NCBI GenBank assembly: GCA_965202585.1
Contig: OZ241828.1
Location: forward strand, 27,838,001 to 27,902,000
Origin: Thalia democratica
Taxonomy: Eukaryota
DNA length: 64,000 nt
Reading direction: 5' to 3'
The notes beneath the pieces are model-generated. The model worked only from the letters and a program-made list of their open reading frames with translations, had not been told where the DNA came from and ran no database searches. Each line of letters begins with the position of its first letter. The stretch's first letter is position 1. Shown one piece after another: positions 1 to 64,000 of the stretch. Both the position numbers and the translations under genes were made by a program.

Positions 1-1720
1 TATTTTATATCTGTTGTTATCGCTTTTTACATTTTGACAAATTGTCACAACATAAGTTTGAAAAACATAAATTTATAAGAATTTATATTTTACATTTATT
101 TTTTTTTTAAATAAATAAGGTGAAAGTTTGTAAAAAAGGGGAATACTTTCTAGGATATTAAAAAATGAGGATAAATCTGGCTAGTTTTAGGTTACAAGAT
201 TTTAGTCTTTCAAGACAGTTTAAAAACTTTAGAAGCAACAGTATTTTAAGTGTATGCTGTATCTACTGTTGTTTTTATTTTTTATGAAGGGTGGCCAAAT
301 AACTTGGATACCTTAAATTTAGGAATCAGGTTAAAAATTCTGCAAAAAAAATATAGACAATAGAATTTTCTTAAACTTTAAAAAAGATTCTTTTTTTTTA
401 ATTAACATTTATCTATTGAAACTACGTTAAACTTAAAACATTTAGGATTTGGATCCGAATCTGACCTGATTATAATTTAAAAAACAGATCCGAATCTGGC
501 CGGATCTTAAATGTTTGATTTAGTAGATCACTAGTTAAGCAGACAGTTTCAAATTCTCATTATAAAACATGTTCCTGGAAACAGTAAAACATGAGTAAGA
601 TACTATTAAAAATTAAAGTTATATTGTGTAAATACTCAAAGTATGTTATAGATACAATTGGCGCGTCATGTAGTCGTGTCGTAGAGATAGCCTCAGTTTT
701 TTCAGTCCATAATTTTTTTATATAAAGTCTTTCAGTAAATTTTAGCTTCAAATTAAGACAGGTTTAACTTTAGTCAAAGAGTTAACCCATGTAATTAGTT
801 AATTCTTAGGTAAAAAATACATTTAAAGTGTACAATTTATTATTATTATTTTACTTTAGTTAGATTTAGGGGCAAAAAGTAATCATGTTATATGTAAAGC
901 GATTAACATTAACTTATTTAATTCATATTATGATGCATTTAAATAGTTTTTGTTAAAGAACTTCACTAGTCGTATTGTTTCTTAAAAAGCTATTCATTTA
1001 AAGTTTATTACAACACTGTGGCTTACCAAGGATTGCTCAATTAAATAAATTGACTTATTTGAAATTAAATATTGAATTAGCTTAATAATTTTAACTTTTT
1101 AGTAAAAGAGGTCACCTGTTTAAAGTAATTTAAAGTGTTTTGTATTTAAAATTTTATTTTAACATGACTATAATTATGTAAAAGTACAAAATATTAATTA
1201 TATATAAAAACTTCCTTGTTACATATTAATTTTTATGGTTGTACAGACTTTATTACAATTTACTATCAATATAGTGTTAAAAATAACACAAGAACTGTTT
1301 TGAACTTATAAAAAAAGTTTTAAACCTTGAAATTATCATGAAAAGATGTATACCTTTAGAAACACAAACTTTATATGATCCTATGAAAAAATTACTTTTA
1401 GTTTGTATTTATTTGCTGAAATTTAAAAAAGAAAAATTTTCATTTTTCCGTGTGGAGAACTGTAAAGAACAGTTGACAGATATTGTATTTAAAATTCTTC
1501 TCAAATAAGCAAAGTATTGTATTTTAAACTAAAAAATACCATTTAGTTAAACAACCAATGCTATACATTTGATGTTATAAAACTAAAAGTAAATATGCAT
1601 TAAAATTTAAGTTATTGTTTAAATTTAGATAACTAATTATCTTATCAATATTTTATTGTTTAAACTTTTCAGGCCAAATTATCACCCACAGAGCTTCAAA
1701 TAATTCAGGCTGTATTATTT

Positions 1721-2168
1721 CGTTTATAGTTGCACAAGCGTACAAAATTGTACAAGGGGACAAGATTGAATAAATGTACAGTATCGCTTGAAAATACTTT
1801 TGCAGGGTAAAATTTTTTTTTCTAATTTTATTTATTATTATTTTTCTAAATTTATATTTTTTAATTTACTATCACTGTTACCCCTAATCCTTACCCACTG
1901 TCGGTAGTTTTTTTTTCTTTTGTTTTTATTATAATTTTTATTAATAATTTTCTAATTTATATATTTACTATCACTTTAACCCCTAAACCTTACCCTCGCT
2001 CAGTAACTTTTTTTTTAATTACTAGTTTTCTTTAGTTAATACTTTTTTCTAGCTTTTTTTTTTTGTATTTTTTTACTCTTGTGCTAAAATGTAACTTGTG
2101 TAAACTGACCCTTGGTGCAAAAATTTTCTTCGTGCAATGTTGTCTTTGTGCAATTTAGACCCGTTTCC
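1721..2168. mobile_element. MULE-like MITE (GTGCAA/TTGCAC-repeat family)
   Basis: Arms built of TTGCAC/GTGCAA repeats, ending GTGCAATTTAGACCCGTTTCC. Flanked by GTATTATTT/AAATTATTT (7/9 TSD). The homologous sites at ~3180 and ~15455 are empty. Confidence 0.7.
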
Positions 2169-2424
2169 AAATTATTTGGCTAAAAATCAATAACACAATT
2201 CAATGTTTACAGCTATATTGTTTTATGAATATTTTTTTAACCAACTATTTTAATTTTTATGAAATAAAATGATAAAGTTGGTAATAAATGAAGAAACTAA
2301 GCTAAAATTTCAATTTTTGAATAATGGATGTTTGTTATTTTTATTTAATATTTAGTAACATGGCAATTTATTTATTATAAAAGAGATTTAAACAGATTTT
2401 ATGAATACTATTATAAACATAAAA

Positions 2425-2559
2425 ATGGATCGAAACATGTTTTGTAAAAACAAAGTTAGTAAGAGTGAGTCTTCAGCAGTAAAAAATACAACTGCGAAAA
2501 ACTTTTACTTATCACAAAAAAAGCACTTTATTAATGGTATTAATAATAAATTTCTTTAA
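2425..2559 (+). pseudogene. Truncated third start of the acidic gene (44 codons)
   Basis: Translates MDRNMFCKNKVSKSESSAVKNTTAKNFYLSQK. Homology stops at ~2519 and the sequence runs into a second copy of the upstream region; stop codon at 2557-2559. Confidence 0.8.
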
Positions 2560-3454
2560 AAGATATTTGTTCTATTACAACTTTGTGGCTTACAAAGAAT
2601 TGCTCAATTATATAACTGTTTTTTTTTTAATTAAATAATAAATTAGCTTTAAAAATTTTATTTAGTAAAAACTCTCAACTTTTTAAATATATTTAAAGTT
2701 TTTTTAGCATAACTATAATTTTGTAAAGATACAAAATAACAATTATGTTTAAAAACTTCATTAATATGTGTTAATTATTATAGTTGTATAGACTTAAATA
2801 TAGTCTTAAAAATTACACAAGAATTGTTTCGAACCTATAACAAAAAGGTGTTACATCTTAAAATTTTCATGAAAAGATGTATACCTTTAGAAACACTAAT
2901 TCAATATGACTCTTATAGAAAAATTATTTTTATTTTGCAATTATTTATGGAAACTTAAAAAAACATTTTTTATATTTTAGTGTAGAGGACTGTAATTAAC
3001 AATCAATGTTCAATTTCCTTCAATATTCTTCTGAAATAACCTGAGAATTGTATTTCAAACTAAAAAACTACTTAACTATGTGGAATGAATGTTGTTCATT
3101 TGATTTTATAAAACTAATTAATTTGTTTAATCTTTTAAGGCAAAATTATTATTATCCACGTAGCTTCAAATAATTCAGGCTATATTAGATGGCTACAAAC
3201 CAATTACATTTTTTTTTATATTATGTGATAATGTTTACAGCTTTTTAGTTTTATGGATGTTTTTTAAACTAGCTATTTTAATTTTTATAAAATAAATTAA
3301 TATAATTGTTAATAAATGAAAAAACTAAGCTAAAGTTTCAATTTTTTTGGCATCATATGAAGCTTGATATTTTATTTACTATTTAGTAACATTGCTATTA
3401 CTTAAATAAAATAATTACTTTAACAGAATTTATAAAAACTTTTAAAACATAAAA

Positions 3455-4990
3455 ATGGACCCAAACATGTTTTGTACAAACAAAGTTAGTAAAAATGAGT
3501 CTTCAGCAGTAAAAAATATAACTGCAAAAAAGGTTTTCTTATCAGAAAAGTTTGGTTATATAAAAAATCAATTAAAAAACCTGTCTCATTGGGCAAGGAA
3601 TTGGAATGATAAAAATGTTTGTATACTATCACCTTCTCAAAGGTTTTCTCAAATTAAAAGAGAACTTGAAGATTTGACCAATTTTATTGAGTCTAGCTCT
3701 AAAGAATATGAAAGAATACAGATCAGAGAAGAAATTAAAGATATTACTAAAAGTGTTGAAAAAGATAAGAGAGAAATAGCAACTCTCACTATAAATGTTG
3801 AAGAAAAAACAAAACTTATTTCTCACCTCAAAACAAAGTTGGATTTCCTCGAAGAAGATTCCAGCAGTGAGGACAGTAGTTCAGATAAGGGTGATAGTAG
3901 TAGTGATGACTATAGTGAACATACTGAATACATTAGTGATGGAGACAACGATGATGATGATCATAAGAGTCACGAAAGTAGTAGTGACGAAAGTAGTGGT
4001 GATGATAACAATGGTGGCAATAATGATGAAGACACTGAATATAGTGATCATGAAAGTAGTAACATTGATGAAAATGATAATAAGGATAGTGTTGGAAGTA
4101 GCAGTACATGCAAAGATGGTTACAGTGATAACAGCAGTAAAGATAAAATTACTGAATCCAACGTTTCAGAAGATTATTACACAGGTGGTAGTGATGATAA
4201 TGATGAAAGTACAGAATACAGTATTGATGGTAGCAGTAATGATGAAGGTGGTTTTTATAAGGATACTGTTGGGAATAGTACACAAGATGAAGGTATGAGT
4301 GAACATGTAAACAATGTTGAAGATGATAATGTTAATTCTTATAACCATAATGAAAGTTATGACAATGATTTCTTAATTGATTTTCCTTTAGCTTTAGGCT
4401 GTAGCGATAATAAAAACATTAAAGATAGCGGCAATAAATATAATGATAAAGATGATAAATTTAATTTATTTTTAAATAATCAACCTATCAGTTATAAAGA
4501 CAGTATTATTAAAGAAAGTAGAGATTTTGGGAAAATTCCGCCCAAAATGTTGTTTCAAATTAAAAAGCAGGCCAGGCTAGAAAAAAAAGTGTCCTTGATA
4601 AAAGAAGCTTTTGCATCGAGCTGTGAAGATTCTGCTTATAATGAAAGTTCAATTTCTAGCGACGATCCTTTTTCAACAATTAATTTGTTTAAAAACAAAA
4701 ATTTTGTGGCTCTAAAGCTCCTTGTAAAGTGTAAACTCCAGCACATTCAGACAAATGCCGAGATATTAGTTCAAATTCTCGATCATGAAAACCTGGTAAA
4801 AATGCCATCGCCAGAAAACAGCTTGCTTGTAAGTCTTATTAAAGAAAGTGGTTGGCTAAGTGCTACTTATAAAAAGTTAAAAGATCTATACAAAGATTTG
4901 GGTTACGGTGATTTTGATATTTCTGAAACAGACGCCAATGGTGATAATGACGTCAATAGTGACGCAGATGATAACGTGTATGATAAATAA
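3455..4990 (+). CDS. Intronless Ser/Asp/Asn-rich acidic protein, copy A (511 aa), unknown family
   Basis: 1.5-kb open frame in very AT-rich DNA. N-terminal ~135 aa (coiled-coil-like) and C-terminal ~130 aa are conserved with the paralogue at 15724, with only in-frame indels between them. No domain recognised. Confidence 0.85.
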   Translation: MDPNMFCTNKVSKNESSAVKNITAKKVFLSEKFGYIKNQLKNLSHWARNWNDKNVCILSPSQRFSQIKRELEDLTNFIESSSKEYERIQIREEIKDITKSVEKDKREIATLTINVEEKTKLISHLKTKLDFLEEDSSSEDSSSDKGDSSSDDYSEHTEYISDGDNDDDDHKSHESSSDESSGDDNNGGNNDEDTEYSDHESSNIDENDNKDSVGSSSTCKDGYSDNSSKDKITESNVSEDYYTGGSDDNDESTEYSIDGSSNDEGGFYKDTVGNSTQDEGMSEHVNNVEDDNVNSYNHNESYDNDFLIDFPLALGCSDNKNIKDSGNKYNDKDDKFNLFLNNQPISYKDSIIKESRDFGKIPPKMLFQIKKQARLEKKVSLIKEAFASSCEDSAYNESSISSDDPFSTINLFKNKNFVALKLLVKCKLQHIQTNAEILVQILDHENLVKMPSPENSLLVSLIKESGWLSATYKKLKDLYKDLGYGDFDISETDANGDNDVNSDADDNVYDK

Positions 4991-6224
4991 ATCTCCTAAT
5001 TACAAAAGTTTCTCGTTACTGAAAAGAGCATTCAGTGTTAAAGGCATTTCTATTATAGAGAATAGAACTTTTATATGTTTAATTATCGATGTTATTTAAA
5101 ATAAAAAAATAATGCATACATAACTCTGAGTATTTATATTACAAAATTTTGGAAAATGTTTTTATTTTATTTCAACTAATAGTTTTTATATCAGTAAACT
5201 TTTATCAATTGGTTTACAATATTCTTAATTCTTTTATATTACAGCTAAAATAAAACAATAAAATTCTTATTTTAGAATATATATTTTTATCTTAGTAAAT
5301 TTTCAAAATCCTTTTTAACAAGTTTATATGAAAATAGAATGTTTTCTTAAACTATAACTATTTGTACGAGCCTTAAAGTGTTACGACTTAAAAACTTTTT
5401 ATCTACTGGTTTTTAGTTTTATATTTTACGTTTTGAATAATAAAGATGTGTCTAGAATAATTGTACTGCTTTTATGCAAATAAGATTTTAATTAGTATTT
5501 CTTTTTATACGGTAAAATTATATTTACAACATCCAAAAAACAATTTGTGTTTTATAACGACAGTGAAATCTAATGATTAGTGTTTTTAAAGTAGTAAAGT
5601 ATCTTTAAAAGACAAAGCAACATTAATGTATTATGTGTATGAAATATTTGGCTCGATTAGCATTTTTTGCATTTTTTGAAAATAGTACAAATTTTAAATC
5701 GAATTATTGTACTTATATTTAAAGCTAACTAAGATTATTTTTATGATAAAAAACTTGCATTTAATTTAAAAAAATGGATTGTATTTTGAGTTGGGCCCTT
5801 TAGAGATACGTGTATTTTTTTGCAGCAAATAATATTTTTTTCTTTTTAGTATTCTTATTTTGTTGTATTTTCAAGGGTAGTTGTTTTGTTTTTTTCCTAG
5901 TTTCTTGTATTTTAATAATAATATATCTATTAAGTTTCGTTATTTAGGAGAAGTTTTTATTATAAAAATGTAAATTTTTATTAATTGTTTTAAAACAAAT
6001 AAACGTATCAATTTTTTTTAAATAAATAAATCAGATATATCAATAGCTTTTAAAATCTGTCAATAATCACGTAAATGTTAAGTTATTTTTCAAACTATTT
6101 GGTAGCAAAACTTTCCAATTATGTAAATTGCACTTATAAAATGGTAGGTTGGTAAAAGTTTTGAATTTTGCGCAATAGATATTATACATTAGTTCTGTTT
6201 TAATTTTTACACAAGAGTAAAAAA

Positions 6225-6555
6225 ATAGAGATAATAAATAAAAAATAAAACTGTGAAAAGAAAAGCGAGAAATTAATAAAAATGTTAACAAAAAAAACAA
6301 CAAAGTTTCCGACCGAGTATAAAAACTAGGGCTACCAAAAAATATAACTAATTAAAATAATTAGTCAAAAAAAAATAATTAAAAACAAGTTAAAAAACAA
6401 CACTAACCAAAGGGCTAAGGGTATTAGTATTAGTAAACAAATAATAAAGTTAAAGTTTGTAGAAAAAAAATCAACCCGTGCAAAAGTGTCTTTGGGCAAA
6501 CATGTCCCTTCGTGAAAAAGTGACCCTTTATGCAAAAGTGTCCCTTCGAGCATAT
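6225..6555 (-). mobile_element. Partial copy of the GTGCAA MITE family
   Basis: GTGCAAAAGTGTCTTTG / GTGAAAAAGTGACCC / ATGCAAAAGTGTCCC repeats are the reverse complement of the 38940-39130 arm. Confidence 0.6.
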
Positions 6556-7018
6556 TAAACATCTATTTGTTTCCAATAGACCCTGTTTGGTAAAGTAAAA
6601 TATTTTAAGTAACTCTATTTATTTAAGCAAAATAAAAGTTGAATTGTTAACACGGTTAACTTATTTGTTTACTTTATCAAATAGTATTTTTTATTTGTGT
6701 AAACAATATTATATGAAATAAGATTTAAAAAAAAAAACAGCATGATTACTATTAATTATATAAATAGTATAAAAGAGATTTACTCGGCACCTTAAAAATG
6801 TAAAAGTGTACAATAATTGTTTTAGAAGTGTCATTACCTCTTACTATAATTAAATCTAGTTATTCTTTTTGAGGCTTACAAGTTTTCTGTTTTATTTTGT
6901 TGTGTTTATTTGTGATTAGCTACGGAAACCTAGAAACGCTTGACTGAGCAGAAAAATTATCTCAGTTAGCTTAAAAATAGCCTACTTCAAATCCACTGTA
7001 GATTCAGTTCTTTCTGGT

Positions 7019-7090
7019 GACCGCGTGGCCCAATGGATAAGGCGTCTGACTCCTAATCAGGAAACTACGGGTTCGAGTTCCGGCGTGGTC
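7019..7090 (+). tRNA. tRNA-Arg(CCT), damaged copy (probable pseudogene)
   Basis: GACCGCG acceptor stem, anticodon arm TCTGA-CT CCT AA-TCAGG and TTCGAGT T-loop, with a T-tract after. The T-stem ACGGG/TCCGG has an A:G mismatch and the variable loop differs from the 20408 copy. Confidence 0.75.
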
Positions 7091-7139
7091 TTATTTTTTA
7101 ACTTTATATACACTTGATATATTTAAACACTACTCAAAC

Positions 7140-7295
7140 AAATTCAAAAAACCAAAGGAAGAAAAGACACTTGCAAACTATGTTTAACAGAGACCCTAAC
7201 AATTTTAGAAGAGAATGGAACGGTATCAACAGAAGAAACTCATGAACAAATGCAGACATAAAACAAAAAACTACTTAAAAACTGGAAATGCCGAA
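7140..7295 (+). mobile_element. Penelope-like element 3' fragment (GIY-YIG C-terminus)
   Basis: Frameshifted translation KDTCKLCLTETLTILEE...KLMNKCRHK matches the C..C...LNKRSEL...RH tail of the element at 21026-21283. Confidence 0.6.
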
Positions 7296-7761
7296 GCAAA
7301 GTGCTCTACAAAATTTATTATGTCTGTTGTACTTATTCTTATGTTTTTGTGACATATTTTTGTTCTTTTTAATTAATTTCTGTTAAAGATTTTATACTCT
7401 AAAAGCAAACTAATTAACTTTATTCAAATACAATTAACACGCCCAATTAGTTTTCTAATTTTTAATATATATATATTGCCATATGTAGTGATTTTTAAGT
7501 TTATTTTGATTGTAGATTACTGGTAGTTATACCACTGCAAAACTTTATTTTGAAATAAATTTAGAAGAACTGAATAATTTATTTAAACACTAGAATCGTA
7601 TTTTTGTCAGATGACCGCGTGGCCCTATAACCACTGACCGGTGGCTCGGTCGTAGTTTGGTTAGGTAAATGTTTGATTTGGCCCTTTGCCTTTGTTTGTG
7701 ACCGCGTCATGCGTTTTATGTCCTCCATCGATAAGCCTTTGGACGACATGAACTATCAATT

Positions 7762-7786
7762 TATATATATATATATATATATATAT
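7762..7786. repeat. (TA)n microsatellite
   Basis: About 12 TA units. Confidence 0.95.
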
Positions 7787-10700
7787 GATATTATAAAAAG
7801 TTCAAATGGAACGCTCATTATTTTTTATGTCTTGATCTTACTACTAAGCTAACGTAAAGAAATCAATTTTAATGGAATAGATATTTATATACAACAAAAA
7901 ACAAAATACGATAATGTGATAAAGTGAGTAACGTTATGCAGTTCTACGACTTCGAAGTTTTTGTAAGCTTACTGCCCGTTTGTTGGCTAAGACTTAAACA
8001 GATCGAACTGTTATTCTATCCTCTGCAGTATTCTACTACCTTTGCCCGTTTCATCAACAACAACCCGCACACACAACCAAAACATCATTTAAACATACTA
8101 AAATAAATTTAAATTTTTTACTCTCTTCTCTACTTATTAAGTCACGCGCAAAAGCCTTTCTGTAATTTCTCACTTAAACTTATGTCAACTCCTTTGTTAA
8201 AATTTTCCCACTTAAACTTATATTGAAATCTTTGATGTAATTTTCAACTTAAACTTTTCTTTGACTCCTTCATTGTACATCTAGAAACAAGTAGTAAATT
8301 ACTACGTGTTATACTACCCTTTCTACCATACTTAGTTGTTTTGTTTTATTTCTGAGTACTAATTTCTTTGGATGTTTTTCCTCGTTCTAGCTTTTGACCA
8401 AGTAGAAGCTACTACTTGTTATACTACCCTTCATTAACTTTATTTTTTCTTTCAATCATTTGAATGAGGGTTTGTAGTTTGTACTTACTATCAATAGACT
8501 AAATCTCTATCCAACTTCAGGCACTACACTCAAAAAACCTCACTACAGTCGTTAGTAGAACTAAGAAAAGCTAGAAATTGCAGTTTTTTTTTACCGAAAA
8601 TTTTAAACTCTACTTGAAAAAAATGAATTGCTTGAGACTCATTTTTCTTTTAAGAAACAAACACAAAAATAGAATAAAAAACAATACTAGTATTTTAATA
8701 TTTACTAGAAGAATCTCTATCTCTTACTATATAATTTAATTTCAAACAATGTTAATTTAATAATAAGCATGAACAGCAAAACAAAAAACCGTTCTCATTG
8801 AAATCAATAATAATGTTCTTTAATGAAACAATAGTTTTCAGCTTAGTTGTTTTTTTTTTCAAAATAACTTAGAAATACATTTTTGTAGCAATACACAAAA
8901 TTATTTTTTAAAGCGATTTTCTTGAGAAAATAAGATTATAAGATGTTAGCAACTATACACAATATTTAAAACACAAAAAACAATAAAATTCAGTTAGTAC
9001 CTAAGTTATACAACTTGTCTTGAAAGTTCGCGTAAAAAGCTTCTCAGTATTTCGGGAACGTTCTTCGAATTGTCTTCCTTCTGTACATTGTGATGATCGC
9101 CACATGTAAATAAACTTACAGTTAAAAACTCTCTTATTTTTCATAAGCATTCGTAGTGCACAGTGTGCATAGAAATTTGTTTGAGCAAAGTCATCATAAG
9201 ACTTAAATTAAAAGCACTACTGTATACCTTAAATCAAATTAAAAGCACATTTATATACAATTTTCACAATAAAACTTTTTTATTATGCTTATTCAAAGTT
9301 GATCTAAAGCTAAAGCCTAAGTAAGAAGCCAAATATCTATGTTTGCCTGTAAAATCCGGTTTACGGGCTCTAAATGTAAACTTAATTAACAATATCTAGC
9401 AAATAATGACGCATATTTAAATTATTATGTGGTATGCTATTCGTACAAGTAACACGTAAATAATTTTTTTTTAAAGGGAAATTTGGAAAAGTTATCACAA
9501 AAACTAGAAGTAAACAGAGTCTAGACTACACTAGAAAGCAAAAGTATTAGAAAGTAAAAGAATATTAGACTAACTTTAAAGAAATTACAGTTTTTAGGAA
9601 CCTGATAAAATTTAAACAACAACCACCATCTAACTTTGTAGATAATCCTATTATCATAATTGTTGTAAAAATGCAATAAGAAATTGTCGATCTCAAACTA
9701 AACGCTTTAAATGATAAAATACTAGGTTGAAAATACGTTGACTGATCTTAATAAAGATAAAAAAGATTTTAAATAATTAAGTCGAACCCGGCAAAAAGTC
9801 CACACAAATGAACTGAAGGTGTTCATTTTCTTTTTCTATTTTTATTTGTACTTATTGTTTCTCGCTTACTTTTTTCTTTTATTATACGAATTAAACCTTT
9901 AAGTTTGATTTATGTTTAGTATACAAATTTACTTAAAATTAATTGTTTTATTAGTTCCTTATTTGTTAAAAAATATTCTCTTAAAACTTTGTTCTTGGTT
10001 TAAAGTTTTATAACTCGATAGTAATTTCGATTTTAAGGAACTATTTAAAAACTTGTTTATAAATTTTTAGAGAAAAAAAAACTATACACGCTTTCTAATT
10101 ATTTTGGTAATAATATTACTATTTGTAATATATTTTTGAATGTTATAAAGTTTATGTTTTAAGGCAAATTAAAGCTTTGTCTGCACAACTTTTCAAACAT
10201 TTTGTTTTTGTAAAAAAAGAGGTCTTAATTTGGTAATTTTTTTTATAATTTTTTACCGTAATTTATAAAAAACACTAAAATTACTCAAGCGTGTAATTTT
10301 AATACAATTCAAACTAAGCTTTTTCAGCATTTATAGTCAGTTAACATAGCAACTTATTAGCATTTTGCAATCTTGCTAAAAAGAATAAATTCTTAACTTA
10401 AGAAAAATTGTTAATATAAAATAAAGCTTTAGTTAAAATCAATTAAGCTACTTTATTGTTTTAAGTACTGTTTGTGTTTTCATACTTTAGTTGTATCAAC
10501 TTTATTTAGCTTTTTGTAATAAAATTCTGTTTATTGGACAATAAAAAAAGTGCTGGAAAAGTTTTACTTAGGTACCTAGTTTAAAAAATAGACCTTTTTA
10601 AGTTATCGAGTCATATCCAAAGCATTAAAATTTAATATTTGATAAAAAATTAAAAAAAAACTCTTTTATCGGATTTAAGGAACAAAATGGCTTATTTATT

Positions 10701-12589
10701 TTTTTATTTTGTTTACTTACCATATCAACTCAATTAAACTATTGTATCTACATTATTTTTTAAGTTGAGGTAAGGGCGACACAATTTATTGTTAAATATA
10801 CATTAAATATATACAAAAATAGAAAGTTTTTAATTGCTAGGTTATTTAAGTACCTTTTGTAATAGTTATTTGAGAAATATCTCAAATATTTTATTCTACA
10901 CAGTTGGCACTTTAAGTTATGTTCTTTTTTCAAATTTATAAACAATTTACAATCTCTGTTCAGAAAGAAAAATAATTTATAATATTATTTTAAATAAGAA
11001 TTTTTTTTTAAAACAGCATAATAATACAATTAATAAATTCTAATTTTTTCATCACTTTTTTTTAATTGATTGATTTATATTACAGTAAAAATCACTATAA
11101 AAATATATATACATATAATAAAAGTTAATTTAAAACTTTTAAAATTTTTAAAGATTGTGTATAATTCATTTTGATGTATTATGCTAAAAGCTAATATTGG
11201 TTTAAATTTTCTGTTTGATTTGATTATTTCAGACTAGTTCAAAACTTTTTAAATTATTTTTAATAATTAAAAAAGTTTGAAATTAATTTTAATTTTTTTG
11301 AAAATACTCAGACTAGACTTTATAGCTTAAATATTTTTTTTTATTCTAAAAATTATTTTTGTTATGTTTGATGACAACCTCATAATTTGTTATACTACTT
11401 TTTGTATCATAAAAGCTTATATATCTATAAGGCATTTTTCATCATTTTTAAGGTTGTAATGCATTACTTCTATTTTTTTTAATTGACACCAGCTAGTTTG
11501 ATTTAACTTGGACTAATTTTTTAACTTTTTGGGCAGTAAGCATGAAAAGTTTTAATTATTAAGATTTAATTTATTATGCCTTCTAAATTAGTTTGAAATG
11601 TCTGAAGGAATGAAAATAAAGTTAAATTCTAACATTAAATGCTCATCATTAATAAATTTAGTTTGACATAAATAGTAAAAAAAAATTTGGATATTTATTT
11701 TGTTAGTTTTAGTAATCTGAGATATATAATGTGTTTAGAGCAGGCTTTCAAGTTTTTTTTTCTATTTGCTCCCTTTCAAGAAATTGAAAAGACTATTGCC
11801 CCCTCCAACAAAAATACCATTTATAACACTTAAGAAATATCTTTTTGGTCTTTGTCTGCAACTCAAGAATATCTAGTGTAAGTTTCAAAATTGCTTATAA
11901 ATATACTTAAAACCTTTTTTTTTTGCTTTTCTTCTGCAATTCAAGAATATTAGAGTAAGTTTCAAAATTAACATATACTTTTAGCTTTAGAGTTTTAGTA
12001 GTGTTTTGTCTGTAATATAAATGTACTTTTAGCGTTTATATAGACCAAGAAGCTATTGATTGGTAATAAATATGTTATTCAAAAACTCAAACTAAACAAT
12101 TTTTTAGAGGTTATTTTAATAGTAAATGAAAAAGTAAAACAAGCTCACTATATAGTTAAAAATTGATAAAAAAAAAGTATACATAAGCTATCTAGTTTGA
12201 CTTTCTCTTAAGTTACTTTATAAGTATAAGTAGTTGTATGATTTTTGTATTTTATTTCTTTATTTATAACTTTAAGTTTTCAATTAAATTTATAAAATTT
12301 AGTTAAATAGATTTTTAAATTGATTCTTAAGTTTTAAAGCTCTACGTTAGAACAGAAAAACAGAAGGTAGTTAAAATTTTTATTTATTAAACTAAACTAT
12401 ATATTTTATATTACGTCTATTGTAATATTTAAAATTGTTTATTTATTAAAGTTTATAGCTTAAAAAACTATAATTAAGTAAATGATAACTCTGTTTAATA
12501 AATGTGTATTTTTATACAAAAAAATCATTTTGTTTATATTAAAAATAATCAAAAAAACTTGACAATTTTTTTTCAATGTTGATATAATC

Positions 12590-12715
12590 TTTAGTATATA
12601 TTCTAATCTCAAACTTAACTTTAAACTAAAAATAGACCAAAAAAAATATTTTAAAGAACCTTGAAAAAAATTCAAAAAACCTGGAAAAAAATATTAAAAA
12701 CTAGTGGCCAACCTG
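12590..12715 (+). mobile_element. 3' part of a CAGGGT-TIR MITE (same family as 54032-54374)
   Basis: AAACTAAAAATAGACCAAAAAA...CCTGGAAAAAAA...AGTGGCCAACCTG matches the 3' end of the 54032 element. Confidence 0.65.
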
Positions 12716-12769
12716 TTTAAAAAAGCCATCAATGTGTTAAATTTTTAACCTAGGTATGAATAAATGATA

Positions 12770-12850
12770 TACCAGATCCGACCACTTTTTGCTTAGATTC
12801 GGATCAGGCTAGATCTTAACTGAGATTTGGCCGGATCCGAATCCATTTAG
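12770..12850. mobile_element. GGATCCGAATC-motif MITE remnant (related pieces at ~445-532 and ~17997-18050)
   Basis: Clustered GATCCGA/GGATC/GGCCGGATC motifs. TAGTGATC/GATCACTA ends are seen at 17997 and ~531. Confidence 0.45.
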
Positions 12851-15723
12851 TTTGTAAAGACATTGTTTTCTGTGATCAGTTTCTTTTATTATTGCGTTTT
12901 GAACATTAAATATATACAAAATTAGTCAAGCGAAACAGACTAATTCAATCATCAGTGTAAATTACTTACATCCATTCTAGAAAAAATACTTAATTGTTAA
13001 TTTAAAGTTTCTTGCAGATTAGATTGTTATAATTACTCTTTAAATTAGTTCTATAGATAAAGTTAAAATGTTTTTTCTATGTAAAATATAAATTTACATT
13101 TATTTTGTTAAAAGTCTTTACTATTTAATTTAATTATTTTATTCTCATGTAGATATATTAAGCAATGTAAAAATTCTACAAATACAGGTGAGCTCATTTA
13201 AATTTGGTTACTTTAACTTTAAAAAGTTTCAATTATCCAACTTTTTTTTTCTTAATTTTCTTTCACAAAACAAGTTTGTTTTTAACCCTTGGTTAGATGA
13301 AAAATAGTAATAGTAGTACAAACTATTTTTCTAAAAGTTTAAAATTTTGTTAAACTACTGCTGCCTCTTAAAGTTATAGTAATCTAATATTTCAAATAAT
13401 TATTTCTAATTGTATTCTAATATATACAATATTCATATAAATAACTTTCTTTTTTTTATTTTTATTTATCAAAATTGGCAGCCACAAGCTCAGTAAACTA
13501 AATTCACTCAAGATAATTCTCTTTTTTTTTAATTTGTTAAACATTTTTGATAACTCAAGACACTAATGCCTACTTGAACATTTTTTAAAAACTAATGCTT
13601 ACTAATTTTTTAAAGCTTTTGATTAGTTTTAAAGTTTTTCTAAACTTTACAACTGTTTTTTGATGTTTAATGAGGACTAGTAGTAATATTAATTTATAAT
13701 TTATTTTGTTGTATAAAACAAACCTTATTGAAAAACTTGATTATAAAAGTTAATTTGATATTATTTTATCCCTGTGGCTATCTCTTATTACACTTTGACA
13801 GGTTATAACAACATGAATTTAAAAAACAGTAAGTTTAGAAGAATTTACATAATTATTGTTTTTTTCTTTAGAATAGTAAAAAATGAGGATAAGTGTAGCT
13901 AGTTTTAGGTTACAACGATTTTAGTCTCTTAGGACAGTTTAAAAACCTTTAAAGGCAACCGTATTTCAAATTTATACTAAACCTACTGTTATTTTTTTTT
14001 TATACAGAATGGCCAAATATATTGAAACCCTGAATTTAAAATAAGGAAATAAAAACCTGTAGAAATGTTTAGATAATAAAATTTTCTTAAATTTTAATAA
14101 TATATTTGTGTTAAACACTTTTTAAAACTAATATCGTTATAATAATAATATTTTATACCTTTGTTATCTATTGAAACTGCATAAAACCTAGAACATTTAT
14201 GATCCTAAAAGTTTTATGCAGTAGATTACTAGTCACAGACAGTTTAAATTCTCTTTATATAATAGGATCCCGGAATTAGCAAAACATGAATAAGATACTA
14301 TTGACAATTAAAAAACATTGCTCAAAATATGTTTTAGTTACATTTTAGGTGTCGAGTAATCATGCCATAGAGATGACCTTAGTTGTTTCAGACCATAAAT
14401 TTTTTATATAAAATCTTTCAGTAAATTTTAGTTTCTAATTAAGACAGGCTTCAATTTAGTAAAAAAAAAACCAATGTAATTAGTAAATGCTAATGTAGAA
14501 ATTTCATTAAAAGTGTACATTTTTCTTATTATTATTTTACTTCTTAACAAGAGCAAAAAGTAATCAAATTATATGTAAAGCAATTGACATTACCTTTTTT
14601 TTATAATTTATATGATGAGTTAAATATTTTTTTTATTAAGGTAGCAATTCTAAAATGGTTAAATTTCAGCATTTTAAAAATTCCTTAAAAGGCTACTTAT
14701 TCAAAGTTTATTACAACACTGTGGCTTACAAAGGATTGCTTTATTAGATAATGATTCTTTTTTTAAATTAGGTATGGTTGTAGAATTTATTTAAAATAAA
14801 TATATAGTAGTAAAAAGGTAACCTACTTAAAGTAATTTAAAGACTTGTGTGTTTTAAAATGTTTTTTGGCATGACTATAGTTTTGCAAAAGTACAAAATA
14901 TTAACTATATTTAAAAATTTCATTATTACATATCAACTTTTATCGTTGTATAGTCTCTATTACAGTTTACTATAAATTTAGTTTTATAAATATTCTTAAA
15001 ATCAACACAAGAGGTGATATAAACCTATAAGAAAAAAGTTTTACATTTTAAAACTTATAATTCACATCAACTAAACTTTCATGAAACTGTATATCTTTAA
15101 AAACACTAATTTCATATGATTCTTAAAAAGAAAGACTTTTAGTTTATACTTAATTTTTTAAAGTCTAAAAGATTTTTTTCATATTTTAGGATAGAGATTT
15201 GTATAAAACAGTTGACGGATTTTCTACTTAAAATTATTCTCAATTTACCATAGCATTGTATTTTAAACTAAAAAACTACCTAAGTGTATGCAATGAATGT
15301 TATACGTTTGATTTTAAAAAAATAATGACAATTATGTTTTGAAATTCAAGTGTTTTTGTTAAAATTTTGGTAACTAATTATAATTTTAATTTTTTTATTG
15401 TTTAATCTTTTCAAGCACAATCATTACCCACAGAGCATCAAAAAATTCAAGCTATACTATTTGGCTAAAATCCATAACATAATTTTATTTTTGTTTTATA
15501 CTACCTTGTTTATAGCTTTTTGTTTTATAAATTTTTAAAACCAACTTTTTTTTTATAAAATAAACTGATATAAGTGTTTAGAAATGAAGAAACTAAGCTA
15601 AAATTTCAATTTTTTTGTCATCATATGATGTTTGTTACTTTTATTTACTATTTAATAACATTGCAAATATTATATTGAAAAGATACTTGAACAGAGTTTA
15701 TAAATACATTTAAAAACATAAAA

Positions 15724-17388
15724 ATGGACCGAAACATGTTTTGTACAAACAAGTTTAGTAAACGTAAGTCTTCGGCAGTAAAATGTCCAAATCCTAAAAA
15801 CATTTTCTTATCACAAAATTTTGCTTATATAAAAAAGCAATTAAATGATATGTCTCACTGTGCAAGAAATTGGAATAATAAAAGTGTTTGTGTTTTATCA
15901 CCTTCTCAAAGATTTTCCGAAATAAAAAGGCAACTTGAAGACTTGACCAGTTTTGTTGAGTCTAGCTCTAAAGAGTATGAGAGAATAAAGATCAAAGAAG
16001 AAATTGAAGACTTTACTAAAAGTGTTGAAAAAGATAAGAGAGAAATAGCAACTCTCACTAAAATCGTTAAAGAAAAAACAAAACTTATTTCTCACCTCAA
16101 AACAAAGTTGGATTTTCTCGAAGAAGATTTCAGCGGTGAAGACAGTAGTTCAGATGATAGTAGTAGTGATGATTATAGTGAACATACTGAATACATTAGT
16201 GATGGAGACAACGATGATGATGATAAGAGTCACGAAAGTAGTAGTGACGAAAGTGGTGGTGATGATAACAATGGTGGCAATAATGATGAAGACACTGAAT
16301 ACAGTGATGACGAAAATAATAGTAATAATGATGAAAACGATAATTATTATAATGATGACAAGGATAGTGTTGGAAATAGTAGTACATGCAGTGATAATAG
16401 CAGTAAAGATAAAATTACTAAATCCAACGGTTCAGAATATTATTACACAGGTGGTAGTGATGATGATGATGAAAGTACGGAATACATTAGTGCTGGTAGC
16501 AGTAATGATGAAGGTGGTTTTTATAAGGATTCTGTTGGAAATAGTATACTAGATGAAGGTATGAGTGACAATGTAAATAATGTTGAAGATGATAAAGATA
16601 ATTTTGATAACCATGATGTTAGTAATCACAATGATGATTTTAGTAATGTTAACAGTTCTGGTGACAGTGAAAACACTAAAGATAGCAGCAATAAATATAA
16701 TGATACAGATTACAAATTTAAAAATGATAAACTTATCAGTGGTAAAAACACTACTGTTAAAGAAAGTAAAGATTTTTGTACAATTCTGCACAAATTCCGC
16801 AGAGTATTGTTTGAAACTAAACAAAAGGCCAGGCTAGAAAAAAAAGTTTCCTTGATAAAAAAATCTTGTCCATTGAATTGTGAAAGTTCCCCTTTAAGTG
16901 AAAGTTCTACTTCTAGTGAAAGTTCTGCTTCCAGTGATAGTTCTACTTCTAGTGAAAGTTCTACTTCTAGTGAAAGTTCTACTTCTAGCGAAAGTTCTAC
17001 TTCTAGCGAAAGTTCTACTTCCAGTGATAGTTCTACTTCTAGCGAAGAATCTTTTTCAACAATCAACTTGATTAAAAACAACTTGATTAAAAACAACTAT
17101 GTTATGGTTCTAAAGCTCCTTATTAAATGTAAACTGAAGTCCATTCAGACAAATGCTGAGATACTAGTTCAAATTCTCGATCACGAAAACCTGGAAAAAA
17201 TGCCATCGCAAGAAAAAAGCTTGCTTGTGAGTCTTGCTGAGGAAAGTGATTGGCTCACTGCCACTTCTAAAAAATTAGAAGATTTGTTCGAAAAATTGGG
17301 TTATGATGATCTTGATGTTTCTGAAACTGACGTCAATGGTGACGATGACGTCAATAGGGGCACAGATGATGACGTGTGCAATGAATAA
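15724..17388 (+). CDS. Intronless Ser/Asp/Asn-rich acidic protein, copy B (554 aa), unknown family
   Basis: Paralogue of 3455..4990 with shared blocks such as LSPSQRFS, KSVEKDKREIATLT, KTKLISHLKTKLDFLEED, ARLEKKVSLIK and IQTNAEILVQILDHENL. Same AAACATAAAAATGGA start context. Confidence 0.85.
   Translation: MDRNMFCTNKFSKRKSSAVKCPNPKNIFLSQNFAYIKKQLNDMSHCARNWNNKSVCVLSPSQRFSEIKRQLEDLTSFVESSSKEYERIKIKEEIEDFTKSVEKDKREIATLTKIVKEKTKLISHLKTKLDFLEEDFSGEDSSSDDSSSDDYSEHTEYISDGDNDDDDKSHESSSDESGGDDNNGGNNDEDTEYSDDENNSNNDENDNYYNDDKDSVGNSSTCSDNSSKDKITKSNGSEYYYTGGSDDDDESTEYISAGSSNDEGGFYKDSVGNSILDEGMSDNVNNVEDDKDNFDNHDVSNHNDDFSNVNSSGDSENTKDSSNKYNDTDYKFKNDKLISGKNTTVKESKDFCTILHKFRRVLFETKQKARLEKKVSLIKKSCPLNCESSPLSESSTSSESSASSDSSTSSESSTSSESSTSSESSTSSESSTSSDSSTSSEESFSTINLIKNNLIKNNYVMVLKLLIKCKLKSIQTNAEILVQILDHENLEKMPSQEKSLLVSLAEESDWLTATSKKLEDLFEKLGYDDLDVSETDVNGDDDVNRGTDDDVCNE
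16897..17040 (+). repeat. In-frame 18-bp minisatellite, 8 units encoding S(E/D)SS(T/A)S
   Basis: Unit AG(T/C)GA(A/T)AGTTCT(A/G)CTTC(T/C). Essentially one equivalent unit in copy A. Confidence 0.95.
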
Positions 17389-18469
17389 AGTCCCAATTGC
17401 AAAAGTGATTGTTATTTAAAAAAGATACATACATTTCTTTGACAGAGTACAGAATCTTTTTGTATCTTATTATCAATGTTAACTACAATAAAAACTAATG
17501 CATAAATAACTTTGAACATTTATATTACAGTTTTTAACAATTGATTTACAATATTCTTATCTTAATAAAATTTCTAAACCTTTTTTTACTAGTTTATATT
17601 AATTTAAAGTTTCTTTACTAAAATTGTTTGGATAACAATATTTTTTTACAAAAATTAACCTCAGCAGTATTAAAGATTTTAAAATTGACGAGTTAAAAAA
17701 CATTACTAACTGGTTATATATTTTTTGTTTAACTTGCTATGTCTAAAATAAATGCATTATATTTATGCAGATAAGACTGTATTTAGTATTTCTTTTTATA
17801 TGGTACAATGATATTTATGGTAAATTGATAGAAATGTATTACTTATTTACAATAAAAAGTAGTTTTAATTTAACAACAAAATGTTATTATTTTCATGTTT
17901 TGAATTTTAAATTTTCCAACAGTTTTATACTAAAACAAACTGTGGTAGTCAATATTTTTTTTAAATTCCTATCTTTTATATAAGGTAGATTTTTACTAGT
18001 GATCAACAAAATTTATTAATTAGATTTTTTTCGGATCTCTGTTGAAACTTGATTTCAGATTAATTTTTTTTAATCTTGATAGCAGAACTTTTACTCTTCT
18101 TTTGCCGCAGTTCGCAATCTTAAGTTGTAATCTGTTTAGAGTTGTTAAACTGTTTTTTAAGTAATAATTTCTCAAAAATTAGTAATCAATCAATTTTTTT
18201 TTATTATTTAAAAAGTTTTAAACTTCTATATATTTTAACTAAGAATCACCAAACTAAAAATAAGTAATTTGTAAATTCAGAAACAACTATTACGTTTATG
18301 GTACCAGCAATATTTTTTAAGGTTAATTTAAGTTTCGAGTTTGTAAGAAAACAATTAGCTAAAATTGCATTAACTTTATTATTGGTATCTTTAAAATTTA
18401 AGTAACAAAAATAGTAGTTATAAAATTCCAGTTTAGACAGGATGATAGAACTAAGGTAATAAATTGATA

Positions 18470-18629
18470 TTTTATTTTTTACTCTTGTGCAAAAATGACC
18501 CTTCGTGCAAAACTGTCACTCGTGCAAAATTGACTATCCGTGCAAAATATTTTACTCGTGCAAAATTGACTCTCAGAGCAAAATAGTCTTTGTGTAAAGT
18601 TGTAACTCGTGAAATTTTGACCCATTCCC
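18470..18629 (+). mobile_element. Right arm of a GTGCAA MITE
   Basis: Six (C)GTGCAAAA-type repeats ending CGTGAAATTTTGACCCATTCCC. Confidence 0.65.
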
Positions 18630-18949
18630 TGTTTTAATAGTCAAATAACTCGAACATGAAACAATGCAGTTATTTAAAATTTAAAAAACAATATGAAAAA
18701 GTACTAAAATAAAAAAATTTAAAAACATTAAACGTCAGTTCAGCGGTTTCTTTTAATACCTTAATAATACTAGCAATACATAAACTGATAGAGCTTAAAT
18801 AAACTTAATGATAAAAAATATTTTAACGTTAAAGTATCTTGAATAAATACTCGATTCAAATATAAAAGGACAAGAAAACTGAGCCAAATTTAAATATAAA
18901 ATTCACCCTTAAACAAAACCATAAATTCTTGAATAGCTAACAGCTCTCT

Positions 18950-19620
18950 CAAAAAGAAGAAAAATAAAACAAAACCATCATCACAGTTTTATCTTTAATG
19001 TAAAAGACTAGTGCTTATTTTATGGAACAGCTAAATTATTTTCATCGTAATTTTAGCTGCTACGCTTTTTTTGCCTTTTTTGTCACTGATGTAAGAAAAT
19101 GTACATTTTAGAAGATGCTTATTTTGTAAGTTTTTCCAATTTAGCTGCTTTAATAGTATCACTTAAACTTATAGACTACAAGACTGTTTTGTACTACTGG
19201 TAACGTTGGGTCTTTTCTTGATCGTTGGAGTATTGGTTTAGACGTAAAGAGAATTATAAGATTAAGTAGCTTCTGTTTGTCATGTCAACTACCTTTTTCT
19301 CAGTTAATTTTGAATTAGAACCGGCAAATGGTAGTTCGAGTAGTATTATGTATTTTTCCGGTCCGTAAGGTTTACCTTTGTTTAACCTTGTTAACTGCGA
19401 CTTTGTTATTTTTTTTACTAAATTTTTAGGGTACCCATTTAGTTTAGAAATTGTTTTTATGTTTTTGATTCTTCTTCTAAAAACTCAGTTGAACATGTTT
19501 TCTATTCTCTACTATATAGAGTTTTTATCAGACAAATTTTTCTGCGATTGCTTCAAAATCGACTAAAATTTAAGTGATTAATTGAACAAGATGGTTTTTT
19601 ATATACTTTAATTATAAATT
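18950..19620 (-). mobile_element. Decayed Penelope/Poseidon-type retroelement fragment (RT thumb to GIY-YIG)
   Basis: Minus-strand translation with stops and frameshifts: LNGYPKNLVKKI...KPYGPEKYIILLELPFAG...TSKPILQ...QNSLVVYKFK...IGKT. Collinear with LGYPGNLVSKVI...GPQKCPVYLKLPYLG...IIYKFSC...YVGKT of the 63-kb element. Confidence 0.65.
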
Positions 19621-20407
19621 TACTATTTTGTTTTACAACGAAAACATCAAGAAAGGTTGGTCGATCATTTGTTTTAAATTCATTGGTAAACTTGATAGCT
19701 TCATAGGCTTTATTTAGGTTTTGAATTATAAGTTTTTATAATAAGGATTATCCAAATTTACCGTATCAGTATAAATATTACTAATATAAAATTTCAGTAC
19801 ATATTACATAATTTTAAGTAGCATAAGTAAATCTGAAAGTATATAAAACTTTTAACCTAAGATAATAAGTTTCTGTGTATTTTGTTTCTAGTAGACCCTG
19901 TTTGGAAAAGTTAAATGAATAGAGTAATTCTATTTACGCAAAAAAAAAAAGCTTTTATGTGTTAAAAACATAACATTTTAGAATAAATAAAATAAACTGT
20001 TTTTTTAATATATTAGATATAATTTTTTTTAGGTGTAAATAATAAGAATAAATAAATTGATTATTAAAAATAAACTAAACAGTGTCATAGTATAATTAAC
20101 ATTATTAATATAAGAAAAATTAGCTCTTTATTTATAACACTACTTACTATGATTGAACGCAGACATTGATTGTTAGGCTTTAAAGTTTTCTGTTTTTATT
20201 TTTATCTTCGAAAAGATCTTCCGGTCCCGGCGTGATCTTGTTTTGAAAATTAATTTAATTTTATGTATACAAACGCTGTAATAAACAATATCTGTATATT
20301 AGTTATAGTAATTCTAGTAATCTAATAGTAATTATCCGGGATTTATATATACATATTGTTTATTAAAACGTTTATATGAAAAAAGTTAATTTAAGTATAA
20401 AAAGTAA

Positions 20408-20479
20408 GACCACGCCGGGACTCGAACCCGGAATCTTCTGATTAGGAGTCAGACGCCTTATCCATTGGGCCACGCGGTC
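20408..20479 (-). tRNA. tRNA-Arg(CCT), intact
   Basis: GACCGCGTGGCCCAATGGATAAGGCGTCTGACTCCTAATCAGAAGATTCCGGGTTCGAGTCCCGGCGTGGTC. Acceptor, anticodon and T stems pair, A and B boxes are present, and a TTTTT Pol III terminator lies a few nt downstream. Confidence 0.95.
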
Positions 20480-21029
20480 ATCTGAGAGAGCTGAATTTGT
20501 AGCAAATATAAATTAAGCTATTTTTAAGCTATTTGAGATAATTTTTGTGCTTAGTCAAGCATTTAAAGGTTCAAGTAGCCAATCATAAATATGATCTTTT
20601 AAGTAAAAAGAAAAAAAGCAAACTTGAAAGCCTAAAAATCAATGTCTGGGTTCAATTACGCTAAGCAGTAGTGTTATAAATAAAAAAAATAATATAGTAT
20701 TATAATTTTTTAGTTGCATAAGCTAATTTTTCTTACAATGATAATATAACTAAATGTATATATATAAGTAAATATACTAATTTATTAGAAAAATGCGATT
20801 TTAAAAGTTATAGAACTTATGTTTTATAAAACCAAAAAAAAAAATTTGTATAATCTTTAGCTAGATCTACTTAAAATAAACAGCACTTTTTTAAACGAAG
20901 ATGCTAAAGATATACAAACGATCAAAAAACACTATGACATGATTAGTGAATGTTGTACAGTAAAAATATTCAGAGCAAAAATTATCTTCCATCTAAACAA
21001 ACAATTAAAGTTCACCAAACTACAACTAA

Positions 21030-23090
21030 GTGACTATAAAGTGTTTTATATTTTTTTTGTAGTTTAAGAGGAGCTTTTTTATATGTCGATCAGACGATAC
21101 GAGTTCACTCCTCTTATTTAAGCAACCTTCTTTTTTTAAACCATACACAACGGTTGTTGATTCTTTTGAGCATAGCCTGCAAACAGGCATATTACTATCT
21201 GCTATTGGCTGTGCTCTTTTTATCACCTCCCAATTTATTCTGAAATCAATTTTTTTCATCACACACACTTTAAAAGGGTGCACGACAATTCAAATTCGGG
21301 CAATTCAAACTCCGAAAATATAAAAACTAAAAATAAAAATTAAAGGGCCGCAATTAAAAAATTAGCATATACTAAAAAAATAATAAGTAAGATGGTATCA
21401 TAAAATATATAAGCATATTTTATTTTAGTAAAATATTAAATGTTTTTTTTCTATATGGTTAAAATATGTTTTAAAGTATACTTAATTTTATCATTTTAAA
21501 ATATCATGAGAATCGTTTAATATTATACAAAAGAAAATAAATGGCTTGTAGATAATATTAGTATTAACATGTTAAATGTTTTTTTTCTATAGGGTTAAAA
21601 TACGTTTTAAAGTATACTTATTTTTATCATTTTAAAAATATCATTAGAATTGTTTAATATTTTACAAAAGAAAATAAATGGCTTGTAGATAATATTAGTA
21701 TTAACATACTAATATTTTTTTTAAATACATAAAATATTTTAACTTGTGGCACTTTAATTTTTTTTTAGAATTTGAGTTGTCGGATTTTGAATTTTCCGAA
21801 TTCGAATATTCTTGTGACCACTTTGAAAGCTCAGTCTCATTTTCGTATTCTCCACCTTTGAAAGCCTTTCGATGGATAGCATACCAGGATGTGAACTGAG
21901 TTGAGCATAAGCCGATGTATTTCTAATCAAGTTCAGATATTAACTGTTGCCTTTTGAATAATGTTTTCTGAAAGGCAATTGCCTCCTTTCAAATCATACT
22001 TGCAGTCACTAGCGCAGTTATAATGATTCTGTTTCAAATTACTTTTATTTAATATCTAGTGATTGTATGACTTAATTAAGTTATCTAAAATCGTCATACC
22101 TGAATAAATAATTTGCATATTAATTTTGTTGAAAATTTAAGATAATGGGTTATTTTTGTTAAATCGTTCTTTTACTAGATTTATAAATTCTCTGCCGATG
22201 ATTGTTTTGACTGAACTACAGAATGGGGGATTAGACAAAATTATGTTTTGTTTTATTTTATTTTTATTGCTTTAGTTTTTTCTTTGCAGTATTAAAATTA
22301 AGTTTATCATTATAAATGAATTTTTTCACTTTTAAATCATAATCGTGCTTTGTTTTAAAAAATATTTATTTGTTATTTGATCTTTTTATTAAACGTTAAT
22401 TAATTATTTTTGGTATTTGTTTTATAACGTATTTTGGGTGAGTAGAACATATATTTATATACATAACTTTAACATTCTGCTTTTAATAGGGCTATAGGAG
22501 AGATTATACAAGTTGAGCTTCATATTTATGTAGTCAGTTGTCGTTAGTGGTAGTTCAACAGTGACTCGTAACGAAAGACGTGAAAAGGGCGTGCGTTTGT
22601 TTTATTAGCCGTGCAACTTTAAAGCCAGATAAATTAGGCAGTGTAGCTAAACCATCGTCCCTGTACAACTCAAATCTTTCTAAACCAAAAGTATTTTTCA
22701 ACCCGTCCAAAAAAAAGTCTTACTAATTTACATAATTCTGCCACAATGAACGCTACCTGCGCTACATTGAAAAGAGAGCTTGTGTTATTTGCTCTCTTAT
22801 TTCGCCATAGGTTTCTTTGTTTATAAAGTACTGATTTACACGCGTTTTTTATCATACTTAAGTCTTCAGTAGATACGCTAGTATAATTACTGGGAAGTTT
22901 TATTGATTTTTTAAACAATTTTTCGCTGATAGAAGGATAAAATGCAATTTCATCAATTTTAAAAAAAACTATACCTTTACTTTTCCAAACCATAGAGCTA
23001 ATTTAAGACTTTGCCAAGCATTTCAAGGGATAAGTTTAAATTCTAAACGTACAGCTTTATTGATGCAGTCTATCTTAACCTTAACTATGC
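21030..23090 (-). mobile_element. Decayed Penelope-like element, YRDD-type RT plus Cys-linker plus GIY-YIG (Naiad/Neptune-like)
   Basis: Minus-strand fragments in order: DCINKAVRLEFKL; IAFYPSISEKL; AELCKLVRL; LYRDDGLA; STHPK; NCASDCK...GGNCLSENII.KATV; KYIGLCSTQF...ENETELSK; WEVIKRAQP...CRLC...LNKRSELVS.DRH. Confidence 0.9.
21277..21819. mobile_element. MITE with ~85-bp TIRs and 10-bp TSD (MULE-like), inserted in the GIY-YIG domain
   Basis: Left GGTGCACGACAATTCAAATTCGG; right end reverse-complemented GGTCACAAGAATATTCGAATTCGG. TSD ACTTTAAAAG/ACTTTGAAAG. Internal ~137-bp direct repeat (~21433-21705). Confidence 0.85.
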
Positions 23091-24504
23091 AGCCTACATC
23101 GGATCGGACTTAGAAGTATTGCTAATTATTATATTATATAACATTTTTATACTTACATTACATATATAATCAATCAATCACTAGAAATACATATTTAGAT
23201 CGGACTTGTAGTAGTTGTGGTAAAATTTTATTAAATTTATAATTATGTTTTATTAGTACTTTACTTTACCTAAGCTGCATAGTGGTATGAATGAAAAATT
23301 CTATTACCTATAACTAGTTGTAAATATCATTTTCGCCCTATAATATATCTACTCATGCGTAAAGTTGTAAACAAGCATATGACTACTTATATCACATGCT
23401 ATAGTAATGCTGCAAACAAAAATTAATTTTGTTTTATACAGAAATTAAGAAATTTAAAGGTAATAAAGTTTATGTGTGAGACCAAATGTTGAAGTTTATA
23501 ACCACTTTAAGATTACTCTATTTTTTTAGTAAAACAAGTTGGTAATTAAAAAAGTATTAATAATAAGATGTAATAATAAGTTTTACATTTACATTAAACG
23601 TTGTTACACTTAACTTAAAATTAGATTTTATCAAAGTTTAAAATAAAGCTTATCAAAGTTATTTATACATATATGGTGTGACGCTCGATGACCCAAAGGT
23701 CTTTCTCCACTCCAATCCATTGACCATAGTTGTGAGCGTTCACTTTTTTCATTCTTTCTTTCTATTAGTGTTTGTATCTAACATATGTAATTTCATTAAG
23801 TTTGAAGTTGAATCAATAGAAAATATTAAAAGAACAACATTTGTTAATTTTAAAATATAGTTAAAAGGTTCTCAACATTTCATTGACTTTTTATGAACTA
23901 AATGAGTGGCATAAAAATAATTAAACTTTAACCATAGGATTAAATTTGTATAAAAAGATTTTGATATTTTTAATGACTTTATCAATAAAGTTAGTTTCAC
24001 TATCATGAAAGCATACTTTATTTTCTTATACATTGTAACCGTACTACAGATTTTGGTGTTTTAATCATTAAAAAATTATACAATTAATTTTGTTTGTAAG
24101 TACATATGTATGAAATAAACAAATTAAGCATTTTAATGCCTTTAGTACTATATTAAAACATGTTTTAAAATCTTATTATAATCATTAAAATATTTTAAAA
24201 TAAAAAGACATGTGCATTAGTTTAGAATGTACTCAAACTAATTAAAAGTTTTAAAGTAAGTTTTGTTGCTGATTATAATTTATTTAAAAATACCTGAGAA
24301 ATTTGCAATAAAACATAAGGTTAGCATTAATTTTGTAAAATATATTTACAGTTACAAACTTAAGTGATCATACAAATTCATGAAGCTTATTTTGTTAAAA
24401 ATGGTTTTTATGTTGTTGTAAACCAGCTGTTTTAAATAGAGTACCTTTTAAAATTTGACTGTTTTTACTGACATATATAACTTTCCTATTGCAAATGTTT
24501 AATT

Positions 24505-25100
24505 AAAATATCTTTAAACTTAACAAGAAATTTTAAGTAGACTAGTGCAAGCCATTAAAAAAATTACTATAGGCAGTATACATGCATTAGTAATATAAAT
24601 AAGTTGTTTTTTAAACATTTACTTTTTTATATAAACCATTATAAATTTTTTATGTGATTTTTACAACAATGTGTTACAAATTAACAAAAAATATCAAACA
24701 GTTATGTGCAAGCCAGAAAAAAATTATATACAGGTATTTATATTGCTACTTATAAATAACAGTTTTTCTACAGACCAATGTAATTTTCAAACCAATAATA
24801 ACGTTACAAACCTTTATTGCTGACTGCCATTTCATAGATACAAATGTAATTATAATTATTTTTAATGTAAACTTTCATCAGTATGTTACAAACGTTGCAA
24901 GAACTTTCTAGCAGACTTGTGCAAGTCACTAAAGCTAGTTATTATAAATAACTTTCATACATTAGTAATATAACTTAGTTGATATTTAAATAATTAACTA
25001 CTTTTCTCACAGACAAATAAAATTTTTTAATGTGAGTTTTACCAAAATCTGTTACAAACCTTGCAAGAATTACAAAGCAGACTTGTGTAAGCCAGCAAAA
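24505..25100 (+). repeat. Four degenerate copies of the NERD exon-1 start (acceptor plus first codons)
   Basis: Copies at ~24510-24554, 24669-24716, 24870-24926 and 25049-25096 of (ATG)TTACAAACGTTGCAAGAACTTTCAAGCAGACTTGTGCAAGCCAG. Confidence 0.9.
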
Positions 25101-25142
25101 ATTAGTATACCAATGTTGCTACTTATAAATTACTATTTTTCT

Positions 25143-25334
25143 GGTGTACTTCAAATTCCAACCTGATCAAATCCTACTTAAGCACAATTGCAACCTAAAG
25201 TTTTTTTCCTTTATTTGTATACTTTTTTTTACTTTATTTTTCACTACCACCGTAACCCCTTACCCTTGGTAAGTAAGCGGTTCTTGTATTTGATCAGGTG
25301 GTAGTTGATTGTAGGTTGAAACTGAGCAGTTCCC
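25143..25334. mobile_element. Small MITE in the NERD upstream echo array
   Basis: Inverted ACCTGATCAAAT / ATTTGATCAGGT, flanked by ATTTTTCT/GTTTTTCT. The paralogous unit at ~24760 is empty. Confidence 0.6.
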
Positions 25335-25453
25335 GTTTTTCTACAGACCAATGTACTATTCAAACCTATAAGAATGTCACAAATATTTATTGCTGACTGC
25401 TATTTCACAGATACAAATGTAACTATATTTTTTTAATGTAAACTTTCATCAGT

Positions 25454-25623
25454 ATGTTACAAACGTTGCAAGAACTTTCAAGCAGACTTGTGCAAGCCAG
25501 CATAGTGGACAAACCAAACAATCACAAGGAGAATGAAGCAGTTAGAGCTGGCAGGCAGGCTGAGAAGAATGTTGAGGATATGTTGGTTCAACTGGGTGGT
25601 ATACCAGCTTACAATGTTTTCAG
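25454..25623 (+). CDS. NERD-domain protein, coding exon 1 of 5
   Basis: MLQTLQELSSRLVQASIVDKPNNHKENEAVRAGRQAEKNVEDMLVQLGGIPAYNVF(R). ATG lies 1 nt after an acceptor-like ACTTTCATCAG. Donor AG|GTAGCC, phase 2. G..AE..V...L is the typical NERD N-terminal helix. Confidence 0.8.
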
Positions 25624-25852
25624 GTAGCCTTACTATTTTATATATATTGATTTTAAAATGTATGAAATATTTTACTAAGTTAAATATTTTGTCTTATTAA
25701 TCTTTGTTTATGTGTGTCCGCTGTTAATGTTCTTATTTAAGTTTTTTTTTTCATAATTTGTCTATAATTTTTGAAGTATATAGAATTCTGTTTTAAATAA
25801 AAAATAAATAGTACTTTGATTTAAACTTGGAGTTTATGTGTTTATTTTCTAG

Positions 25853-26450
25853 TTCAACGTGGTAAATGTTTGTGCAGTTGGGTAGCATTGCTGCATATAA
25901 TGTTTTCAGGTAACTGTTTTTGTACAAGGCAAAAATTAGTAAAAGTTATTCATCTTCTTTTCGTAATTGATATTTATATGTTTGTTATACTTAAATATTT
26001 ACATTTATTTATGATTATAACCCAGTATTTTAGTCTTTTTCATAAGTCAAACTGATTATGTTACAAATTACTGCAGTTTCAGTTTCTTTTTTTATTTAAC
26101 TAATATGTATTTTTCATCCTTTTTTTAATTTATTTTAATCCTTTTTAGTATGGCACATTTATTTTTTAATTTGTTGTTTTGTTTTTTTCTTTTAACATAA
26201 TTAAAAGTGTTTTATATCAATGCAGATGGCATTCAGCTTGCAATGTGTTTTCAGGTTTGATTGTTTATTTTTTTGTATGAATGTACTTTTTTTATCATTT
26301 TTGAAGTTTGTATAAATCTGTTTTGTATCAACACTAAACAATATTTTGATTTAAATGTAGTGTTTTTATTTATATTTTCATAATTGAATTCAAGATGGTA
26401 AATGTTAATTAATGGGTGGCATCTATGCTTATTATGTATAGAGGTTAGCG
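25853..26450 (+). repeat. Degenerate copies of the NERD exon-1 end plus donor
   Basis: ~25866-25915, ~26220-26258 and ~26390-26447 resemble ...GGTGGTATACCAGCTTACAATGTTTTCAG|GT. Confidence 0.8.
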
Positions 26451-27299
26451 TAATTATTTAACATTTCAGTGTATACCATGGCTTTCCAAACTCATTATCC
26501 TAGCCTATAACTAGTCAGATAATGAAAAAATACTTGCCCATATTTACTAATTTAGCTATTCATTTACATTTTTTGATCTTTATTAAGGAGGCAAAATTTC
26601 AAACTTTTAAAACTCTGTTATTTTTGGTTATTTTTTTTATTACTTATTGAAGTTGTAAAGTTGTTACTTTTTTGTTTAAGTTCTTATGTATATTTTAATT
26701 TTGATACAATTTAAACATAAATGACAATTAGTATTAGTAGTGCCTGTTTTTAACGTAATTTTTGTTTATTTTATTTTGTAAACTTAATTTTTAACTTGAA
26801 GTTGTATAGCAGATTGTTATTTAAATTTAAAGTTTTTAATATTAAAATATTATACATAAGTTTTTCTCATAGCAAACCTGCTTAAGTACTTTTATTAGCA
26901 TTTAATTTCAAAGTAAAAAATAAAAATGTACAAATGAAGTTTGTTTAAACTTTAATAAGTTTTATTTTTAAAGCAATATGTTTAAAATCGTGTAAATTAA
27001 ACTTTGTTCGATGACTTGTTTGTATGACTTATATTTCTTAATGTGATATTTTCAGGTTTTACATAATAACTAATTTAAGTATTAATTTTTAAACAACTTT
27101 TTATTGTGAATAAGTCATATTAAGAAACATTACATATATTTTAAAACCAATGTATGTTTTTATTTTTGAATTTTTATAACTTTTATTTTGTTTAATATAG
27201 TTAAATTTTAAATGTTGTAGGTGTTCATTAACGTCGGCTTTTTTATGTAAGCATGAAGTACAAAATTACATTATGTTTAAAGTTTATTCAGGTTTTCAA

Positions 27300-28260
27300 A
27301 GTGTTTCCAAAAAAAAAAAGGACCTAAGGCCATAGGGGGTTTAATTTTTTTTTTACATTTACATAACAGCTTAAAAACTATGAGAAGTAACTACAAGTCA
27401 GGTTTTGTAGAATTGAAGGAAATAACAATTTTTTGAATAATTTTGATTTTTTCTTAAGCTTTCAGTGCAAAAGTATGGACCTCAGTATCTTTAAGGCCAT
27501 AGGGATATTAATCATGTTTTTTACAAGTTGATTTTATTTTATAAAGTTTTTTCTAAGTTTCAAGATATTTTTTTATTGTTTTAAAAAATTCAAATTATTT
27601 TTTGAGATATGACCAGTCAAAGTCGGGCAGCATAATAGGTTCCCTATTGTAAGGGAAAACTAAAACAGCAAAAAAAAGACTATTATATTTAAAATCTATC
27701 TCTTCCTACATTTTTAAAGCAATATTTTTCAAATTTTTATAATCTAATCTTTATACAATAACAAAAAAAAAAACAAAAAACATTACTTTGGACTTTAAAA
27801 AATTTCAAAGATTTTTTTTTTTTAAACAAGACAAACTTTTTTAATAAAATATAAACTACTAAAATTAATAAGTAACATTTTTTTCTTTTAGTATAAGAAA
27901 CTTTTCCTGAAAGTTTGAAGTAGATTGGTTGAAAAATGAAGGAGGAAATAGATTTTAGTGATATTTAAAATTTCCAAGAAAATTGAAAGTGAAAAATTTT
28001 CGATCCATACGTTTGTATTGCAAAATTTTTACACAAAATAAAATACCTCAAAACATAAATGATATTTTTGAGCTCTATGAAAACTTGCTTATAGTTTGTT
28101 CTTACAACTTTTATATAAAAGCCAAAGTTAATTTTTGTAAAAAAAATGTTGGACCTCCTTATGGTTTCAGAAAATTCTAATGAACTTGAAACTTAATTTT
28201 TGAGCTGAAATTTTCAGAAAACAATCCATTTGTAGTTTAAAACACCTTGATTGTTGTAAT
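27300..28260. mobile_element. Probable non-autonomous DNA-transposon relic in NERD intron 1
   Basis: Block slightly richer in GC with repeated GGACCT..AAGGCCATAGGG motifs (~27320, ~27478) and GGACCTCCTTATGG (~28151). Termini not resolved. Confidence 0.35.
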
Positions 28261-28270
28261 TAAAAATTAT

Positions 28271-28642
28271 TTTCACACAGATCACTCCGCATACCCAAAC
28301 CAACTGCAAACAGAGGTTCACTGAAATATTAAATCATTATTTTAACACAAATATATCTTGATTTGATGTTATTGTTAGAAAATTATTATTTTTATTCAGT
28401 AGAAGTGAATTAAGAAATCACTCTGTATTCCAAGTTTAGTATATAGTTATTGATATTAGACTTGGTATAGTTTAGTGTCAATATTTTTGATGAAAATAAA
28501 ATCCCACACAGATCCGCACACCTGACCAACTGCAATTAAATTTTTTTAGTACTGTAATATTTAGATAATATTTATTTTTTAAATTTTTATCATTAAAATA
28601 AGTTTTTCACACAGTTCACTTCGAATACCCAACGAACTGCAA
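28271..28642 (+). repeat. Three degenerate copies of the NERD exon-2 acceptor plus start
   Basis: 28271-28311, 28503-28535 and 28604-28642 match CAG|ATCACTTCGCATACCCAACCAGTTGCAA. Confidence 0.9.
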
Positions 28643-28724
28643 TTAAAATTTTTGGTATTATGTATTTTTTTAATGATATAATATTTTGATACTGTTGCCT
28701 TCTAAAACAAATATTTTTTTACAG

Positions 28725-28917
28725 ATCACTTCGCATACCCAACCAGTTGCAAACTGGAAGGAGCGAAATTGACCTTGTGGTGATAACCGACCACCAAATT
28801 TACTGCTTGGAAGTTAAGAATTGGAGTGGAAATATAAGGATGTCTTGCAACAATATATACTGGGATCAGACTGTTAAAAGGGACGGAAGGACCAAAGTTA
28901 TACAGCACATGTGCCCT
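28725..28917 (+). CDS. NERD-domain protein, coding exon 2 (catalytic core)
   Basis: TTTTTACAG acceptor; SLRIPNQLQTGRSEIDLVVITDHQIYCLEVKNWSG...QHMCP; donor GTAAGT. EID...EVKNWSG is the NERD / PD-(D/E)xK signature. Phase 2 in, phase 0 out. Confidence 0.9.
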
Positions 28918-29004
28918 GTAAGTGTTTGTTTTTTAAAATAAATGTTAAATTGTGCTGATACTATGTTGTGCATTGTCTGCTTATTTGGTGTTTCAATTTA
29001 TTTT

Positions 29005-29204
29005 AGCATACGTGTCCAGTTAATGTTTGTATTTATAATATTTTTTTTTACTTTAAAATACAAATCTATGCAATATTTATAATTTATTTACTACTAACTT
29101 GCAATTTATTGATAGCACTGTTAGTTTTTATACCATTGTACTTTCAAACTTTTTTTCTGTTAAAATTGATTAAAGTTATATATCATATGTGCCCTACAAG
29201 TTTT
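29005..29204 (+). repeat. Two degenerate copies of the NERD exon-2 end plus donor
   Basis: 29005-29030 AGCATACGTGTCCAGTTAATGTTTGT and 29172-29204 AAAGTTATATATCATATGTGCCCTACAAGT, versus exon AAAGTTATACAGCACATGTGCCCT|GTAAGTGTTTGT. Confidence 0.75.
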
Positions 29205-30167
29205 TTTATTGTTTACTTAAAATTTTATATATATATATATATGTTTAAGGATGCTTTTCTGATAATAACATTTTCAATGAATATAGTCTCAAGTATGCTT
29301 TTTGTGAGAAACTCAAGAAGTGCCTTCATGAGACTTTTTTCAAATCGTCTTAAAACGTGTAGAATATGTTTCTGTGATAGTTACTACATGTAAAAAATTT
29401 GAACCAAAAACTTGAAAGTCGAATTTTTTAGGTCCTATACAATTAATTAGAGTTGTTTTCAGAAAAAAAAATATTTCGCTTCTACTAACGCTTCTTTAAA
29501 TAATCTAAAATATTGCTCACGGTGTTTTAAGTGATGTTTGCCAATCTTAATTCTTTTTCAGCTTAAATTCAAGAGTAGCCGTTTTGTTAAGCTAATGTGT
29601 ATACTTGATAAGCAATGTGGGATATTTTGTTTTAAAATGATAGTATTTTATTGTTTATGCTGAACACAGTTTTATTTACATAAGAATGTTATTTTTTTTT
29701 CTCTACTCAACAAAGTTCTAGGTAAATAAATATGAAATATAAAGCCTTACAAAAGCTTTTAAATAGTGTACAAAACCATTTGACATAACCAAAGTTACTG
29801 AAGTTATTAATTAAACATTGTTCGGAGTTGCATATTTTAAATATACTTAGTTCTATTTTCAGATAACTTAACTTTAAAGATTAATTTATAACTCAGACAA
29901 ATCTATTTGCTAAAATTGCTCAAAATCCTTTTTAGACCTTTTTGAATTTACTTATTTATTTTACTCAGCCTAAAAGCAATTAAGCTTAATTTAAAAAGTC
30001 TGGAGCATTATTGGCAATCAAAAAGCCTGCTTAATCTGTAATGAGTATTTTTAACTTTTTAAATTTGTTTTTTGACAAACATTTAATTTTAATAGATTTA
30101 AAATTTAGAAATATAAGTTTTTAATTAGATACAACAGGCTAATAAAAATTCTTAAACTTTTTTTTAG

Positions 30168-30409
30168 ATCCGGAGCATTGTGGATAAAACTGCCCTCCTT
30201 AGATCCCACTTTGCACGTAATGGAGTTTTTATTCCGGGAAAATCCCTACTTTCCCGCGTTGTCATGGTGAACAGCAACGGGGAGCTGGACCCCAGCATAA
30301 CAACCAGCGATACTGTGATCACCCCCCAGCAACTGAAAGATTTCGCGGGGAAATTTCAGAAGCCAATTAGCAGTTACTTGTTAGATCCATTTGTACCTTT
30401 CTTTTTGGG
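30168..30409 (+). CDS. NERD-domain protein, coding exon 3
   Basis: Poly-T-AG acceptor; IRSIVDKTALLRSHFARNG...SRVVMVNSN...LLDPFVPFFL(G); donor GTGAGT. Phase 0 in, phase 2 out. Confidence 0.88.
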
Positions 30410-31171
30410 GTGAGTTTTTTTCCTAAAATACTGAAAAATTGTTTTCCTACAATTGTTTTATAAGATTTTGAATAAAAACTGCTCAACTTATATATGTAGT
30501 TTTTAAATTTTTATGACTCAAGGTTTTTGGCTTTAGGTTGAGATTAAGCTGAGCTAAATGTTATAGATTATTTTGTAGTTTTAAAAGAGTTATACATAGT
30601 TTAATGTGCTAAACACTTTTTAATATTTAAAGTAGTTTTAAAGAATGATTTTCAATACTTTCTAAAAAAGTAATGGACTCATTTAATTTTATTTAGATTG
30701 ATTGTTAATTAAATTTTTAAAACTTACTATAAATTTAATGACAAAAAATTTATAAAGCCTTCTGAATATGGAATCTGCAAGGTAACTTTCATGAGGTGTT
30801 CTATGTTTTTTAATTGATTTTTTGTTTTGTTTATTTTGGTGATTTACTCTAATCAACTTATTTTATTTTAGTTTTCTTTTAACAATAAATTTACCTTAAC
30901 TTGCTTATTTTACTGATATAGTTTTTTTGTTTAATTGAGTTTTTTTATGTTGAAAGAAAATAACTAAATTTGAAATAAAGTAATTTTAGGTGTTATGTTG
31001 ACTTTAATGTTTTTTTTTGTAGTTTTTTGAACATAAGTCTTATTATACTAAATACATAAAAAGATTTTTTTTTAATTTTTAGATTTATACTTTTGGATTG
31101 AGAATACTTTAGTCTTTGATAATATTTATAATAAATTTTGTAATTGATTTTTCTCATAAACGTTTTAAAAA

Positions 31172-31790
31172 ATCTCACTACTCGCAATCAAGCTTAATTT
31201 GACAAATTCTAAGCTCCATAACTAATTATTTAATATTTAAAATACTTGTTATATTGAAAATAGTGATAGTTCGCAGAAATATAGTTAAAAAAATCTAATA
31301 AAATTTAATTAAAAAGTTGTAACTATATTACAGAAGCGCATTCAGCTTCTCGCAATTATAATTGATTCGTCAAATTCTCAACTCTGTAAAAATTAATTAG
31401 CAGTAATTATAATAAAATTAAAAGTTGTTTAAAATATAAATTTCTTAAACACTTTTAAATAAACAACTTACAAAAATAATTAATAAGTAATTATTATACA
31501 GATAAACATTCTCATACTCCAAACTAACCCAAAGTTCTCAACCATGTAGAAATTAAAATATTTAAAACATTTTATAAGCTCGAATAAATCTGTTTCAAGT
31601 CTTTAGTTTTTTTACAAATAGAGGAACTTTCTCACACTCCCAACTTAGTTTGATCTGCCAAATACTTAACTCTGTAATTATTATTTGTTGTAAAAATAAT
31701 AATAATTAAACAAACTTCTAAATAGCTATTACTATTCTTCAATTTTAAATAAATACGTTCTCATACTCCCGACTTAAAGTAATTGATTAG
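31172..31790 (+). repeat. Five degenerate copies of the NERD exon-4 acceptor plus start
   Basis: ~31172, 31326, 31496, 31615 and 31755, spaced ~120-170 bp, each resembling AG|AGGGACATTCTCATACTCCCAATTATCATTGATCCGTCAAATACTCAACT. Confidence 0.9.
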
Positions 31791-31894
31791 TAACAATAAT
31801 AGTAAATATAAAAATAATAGCAGTAGTGATGATAACAAATTGTCCTAAACATTGTTTATTACATAAAGACAAAATAAAATAACTATTTCCACAG

Positions 31895-32106
31895 AGGGAC
31901 ATTCTCATACTCCCAATTATCATTGATCCGTCAAATACTCAACTGCGTGGGAACTTGGGACGTTTGCGAACTGGAAGGAGGCAAGATGCTGCACGGCGAC
32001 TTCAAACAATTTGATTGTGACGTCACCGTGAGCAGGAAGAACTGTGACGTCATAGAGTTCAACCACAACAGGAACGACGCCATGGCCTCTTTGTGGGCGT
32101 TGATGG
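31895..32106 (+). CDS. NERD-domain protein, coding exon 4
   Basis: TTTCCACAG acceptor; GTFSYSQLSLIRQILNCVGTWDVCELEGGKMLHGDF...MASLWALM(G); donor GTTGGT. Phase 2 in, phase 1 out. Confidence 0.85.
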
Positions 32107-32378
32107 GTTGGTTGAAAATATATACTTTTTATTTAAAAAACTCAAGCTGGAATAAGTTTAATATATATTGTAAAGTTATCCAATTCATTCTAGGTTATTA
32201 TAAAAAAAATTTAATAAAAGAACAAAAACGCGATGTAAATAAAAAACTAGTTTTATAGAATGCTTCAATTCTTTATTCTGGTTATTAATATTTTGTTTAA
32301 TTTAGTCGTATAACTTATTATATTATGTCTTTTTATATTTATGCTGTAAGTTTTTAATTGATTGTTACTCAATTTTAG

Positions 32379-32602
32379 GTTATTCCCCAACAACAAAAGT
32401 TCGAGCACTCGCCAGATTTGATAGTAACCAATCGTCATGGTTACCTGCGTCACTGGACATTACGTCATGGTTGCTGGGCAAGCAGGTTGTCATGGAAACC
32501 AATGTAAAGTTCACGAGTCACGTCAAGTTCAGGATTGCTGGCGACAGAGTCGATTCGAAAATACAAGTAAACGACATAAAGAAAATTACGCTGAGTTTGT
32601 GA
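32379..32602 (+). CDS. NERD-domain protein, coding exon 5 (stop)
   Basis: TTTTAG acceptor; (G)YSPTTKVRALARFD...VKFRIAGDRVDSKIQVNDIKKITLSL*. Spliced CDS 170+193+242+212+224 = 1041 nt = 346 aa plus stop, with all phases compatible. Confidence 0.88.
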
Positions 32603-35600
32603 AAGACTTAGAAGTAATTTTGAAAACAATACTTTGTAAGGTTTCTTAAAAAAAACATATTATCATTTGTTTTTTATACAAAGAATTACAAATTTTGTTA
32701 AGACTTTAAGAAAACAACTTATGGACTATCAAAAAACTTACCCGAGTTGGTGAATTGGAATACTAAAAGATACAATGATTTCCCTTATTTCAGTTTCAGA
32801 AAAAAATGTTCGCACAGAAACATATAGTTGCAATATACAAAGTAGGAACGCCTATAAATACACTATAAGTATAAAGCATCTAATTTAGTCGCAATATTTG
32901 GCCAAGTTTCTATTTTTTAACCTGTGTTCAGTTTTTTTCCATTCCTGTTATGTCTAAATATGAAAAGTTTAATTTTTTTTTTTAAATTTGTGTTTCCATA
33001 ATGCTTACAAAGCATTCAATAAAACTTTTTCAATTTCCGAAGATTTTGTTATTATTTTTTTACATTTCTATCAAATTACTGTTTATTCCAGGTATAAAGT
33101 TTTTGCTCTTAAGTGTTTTACTTTATAGCGCGAAAAAAGAAAACTAGTTTGAATACATAAATTTTACTTGATTTTAAAGTTTTCTGTAAGTTGCCATAAG
33201 TTTGAAACTGGTATTGCTTATTTGTATTTTTCGTTAGATATTTTTTTAAGGTTAAGGTTTTATAACAGTGTTATTTTTTTTCTATGATGTTTTAAATTAA
33301 GTGTATTCCATTAAATTATTGTTATTTCCAAAAATATATTTTAGCTCCAAACACTTATGATTCGTGACATAAAATTGTACATGCATAAAGATTCCCTAAT
33401 ATTTTTTGCCAAGTTTGTCATTAACGTTAAAAACTTTTTTTTTGAATAATTTTCCGTAAACTAAAATATAGTTTTAAACATTCTAGTGCTGTTTTTCAGT
33501 CATTGTTAACAATATCGTTTTATAGATCAAATAGTTTACTAAAGCTATTGTTTGAAATTAAGTTTAAACTTAAGTTTAGTTGAAAAATAATCGAAATTTT
33601 GGATAAAAGTTAATGAGTTTTTAGTAATTTTGTTTCGCTGTTTGTATATAAAATACGATTAGCACAACTATTATAACATCATTGATTAAAATTTTATGTA
33701 TGTAAAAAAAAGTTGTAATAAAAAATATATATGCTTTGGTTTTCTAAAAATTAAAAATATTTGAAAGATGCTGTTACTACAATTAATTATCTTTTACTTA
33801 TTTTTAATTTTTCTGTATCAGAAAACATTAAATCAACAAACATTTGTAATTTTATTTACCTACCTAAGTGCATATTTACATCTGTTTAAAGTTTTTTTTT
33901 TAAAGCATCATATTAACTTAAAAAATAGTAACTTTGATATATAGTTGAAGTACAGTTTGAAAAACTAAAAGAAAATTATATACCGATACTGCTTTTGAAA
34001 ATGTTTTTATAAACATCATTATTGTGTTTTGCCTAATACATTTCATCTATTGCCTTTTAATAGTTGGGTGCCTCTAATTTCTTGTAAATAATTTAACTGC
34101 CTGTTTTGTCTTATTCATTGTAAACATATTTCCTTTTTTGGCCAAAAGTTGTCTTTGAAATTTTGTCTTTAAAAATAATAGTTTTATTTTTGTTGTTTTG
34201 TGCCTTTAGCATTGAAAATAAAATAAGTTATATTGAGTTTTTATTATATTCTAATTAATTAATATTACACTTGCAATCTTAGATTTATTTTAAAATAAAT
34301 ATGACAATTTTTTTTCCATTAAATATCAGAATAACATAACAACTATTTAGATTTATTTAAAGTATAACTCAGCTTACTATTAAAAGTTTCTTTAGAAAAC
34401 TTCTTGAATAAAATGTTCAAACTTTCCATATGTATAAGTTGTACCTAAAATGGTAATTAGTATAAAAACAGTTGAAGTTTAGTATTCAAAACTAGAGTAT
34501 GTAATTTTTTAAATTTTATTTTAAAATATGGAAAAAAAAATCTAAATAAATTATTAAACTTGTCAGTATTAAGCTAAGTTAGCTGTTTTGATAAAAATAG
34601 CACGAAGTATAAATATTCACTATTTAATTAGATTTAAATTTTCCTTATGTTAATTTTTAAAACTAGTAAAATGTTATATCCAAAAAGTTTATAAAATATA
34701 TCAACAATAAAATAAAAGAGGCACGTAATATAAAACCTATTGTACTAAGCATTTTAAATAATTCTTATATTAACATAAAAAGCTTTATAAAACACTCATT
34801 AGTAAAATTAGTTATATTATTAGCTGCATTTTAAACGTCATTCGTGACTCATAATACTTAATTGTGACTAACAGTTTTCAAGTATTATGAAAGCGTGAGT
34901 AAACAGTTACTGAATATAAGTTTAATTATTTTTTTGTGAAATATTTTTACACAAGCTGATTGCATATTTTGTTGAACTTCATGAATTTTGCCCTTGTTGG
35001 TAGTGTTTGTAAAAAAAGTACAAAAATAACTAACTTTTGTTCAGGTGCTAAATTTAAAAACATACTGATGACACAAAACTAAATGCTGCCTGTTAAATAA
35101 AGTGACATTGACAGGTATAAGTAAACTACAAAGACTAAAACATTAAATTAAAAAAACTAATAACAAAATTTTCATAAGTTATTACAAACTTGAGGGAAAC
35201 AACGTTGAAATTGTATAATTTTAAGTACAAGTTTTTGAATAAACTTGCTACACTATAACTTCATTTATGAAGGGAACAACATCTAACAATATGTCTTTGA
35301 AAATTTCATCATTAAATCTGTAGAATATAGTTTAGAAGTAGTGCATTATCTTATTTACTCACATACAATAAATTTTACAGTTTAAAATTTAATGCATACT
35401 AGTGCAGAGTTTTCTCTTTCATGTAGGCTCTTAATCTTTATTGATTTATAATGATGGAACTAAAGATAGTGTAGTACTTTAATAAAAACTATTTTTTTTA
35501 ACACATTTTTACCAAACTAAATTTCGCCCAAAGAACTTGTCAGTGCATTGTATAGAGTTTTTTTTTACAGAGTTACAATACTATATCAAATTATCCTTAA

Positions 35601-35837
35601 TAATTCAATTCTCCACACCAATCCGTTGATCATAATTGTAAGCGTTGACAATTTTCTCATTTTCAGTGCAATAATAAAAAACGTGTGAAAATTCGTAAGT
35701 ATTTTGTTAATTTATAAGTAATAGTATATTTATTAATCAGTAAATGTCCTCTGCAAAACAGAAGAATAAAGTATATCGGTTTTTTTAGCAGTTGTTGTCT
35801 TGAAGTAGAAGTATAAAAAATAATGGTTTTTGTTTAG

Positions 35838-37125
35838 CAGATGACCACTTTGGAATACCACAAGGTTCTTGTTTGGGTCCTTTGTTGTTTCTTGTGTATA
35901 TTAATGATATTTTTTCCTCTACTGAGACAAATATGAGATTGTTTGCTGATGATGCCTGCTTGAGCTACCAACACAGTGATCCTGAGTGTTTAAATGAAAC
36001 TATTAATAAGGAGTTGGTAAAAGTTGATAAATGGTTGCGTGCTAATAAACTTTTTATTAATTATTCAAAAACTAAGTTTTTTTTTTTAATAAAACTTCAA
36101 AAAATTGTGAATTTAGTGTTAAGGTAAATGGTTTTCTTATCGAGCAGAGTAATAGTATAAAATACTTAGGTGTGGTTTTGAATGATAAGCTGAATTGGAA
36201 GAAACATTTGAGTTCTCTGAAATCGAAATTGTCTAGGAGTTGTTATGCTTTGTCAAAATTAAGATATTACTTGGACACATTTACACTTAAAATGGTATAT
36301 TATAGTATGTTTTATTCGCATATCCAATATTGTATATCTGTTTGGGTTAGTGCTGCTGACTGTTACTTAAAACCAATTTTTTGTATGCAAAAAAGAGTGA
36401 TCAGGTATGTTTGTCGTGTGCCTGCCTTGACCACAACAAACCCTTTGTTTAAAAAAACTGGTGTGCTAAAATTAAAGGATGTGTATAAATTGCAAATTTG
36501 TAAGTTAATGCGTAATACTATAACAGGGTTTGATGTAGAACACAATAGATTTACACTTACTAGCTCTGTTCACCTACACAATACAAGATTTTCAAAGAAA
36601 ATGAATTTTACAACTGAAAGACCTAGAACAAGACTTGGCCTAAACTGCTTTAGGTATTTGGGTCCCAAGTTTTGGTCTAGTGTCCCTGAAACTTTTAAAA
36701 ACTTAAAAAAAGATCCATTTAAATTTATATATAAAGACTTTTTGTTGAATAACTACATGGAGTAGATCTAGAGGGCTTCTACATGTATGTTTTGTCTGTG
36801 TTAAAATTTGATTCATGTAATTTGGGACCAGATTGTGATGTGTTGGTCTTTATTTTTATGAATGTCCTGGTAATGAAAGAGTGATTGTTATAAATTATTG
36901 TAATAAATTTTGTTTATTGCTAGGTTGTCTTACTTGTTTCAATTTTTTTATTGTGTTAGATTTAAGATAGTTCATTTATTTATATTTTTTTATTAGAAAT
37001 TAGAGGTAAAAGTATAAACTTAATACAACTTTTTTATTTGTTTATTATTTTTTTTTCTTTTTGTTTTTTTTGAGTCTTGTACAAAGATAATATGTACTAA
37101 CAAATTTTAAAAAATCTTATTATTT
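35838..37125 (+). mobile_element. 5'-truncated CR1-group non-LTR retrotransposon (RT C-terminal half plus 3' UTR)
   Basis: FGIPQGSCLGPLLFLVYIND...LFADD...KTK; frameshift in the T-run at ~36080; then KYLGVVLNDKLNWKKH...YYSMFYSHIQYCISVW...GPKFW. The 3' boundary is approximate. Confidence 0.9.
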
Positions 37126-38905
37126 ATTGACTTTATTGTTGAAATATATATATATTTTTTATTTTTTTTAATACAAATAGTATCTTTTTTTCCTACTTAC
37201 AGTATTTTCTTATTCTATTTAGTTTTTTTTCTATTTTTCAGAACTAAATACTTTAAATTAGATATTGGTTTATTTGAGTTTACAACAGCTGATTGTGAGT
37301 TCACACTGGTGGCAGTGATCACATGATTGGATTGTTGGTGTGTTATTTGTTGTAGCGTTGGCAAAAACTTACTTGGAGATTTGAGTTTCATGATTTTCCC
37401 ACACTTTGTGGTTTTTAGTATTGAGATTTTATTCTTGTGAGTGTTTGCCAAATGACGTGTCACCAGAAGTTTTTTCAAGAAAGGGTTAGGATTAGTTATT
37501 TCAGTTAGCTAAATTTTTTTTTTGTTACATAGACATTTTTAGTTTTGTTTTTAGTTAAAAGGTTTTTTTTTTTTTTCTTAGTAAATTTAAAGATAGGGCA
37601 GATGGAATAACATGTGATGAGCTCAAACTCACTTACTTGACCTTCAGAAAACGTTTATTGTTGCAGAGGAGAGAGTGAGTATTTTCTCATGCTTTTCTAC
37701 CTTGAAAAAAAAAAAGATCAATAAAAGCAAAAAAAACTATATAAACTAAAACATAAAAGATTTTTCAATTAAATAAAACCCTACAATAAAATTGATCAAT
37801 AAAAAGTTTAGACCAAACTGAGAAAGTTTTATAGAAGTTGTTAAAAAACTAGACAGAATAATTTTTTAAAGAAAAAGTCTATTTTTACTTTTATACTTTG
37901 ATCCTTAAATAACCTATTGAATTCTCCAGCTTTGTACCCTTATACCTCAAAATAAAATTTAAACTTTACAAAATATTTTTATTGTACAACCAGTAAAAAA
38001 AGTTTCTTACCAGTCTATGGTCATAATATCTTTGCACAGTTTTCAGTAAAATAAAGCAGTATAAATTTTGTCTTCCTTTAACAATGGTTGGTGCTGTTGA
38101 TTATTTAGACATTTTTGGTATAGTCTAGATCCTAACTTTAATTTTTCTAATGTTTTTTTGTTTAAGTTCAACTTACTTCACTTGGTATGGTTAAACAAAA
38201 ATAAAAAGTTCAAACTTTTTAATGTTTATAGTAGTTTTTGAATCTATAGTAGATATCATTGCTTTTTACACAAAAATTGTTCAAAATTCTGAGTGTAACC
38301 ATAACATTACATATGTTAAAAATTTCAGCTTTTTTTGTCTTATTTTTTTTATTTCTAGGATTTTATAGGTAAAATTTTTACCCTGAAACAAGAAACTGAC
38401 ATTATTCCTGAATGAATTATTTTGATAAAATAAGTTGATTAATCAAAATATAAGTAGTTACTTAGATAAAAATAATTTTTAAGATTCTTTTTTTTTTATA
38501 CTTGTTGACAATTGAGTTTTGATCTTGTTATGTTCAACTCTGAAAGTTTACAAGGCAATCTTTAGGACCCCTACCCAATCAGCCCACTTCTATAAAAATT
38601 AAGCAAAATAATTCATGTTAAAGTCTTGCTTTTACCACATAAGTTAAATATATATTAGATTTATATTCTACTGTTTTGTCACATATACTTTACATTTCAG
38701 TGCACTGTATGAAAATATTTTGTTTCAGGTTTTATCATTTTAATAACAATATTATAGCAAAGTTAAACGCTGCACTGCAGCCCGCAACAAAAGGTAAAGC
38801 TGCGGTCAACGAGCATGTGAGTGTGGCCCGCTAAAGAAAACTTTAAACTAAATGGATTTTTTAAACTATAGATGTATTAATTTTATTTCAAGTTCCTGGA
38901 TAACA

Positions 38906-39459
38906 GGTAAATGTCAAATTTCCACAAGCGTAAAAAATTGCACGAAAGGACAAAATTGCATATGGGCAAAAAATTGCGCGATGATACTTTTGCACAAAGA
39001 CACTTTTGCAAGGAGAACTTTTTGCACAGGTTGATTTTTTTCTATAATTTTTTTATTAATTTTAATTTCTATTCTTTTATTATAACTGTAACCCCTAAAT
39101 TTTACCCTCGGCCAGTAGCATTTTTTCTTTTTAATCATTTTTTTACATATTATTTCATTTTTGTTTTTGTTTTTAATAAATTATTTGTCATTTTTATGTT
39201 TTTATTTTTACTATCACTGTTACCCCTAACCATTACCCTTGGTCAGTATCATTTTTTTTGTTATTTTAATAATTTATCTTTTAGTTTTTTTTTGTTTTTT
39301 CTTATATACGTTTTTTCTATTTTTTATTTTACTCTCATGCAAAATTGACCATTGGTGCAAACTAATCTTTGTGCAATTTTATCACCTAGTGCATTTTTGT
39401 TCCCTAGTGCAAATTTGTCTTTGTGCAAAAGTATAATCGTGAAATTTTAGTCCGTTCTT
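38906..39459. mobile_element. Full GTGCAA MITE with 10-bp TSD
   Basis: TTGCAC arm and GTGCAA arm; TSD CTGGATAACA/CTTGATAACA; empty site CCTGGATATCATTT at ~61287. Explains ORFs 38852-39436. Confidence 0.85.
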
Positions 39460-41115
39460 CTTGATAACATTTGAAGCTGTTAAAATAATTTACTTCTTAT
39501 GCTTATGAAATGTTAAAAAAGACAGATTGGAATTCCAGCAATTTCTTTTAAGTTTATATGTTATTCTTTTCTATAACAGGGAAGTCAACAAAACCTTATG
39601 TGTATGGATTGGAGCACTTCTTATTCTTGAATTCAGTAAGTTATAAATGTAATAAATAAATTTTATTAATATAAATATTTTTCATGTGTACAAAATCTGT
39701 GCACACTGCAGTACTAAACTAAGTTTCAATTATTAACAATTTAGGGAATTCAGTTTATTAAGTATTTTATATATATTTTCTATTACCATTATTTTTTCTT
39801 TATGATTTATATTTAAAATTGTAAAGAAACATTTAAATGAACTAAAAAAAAAATAGTATATTTTTTCTAAGAGTCTATTTACCCTAAAAACAGTTTAGAA
39901 CACCAAGTTGTTTTCAATACATACTTATGTACAAAACACACTCAAACTTGTAAACACTTGTTTTGTTTATACTTATTTCAGAAGTTGAGTTGATTAAGGT
40001 TTGTAGATTGATAGTTTTACTTTTAAACTTATGCAAACAAACAAGTAAACACTGTCAGACACTCATACTAAGTCAGGCTAATTTTGAGATTTTAAAGATA
40101 TTTATTATAGTTTATTTTAAGGTTTTGGCTTGTGTTACCTATACTTGAATTTTTTTATAAACTCCAGCCAACTCAAGTTGGCCCTTTTTCCTCAAAGAGT
40201 AGCAACCCTGTTTTTGTAATTTATTTATGAATGTATCATCGTTGCTAACTTCACAGGATTGTTTTAACCTTACAGCTACTCAACTTAAAAGTAATAATTA
40301 TATTCATATAAGAATGCACAATGCACACTATCTCAAAATTAAAGTAAGATTTAACATAGTCTCTTTTCTTTGAAGAGTTTATTCTTGATCTTTATCAACT
40401 TGAGAACTACAAAAAAAATGACAACAATAAAATGTACAACTAGATAATGAATTTGAAAGTAATAAAGTTATAATGTGTATTAAACTTCATTATCAATATT
40501 TTCCTCAAGAATGGCCTGCTGGGCAAAGGAAAAATTACAAAATTGACACATTAAACAAAAAATTTAAGCATTAACTCCACTTCGCTTGTCGGTTTATGCA
40601 ATTTTCAACCAAACTGTCTTAAATAAAGGAAATTTTTGAACTTTTTGATGTATGTTAAGGTTCCCCAAAAAAAAATAACCAGAAACTCATATAAAACTTG
40701 TCACATGAATTACAGAAAGCCGTTTAGTTTCTTTTATAGATATAAGTATTTTATTATTTTGTAGAAATTAGTTCTTCCTGTTTAGTTTCTGATCCATGAG
40801 ATTTGCCAAGCAATTTCAAAACGTTTTATTTTTAAATAGTTTCGTGTAATCTTCATGCCTTAAAAACGATATAAAATAAGACCATAAGTACAAAGTTGTT
40901 GTTTAGAATTAAATTTAAGCAAATAAGTTTAGTAAATTACTACTTGTAGCAGAAAAGAAAATTTTAACAAAAAATATTGAACAAAAAATATTAACTTATG
41001 CTTATGTTATAAGCATTTTTATTCGTTTATTTTTATAAAATGAGATTTTCTAGTCTATATGTAGTACTACTTAAATGAAACTTTTATTTGTAATCTGAAT
41101 GATATTTTAAATGAT

Positions 41116-41495
41116 CAGGGTTGCTACACGCTCAACAAATGGTCAATTTAGTCTTGGATACTATCATAACTTAAAATTTTAAAGACAAAAAAAATCTGGA
41201 AAAACGTGAAATGACTTCGATTATGTAAACAGTTTTTACATGTAAAATCAAAAAATCTAGATTAAAGCTAAACAACTTTTATATACCCGAAAGTTAAACA
41301 TTTTTTTGAAAAAAAATTTCTTTTAAAAACACATATTAAGTAGCTTTGAAGTAATTTTATACTAAGTACAAATTTTTAATCTCAAACTTAATTTTCTACC
41401 AGATAAGAGATATAGATTAGTTGTGCTTTTTAAAGCCTTAAGATTAATTTAAAACCTAAAAAAAGAATCGAAAATTAAAACTATTGGCCACCCTG
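41116..41495. mobile_element. CAGGGTTGC...GGCCACCCTG MITE (copies at 52223-52577 and 55495-55871)
   Basis: hAT-like TIRs. Three collinear copies share flanks, so they were inherited by duplication. TSD no longer evident. Confidence 0.7.
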
Positions 41496-43042
41496 ACTTA
41501 GAACAATTTTATAAAGTAAGGTCAGCATTTGTTTAAACTTGTATTAAATAAGATGAATTGTCTTGAACTGATTAGTTACAAGTAGTTTGAAAATCATCAG
41601 GCTTTCTTGAGCTTACTTATAGTTAAATAAAACTTTAACTTAATAACTTGTGTTCAAAGTTGCTACTCTAACAGGATATTTTAGATTATGGAATTTAAAA
41701 AAAACTAAAGCTAGTCTGGTTTTTTGTTTTATCTTAGACTATTTTTTGTAAATAATTTTTCGAATATTCTATTTAGTGGTAAAGTTTTTACATTTTTTGT
41801 CTTTTTCAACGTTTATTTTAACCTTTAATATATCTGCCTGGTTTGATGTAACTCAGGCTGAATTTTTGTTACTAAAACTTTCAACCCTGTTAAAAGCTTA
41901 AAGTTGTCAAAATGAAAGACTCATGTTTAAGTTTTTAAGTTAAAACCGTTTCAAAACAACACTATTCAAAAACTCAACTAAGTATTTTTTTAAGTTTTCA
42001 ATAATTGAATATTAAAAATAAACTTATGCTTTTCATAGTACTAATATTAATACACATATTATATTTAACTGCATAAAACTACTGAAACTTTAAAGTGTGT
42101 GTGCGCTATGTATTTAATATACAAGAATTCTTTTCAACAGTTTAGAAGAAAATGATAATTAAATAAAAGAAGGTTGATTATATAAACAATGTACTACATA
42201 ACTTTTTTTTGAGCTGTTTTTTTTTTTTACAGATGCCATCCAATGACCAATGGGAGGTGGTTGCAGTCGACTACATCAAATGGCTAACTACAGCATGCAG
42301 AAGAATGAAGGAAAAGGAAAAACCAACAATTTAAGAAACTGATAGGACATAAAATGACTAAAAAATTGACTATCACAAAACTGTAAAATAAAATGCGGCC
42401 CCCAAAAAAATTGAAATTAAGCCCCAAGGACCAATTGCCAGCCGAACATTGTTTTTACTCATCAAATACTTTTTTCCTTCTAAATATATGATTAATATAA
42501 AGTATGATTTCTGACTATTTAGTTATAAGTCTATAATTGATTTTCGGAATAGTACTTGCACAAATCTTTTTTTTATAAATCTCTGGTTAAAATAATACTA
42601 TGCATTATAAAGTTTTTTCATCTAGTTTACATTTTACTGTTTAGCTATGAATTTAAATTAACTTAATATACCACATATGTTATTGTGTTAAAACTTAATT
42701 CCGACTAACAGCGTTTCACTGCTCTCAAATAAATTTAAGAACAGATCTATGGAGTCTCAAAAAGCTCTAAGAAATCTTAGAATATAATAAATTAAACTTG
42801 ATAGTTAAAGTATAAATGATTAATATTAAAATAACTAACTTTATCAGTCAAAGTTTTAATTTATGCTTTGCATTCTGCATTACATTTAAAACGCTTAATT
42901 AAACTCATCAATTGTTCTATAACTATTAACTTATTGTATTAAATTCTAAGTTATGCATTAAATATATTTATTCTTATTTAAAGGCGTTTACAATCACAAA
43001 ACTACAGCAAAAATTAAAAATATTTTAGATTATAAAATTAAA

Positions 43043-43216
43043 ATGAGTGAACAGAGAATGGAACGCATCCACGGTGAACTTAAAGAAATCAGAGAGATTC
43101 AAACTGAAGCAAGGAATGGAAAACTGAAAAATAATATACAAAATGGTAGCTTTGATGTCCATAAATTCATGGTAACATGCGAGATAATAGATTTCAAACT
43201 TTACAACATATTTTAA
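43043..43216 (+). other. Short ORF/exon relic (57 aa); paralogue 57556-57741
   Basis: MSEQRMERIHGELKEIREIQTEARNGKLKNNIQNGSFDVHKFMVTCE versus MEFIQGEPKEIRAIQTEARDEKLEKVLQNGNFDVHKFMVTCE. No family recognised. Confidence 0.35.
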
Positions 43217-43493
43217 TCTATTACATAGTTAAAACTCCCCTGATAAACTAAAAAATTAAAATTTTTAATAGTAGATTTAAATTATATACAAAAAACTGAA
43301 CATTTTATGGTAACAACTAAAATTATCTAATTAGACTGTTTTTGCTTTCTTTATTTGTAGTAAAATTGCAAACTATATATAGCTGTATTAATTAATTTTA
43401 GTTTCAAGTAAGACTATAAAATATACAAACTACCAACAGAAATGAAAAATATGGATCTGGAAAACAATACAAAACATTCTAGACTATCTAAAA

Positions 43494-45670
43494 CAGGGGT
43501 CGGCAAACTGCGGCCCGCGAAAGAAAATTTTGTGGCCCGCGAGCATGTAAAAGTGGCCTGCTGAGCAAAAATACATTTCAAGTAAAATTTTTTCGGTAAT
43601 TCGATTTACTTTGTTTAGTTTGGTTTTAAGTCTCTGTAAAACATTTAAAAATAATTAGAAGACGTTACTACTTTAATTTAAAAATGTGAAAAAGACAGAT
43701 TAGCATTCTAACAGGATATTTTTCTGTGTTTCATAATAACTTCTATTTTACAACAGCAAGTAATTATCTGAAAAAAGAGTGCTTGAATTTAATAAGTTAG
43801 TTATATTATACCTATTTATCAAATAAACTAAACTCAAATGTTTTCCATTTTGTACAAAAGCAATGCACAGTAATTAAATAAAGTGTCATTTCTTTATAGC
43901 TTAGATATTCTTTCCAATATTTTTTTTACCTAAGTTTCTTTTATATATTTTTTATTTGTAAATGTTATGTTTTAGTGTAAAAACATTTAAAATAACATAG
44001 TAATGAGAAAAAAAGGTTTATTTAAGTTTTGTTTTGACACATTTTAATTTTTTAGAAGTTTTCTTTGCACTTAAACTAACTTATATGCACACCAACTTAA
44101 AAAAATGCTCATATTTTAAACCACTTTTTATAAAATACTTTAGTTAGTTTAAGTTTAGTTTATGCATAATTTTCTAAGTTTGTTTTTTCTACATGTAATG
44201 TCTAAATTTGTACAAACACAATTAAAACAATACATATGACATAAACTAATATAGTTTTTGTTAGGTATACATTTTCATTTTTCAAACATTGATTTTGTCA
44301 AACTAAGTTAACATTTATGCTTTGCATATCAATACACACATTTGCTGTTTTTTGGAGCTACCTACTTAATATAAACTAGACTTAGGGATAGTTTATAATC
44401 ATTGACACACTCTCAGACTATCACTTTTTGAAGACTTCAAATCTCAGGCCAACTAAATCATTTTATAAGTTTTTGGCTAGAATTGTTTTTTGTATACAAA
44501 ATATCAGGAATGTTTTTGTTAATTCAGGCTGACTTTTTTGCTTAAAAGAGTTGCAAATTAAACTGATGATGTAAGTTTTGCTCAACCCAAAGTGTTAGTT
44601 TCAGTTATAATATATGTTATAATATTGTAAAATTGCTGTAATGCTTAATAAAAAAGAGGTTTTTCCCTTCGCTAATGACTCAATTAAGTTTTATACTTTT
44701 GTTAAAAATGTTTAAGAAAGTTAATTGTCCATTCCAGCTGACTTATATTTTTTTGGCATGTATATTGTTTACTGTTAATAAGTTTCGTTATTTCTTTATG
44801 TTGTGAACTTTGTTTTAACTGGGCTGCTACACAAACAGGCTATTTTAAAAGCTTGAAAACTCAGATGTGTGTGAAACGTTTATTTCAAACACTTTAAATA
44901 AATCTTAGAATTCCCAGAATAGTTTTTATGACTGTAGTGTAGTTTACTAATTGTAGTTTTTTCTTGTTTTTTTACACTTTGTGTACTTTTTAATGATCAT
45001 GATATTTTTACTAGGTACTTAAGCTTGATTTACAACGGTTTACTAGCTTTTTAAACTTTTAATGAACTTAGGCTGGTTTGATACAACTCAGACGTTTTTG
45101 CTTTTTAAGTGACAACCATGTAAAAGTTACTAATAAAATATTTTATTTAAGTATTCTGAATTAATTATGTTAAAGAATTTGTTCTAGCTTTCTATAATAC
45201 AAACAGGTATTAATTTTATTAAATAACACATTACTAAATTTTCTAATGAATGTAAACTATTTAACACGCAAAAACATTTTTTTGAAGTTAATATTTTTAG
45301 AAATATGAAAAAAGGGGTTGGTAATATAACAAATATATAAAAGTAACTAATAAATTGTCTTTCAAGTTTGGTTTTTATAGAGAGTTAAATTGTATGTAAA
45401 ATTACAAAAGTATTAAATTTAACTTAGTAAGTGCATATGAAAGTACATAGTTTATTAACACTTAAGTATATTAGTCAATGTAAATTTTATTCTAATTTTT
45501 TTTAAATTAATTTAAATAGTCAAATTATGTATAGCTTAAACTTTTCTCTAGTGAGACTAAAACTAAAACCAAAAGATTATTCAAACGTCACTAAAACTAA
45601 AACTGCGGCCCGCGAAGACTTTGTAAACTTGAAATTTTGCCCGCGACTACCAACTGCCTGCCGACCCCTG
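43494..45670. mobile_element. Non-autonomous hAT (Buster-type) element, 2177 bp
   Basis: TIRs CAGGGGTCGGCA / TGCCGACCCCTG; 8-bp TSD ATCTAAAA/ATCTATAA with central TA; subterminal GCGGCCCGCG. Empty site GACTATCTAAAATTAAGACAG at ~57982. Confidence 0.95.
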
Positions 45671-46647
45671 ATCTATAATTAAGACAGACGGTGGCAATTT
45701 TGTAAATTTATGCAAAAATAAATCTAAAAAACCTTTTGTTTTGGAGAACAGGTTAAAAAGTAAGTATTTATTTATTGTTTTGTTTTATAAATTATAAAAT
45801 TTCATGATGATGCTGCTTTTTTTTTATATGAATAGTTTAAATTTTTCTTAACTTTATTATTTTAACAATTGAGCTAATAAAATAAAATTGTGAGTTTAAG
45901 TGAACAAAATAGATTTTATTTTCAAGTATTAATTAATATAACAGTTTATAAAATTTTTTACTAAGAATTTCTAGTATTACTATATCAAAATATTTGCTTT
46001 TAAGATGTGCTTGTGGTCAGCTAATCATAAAAAGACAATCGTATGATACAGTTAACATTTATTGGGTCTATGCTAAAAAGATTGTTTACCAACGCTTTAA
46101 ATCTTACTACCAGCACTTTCAAAAAAATAAACTAAATGATTATTTTTAAACAACAGACCTGTTTAACGAAAACGAACTTGTCGAGCAAATTAGGACGAAC
46201 AAGCTGAATTTAAGCGATGAAGTGAACAGAAAAACTGCGTCGGAGTTACCAGAACTGAATGGTGGAAACGAGGCGGTGATAAATGAAGTAGCACGCGTTT
46301 TCATCTTCGGGAAATCCCTCAAGCTCAAGATTGCTAACGACAAAAAGATGCTTAAGATTGCTAATGACAAAACAAAAATAATATTTTTCTACAACAAATA
46401 TGGCGAAAAAATATTCGAAAGAATTATTGTGACAGCATAAAAGATTATTGATACTTTATTAAAATTATTAAAAGAAAAATAGAGTGAAATGCGAAATCGC
46501 ATTTATTTTACCTTAACTAACTAAATAAAAAAACAAAAAAAAAAACAATGTAAAAACGTTTACTAAATGGTTCGCAATTTTTTTCTGTTCTAAAAGAAAA
46601 TGTATTCTCAACATCACAAAAGTTAATATTTTTCACTGTTTGTTTTT

Positions 46648-48550
46648 CAGGGGGGTATATAATTTTTTTACCACCTAAAAAGGTTCCAAACAGTGTTTAA
46701 ACCTAACCAAATAATTTAATTGAGTTGTTCTATTCCAAAAACTAGCCACCAAAGGTTTTAATTTGGAGAAGTTTTTTTTTTCTTTGGTCTTAATTAAATA
46801 AGTCGGCAAAACTTTTAATTCATTTGTTATTTTTGATTTTAGGTAGCAAAAGTATTTACTTATAATCTTTGGGAAAGGTTTTTTACGGAATAGGGTGAAG
46901 ATTAAATGAGAAATTTGAATAATTCTGTTTTTAAACTTTGCTGACTCAGCATTTGCAAGTTTGCTATTTTATTTGCAGGTTTTTTAAGCCAACCCTCAAC
47001 ACCAGTTGTAGTAATTGCATTTTGTCTTAATTCTTCAAAGAACTTCCTAATGAAAAGCTTACATTTTGTATTGGTAAATGTTACTTTAATTGAAAAAAAA
47101 GCAGTTAAAGTTGAGTTAACAGTTTGGCAAGACATTGCATTCAATTTAGTTTTGCATTGGGTGTTTTGCTCAGTACAAACAAATCATTAAATGCAGTTAA
47201 GTCAATTGAACGCAGGCAGAATTAAAATCCTTTTGTGGGTCTTTCAGAACATTTGGTAGTTTTTTCTTACAACAAGATTGGTAAATGTATTATACTCAAC
47301 TAAATGTGTTTTGAGAGTTAATGCATATTTTTTTTCGATACATAGCCAATGTGAAACGCTTGGAAGCCTGTGGGGTATAAAAATTGTTGATGAAGATTTT
47401 GAACTTTATAAAAACACGTCACAGTTTTCATAAACAGTATAGTGCTCATCGTTTGTTCAAAGATGATGGAAAATATCAAATGAAAAAAAGAAAATGAAAG
47501 TTTACAAACCTAATAAACCATATGATACAAACACTTTGCCAGAATTATCTAATTATAACCGTCTAGATCTGTATGTGGAAGCAAACGGTTGTTTGCGAAA
47601 TCACTGTACAGATGATGATGAGTATCAACTCAACTGTTCACACTCCATTTCTTGATCCAGAATGAGTGGTGTTGGCAACCATGTTGTTCAATTTGTCACA
47701 GTTAATGGACAGCAACGGACTTTAGCAACCTTTAACATTTCTACAGAGTCTCGTAAAAGTTTAGATAAGTTGTAGAAACCAACGATAAAAACTTCACCAC
47801 TTTCAACAGGCTACAAATATTCTGCTAAAGACATAGTTGTTAGGTTAATTCCGTAACGACCGATAGCACAGCCAAAAGTCTAAAAGTGTTTCAATCTGTA
47901 TGTGAATACCTGGAAGCTGAACTACCCTACCTCTGTGACCTGTATCACCCATGTCTTGTTGATGTTCCAACGAAAAGCTCATAAAAAATTTAAGGATATT
48001 TATGATGGTGTAGGACATGGTAAAATAATATATTGTTTTCTAGTTAACATCGTTTTTAAAAGTATCTTATTTTGTGCCATTTAAACACAAATTACAATAC
48101 AAAAACTAAGTTATCAATTAGAAGATTATTTGAAGAATATAGACAAAATTCAATTACCATAACTGGTGTTAGGGTTGGCTTTAAAAACGTGCAAGTGAAA
48201 TTGCCAATGGTGAATCAGAAAAGTTGAAAAAAAGAATTTTTTTTTTCAAAATATATTTAAAATATCTACAACCGTATTTCTAACTCACGTTAATCAGGAA
48301 TATAACAAACAGATAAGTCTCATTATTCAAAATCGAAAAAAAAACGTACAAATTTTTAAAAGTAGTTGCTGATTAAGCAAATTTAAGCCTATTAATTTTC
48401 GATAAATTTCCCATCCAAAATTTTTGGTGGCTAGCTTTTGGAGTGAGACAACTCAACCAAATAATTTTTTGAGCTAAAAACATAATTTTGAACCTTTTGG
48501 GAGTTTACTAAAGTTTTACTAGAAGATATCAAAAATAACATACTCCCTTG
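46648..48550 (+). mobile_element. Decayed long-TIR DNA transposon with DDE transposase relic, copy 1
   Basis: Inverted GAGTTGTTCTATTCCAAAAACTAGCCACCAAA / TTTGGTGGCTAGCTTTTGGAGTGAGACAACTC. Internal translation ...STGYKYSAKD...LMFQRKAHKKFKDIYDGVGH with frameshifts. Confidence 0.65.
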
Positions 48551-51500
48551 ATTTTGTTATATTGTTTGAGACATTTCCTTTGTTTTGGTGACTTTGGTCA
48601 CAACATTATTTTATTTTTGAATTTGAAACATTTGATTTAAAGATTACTCAGGGTTTCTTAATTTTGGAGAGTTCTAAACTTCTTTCAAAATATTTTCGTG
48701 TAGTTTATAATTTTAGTTTATTATTTATTAGATTAATAACTTTTGTTTTAATATTCTATTTAAATATGATTATTTTTGGTAGTGTTTTATTATCCTAGAA
48801 ACCTCATACAAGTTTTAGTTTTTTAAAAAATTCGCTAACACTTTGTTTTAGTATAATTATTAAGTTACGCTTTGTATCATTTTAATTGCATTATAAACCT
48901 ACAAAATAAAGGTCTTCATTATACTTCTTATATACTTTATACTGCAAAGTGGGTAATCAGTTTTTACAATGTTTTGGTTTTAAGGAATGTTTAAGGTTAT
49001 ATAATTTTATTTTCTTTAACTAAAAAATTAAATAAATTGAAATAAAGTCTTGTTTTAGTGGTTTTTATGAAAAAAAAAAGTAAAATAAGAATAGTTTGCG
49101 GTTTTATTTAATTGTAAAGCAATAGATAAAACTGAACAAATGTTTTTAGACCTTTAGAAAGCATTAATCTACTTTATTTTATTATCTATTTTACAAACTT
49201 AGAAGTTTTAAGACAATTTTACAATTTTATTCGTTATTTTGATTTTATTTAATAAACTGGATAAAAAATAACAAGTTACAAACATCACTATAAGTTCAGT
49301 GTTTTACCTTAAAAAATTGCTTCTTAACTTGGAATAATTTAATTAGTTATTTTTTTTGTATAGCTTCATATTTATATTTACTGATTACCTGTTTTGGATC
49401 ACATTCGTATTATTTGGGTTTTTTTATTATTTTTTTTGTCGAGGTTAAAGTTACTTAAAATCGTCTAAAGTTTTGCACAGGATGTTTTTAGAATATTGCC
49501 CAAAAACAAAGTTTTTTAAGCCGCAAAACTAAAAATGGATGAAAAAATAAGCACCCTAATTAACATACACAAAACCACACTAAGTGACTATTCTCATTCA
49601 CCAAGCTTAAGAATTACCAGGCAAAGATTAAAACGCACTCTAGCTACAAAACAGTGCAGAAAAAACAGATCTAATATATTTTGCAGTAAAAGTAAACGAA
49701 TGTAATTTATTCTTTTGAGTGAATCGTGACGTCATGATTATTCAAAATACAGTTTCACCCTTACAAGTAAAATTATAACTTTAAACTTTTTTTCAAACAT
49801 TTCCACTTGATATCTTTCATTTTATAAAAAACACTTTACATATTTCATTTGCTCGAATATAAAAGAAATTAAAGTGGTACATATTTTGATATTTTTATAT
49901 AATTTAATGATTAATAAAATGATAGTTAATAATTGTTTTGTTATACTTATTAGTTAAAAAAAAAAGAGATCTAACAAGCATTTACACTGTTTTTTGGATA
50001 ACTGATTTAAAAAAATATATATCAATAAACTAGTTTTTTTTGTATTCAGTTAATGAATCTTAAAGTACTTCAAGTAAAATTGATATTTTTATCTATGTTA
50101 ACTATTAAAAAATTATAATATGGGTTTATATAATTTTTTATTTTTTAAACAGCTATTTTAGAAATAATTGATATAATTCAATTTATTTTCATATCTCGTT
50201 TATTGCATTTTATAAACCGTTAAAACTAGAACAAAAGGTATATGTGAAACTATAAGATCAACGAGAATTTAAATAAAACAAACTTAAAATAACTCACTGA
50301 GTACTATATGACGATTTTCTCATAGTACTTGAAATGGAGATTCATCTTTGAATAACTTTTGAAAATGTCGTCAAAACTAAAACTTTTAATACACAAAATA
50401 TTCTGAACTTAAGATTGTTTTTTTATAGTAAAGTGTTCAGAAGTAATTTTTCGGTATCTTAAAAGTGTAAAAGTTTGTTTTAAGTACATTAAACTAAACT
50501 AACGCCAGCGTAAAAAAAGCTAAATTTATGTTTAAAAGTAGCTGATAAAAAGTATAATATTGCTTCTTCAAATAAACTCAGACGTTATTTTATAAAACAG
50601 CTTATAAGTAAAAACTTTTCATTAAAATCTTTAAAGAATAATAGTAAGCGACTAATTTTTTCAAGTAATTAGAAAAAGTAATTAATAGAAAATTAAAACT
50701 TTGTAAACTTACAAACTAGCATTTAACACAAGCACTTGTTAAATACATTGACAAAATTTTGGTTTTACAAAAAATAAACATTATAAACTAACCAAAGTGC
50801 AGTGTTTCTTAATATATACAAAATTACCTAAAAATAAGTTAAACTCATTTTAAAGTCTATTTATACCTTGAAGTAACACACTTTCAAAAAACCTTAAAAC
50901 TTTTAGAAAACAAGGTTTTAAAAACTTATCTGTAGAAAAAGGAAATAGAAAAAAAGAGATTATATTCAATGACAATAGTAACCAATAGTATAATTTAAAT
51001 GTTTAACAACAAGGGTGAAAACTAGTACAACTGCTGTAACTAATTTACTCACTATAACAATTAATTCTCTATACTTCAAGGTTTGTAAAGTGTAGGGGCA
51101 ACATTTAAACATTTTTCTTAAATTGAGCAATTATGAAAGTAAACTTGAAAAAAAGTGGTTTAAACAACCAACGAATATACTAACAGAACCAAAGAACAAA
51201 AGAGTCAACTATTACCTAAAGTAATTAAGGTTACAAAATTTCTTAAGCACTGCGTATTTTCACGGTGTTAATTTTTTGAATTGTTATTTAGATTCAAGAT
51301 TGCGATAATTTTATAACCGTAGTTTTTTGAATCTTTAAAATATAGTTTGTTGTTACATTTTATTTAAGTTGTATAAAATAGTTTAAGGTTCAACTTAATG
51401 CATGAAAGATTAAAAAAAACTTATTTGTTTATCCACCAAAAAACTAGAACAAATAAACTCAAGTGAATTACAGCTCAACTTCTTTCGTTTAAATCAATTC

Positions 51501-54031
51501 TAAACAAAAGTATTCTTAATTTTTAATCGCAAGGCTTACATTATAAGCTAAAATACAAACAAAAAGCAATCACTGAAAAAAACTAGTTTTAAAAATCCTT
51601 AAAACAGTAATTAGTATCGATGAATAACTTTAATGATATGTTTTATTAAAAACTACAGTTTTTTTAAATAAGAAAAGTTATTTTTGCTAGTTGTTTGAAT
51701 AATGTTTTACTAGTTATTTAATTTATACGTTCTAGCAAGAGTTGTAAAACTTACAGTGTTGACTAGCGTTGAACAGTGATTACGCTAAAGTTTATCATAA
51801 CAAATTACATGCATGAATAACTTTTAAAAGCTACTTTTTTTTGAAGATATATTTAAATTTGTTGCTTGGATTAGATCCAGTTTTAATTAGTACTTGTTAG
51901 AAACAGACTGATGATAATATACCCAGTTTTAATTTATATTTTGTTAAGATCACAACAATCAAATAATGCTATTTACACACATCAATCCTTTTTTTAAATT
52001 ATATAAATACAGAGTTGTAGTTTAGTTTAATTTTAGGCTAATTTGTTAAGTAAGCTATCACTTATAGTAAGAAAAAAATTAATGAACAGCAATTATTAAT
52101 TTTTATAGATGTTATGAGCTTTTTTATTTAATCATGTTTTATAAAAAGAAAATTTCTGCCCTATGAGGAGTACTACTTTAATAAAACTTTTTTTTACAAT
52201 CTTTAATAATGTCTTAAAAGATCAGGGTTGCTACTTGCACAGCATGGTGGCCAATCTAAACTGAAATACTGAGATAACTTACAATTTGAAAACCTGGATT
52301 AACTTATTTTTGAACATTTTTTACATGAGAATCATAAAACCTAGAGTAGAAAAAATAAAGAACTTTTATAAACCTAAAATAAAGTATGTTTACTTTTTTT
52401 TTTTTTGAAATAAATTTTTTATAAAAAATAAGGTTAGTAGCTTTATATTCAATCTATACTAAGTATTAATTTTTAAACTTTAAATTTAGTTTTCTACTAG
52501 ATAAGAGACGAAAAAAACTTGTGCTTTATAAAACCTTATCATTATCCAAAAAAATTTAAAAAACAAGTGGCTACCTGTCTCAGACCATATTAATGTTGTT
52601 TGAAGATAAAAAAAGTGAGATCATTATTTGTTTAAACTTAAACTAACTTATTGAGTTGAATTGTTTATAAATTGATTATTACTAGTAGTTTGAAGTTTAT
52701 CAGGTTTTTTTTTAGTTTATTCATAGTTTAACAACACTTTAATTTTATAACTTGTTTTTTAAGTTGCCACTCCAAAAGGACATCTTAGATTACTTCACAA
52801 TTTTTGAAAATCTGAGGCTATTTCAGGTATATTTTCTTTGCCTTTAGAGAATTTTTGTAATTAATAGTTTTTTAAATTAAACTCTTTTAGAGGTAAAGTT
52901 TTTTTTAATATTTACATTTTTTGTCTTTTTTAAATTTTTTTACTTTTAATAAATCTTAATGGTGTGATGTAACTCAGGCTGAATTTTTGTTACAAAAACT
53001 TGCAACCCTGTTAGAAACTCAAAGTTTTTTTTTATTAATTTTAATTAATTTTTACTTTGACTACCCCTAACCTTTACCTTCGGTCGGTAGCTTTTTTTTA
53101 AATAATAACTTTTATTAGTCATTATTTTACTTTTACTTTTACTATCACTGTTATTGCTAGCCCTTGCTATCGGTCAGTAACTTTTTTTCTAATAGTTTTT
53201 CCTTTAGTTAAATTTTTTCTGTTATTTATTATATACATTTTTTACTTCTTTTTTTTACTCTCGTGCAAGTTGTAACTCCTGCAAAAATATGCCTTGGTTT
53301 AAATTTGTCTTTGTGCAATTTTATCCCCGTGTCTAATTTTGTTTCCTCCTGCAAAATTATTATAGTTAAATTTTGTCATCGTGCAATTTAGCCCGTTCAC
53401 CTGAATAAAATTTGAAACTGTTTATACAGTTTACTGCTTGTGCTTATAAATCGTGAAAAAAAGACAGAATGGCATTGTAGCAGTTGTCTTCTACGATTAT
53501 ATTTTATTATTTTCTTCAATAACCAAGGGGAAAGTTAAAAAAAAACTTATGTATGTAGTTTGGAGAGCTTCTTTTTCTCACTAAGTTGATAATGTAATAA
53601 ATAAAATTAGGTAATATAAGTGTTTTCCATGTTGTACAAAAGCTGTCTACACTGCAGTAATAAACTAAAATTTCAATATTTTTTTTTTTACGTATATAAT
53701 TTTACATGTAGTTGATATTGTTGATTTTCTGTTATATTTATTAATGTTTATGTTTTAAAATTAAACTTGCAGAGAAACATTTAAACGAACTAAAAAATAT
53801 AAAATAAAATAGAATATTTGTGAGAACTTTTTTACTTAAAAAAAAAATTGTTTTTGCACACCCAATTGTTTCATTTACAGACTAATGTACAGGACACTCA
53901 TATACTCAAACTTGGAAATACTTGTTTACTATATACTTATTTAATATGTTGAGTTGATTAAGGTTTGTAGATTGATAATTTTAAATATAAACTTATGCAA
54001 ATGTACGAGTAAAAACTGTCAGACACTCATA

Positions 54032-54374
54032 CAGGGTCGCCACTTTACCTGGAAACCTGGAAAAACCTTGAAAAACCTGGATTTTGATAATTTAGGCTAA
54101 AATAACCTGGAAAAACCTGGAATTTTGAATAATTTTAACATTTTCAATTGTAAAATTTTGATTTGACACAAAAAATCTATCATATAATTAAATTTCATCA
54201 CACATTTTTTTTATTAAAAAACACATTTAAAGTAACTTTACAGTATCTTTTCAATATTTTTATACTATTTAACACAGTTTCTTAATTAGAAATTAACTTA
54301 AAACTAAAAATAGACCAAAAAATGTGTACTTTAAAAACCTGGAAAAAAATTGAAAAAAACGAGTGGCAATCCTG
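54032..54374. mobile_element. CAGGGTCGCCAC...GTGGCAATCCTG MITE
   Basis: TIRs plus AAAACCTGG subterminal repeats; flanks CTCATA/CTAATA. Empty site GACACTCATACTAAG at ~40069. Confidence 0.85.
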
Positions 54375-57300
54375 CTAATACTAAGCCAGGCTAATTTGAA
54401 GGTTTAGAAAATGTATATGGTAGATTATTTTCGAGTTATGGCTTGTATCAACTATATTTTTATTCGCTTACAAATTCCAGCCAATTTAAGCTTGCTCTTT
54501 TTCCTCAAAGACCAGCCATTCTGTTTTTATACATAATCTATGAAAGTTTCATTGTTGCTATTTTTACAGGATTATTTTTAACTGTTCTTAAAACTTTAAA
54601 CCTTGCAGCTCCTCTGCTGAAAAATAATAATTATGTTTATAAAAAAAATCTAAATGCACACTACCTCAAAGTTAAGATAAGATTGAATTTTTTTTTGAGT
54701 CAATTTTATTAAGCTCAGGCTGACTCAAGCTACTTTGAAGTCACTCAGAATAGTTTTTTATTACCTTGATTGTTTTTTTCTTTAAAGAGTTTATTCTCGA
54801 TCTTTATTAACTTGAGAACTATAAAAAAAATGAAAACAATGAAATGTCCAACTAAATAATGAATTTGAAAGTAATAAAGTTATAATCTGTATTAAACTTC
54901 ATTATCAATGTTTTACTCAAGAATGGCCTGCTGGGCAAAGAAAAAAATTACAAAATTGACACATTTAACAAAAAATTTAAGCAATAACTCCACTTAACTT
55001 GTCGGTTTATGCAATTTTCAACCAAACTGTTTTAAGGTTCCCAAAAAAAAAAAAACAGAAACTCATACAAAACTTATCACAATAATTACAGAAATTTTTT
55101 AGTTTCTTTCATAAATATATAAGTATTTCATTATTTTTTAAAAATTAGTTCTTCCTGTGTAGTTTCTGATTCATGGGATCTGCCAAGAAATTTAAAAACG
55201 TTTTATTTTTAAATAGTTTTGTGTAATTGTAAAGCCTTAAAAAATATATAAAAAAAGACCAGAAGTACAAAGATGTTGTTTAGAATTATTTTTAAGCAAA
55301 TAAGTTTAGTAAATTACTAATTATAACAGAAAAGAAAATTTTAACGAAAAAATATTGAACAAAAAAGATTAACATATGCTGATGTTATAAGCATTTTTAT
55401 TTGCTTATTTTTATAAAATTAAATTTTCTGCTCTATCTGTAGTACTACTTGAATGAAAATTTTATTTTCAATCTTGAATGATATTTAAAATGATCAGGGT
55501 TGCTACATGCTCAACAAATAATCAGTTTAATCTCCGTTACTTTGATAACTTAAAATTTTAAAGACAAAAGTAATCTGGAAAAAACTGAAATGACTTCGAT
55601 TTTGGAAATCTTTTTACATGTAAAATCACAAAATCTAAATTAAAACTAAACAGCTTTTATATGGCCAAAAGTTAAACATATATTAGATTTAAATATTATA
55701 TTAAAAACATATAGAAAGTAGCTTTGAGGTAATTTTATACAAAGTAAAATTTTTTAATCTCAAACTTAATTTTCTACTAGATAAGAGATAAAGATTAGTT
55801 GTGCTTTTAAAAGCCTTAAGATTAATTTAAAACCTAGAAAAGAATCGAAATAAAAACTAGTGGCCACCCTGACTTAGAACAATTTTTAAAAATAAGGTCA
55901 GCATTTGTTTAAACTTGTATTAAATAAAGATGAATTGTTTTTAAACTGATTAGTTAAAAGTAGTTTGAAAATCATCAGGCATTCTTGAGTTTATTGGAAG
56001 TTTAATGAAACTTTAACTTAATAACTTGTGTTCAAAGTTGCCACTCTAACACGATAATTTAGATTATTTTATAATTTCAAAAAAACTTAGGCTATTCTGG
56101 GTTTTATTTTACCACAGAAAGTTTTTTTTACATAAATTGTTAATTTTATTTTTTTAGTGGTAAAGTTTTTACTTTTTTTGTCTTTTTCAAATGTTATTTC
56201 AACCTTTAATATATCTGGTTGGTTTGATGTAACTCAGGCTGAATTTTCGTTACTAAAACTTGCAATTCTGTTTAAAACTTAAAGTTGTCAAAATGAAAGA
56301 CTCATGTTTAAGTTTTTTAGTTAAAACCGTTACAAAACCAAACTGTTCAAAAACTCAACTAAATTTTTTTTTAAGTTTTCAACAATTGAATATTGAAAAT
56401 AAACTTATGTTTTTCATAGTACTAATATTAATACATATATTCTAGTTAACTGCATAAAACTACTGAAACTTTAAAGAGTTTAATCGCTATGTATTGTTAT
56501 AAAATGTTATATAATTTAATTTTCATTTTATATATAACTTACAAAAATTATTTTCAACAGTTTAGAAGAAATTGATATTTAGATAAAGGAGTATTTAAAA
56601 AAAATTTAAAATGTCCTACAACTGTTTTTTAAGCTCACACTTTTTTACAGATGCCATCCAATGTCCAATGGGAGGTGCTTGAAATTTACTACATCAAATG
56701 GCTACCTACAGCATGCAGAAAAATGAAGGAAAAGGAAATACAACAGTTTAAGAAACTGAAGTAGAAGAAGAAATGACTAAAAAACTGACTAAAACTAAAA
56801 CTGCAGCCCCAAAAAAATTTTTTAATAAAAATTTGGCCCCGTCGACTAATTTCCTGCTGACCCCTGTTTTTACTCATCAAATACTTTTTTTGTACTAGAT
56901 ATATGATTAATATAAAATATGATTTATGACTATTGAGTTATAAGTCTATAATTGATTTTCAAAATTTTACTTGCACAAATCCTTCTTTTAGAAATATCTG
57001 ACTGTAATAATACTCTGCATTATATAATTTTTTCAATTACTTAACACTTACTTTTTACTGTACATTTATTCATTAAAATTAACTTAATATTAACTTAAAT
57101 ATGTTTTTTTTTTAAATGCTTCTGTTTAATTTATCTAGTCTTAAGTTGGCCTAAATATTTTGAATTAATTTATTTATTATATTGTGTAAACTTAATTAAG
57201 AAAATTTAGAAAACTATATTATTGAATAATTCAAGAAAACGCTAACAACTTAAAGGAGTTTGAAAATAATCATTTAAACTTAATAGTTAAAGTATAAATG

Positions 57301-58451
57301 ATTTTTACTAAAATAATTCATTCTATTAGACAAAATTTTAATTTATGCTTTGCATTCTGCATTACTATTAAATCGTTTAATTAAACTCATCAATTAATAT
57401 ATAACTATTAACTTATTTTGTTGAATTCTAAATAATGCATTAGATATATTTATTCTTTTTTAAAGGCGTTTATAACATAATGATCGTTTACAAACCTACA
57501 GCAAAAAATCAAAATATTTTTTTAGCTTATATTAATTAAAATTAATGAAAAGAGAATGGAATTCATTCAAGGTGAACCTAAAGAAATCAGAGCGATTCAA
57601 ACTGAAGCAAGGGATGAAAAACTGGAAAAAGTTCTACAAAATGGTAACTTTGATGTTCATAAATTTATGGTAACATGCGAGATAAAAGGTTTTAAACTTT
57701 ACAACATATTTTTATTTTTCACATACTTAAAACTCCCCTGATAAACCAAACTATAAATATTTTGGAGATAAAATTAAATTAAGTACAAAAAACTAAACAT
57801 TTTATTTTACTTAACTAGAGTTATCTAATTAGACTGTTTTTTTTTTCTTTATTTGCAGTAAAATTGCAAACTATAAATAACTTTATTAATTAATTTTAGT
57901 TTCAAAAAAGACTATAAAATATACAAACTACCAACAGAAATGAAAAATTTGGATTTAGAAAACAATACAAAACATTCTAGACTATCTAAAATTAAGACAG
58001 ATGGTGGCAGTTTTATAAATTTATGCAAAAATAAATCTAAAAAACCATTTGTTTGGGAGAACAGGTTAAAAAGTAAGTATTTATTGTTTCGTTTTATAAA
58101 TTATAAAATTTCATGGTAATGCTGCATTTTTAGTATATATATAGTTTAAATTTTTCTTAACTATTATTATTTTAACAATTGTGTTAATAAAATAAAATTG
58201 TGAATTTAAGTCAACAAAATAGATTTTATTTTCAAGTATTAAGTAAAATAAGAGTTTATAAAATTTTTTACTAAGAATTTCTAGTATTACTATATCAAAA
58301 TATTTGCTTTTAAAATGTGCTTGTGGTCAGCTAATCATAAAAAGACGTTCGTGTGACAATACATTTAAGATTTATTGGGTCTATGCCTAAAAGATTGTTT
58401 ACCAACGCTTTAAATCTTACTACCAGCACTTTCAAAAAAAAAAGATTATTT

Positions 58452-58815
58452 TTAAACAACAGACCTGTTTAACGAAAACGATCTAGCCGAGCAAATTAGG
58501 ACGAACAAGCTGAATTTAAGCGATAAAGTGAACATTAAAACTGTGTCGGAGTTACCAGAACTGAATGGTGGAAACGAGGCGGTGATAAATGAAGTGGCAC
58601 GCGTTTTCAGCTTCGGGAAATCCCTCAAGCTCAAGATTGCTAACGAGAAAAAGGAGCTTGAGATTGCTAATATAGAAAAGATATTAATACGTCTAAAGAG
58701 GAGCTCTTCAAAAAACATCCCAAAAAATCTATCAAAAAAACTCGCAATGCGAGATGTAAAATTAAAACAGTTAAAAGAAAAAATAAAAAGCGAAATTGCA
58801 TTTTCTTTACCTTAA
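58452..58815 (+). pseudogene. Basic coiled-coil coding relic (paralogue 46146-46440), probably TE-derived
   Basis: ELPELNGGNEAVINEVARVF.FGKSLKLKIAN is conserved in both array copies. Copy 1 has a deletion or frameshift. Confidence 0.4.
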
Positions 58816-58930
58816 CTAAATAAAAAGCAATGTAAAAACGTTGGCTACACAGATCGCAAACTTTTTTCCGTTCTAAATGAAAATGTATTCTCAACATCAC
58901 AGAAGTTTATATTTTTCACTGTTTGTTTTT

Positions 58931-60808
58931 CAGGGGGGTATATAATTTTTTTACCACCTAAAAAGGTTCCAAACAGTGTTTAAATCTAACCAAATAATTT
59001 AATTGAGTTGTTCTATTCCAAAAACTAGCCACCAAAGATTTTAGATTGGATAAATCTCTTTTCTCCTTTGGTCTTAATTAAATGAGTCTGCAAAACTTTT
59101 ATTTTTTTTGTTATTTTTGATTTTAAGTAGTAAAAATATTTAGTTTTAATCTTTGGGTAAGGTGGGTTAGAGTTAAGGTTTTAGATTAAATGAGAATTAT
59201 TAAACAATTCTGTTTTTAAATTTTGATAACTTAGGATTTGTAAGTTTGCAATTTTACTTGCAGGTTTTTAAATACATCTCTCAACACTAGTTGTGGTAAT
59301 TGCATTTCGTCTCAATTCTTCAAAAGACTTCCCAATGGAAAACTTACTCTTTGTATTGGTAACTGTTTTTTTAATTGAAAAAAAAGCAATAAGAGGTGAG
59401 TCAACAGTTTGATAAGACATTGCGTTTCATTTAGTTTTGCATTGGGTGTTTTGCTCAGTGCAAACGAATCATTAAATGCAGTTAAGTCAATTGATCGCAG
59501 GCAGAATTCAAATCCTTTTGTGAGTCTTTCAGAACATTTGGTAAAACTTTCTGACAAGAAGAGAGGTGAATTGTATTATACTTAACTAAATGTGTTTTGA
59601 GAGTCAATGAATACTTCTTTCGATACATAGCCAATGTGAAACGCTTGGAAGCCTGTAGGGTGATAAAATTGTTTATGAAGATTTTGAATTTTATAAAAAC
59701 ATGTCACAATTTTTATAAACAGTATAGTGCTCATCGTTTGTCCAAAGAAGATGGAAAATATCAAATGAAAAAAATTAAAAGGAATGTTTACAAGCATAAT
59801 AAACCACATGATATGAACACTTGGCCAGCATCCTCTGATACTAACAGACTAGATCTATATGTAGAAGCAAATGGTTGTTTGCGAAATCACTGTACACATG
59901 ATGATGAGTACCCACTCAACTATTGCACACTCCATTTATCGATCCAGAATGAGTGATGTTGGCAAATATGTTGTTCAATTTGTCACAATTAAAGAACATC
60001 AACGGACTTTAGCATTTCTACAGAGTCTCGTAAAAGTTTACAAGAGTTGTAGAAACCAACGATGAAAACTACATCGGTTGCAACAGGCTACAAATGTTCT
60101 GCTAAAGACATATTTGAACAAGTTGTAATGACTGATAGCACTGCCCGAGATCTAAAAGTGATTGAATATGTGTGTAAAGACCTGGGAGCTGAGCATTACC
60201 TCTGTGACCTGTATCACCTATGTGTTTATAGTGTACAAACAAAAGGCTCAAAAGTATTTCAGGATATTCATGATGGTCTGGGACATGGTAAAATAAAATA
60301 TTAATTTCTATTTAACATCGACTTTTAAAGTGTTTTTTTTTGTGAACTTTAAGCAAAATTTACAATACAAATAGTATGTTTTCCATTAGGAAATTTTTTA
60401 AAGAATGTAGACAAATACAACTACTACAATTGTTATTAGGGGTAGCTTGTAAAATCTGCAAGTAAAACTACAAAATTGCAAATTCTGAGTCAGCGAAATA
60501 AAAAAAAATATTTTAAAAACATTTTCTAGCTACACCCTTATGCCTAATTCACGTTACCCCAAGTATAACATATAAATATTCTTTTTTTAATTTCCAATTA
60601 ATAAAAACATTAAATTAAAAATTTAGCTGTCTCAACAAATTTAGTCCCGTAAGTTTTCGATGATTTTCCAATCCAAAATCTTTGGTGGCTAGCTTTCGGA
60701 GTGAGACAACTCAACCAAATATTTTTGTTTACCAAAAACACAATTTAGAATCTTCTTAGAAGGTTACCCGAGTTGTACTAAAAGAATTTAAAAACAACAT
60801 ACCCCCTA
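58931..60808 (+). mobile_element. Decayed long-TIR DNA transposon with DDE transposase relic, copy 2
   Basis: Ends CAGGGGGGTAT / ATACCCCCTA, with inverted similarity over ~130-150 bp. VVMTDSTARDLKVIEYVCKDLGAEHYLCDLYHL resembles the second catalytic Asp plus C/DxxH region of the hAT/MULE/P/Kolobok transposase group. Apparent splice sites. Confidence 0.65.
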
Positions 60809-61599
60809 GTTTTGTTATATTGATTGAGACATTTTGGCTGTTTCCTTGCAGCTGTGGTCACAACATTACTTTATATTTTTATATGAAACATTTGATTTAA
60901 AGATTACTAATGGTTTTTAAACTTAGTAGAGTTATAAACTTCTTTTTAAAAATTTTCGTGTAGTATATAACTTTAGTTAATAGTTTATTAGCTTTATAAC
61001 TAGTGTTATAATGTTCTATTTAACTATGTTTATTTTTGTTGGTTTTTTTCATCCTATTAAACTCATACAAATGTTAGTTTCTAAACAAATTCGCTTGCAT
61101 ATTGTTCAAATAAAGTAACAGAAAAACACATTTTGTATTGTTTTACTTTCATTTAAAACTCACAAAGTTTACCCTAAAAAAGGTAAAGCTGCGGCCCGCG
61201 AGCATGTAAATGTGGCCCGCCAAAGAAAACTTAGCTTGATTTAATTATTTTTTAAAATTATAGTTATACTAATTTTGTTTCAAGTCCCTGGATATCATTT
61301 AAAAACTGTTAAAATAGTTTACTGCTTATGCTTTAAAATGTGAAAAAAGACAGATTGGCATTGTAGCAGTTGGGCTGAACATTCTACAAATGTGTCGCTG
61401 ATTGGCTGATCTATTTTCATAGAGATAAAACTATTCAACCGTGAATTTTGAACCTAACTACCATATTTTGGCGCCACAAGTTGTTACAAATTAGCAAAAC
61501 ACTCGGTTTGAAATTCGTTAGTGTGTTCTCAAATATTAAACCTTTTGAATACAATTTAACTGTAATACATCTTCAGCTAAGAATACTTATTAAATAATA

Positions 61600-62350
61600 C
61601 AGTGCTTCCTCGCTAATCCGGTCAAGTTGGGCAAGATTTTTTTGAAAATACGGCCGGATTTGCCTTTGGCCGGATAAAAACAAAATATCGCTTTTTTTAC
61701 AAATTATTGGGCCAGTTATTGGACAACCCTTTTCACGTTCCTGACGAAACCAAATTTAAAGGGCGCTGTCTAGCTTGTCAAAGACGCCTCCCTCTACTTT
61801 TTTTGCCGTTTTAGCAGCTCCAATTAGTCCCAGCTCCTCCTTTTCGGCTTTAAACTTTTTGAACTTTTCTTCGCCTCTTAAAATGTCATTTAAAGTTGAC
61901 TTACCAATGTTAAACTGGCTCATTATAACAGCTTTAGGCACATTATTGTTTGCCATTTCGCAAACTTTTAACTTGTTTTCAATTGTTAGTTGAACGTGTT
62001 TTCGTTTCTTTGCTGTTTTATCCATTTTTTAACCAGACATGTTGATTGTAGTATATTAAAGTGTAACTTGCTTAGCAAAGACAGAAAAGTTGCAAATGAA
62101 TAATAAACAAGTTTGTTACAACTGAACGGGAAAAGTATGAAAAAATACTTAAGATTAGACAAGTGATACTTTATTATGACGTAACAATATATTGCTTACA
62201 TACTTATAAAACGTAAATTGAATACTTTTTCGAAGTAAAATGAAATTAAACGCTAAAAACGTTTAAGTAAATAAGTCGACTTCTCGACTAAAACCGGCCG
62301 GATTAGCGAGGAACCGGATTAGCGAGGACCGGATTAGCGAGGAAGCACTG
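61600..62350 (-). mobile_element. Tigger/pogo-family internal-deletion derivative (751 bp)
   Basis: Perfect 22-bp TIRs CAGTGCTTCCTCGCTAATCCGG; TA on both sides. ORF 61756-62025 MDKTAKKRKHVQLTIENKL...FNIGKSTLNDI...FDKLDSAL is a CENP-B/psq-type HTH N-terminus. Confidence 0.95.
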
Positions 62351-62699
62351 TAATATAATTTAGGATTATTTTATTTACTGTTAATATAAGGTTATGAGTG
62401 GTGGGTCCATTATTTTGTATAAAAATTCACAGTAATTACATAGGATGAAGTAGCACTAATATAAAACTGAAATTATATTGAATATTAATGTCTTTTTAAC
62501 CATTATTTTAGGCTAAAAATTAATGTTTAATGCCAAATTTGTGTAAAATAAAAATATACTTTGTTTTAAACAAGCTTTAAATAAATAGTGAGAATAAAAT
62601 TTATTTATGACAAATTAAAGTATTCGATTGATTTTGTTTTACAATGTCATAAACAATATAAACTATTGAAATGATACTAAAAATATATAACAGAACACA

Positions 62700-64000
62700 T
62701 TTCATTTTAAATTTATTTAAGTACTTTCAAATAGGCCTCGTCAGAAATTGTTTCCTATTGAATTTGAATGAATACAAATTGAAATAAAATTATACTGAAG
62801 TTTAAAGTTTTAAGATATAAAATGACGTAATAATCAAAAGTTAAAATTAAGTAAGTGCTAATGTTAAACAAATTTGGTATACTAATAAAACTCGGTAGAA
62901 CTAAAACAATCTAAATAAAAAGCGAAAAAAATTTTAAATTAAAACTATGCTTAAAAATAAAGTTAAACAAGAAACTAATTACGTTAAAATTACTAATATA
63001 AGGATTTAAAAAGTCTAGTTTGGTAAACAAACTTTTTCTGCTTGCATAAACTGGGCTTTAAAGATTGAATACATAAAGCTTCCAGAATATGCAATTGGAA
63101 AGAGTTCTCCGCTCTCACTAAGACTGAAAAATTGTCCTTTTTATAATTTTTAACACACTCAGGATTGTCCAACAAATGCTGCCCAATCGCCGAGAAGTAT
63201 TTTTTAGTTGGTTTCTCAGAACGGCCATCAAACCACTTTTTCAAAACTTTCGGAACATGTTGATCGATTCTTACATGAAACCTTTGAGATGTTTTTCCCA
63301 CGTAGTCACTACCACAGTGACAACTAAATTTATAGATGATGTTACTTTTTTCATGGGTGGGAGAAACATCTTTGTAAATTCCACTCAGAGGTCGATCAGT
63401 ATACAAAACTGTTCTTAAATGAACAGAGCTGAAAACTTGGCTTATTTCCTCAGAAATTTTCTTAGAAACCTCTCAGAAATATTTCCAAGGTAAGGAAGTT
63501 TTAAGTATACTGGACACTTCTGAGGGCCAATCATTTTTAAAGCTGTTGAACTTCTAGCTCTTGTTATAACTTTCGAAACTAAGTTACCTGGATAACCAAG
63601 CGAAAGGAAAGTGTTTTGAAGTGTTTTCAACTCGCCTTCAAGAAAGCAAGGAGAACAAAGTCTGGTGAAACGCTTCACCATACCCGTTAAAACTCCTAAC
63701 TTCTGCTTGACTGGACCAAAAGATGCCCACGGAACATATAATGCTTCTGAATTTAATTTACGATGAATTTTTGTTAAAAGTTCCCCCTCAACTGATCGTT
63801 GGACACAAACATCTAAAAAGTTTAACGAGTTGTTGTGTTCTTCTTCTTTTGTAAAACTGAGATTTTTGTGAAGATTATTAAGATCATTAAGAAAACTGGA
63901 GCTCTCTTGTCTATTTTCAAACATAACAAAAGTGTCATCTACGTATCGAAGATACATGAGAGGACTTTTACAGTTCAAAAATAACTTACTTTCTAGGTAA
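62700..64000 (-). mobile_element. Penelope/Poseidon-type retroelement (RT plus GIY-YIG), runs off the window end
   Basis: YLRYVDDTF RT motif (63442-63978) and IIYKFSCHCGSDYVGKTSQRFHVRIDQH...LEALCI endonuclease (62993-63406). One frameshift between the two ORFs. Confidence 0.93.
62715..62752 (-). ncRNA. Degenerate hammerhead-ribozyme-like core in the Penelope-like 3' region
   Basis: Minus strand TTTCTGACGAGGCCTATTTGAAAGTACTTAAATAAA: CUGACGA and GAAA boxes are present but the 3' strand of stem II is missing. Confidence 0.4.

What the first reader, a model, noticed from the sequence alone, without database searches (positions are those of the whole stretch)
24505..31895. Exon-edge echoes: NERD splice junctions are trailed into the introns by arrays of decayed copies of themselves
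Seen: at five boundaries (exon 1 start x4, exon 1 end x3, exon 2 start x3, exon 2 end x2, exon 4 start x5; exon 3 start weakly x1) the intron side holds tandem, ~100-400-bp-spaced copies of the splice site plus 25-60 nt of adjoining exon. Acceptor echoes always lie upstream and donor echoes downstream, so the live exon stays intact. Many echoes keep their AG or GT. Inference: recurrent short tandem duplications spanning a junction are tolerated because the innermost site is used, and they build intron sequence from exon edges. The echoes could also act as decoy or alternative splice sites. I know of no named description of this, but cannot exclude one.
Basis: partly seen in the sequence, partly recalled or inferred. 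Interest (0 to 1): 0.85.

Follow-up and report, generated by a model that had tools for sequence, protein, structure and literature searches.

The report
Tandem repeat ladders at exon borders
Five borders of a five-exon NERD nuclease-like gene in an AT-rich marine animal genome are flanked by small tandem arrays whose innermost unit is the live exon edge; they look like neutral relics of border-spanning duplications, yet they make up about 38% of the gene's intron DNA.

Summary
At five borders of the NERD gene (5' end of exon 1, exon 1 donor, exon 2 acceptor, exon 2 donor, exon 4 acceptor), 15 echoes score above every one of 43 non-adjacent control stretches. All lie on the predicted side, against one marginal wrong-side hit. 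The exon 3 echo is not significant.

RNA contigs confirm all four introns and show only the innermost sites in use.

Each ladder is a locus-specific tandem array with one fixed breakpoint in the exon. That fits one founding duplication followed by array growth, not repeated independent events. All five arrays are shared with an intact, expressed paralog 146 kb away, so they are old. Copy number still differs: 5 against 7 echoes at exon 4.

Old echoes diverge between the paralogs exactly as fast as the spacers (0.870 against 0.866 identity). They are neutral relics, not conserved decoys.

In about 240 kb of other loci, similar ladders exist in dynein and myosin genes at about 1.6% of exon edges. 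That is roughly what background tandem duplication predicts. What remains unexplained is clustering within genes: 5 of 9 edges here and 3 of about 20 in one myosin gene.

First-stage readers noted the same pattern in other windows of this genome; those notes are unverified. The closest known case is the human F7 intron 7 minisatellite.

The parts
25409..25623 (+). NERD gene exon 1 (first exon; ATG at 25454)
   Evidence: RNA contig of run X3 is collinear over 25409-25620 and joined to exon 2. The ORF runs from 25454.
28725..28917 (+). Exon 2, the NERD catalytic core
   Evidence: Joints 25623|28725 and 28917|30168. Pfam NERD PF08378, E = 5.4e-12.
30168..30409 (+). Exon 3
   Evidence: Joints. An 84%-identical fragment occurs on a marine metagenome contig.
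31895..32106 (+). Exon 4
   Evidence: Joints 30409|31895 and 32106|32379.
32379..32602 (+). Exon 5, coding part (stop codon at 32600-32602)
   Evidence: Joint. The spliced CDS of 1041 nt gives 346 aa.
24516..25502 (+). Nested tandem array over the promoter, 5'UTR and first 46-49 coding nt. Copies at 24516-24554, 24672-24716, 24743-24928 and 25015-25097; the live copy ends at 25499-25502.
   Evidence: D1, D2, D4, D9, D10; 186 nt at 86.6% identity, offset 573; 259 nt at 71%, offset 374; 4 hits above the null maximum.
25580..26445 (+). Exon 1 donor array: the live edge 25580-25623 plus echoes at 25866-25912, 26222-26258 and 26390-26445. The intron stretch 25754-25849 is repeated at 26284-26379.
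   Evidence: D5, D12, D13, D15; (3 hits).
28250..28754 (+). Exon 2 acceptor array: echoes at 28262-28311, about 28500-28540 and 28594-28642. All end at exon position +28/30.
   Evidence: D7, D19; (2 hits above the strict threshold).
28894..29210 (+). Exon 2 donor array: echoes at 28995-29033 and 29172-29210
   Evidence: D8; 1 hit above the strict threshold.
29995..30045 (+). Candidate exon 3 acceptor echo; not significant
   Evidence: Best score 10 against a null maximum of 12.
31165..31944 (+). Exon 4 acceptor array: echoes at 31173-31215, 31320-31383, 31485-31526, 31620-31671 and 31755-31798. Where the 3' end is preserved, they end at exon position +50/52.
   Evidence: D3, D6; (5 hits); codon table.
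27450..28250 (.). Very high-copy dispersed repeat inserted in intron 1; not part of the ladders
   Evidence: Word depth in DNA run X1 is 1.5e5-4.9e5, against about 100-400 nearby. It is shared with paralog B at 87% identity.

Best explanation
Each ladder is a small tandem array found only at this locus. Units are about 100-360 bp, and some nest into 370-570 bp higher-order units. The innermost unit straddles the border of a live exon.

Each array began with one duplication of a segment that crossed the border. That segment carried 24-52 nt of exon at the splice sites and about 90 nt at the 5' end of exon 1. The array then gained and lost units by unequal exchange or replication slippage, including exchange with the live copy.

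Only the copy contiguous with the rest of the exon gives an intact mRNA. The outer copies therefore sit in the intron or upstream DNA, which forces the observed polarity: acceptor copies upstream, donor copies downstream. The outer copies are unused pseudo-sites that decay at the neutral rate. As a by-product they have added about 38% of this gene's intron length.

Shown here: tandem structure, fixed breakpoints, polarity, use of the innermost sites, locus specificity, presence before the paralog split, copy-number turnover, and neutral decay of old echoes.

Inferred: the founding events, unequal exchange as the growth mechanism, and why the arrays cluster in this gene.
For: - Significance and polarity: 15 same-side hits against 1 wrong-side hit.
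- Intron stretches between echoes are repeated too, so whole units were copied: D4, D5, D9, D10, D14.
- One exon breakpoint per ladder, in both paralogs.
- Higher-order periodicity: in paralog B the echoes alternate TCA and AGT types every ~355 nt.
- Genome-wide DNA searches find the arrays only in this gene and its paralog.
- The paralog is collinear through the introns, so all five arrays predate the duplication. Copy numbers nevertheless differ: exon 4 has 5 against 7 echoes, exon 2 has 3 against 4.
- All four combinations of the variants at codons 2 and 4 occur among the B copies, which points to exchange among copies including the live exon.
- Orthologous echoes and spacers have the same A-to-B identity, 0.870 against 0.866, while live exons are at 0.91-0.95.
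- RNA shows only the innermost junctions, and paralog B is spliced the same way.
- The same arrangement occurs elsewhere in the genome: 144-nt donor units in two dynein paralogs; an 83-nt donor echo in another dynein gene; and in one myosin gene a 29-nt x3 donor repeat, a 245-nt donor duplication that doubled an intron, and a 360-nt acceptor echo.
Against: - A random model does not explain the clustering. About 1.6% of control exon edges carry a strong same-side echo (6 of 377), against 5 of 9 edges here and 3 of about 20 in one myosin gene.
- The excess of local copies stops at the gene's borders: 28% of 60-nt queries are positive inside the locus against 8.6% outside.
- The exon share of a unit is always under half (about 0.06-0.35), which is shorter than random breakpoints would give.
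- The four young echoes in paralog B differ from the live exon by 13 nucleotides, and none changes the peptide. One difference is a TCA/AGT serine switch. Plain neutral decay does not predict this.
- The control genes are conserved motor and kinase genes with short introns. They may not represent genes with long introns.
Confidence: 0.62

Rival explanations
1. Targeted mutagenesis. Exon borders in some transcribed genes are hot spots for short tandem duplication. For example, staggered breaks could form where GC-rich exon meets AT-rich intron, at R-loop or nucleosome edges. The ladders would then reflect raised mutational input at junctions, not random events seen through a filter.
For: - Ladders cluster within genes: NERD 5 of 9 edges; myosin gene at C7:4868002 3 of about 20; pooled controls 6 of 377.
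- The excess of local copies is confined to the gene body.
- NERD has no multi-copy array in 2.5 kb of intron interior, although intron-derived parts of the junction arrays are detectable on their own.
- In the controls, all 6 strong echoes lie on the same side and none on the wrong side.
Against: - In pooled unselected loci the share of edges with ladders (1.6%) matches what background predicts. That estimate uses about one strong array per 15 kb of non-exonic DNA, a unit of about 150 nt and a two-fold visibility gain.
- None of about 60 ends of intronless kinase genes has a ladder.
- This gene was picked because of the pattern.
- No breakpoint motif was found.
Confidence: 0.2
2. Function. 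The echoes are kept as decoy or poison splice sites, or as alternative terminal exons, that tune NERD expression. A 52-nt echo exon would shift the reading frame and trigger NMD.
For: - Most echoes keep AG or GT.
- Several exon 4 echoes are followed by GT at +52.
- The young echoes in paralog B keep the 16-residue peptide intact.
Against: - No RNA joint at any echo in four RNA data sets; depth over the arrays is 0-3 against about 400 in exons.
- Old echoes evolve at the spacer rate between paralogs.
- Older echoes carry stop codons, indels and lost AG/GT.
- Retention of the splice dinucleotide is no higher than the 75-90% local identity predicts.
Confidence: 0.07
3. Leftovers of whole-exon tandem duplications, that is, decayed mutually exclusive exon clusters.
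For: The exon 4 echoes have an AG and often a GT, and they share one length.
Against: - Only one edge of each exon is copied, and similarity ends sharply at +24 to +52 in every copy.
- 52 nt is not a multiple of three.
- The live exon has no acceptor at +52.
- No such isoform appears in the RNA.
Confidence: 0.03
4. Artefact or mobile element: the assembler expanded a repeat, or a transposon carrying captured exon pieces was inserted.
For: The DNA is AT-rich and repetitive. DNA run X1 may come from the same sample as the assembly.
Against: - Units differ by 5-30%, so they are not collapsible copies.
- Short-read contigs cross unit borders without a mismatch.
- The arrays are present, with differences, in the paralog.
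- They occur nowhere else in the 802-Mb genome.
Confidence: 0.03

Closest known systems
Human F7 intron 7 minisatellite (37-bp VNTR whose first unit spans the exon 7 donor; PMC1557585)
   Same: It is a head-to-tail array whose innermost unit contains the authentic splice site. The outer units carry pseudo-sites of the same sequence that stay silent, and the exon-proximal site is the one chosen. The 29-nt x3 donor repeat in the myosin gene is almost a copy of this design.
   Different: - The NERD units are 100-360 bp and diverged by 5-30%, not near-identical 37-mers.
- Acceptor borders and the 5' end of the first exon are affected as well as donors.
- Five borders of one gene carry arrays.
- The arrays make up about 38% of the intron length.
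Intron gain by tandem duplication of an AGGT-containing exon segment (Rogozin model; PMC3265369, PMC2891723, PMC4974935)
   Same: A short tandem duplication involving exon sequence and splice signals is tolerated because splicing restores the original mRNA, and exon-derived DNA becomes intron.
   Different: In that model the new intron starts with a copy of the downstream exon and ends with a copy of the upstream exon. Here each echo copies the exon next to it, together with an existing splice site. The introns were already there and are lengthened, not created.
Tandem exon duplication and mutually exclusive exon clusters (named from my own knowledge; not read here)
   Same: Exon-like copies with splice sites lie in the neighbouring intron.
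   Different: Only 24-52 nt of one exon edge is copied, the copies are not frame-preserving cassettes, and they are not included in the RNA.
Short tandem duplications from repair of staggered nicks, described in plants (named from my own knowledge; not read here)
   Same: A general mutation class that makes duplications of tens to hundreds of bp. It could supply the founding events.
   Different: No link to exon borders has been described, and I did not test this repair mechanism.

Membership tests
Boundary-spanning minisatellite with pseudo splice sites (F7 IVS7 type) | Head-to-tail repeat units | tested here: met
   Units and spacers are repeated in register. The units are far longer and more diverged than in F7.
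Boundary-spanning minisatellite with pseudo splice sites (F7 IVS7 type) | The innermost unit contains the authentic exon border | tested here: met
   Borders are fixed by RNA joints, and the live edge aligns with every echo.
Boundary-spanning minisatellite with pseudo splice sites (F7 IVS7 type) | The exon-proximal site is used and the outer sites are silent | tested here: met
   Only the innermost junctions appear in RNA contigs. Contigs cannot show rare isoforms.
Boundary-spanning minisatellite with pseudo splice sites (F7 IVS7 type) | Copy number varies between alleles (VNTR) | not testable with these tools
   Copy number differs between the paralogs. Allelic variation would need population long reads.
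Intron created by tandem duplication of an exonic AGGT segment | The 5' end of the intron copies the start of the downstream exon, and its 3' end copies the end of the upstream exon | tested here: not met
   Exon edges match only the intron on their own side. Wrong-side searches found nothing apart from one marginal hit.
Mutually exclusive tandem exons | Whole-exon copies with both splice sites and a preserved frame, used alternatively | tested here: not met
   The copies are partial, 52 nt is not a multiple of three, and there are no RNA joints.
Transposon or introner-derived intron sequence | Dispersed copies elsewhere in the genome | tested here: not met
   The arrays match only this locus and its paralog.
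NERD (PF08378) nuclease-related domain (identity of the host gene) | Profile match above Pfam's cut-off | tested here: met
   Exon 2 alone scores 46.6 bits against a cut-off of 22.1, E = 5.4e-12.

The most novel reading that the evidence does not exclude
In this genome, exon borders of particular transcribed genes are hot spots for short tandem duplication. Junction ladders would then be a major route of intron growth. Exchange between the ladder and the live exon would also speed synonymous turnover at exon edges, as in exon 4, where 9 of the 19 differences between the paralogs fall in the first 30 nt and all nine are synonymous.
Probability: 0.15. Interest if true: 0.8.

Novelty: new variant of a known kind. 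Interest (0 to 1): 0.4.

Why it matters
This is a clear natural example of introns growing from copies of their own borders. About 38% of this gene's intron DNA can be traced to four border-anchored arrays.

The ladders also form a natural series of competing splice sites of known age and sequence. That makes them useful for asking why the spliceosome picks the exon-proximal site.

If clustering within genes proves general, it would point to a mutational process tied to exon borders or to transcription, and would make intron expansion directly testable. If it does not, the ladders are an ordinary by-product of frequent short tandem duplication in AT-rich DNA.

Tried and rejected
- Transposon or gene-capture origin: rejected. 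The arrays match only the two paralogs.
- Distant paralogs as the source of the synonymous variant types: rejected. Only two copies exist even at protein level.
- Intron gain by exon-segment duplication: rejected. There are no wrong-side echoes.
- My own first impression that the exon-derived parts of echoes are sharply more conserved than the spacers: withdrawn. That alignment mixed spacer types that are not homologous. The clean comparison of orthologous echoes and spacers between paralogs gives equal identity.
- Codon-position bias of echo-to-live differences: 53/32/85 by position, and 67 synonymous against 60 non-synonymous codon changes. The bias is real. It is largely expected, because the live copy changes only synonymously and third positions are GC-richer in an AT-biased genome. 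I do not count it as evidence of function.
- The idea that ladders mark genes with close paralogs: not general. The myosin gene with three ladders has no close paralog.
- Sister-species comparison failed. The ORF-level protein search found nothing. The exhaustive search found only a 504-nt metagenome contig.
- A wider genome sample failed.
- Literature searches found single-locus precedents but no genome-wide description.
Full report
**The locus.** The window is about 25% GC. A five-exon gene lies on the + strand between 25.4 and 32.6 kb and encodes 346 aa. Exon 2 alone matches Pfam NERD at E = 5.4e-12. One public run (X3) behaves as RNA of the same organism and another (X1) as its DNA. Marine metatranscriptome runs and a further run (X10) carry close relatives. 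RNA contigs give the junctions 25623|28725, 28917|30168, 30409|31895 and 32106|32379. Exon 1 is the first exon: an RNA contig is collinear with the genome back to 25409, directly after a ttcacAG. First-stage notes elsewhere in this genome mention spliced leaders, so this could be a trans-splice acceptor, but I did not test that.

**Anatomy.** The stretches between echoes are repeated too (D4, D5, D9, D10, D14). Whole units of about 100-360 bp were copied, and some nest into 370-570 bp higher-order units. Every copy in a ladder stops at the same exon position: +50/52 for exon 4 and +28/30 for exon 2, in both paralogs. Each ladder therefore descends from one founding duplication across the border and then grew as an array. 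The arrays cover 2320 of the 6108 intron bases (38%).

**History.** A second intact gene copy lies 146 kb downstream (L001). It is collinear through the introns at 75-93% identity. RNA contigs carrying its diagnostic variants show that it is expressed and spliced at the same junction. All five arrays are present in both copies, so they predate the duplication. Copy number has changed since: exon 4 has 5 echoes in A and 7 in B, and exon 2 has 3 against 4. In B, four young exon 4 echoes alternate between a TCA and an AGT serine codon with a period of about 355 nt. All four combinations of the variants at codons 2 and 4 occur among the copies, live exon included, which implies exchange within the array. 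The two live exons differ at 9 synonymous sites in their first 30 nt and at only 10 sites in the remaining 182 nt. This fits an exon edge that was swapped for another array member.

**Are the echoes constrained?** I aligned A to B and compared orthologous segments. Exon-derived parts of echoes are 0.870 identical (581 nt), spacers 0.866 (2113 nt), intron interiors 0.81-0.89 and live exons 0.91-0.95. Old echoes therefore drift like any intron DNA. Echo-to-live differences are biased to third codon positions (53/32/85). Most of that is expected, because the live copy can change only synonymously and third positions are GC-richer in an AT-biased genome. One observation remains unexplained: the four young B echoes carry 13 differences from the live exon and none changes the peptide.

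**Are the echoes used?** In four RNA data sets the only joints in 28200-32700 are the three annotated ones. RNA depth over the arrays is 0-3 against about 400 in exons. Contig data cannot exclude rare or NMD-degraded isoforms.

**Is it specific to junctions?** Inside this gene, yes. 28% of 60-nt queries have a local copy above their own null, against 8.6% in the rest of the window. The excess stops at the gene's borders, and the intron interiors sit at background.

In other loci of the same genome the picture differs:
- 114 kb around intronless kinase genes has about 9 mostly weak tandem arrays in non-coding DNA and none at a gene edge.
- 60 kb around dynein exons has a 144-nt donor ladder shared by two paralogs and an 83-nt donor echo in another gene.
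- 67 kb of myosin loci has about 8 intron-only arrays. One gene there has three border events: a 360-nt acceptor echo at 94-96% identity, a 245-nt donor duplication that doubled an intron, and a 29-nt x3 donor repeat.

Pooled across the dynein and myosin loci, 6 of 377 island edges have a strong same-side echo and none has a strong wrong-side echo. Background density is about one strong array per 15 kb of non-exonic DNA. With units of about 150 nt and a two-fold visibility gain, because only one of the two copies decays, I expect 4-8 such edges. Genome-wide, nothing beyond random tandem duplication plus geometry is needed. What random placement does not explain is the clustering: 5 of 9 edges here and 3 of about 20 in one unselected myosin gene. 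The exon share of a unit is also always under half, which suggests that long exon copies are removed because they compete in splicing.

**Comparison with what is known.** The arrangement matches the human F7 intron 7 minisatellite, whose first unit spans the exon 7 donor and whose downstream pseudo-sites stay silent (PMC1557585). It is not the intron-gain-by-duplication model (PMC3265369, PMC2891723), because the echoes copy the adjacent exon and not the opposite one. It is not a mutually exclusive exon cluster, and it is not a mobile element. Four literature searches found no genome-wide description. First-stage readers of this scan noted the same pattern in other windows of this genome. Those notes are unverified, and I could not fetch those places.

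**Verdict.** These are old, border-anchored tandem arrays that decay neutrally and lengthen the introns, and they show no sign of function. They are a variant of a known kind. The open question worth following is why they cluster in particular genes.

Noticed in passing
G000:C4:28008001-28018000 (L001): Intact, expressed paralog of the NERD gene 146 kb downstream, with 11 amino-acid differences in the 341 residues compared. Identity between the copies is uneven: the exon 1 donor array is 93% identical, the exon 4 array 75%.
   Followed up: yes
L001:8597-9357: Four young exon 4 echoes keep the 16-residue peptide intact despite 13 nucleotide differences, among them a TCA/AGT serine switch. An older echo shared by both paralogs has a second serine switch.
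   Followed up: partly
window 27450-28250: Very high-copy dispersed repeat in intron 1. DNA word depth is about 1e5, against about 1e2 nearby. It is also abundant in the RNA and metatranscriptome runs.
   Followed up: no
L051:1-504 (marine metagenome contig): A relative with 84% amino-acid identity in exon 3 has an open frame running straight through the position of intron 2. That intron may be specific to this lineage.
   Followed up: partly
window 3780-4500 and 16110-17400; also 46213-46343 and 58542-58651: Two pairs of about 12-kb-spaced duplicated segments. One carries a long exon for an acidic Ser/Asp-rich protein with internal coding repeats.
   Followed up: no
L077:4100-4230 in merged coordinates (C7:4868002 myosin gene): A 29-nt unit repeated three times, starting at an exon donor. 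It is almost the same design as the human F7 intron 7 minisatellite. The same gene has an intron made of two 245-nt units.
   Followed up: yes
G000 C8:12-17 Mb, C8:53.5-53.8 Mb, C6:13.4-13.7 Mb: Large tandem clusters of intronless protein-kinase genes, with the whole Pkinase domain in one open frame.
   Followed up: no
window 35873-36127: Open frame resembling a reverse-transcriptase fragment of a non-LTR retrotransposon. This is judged by eye only.
   Followed up: no
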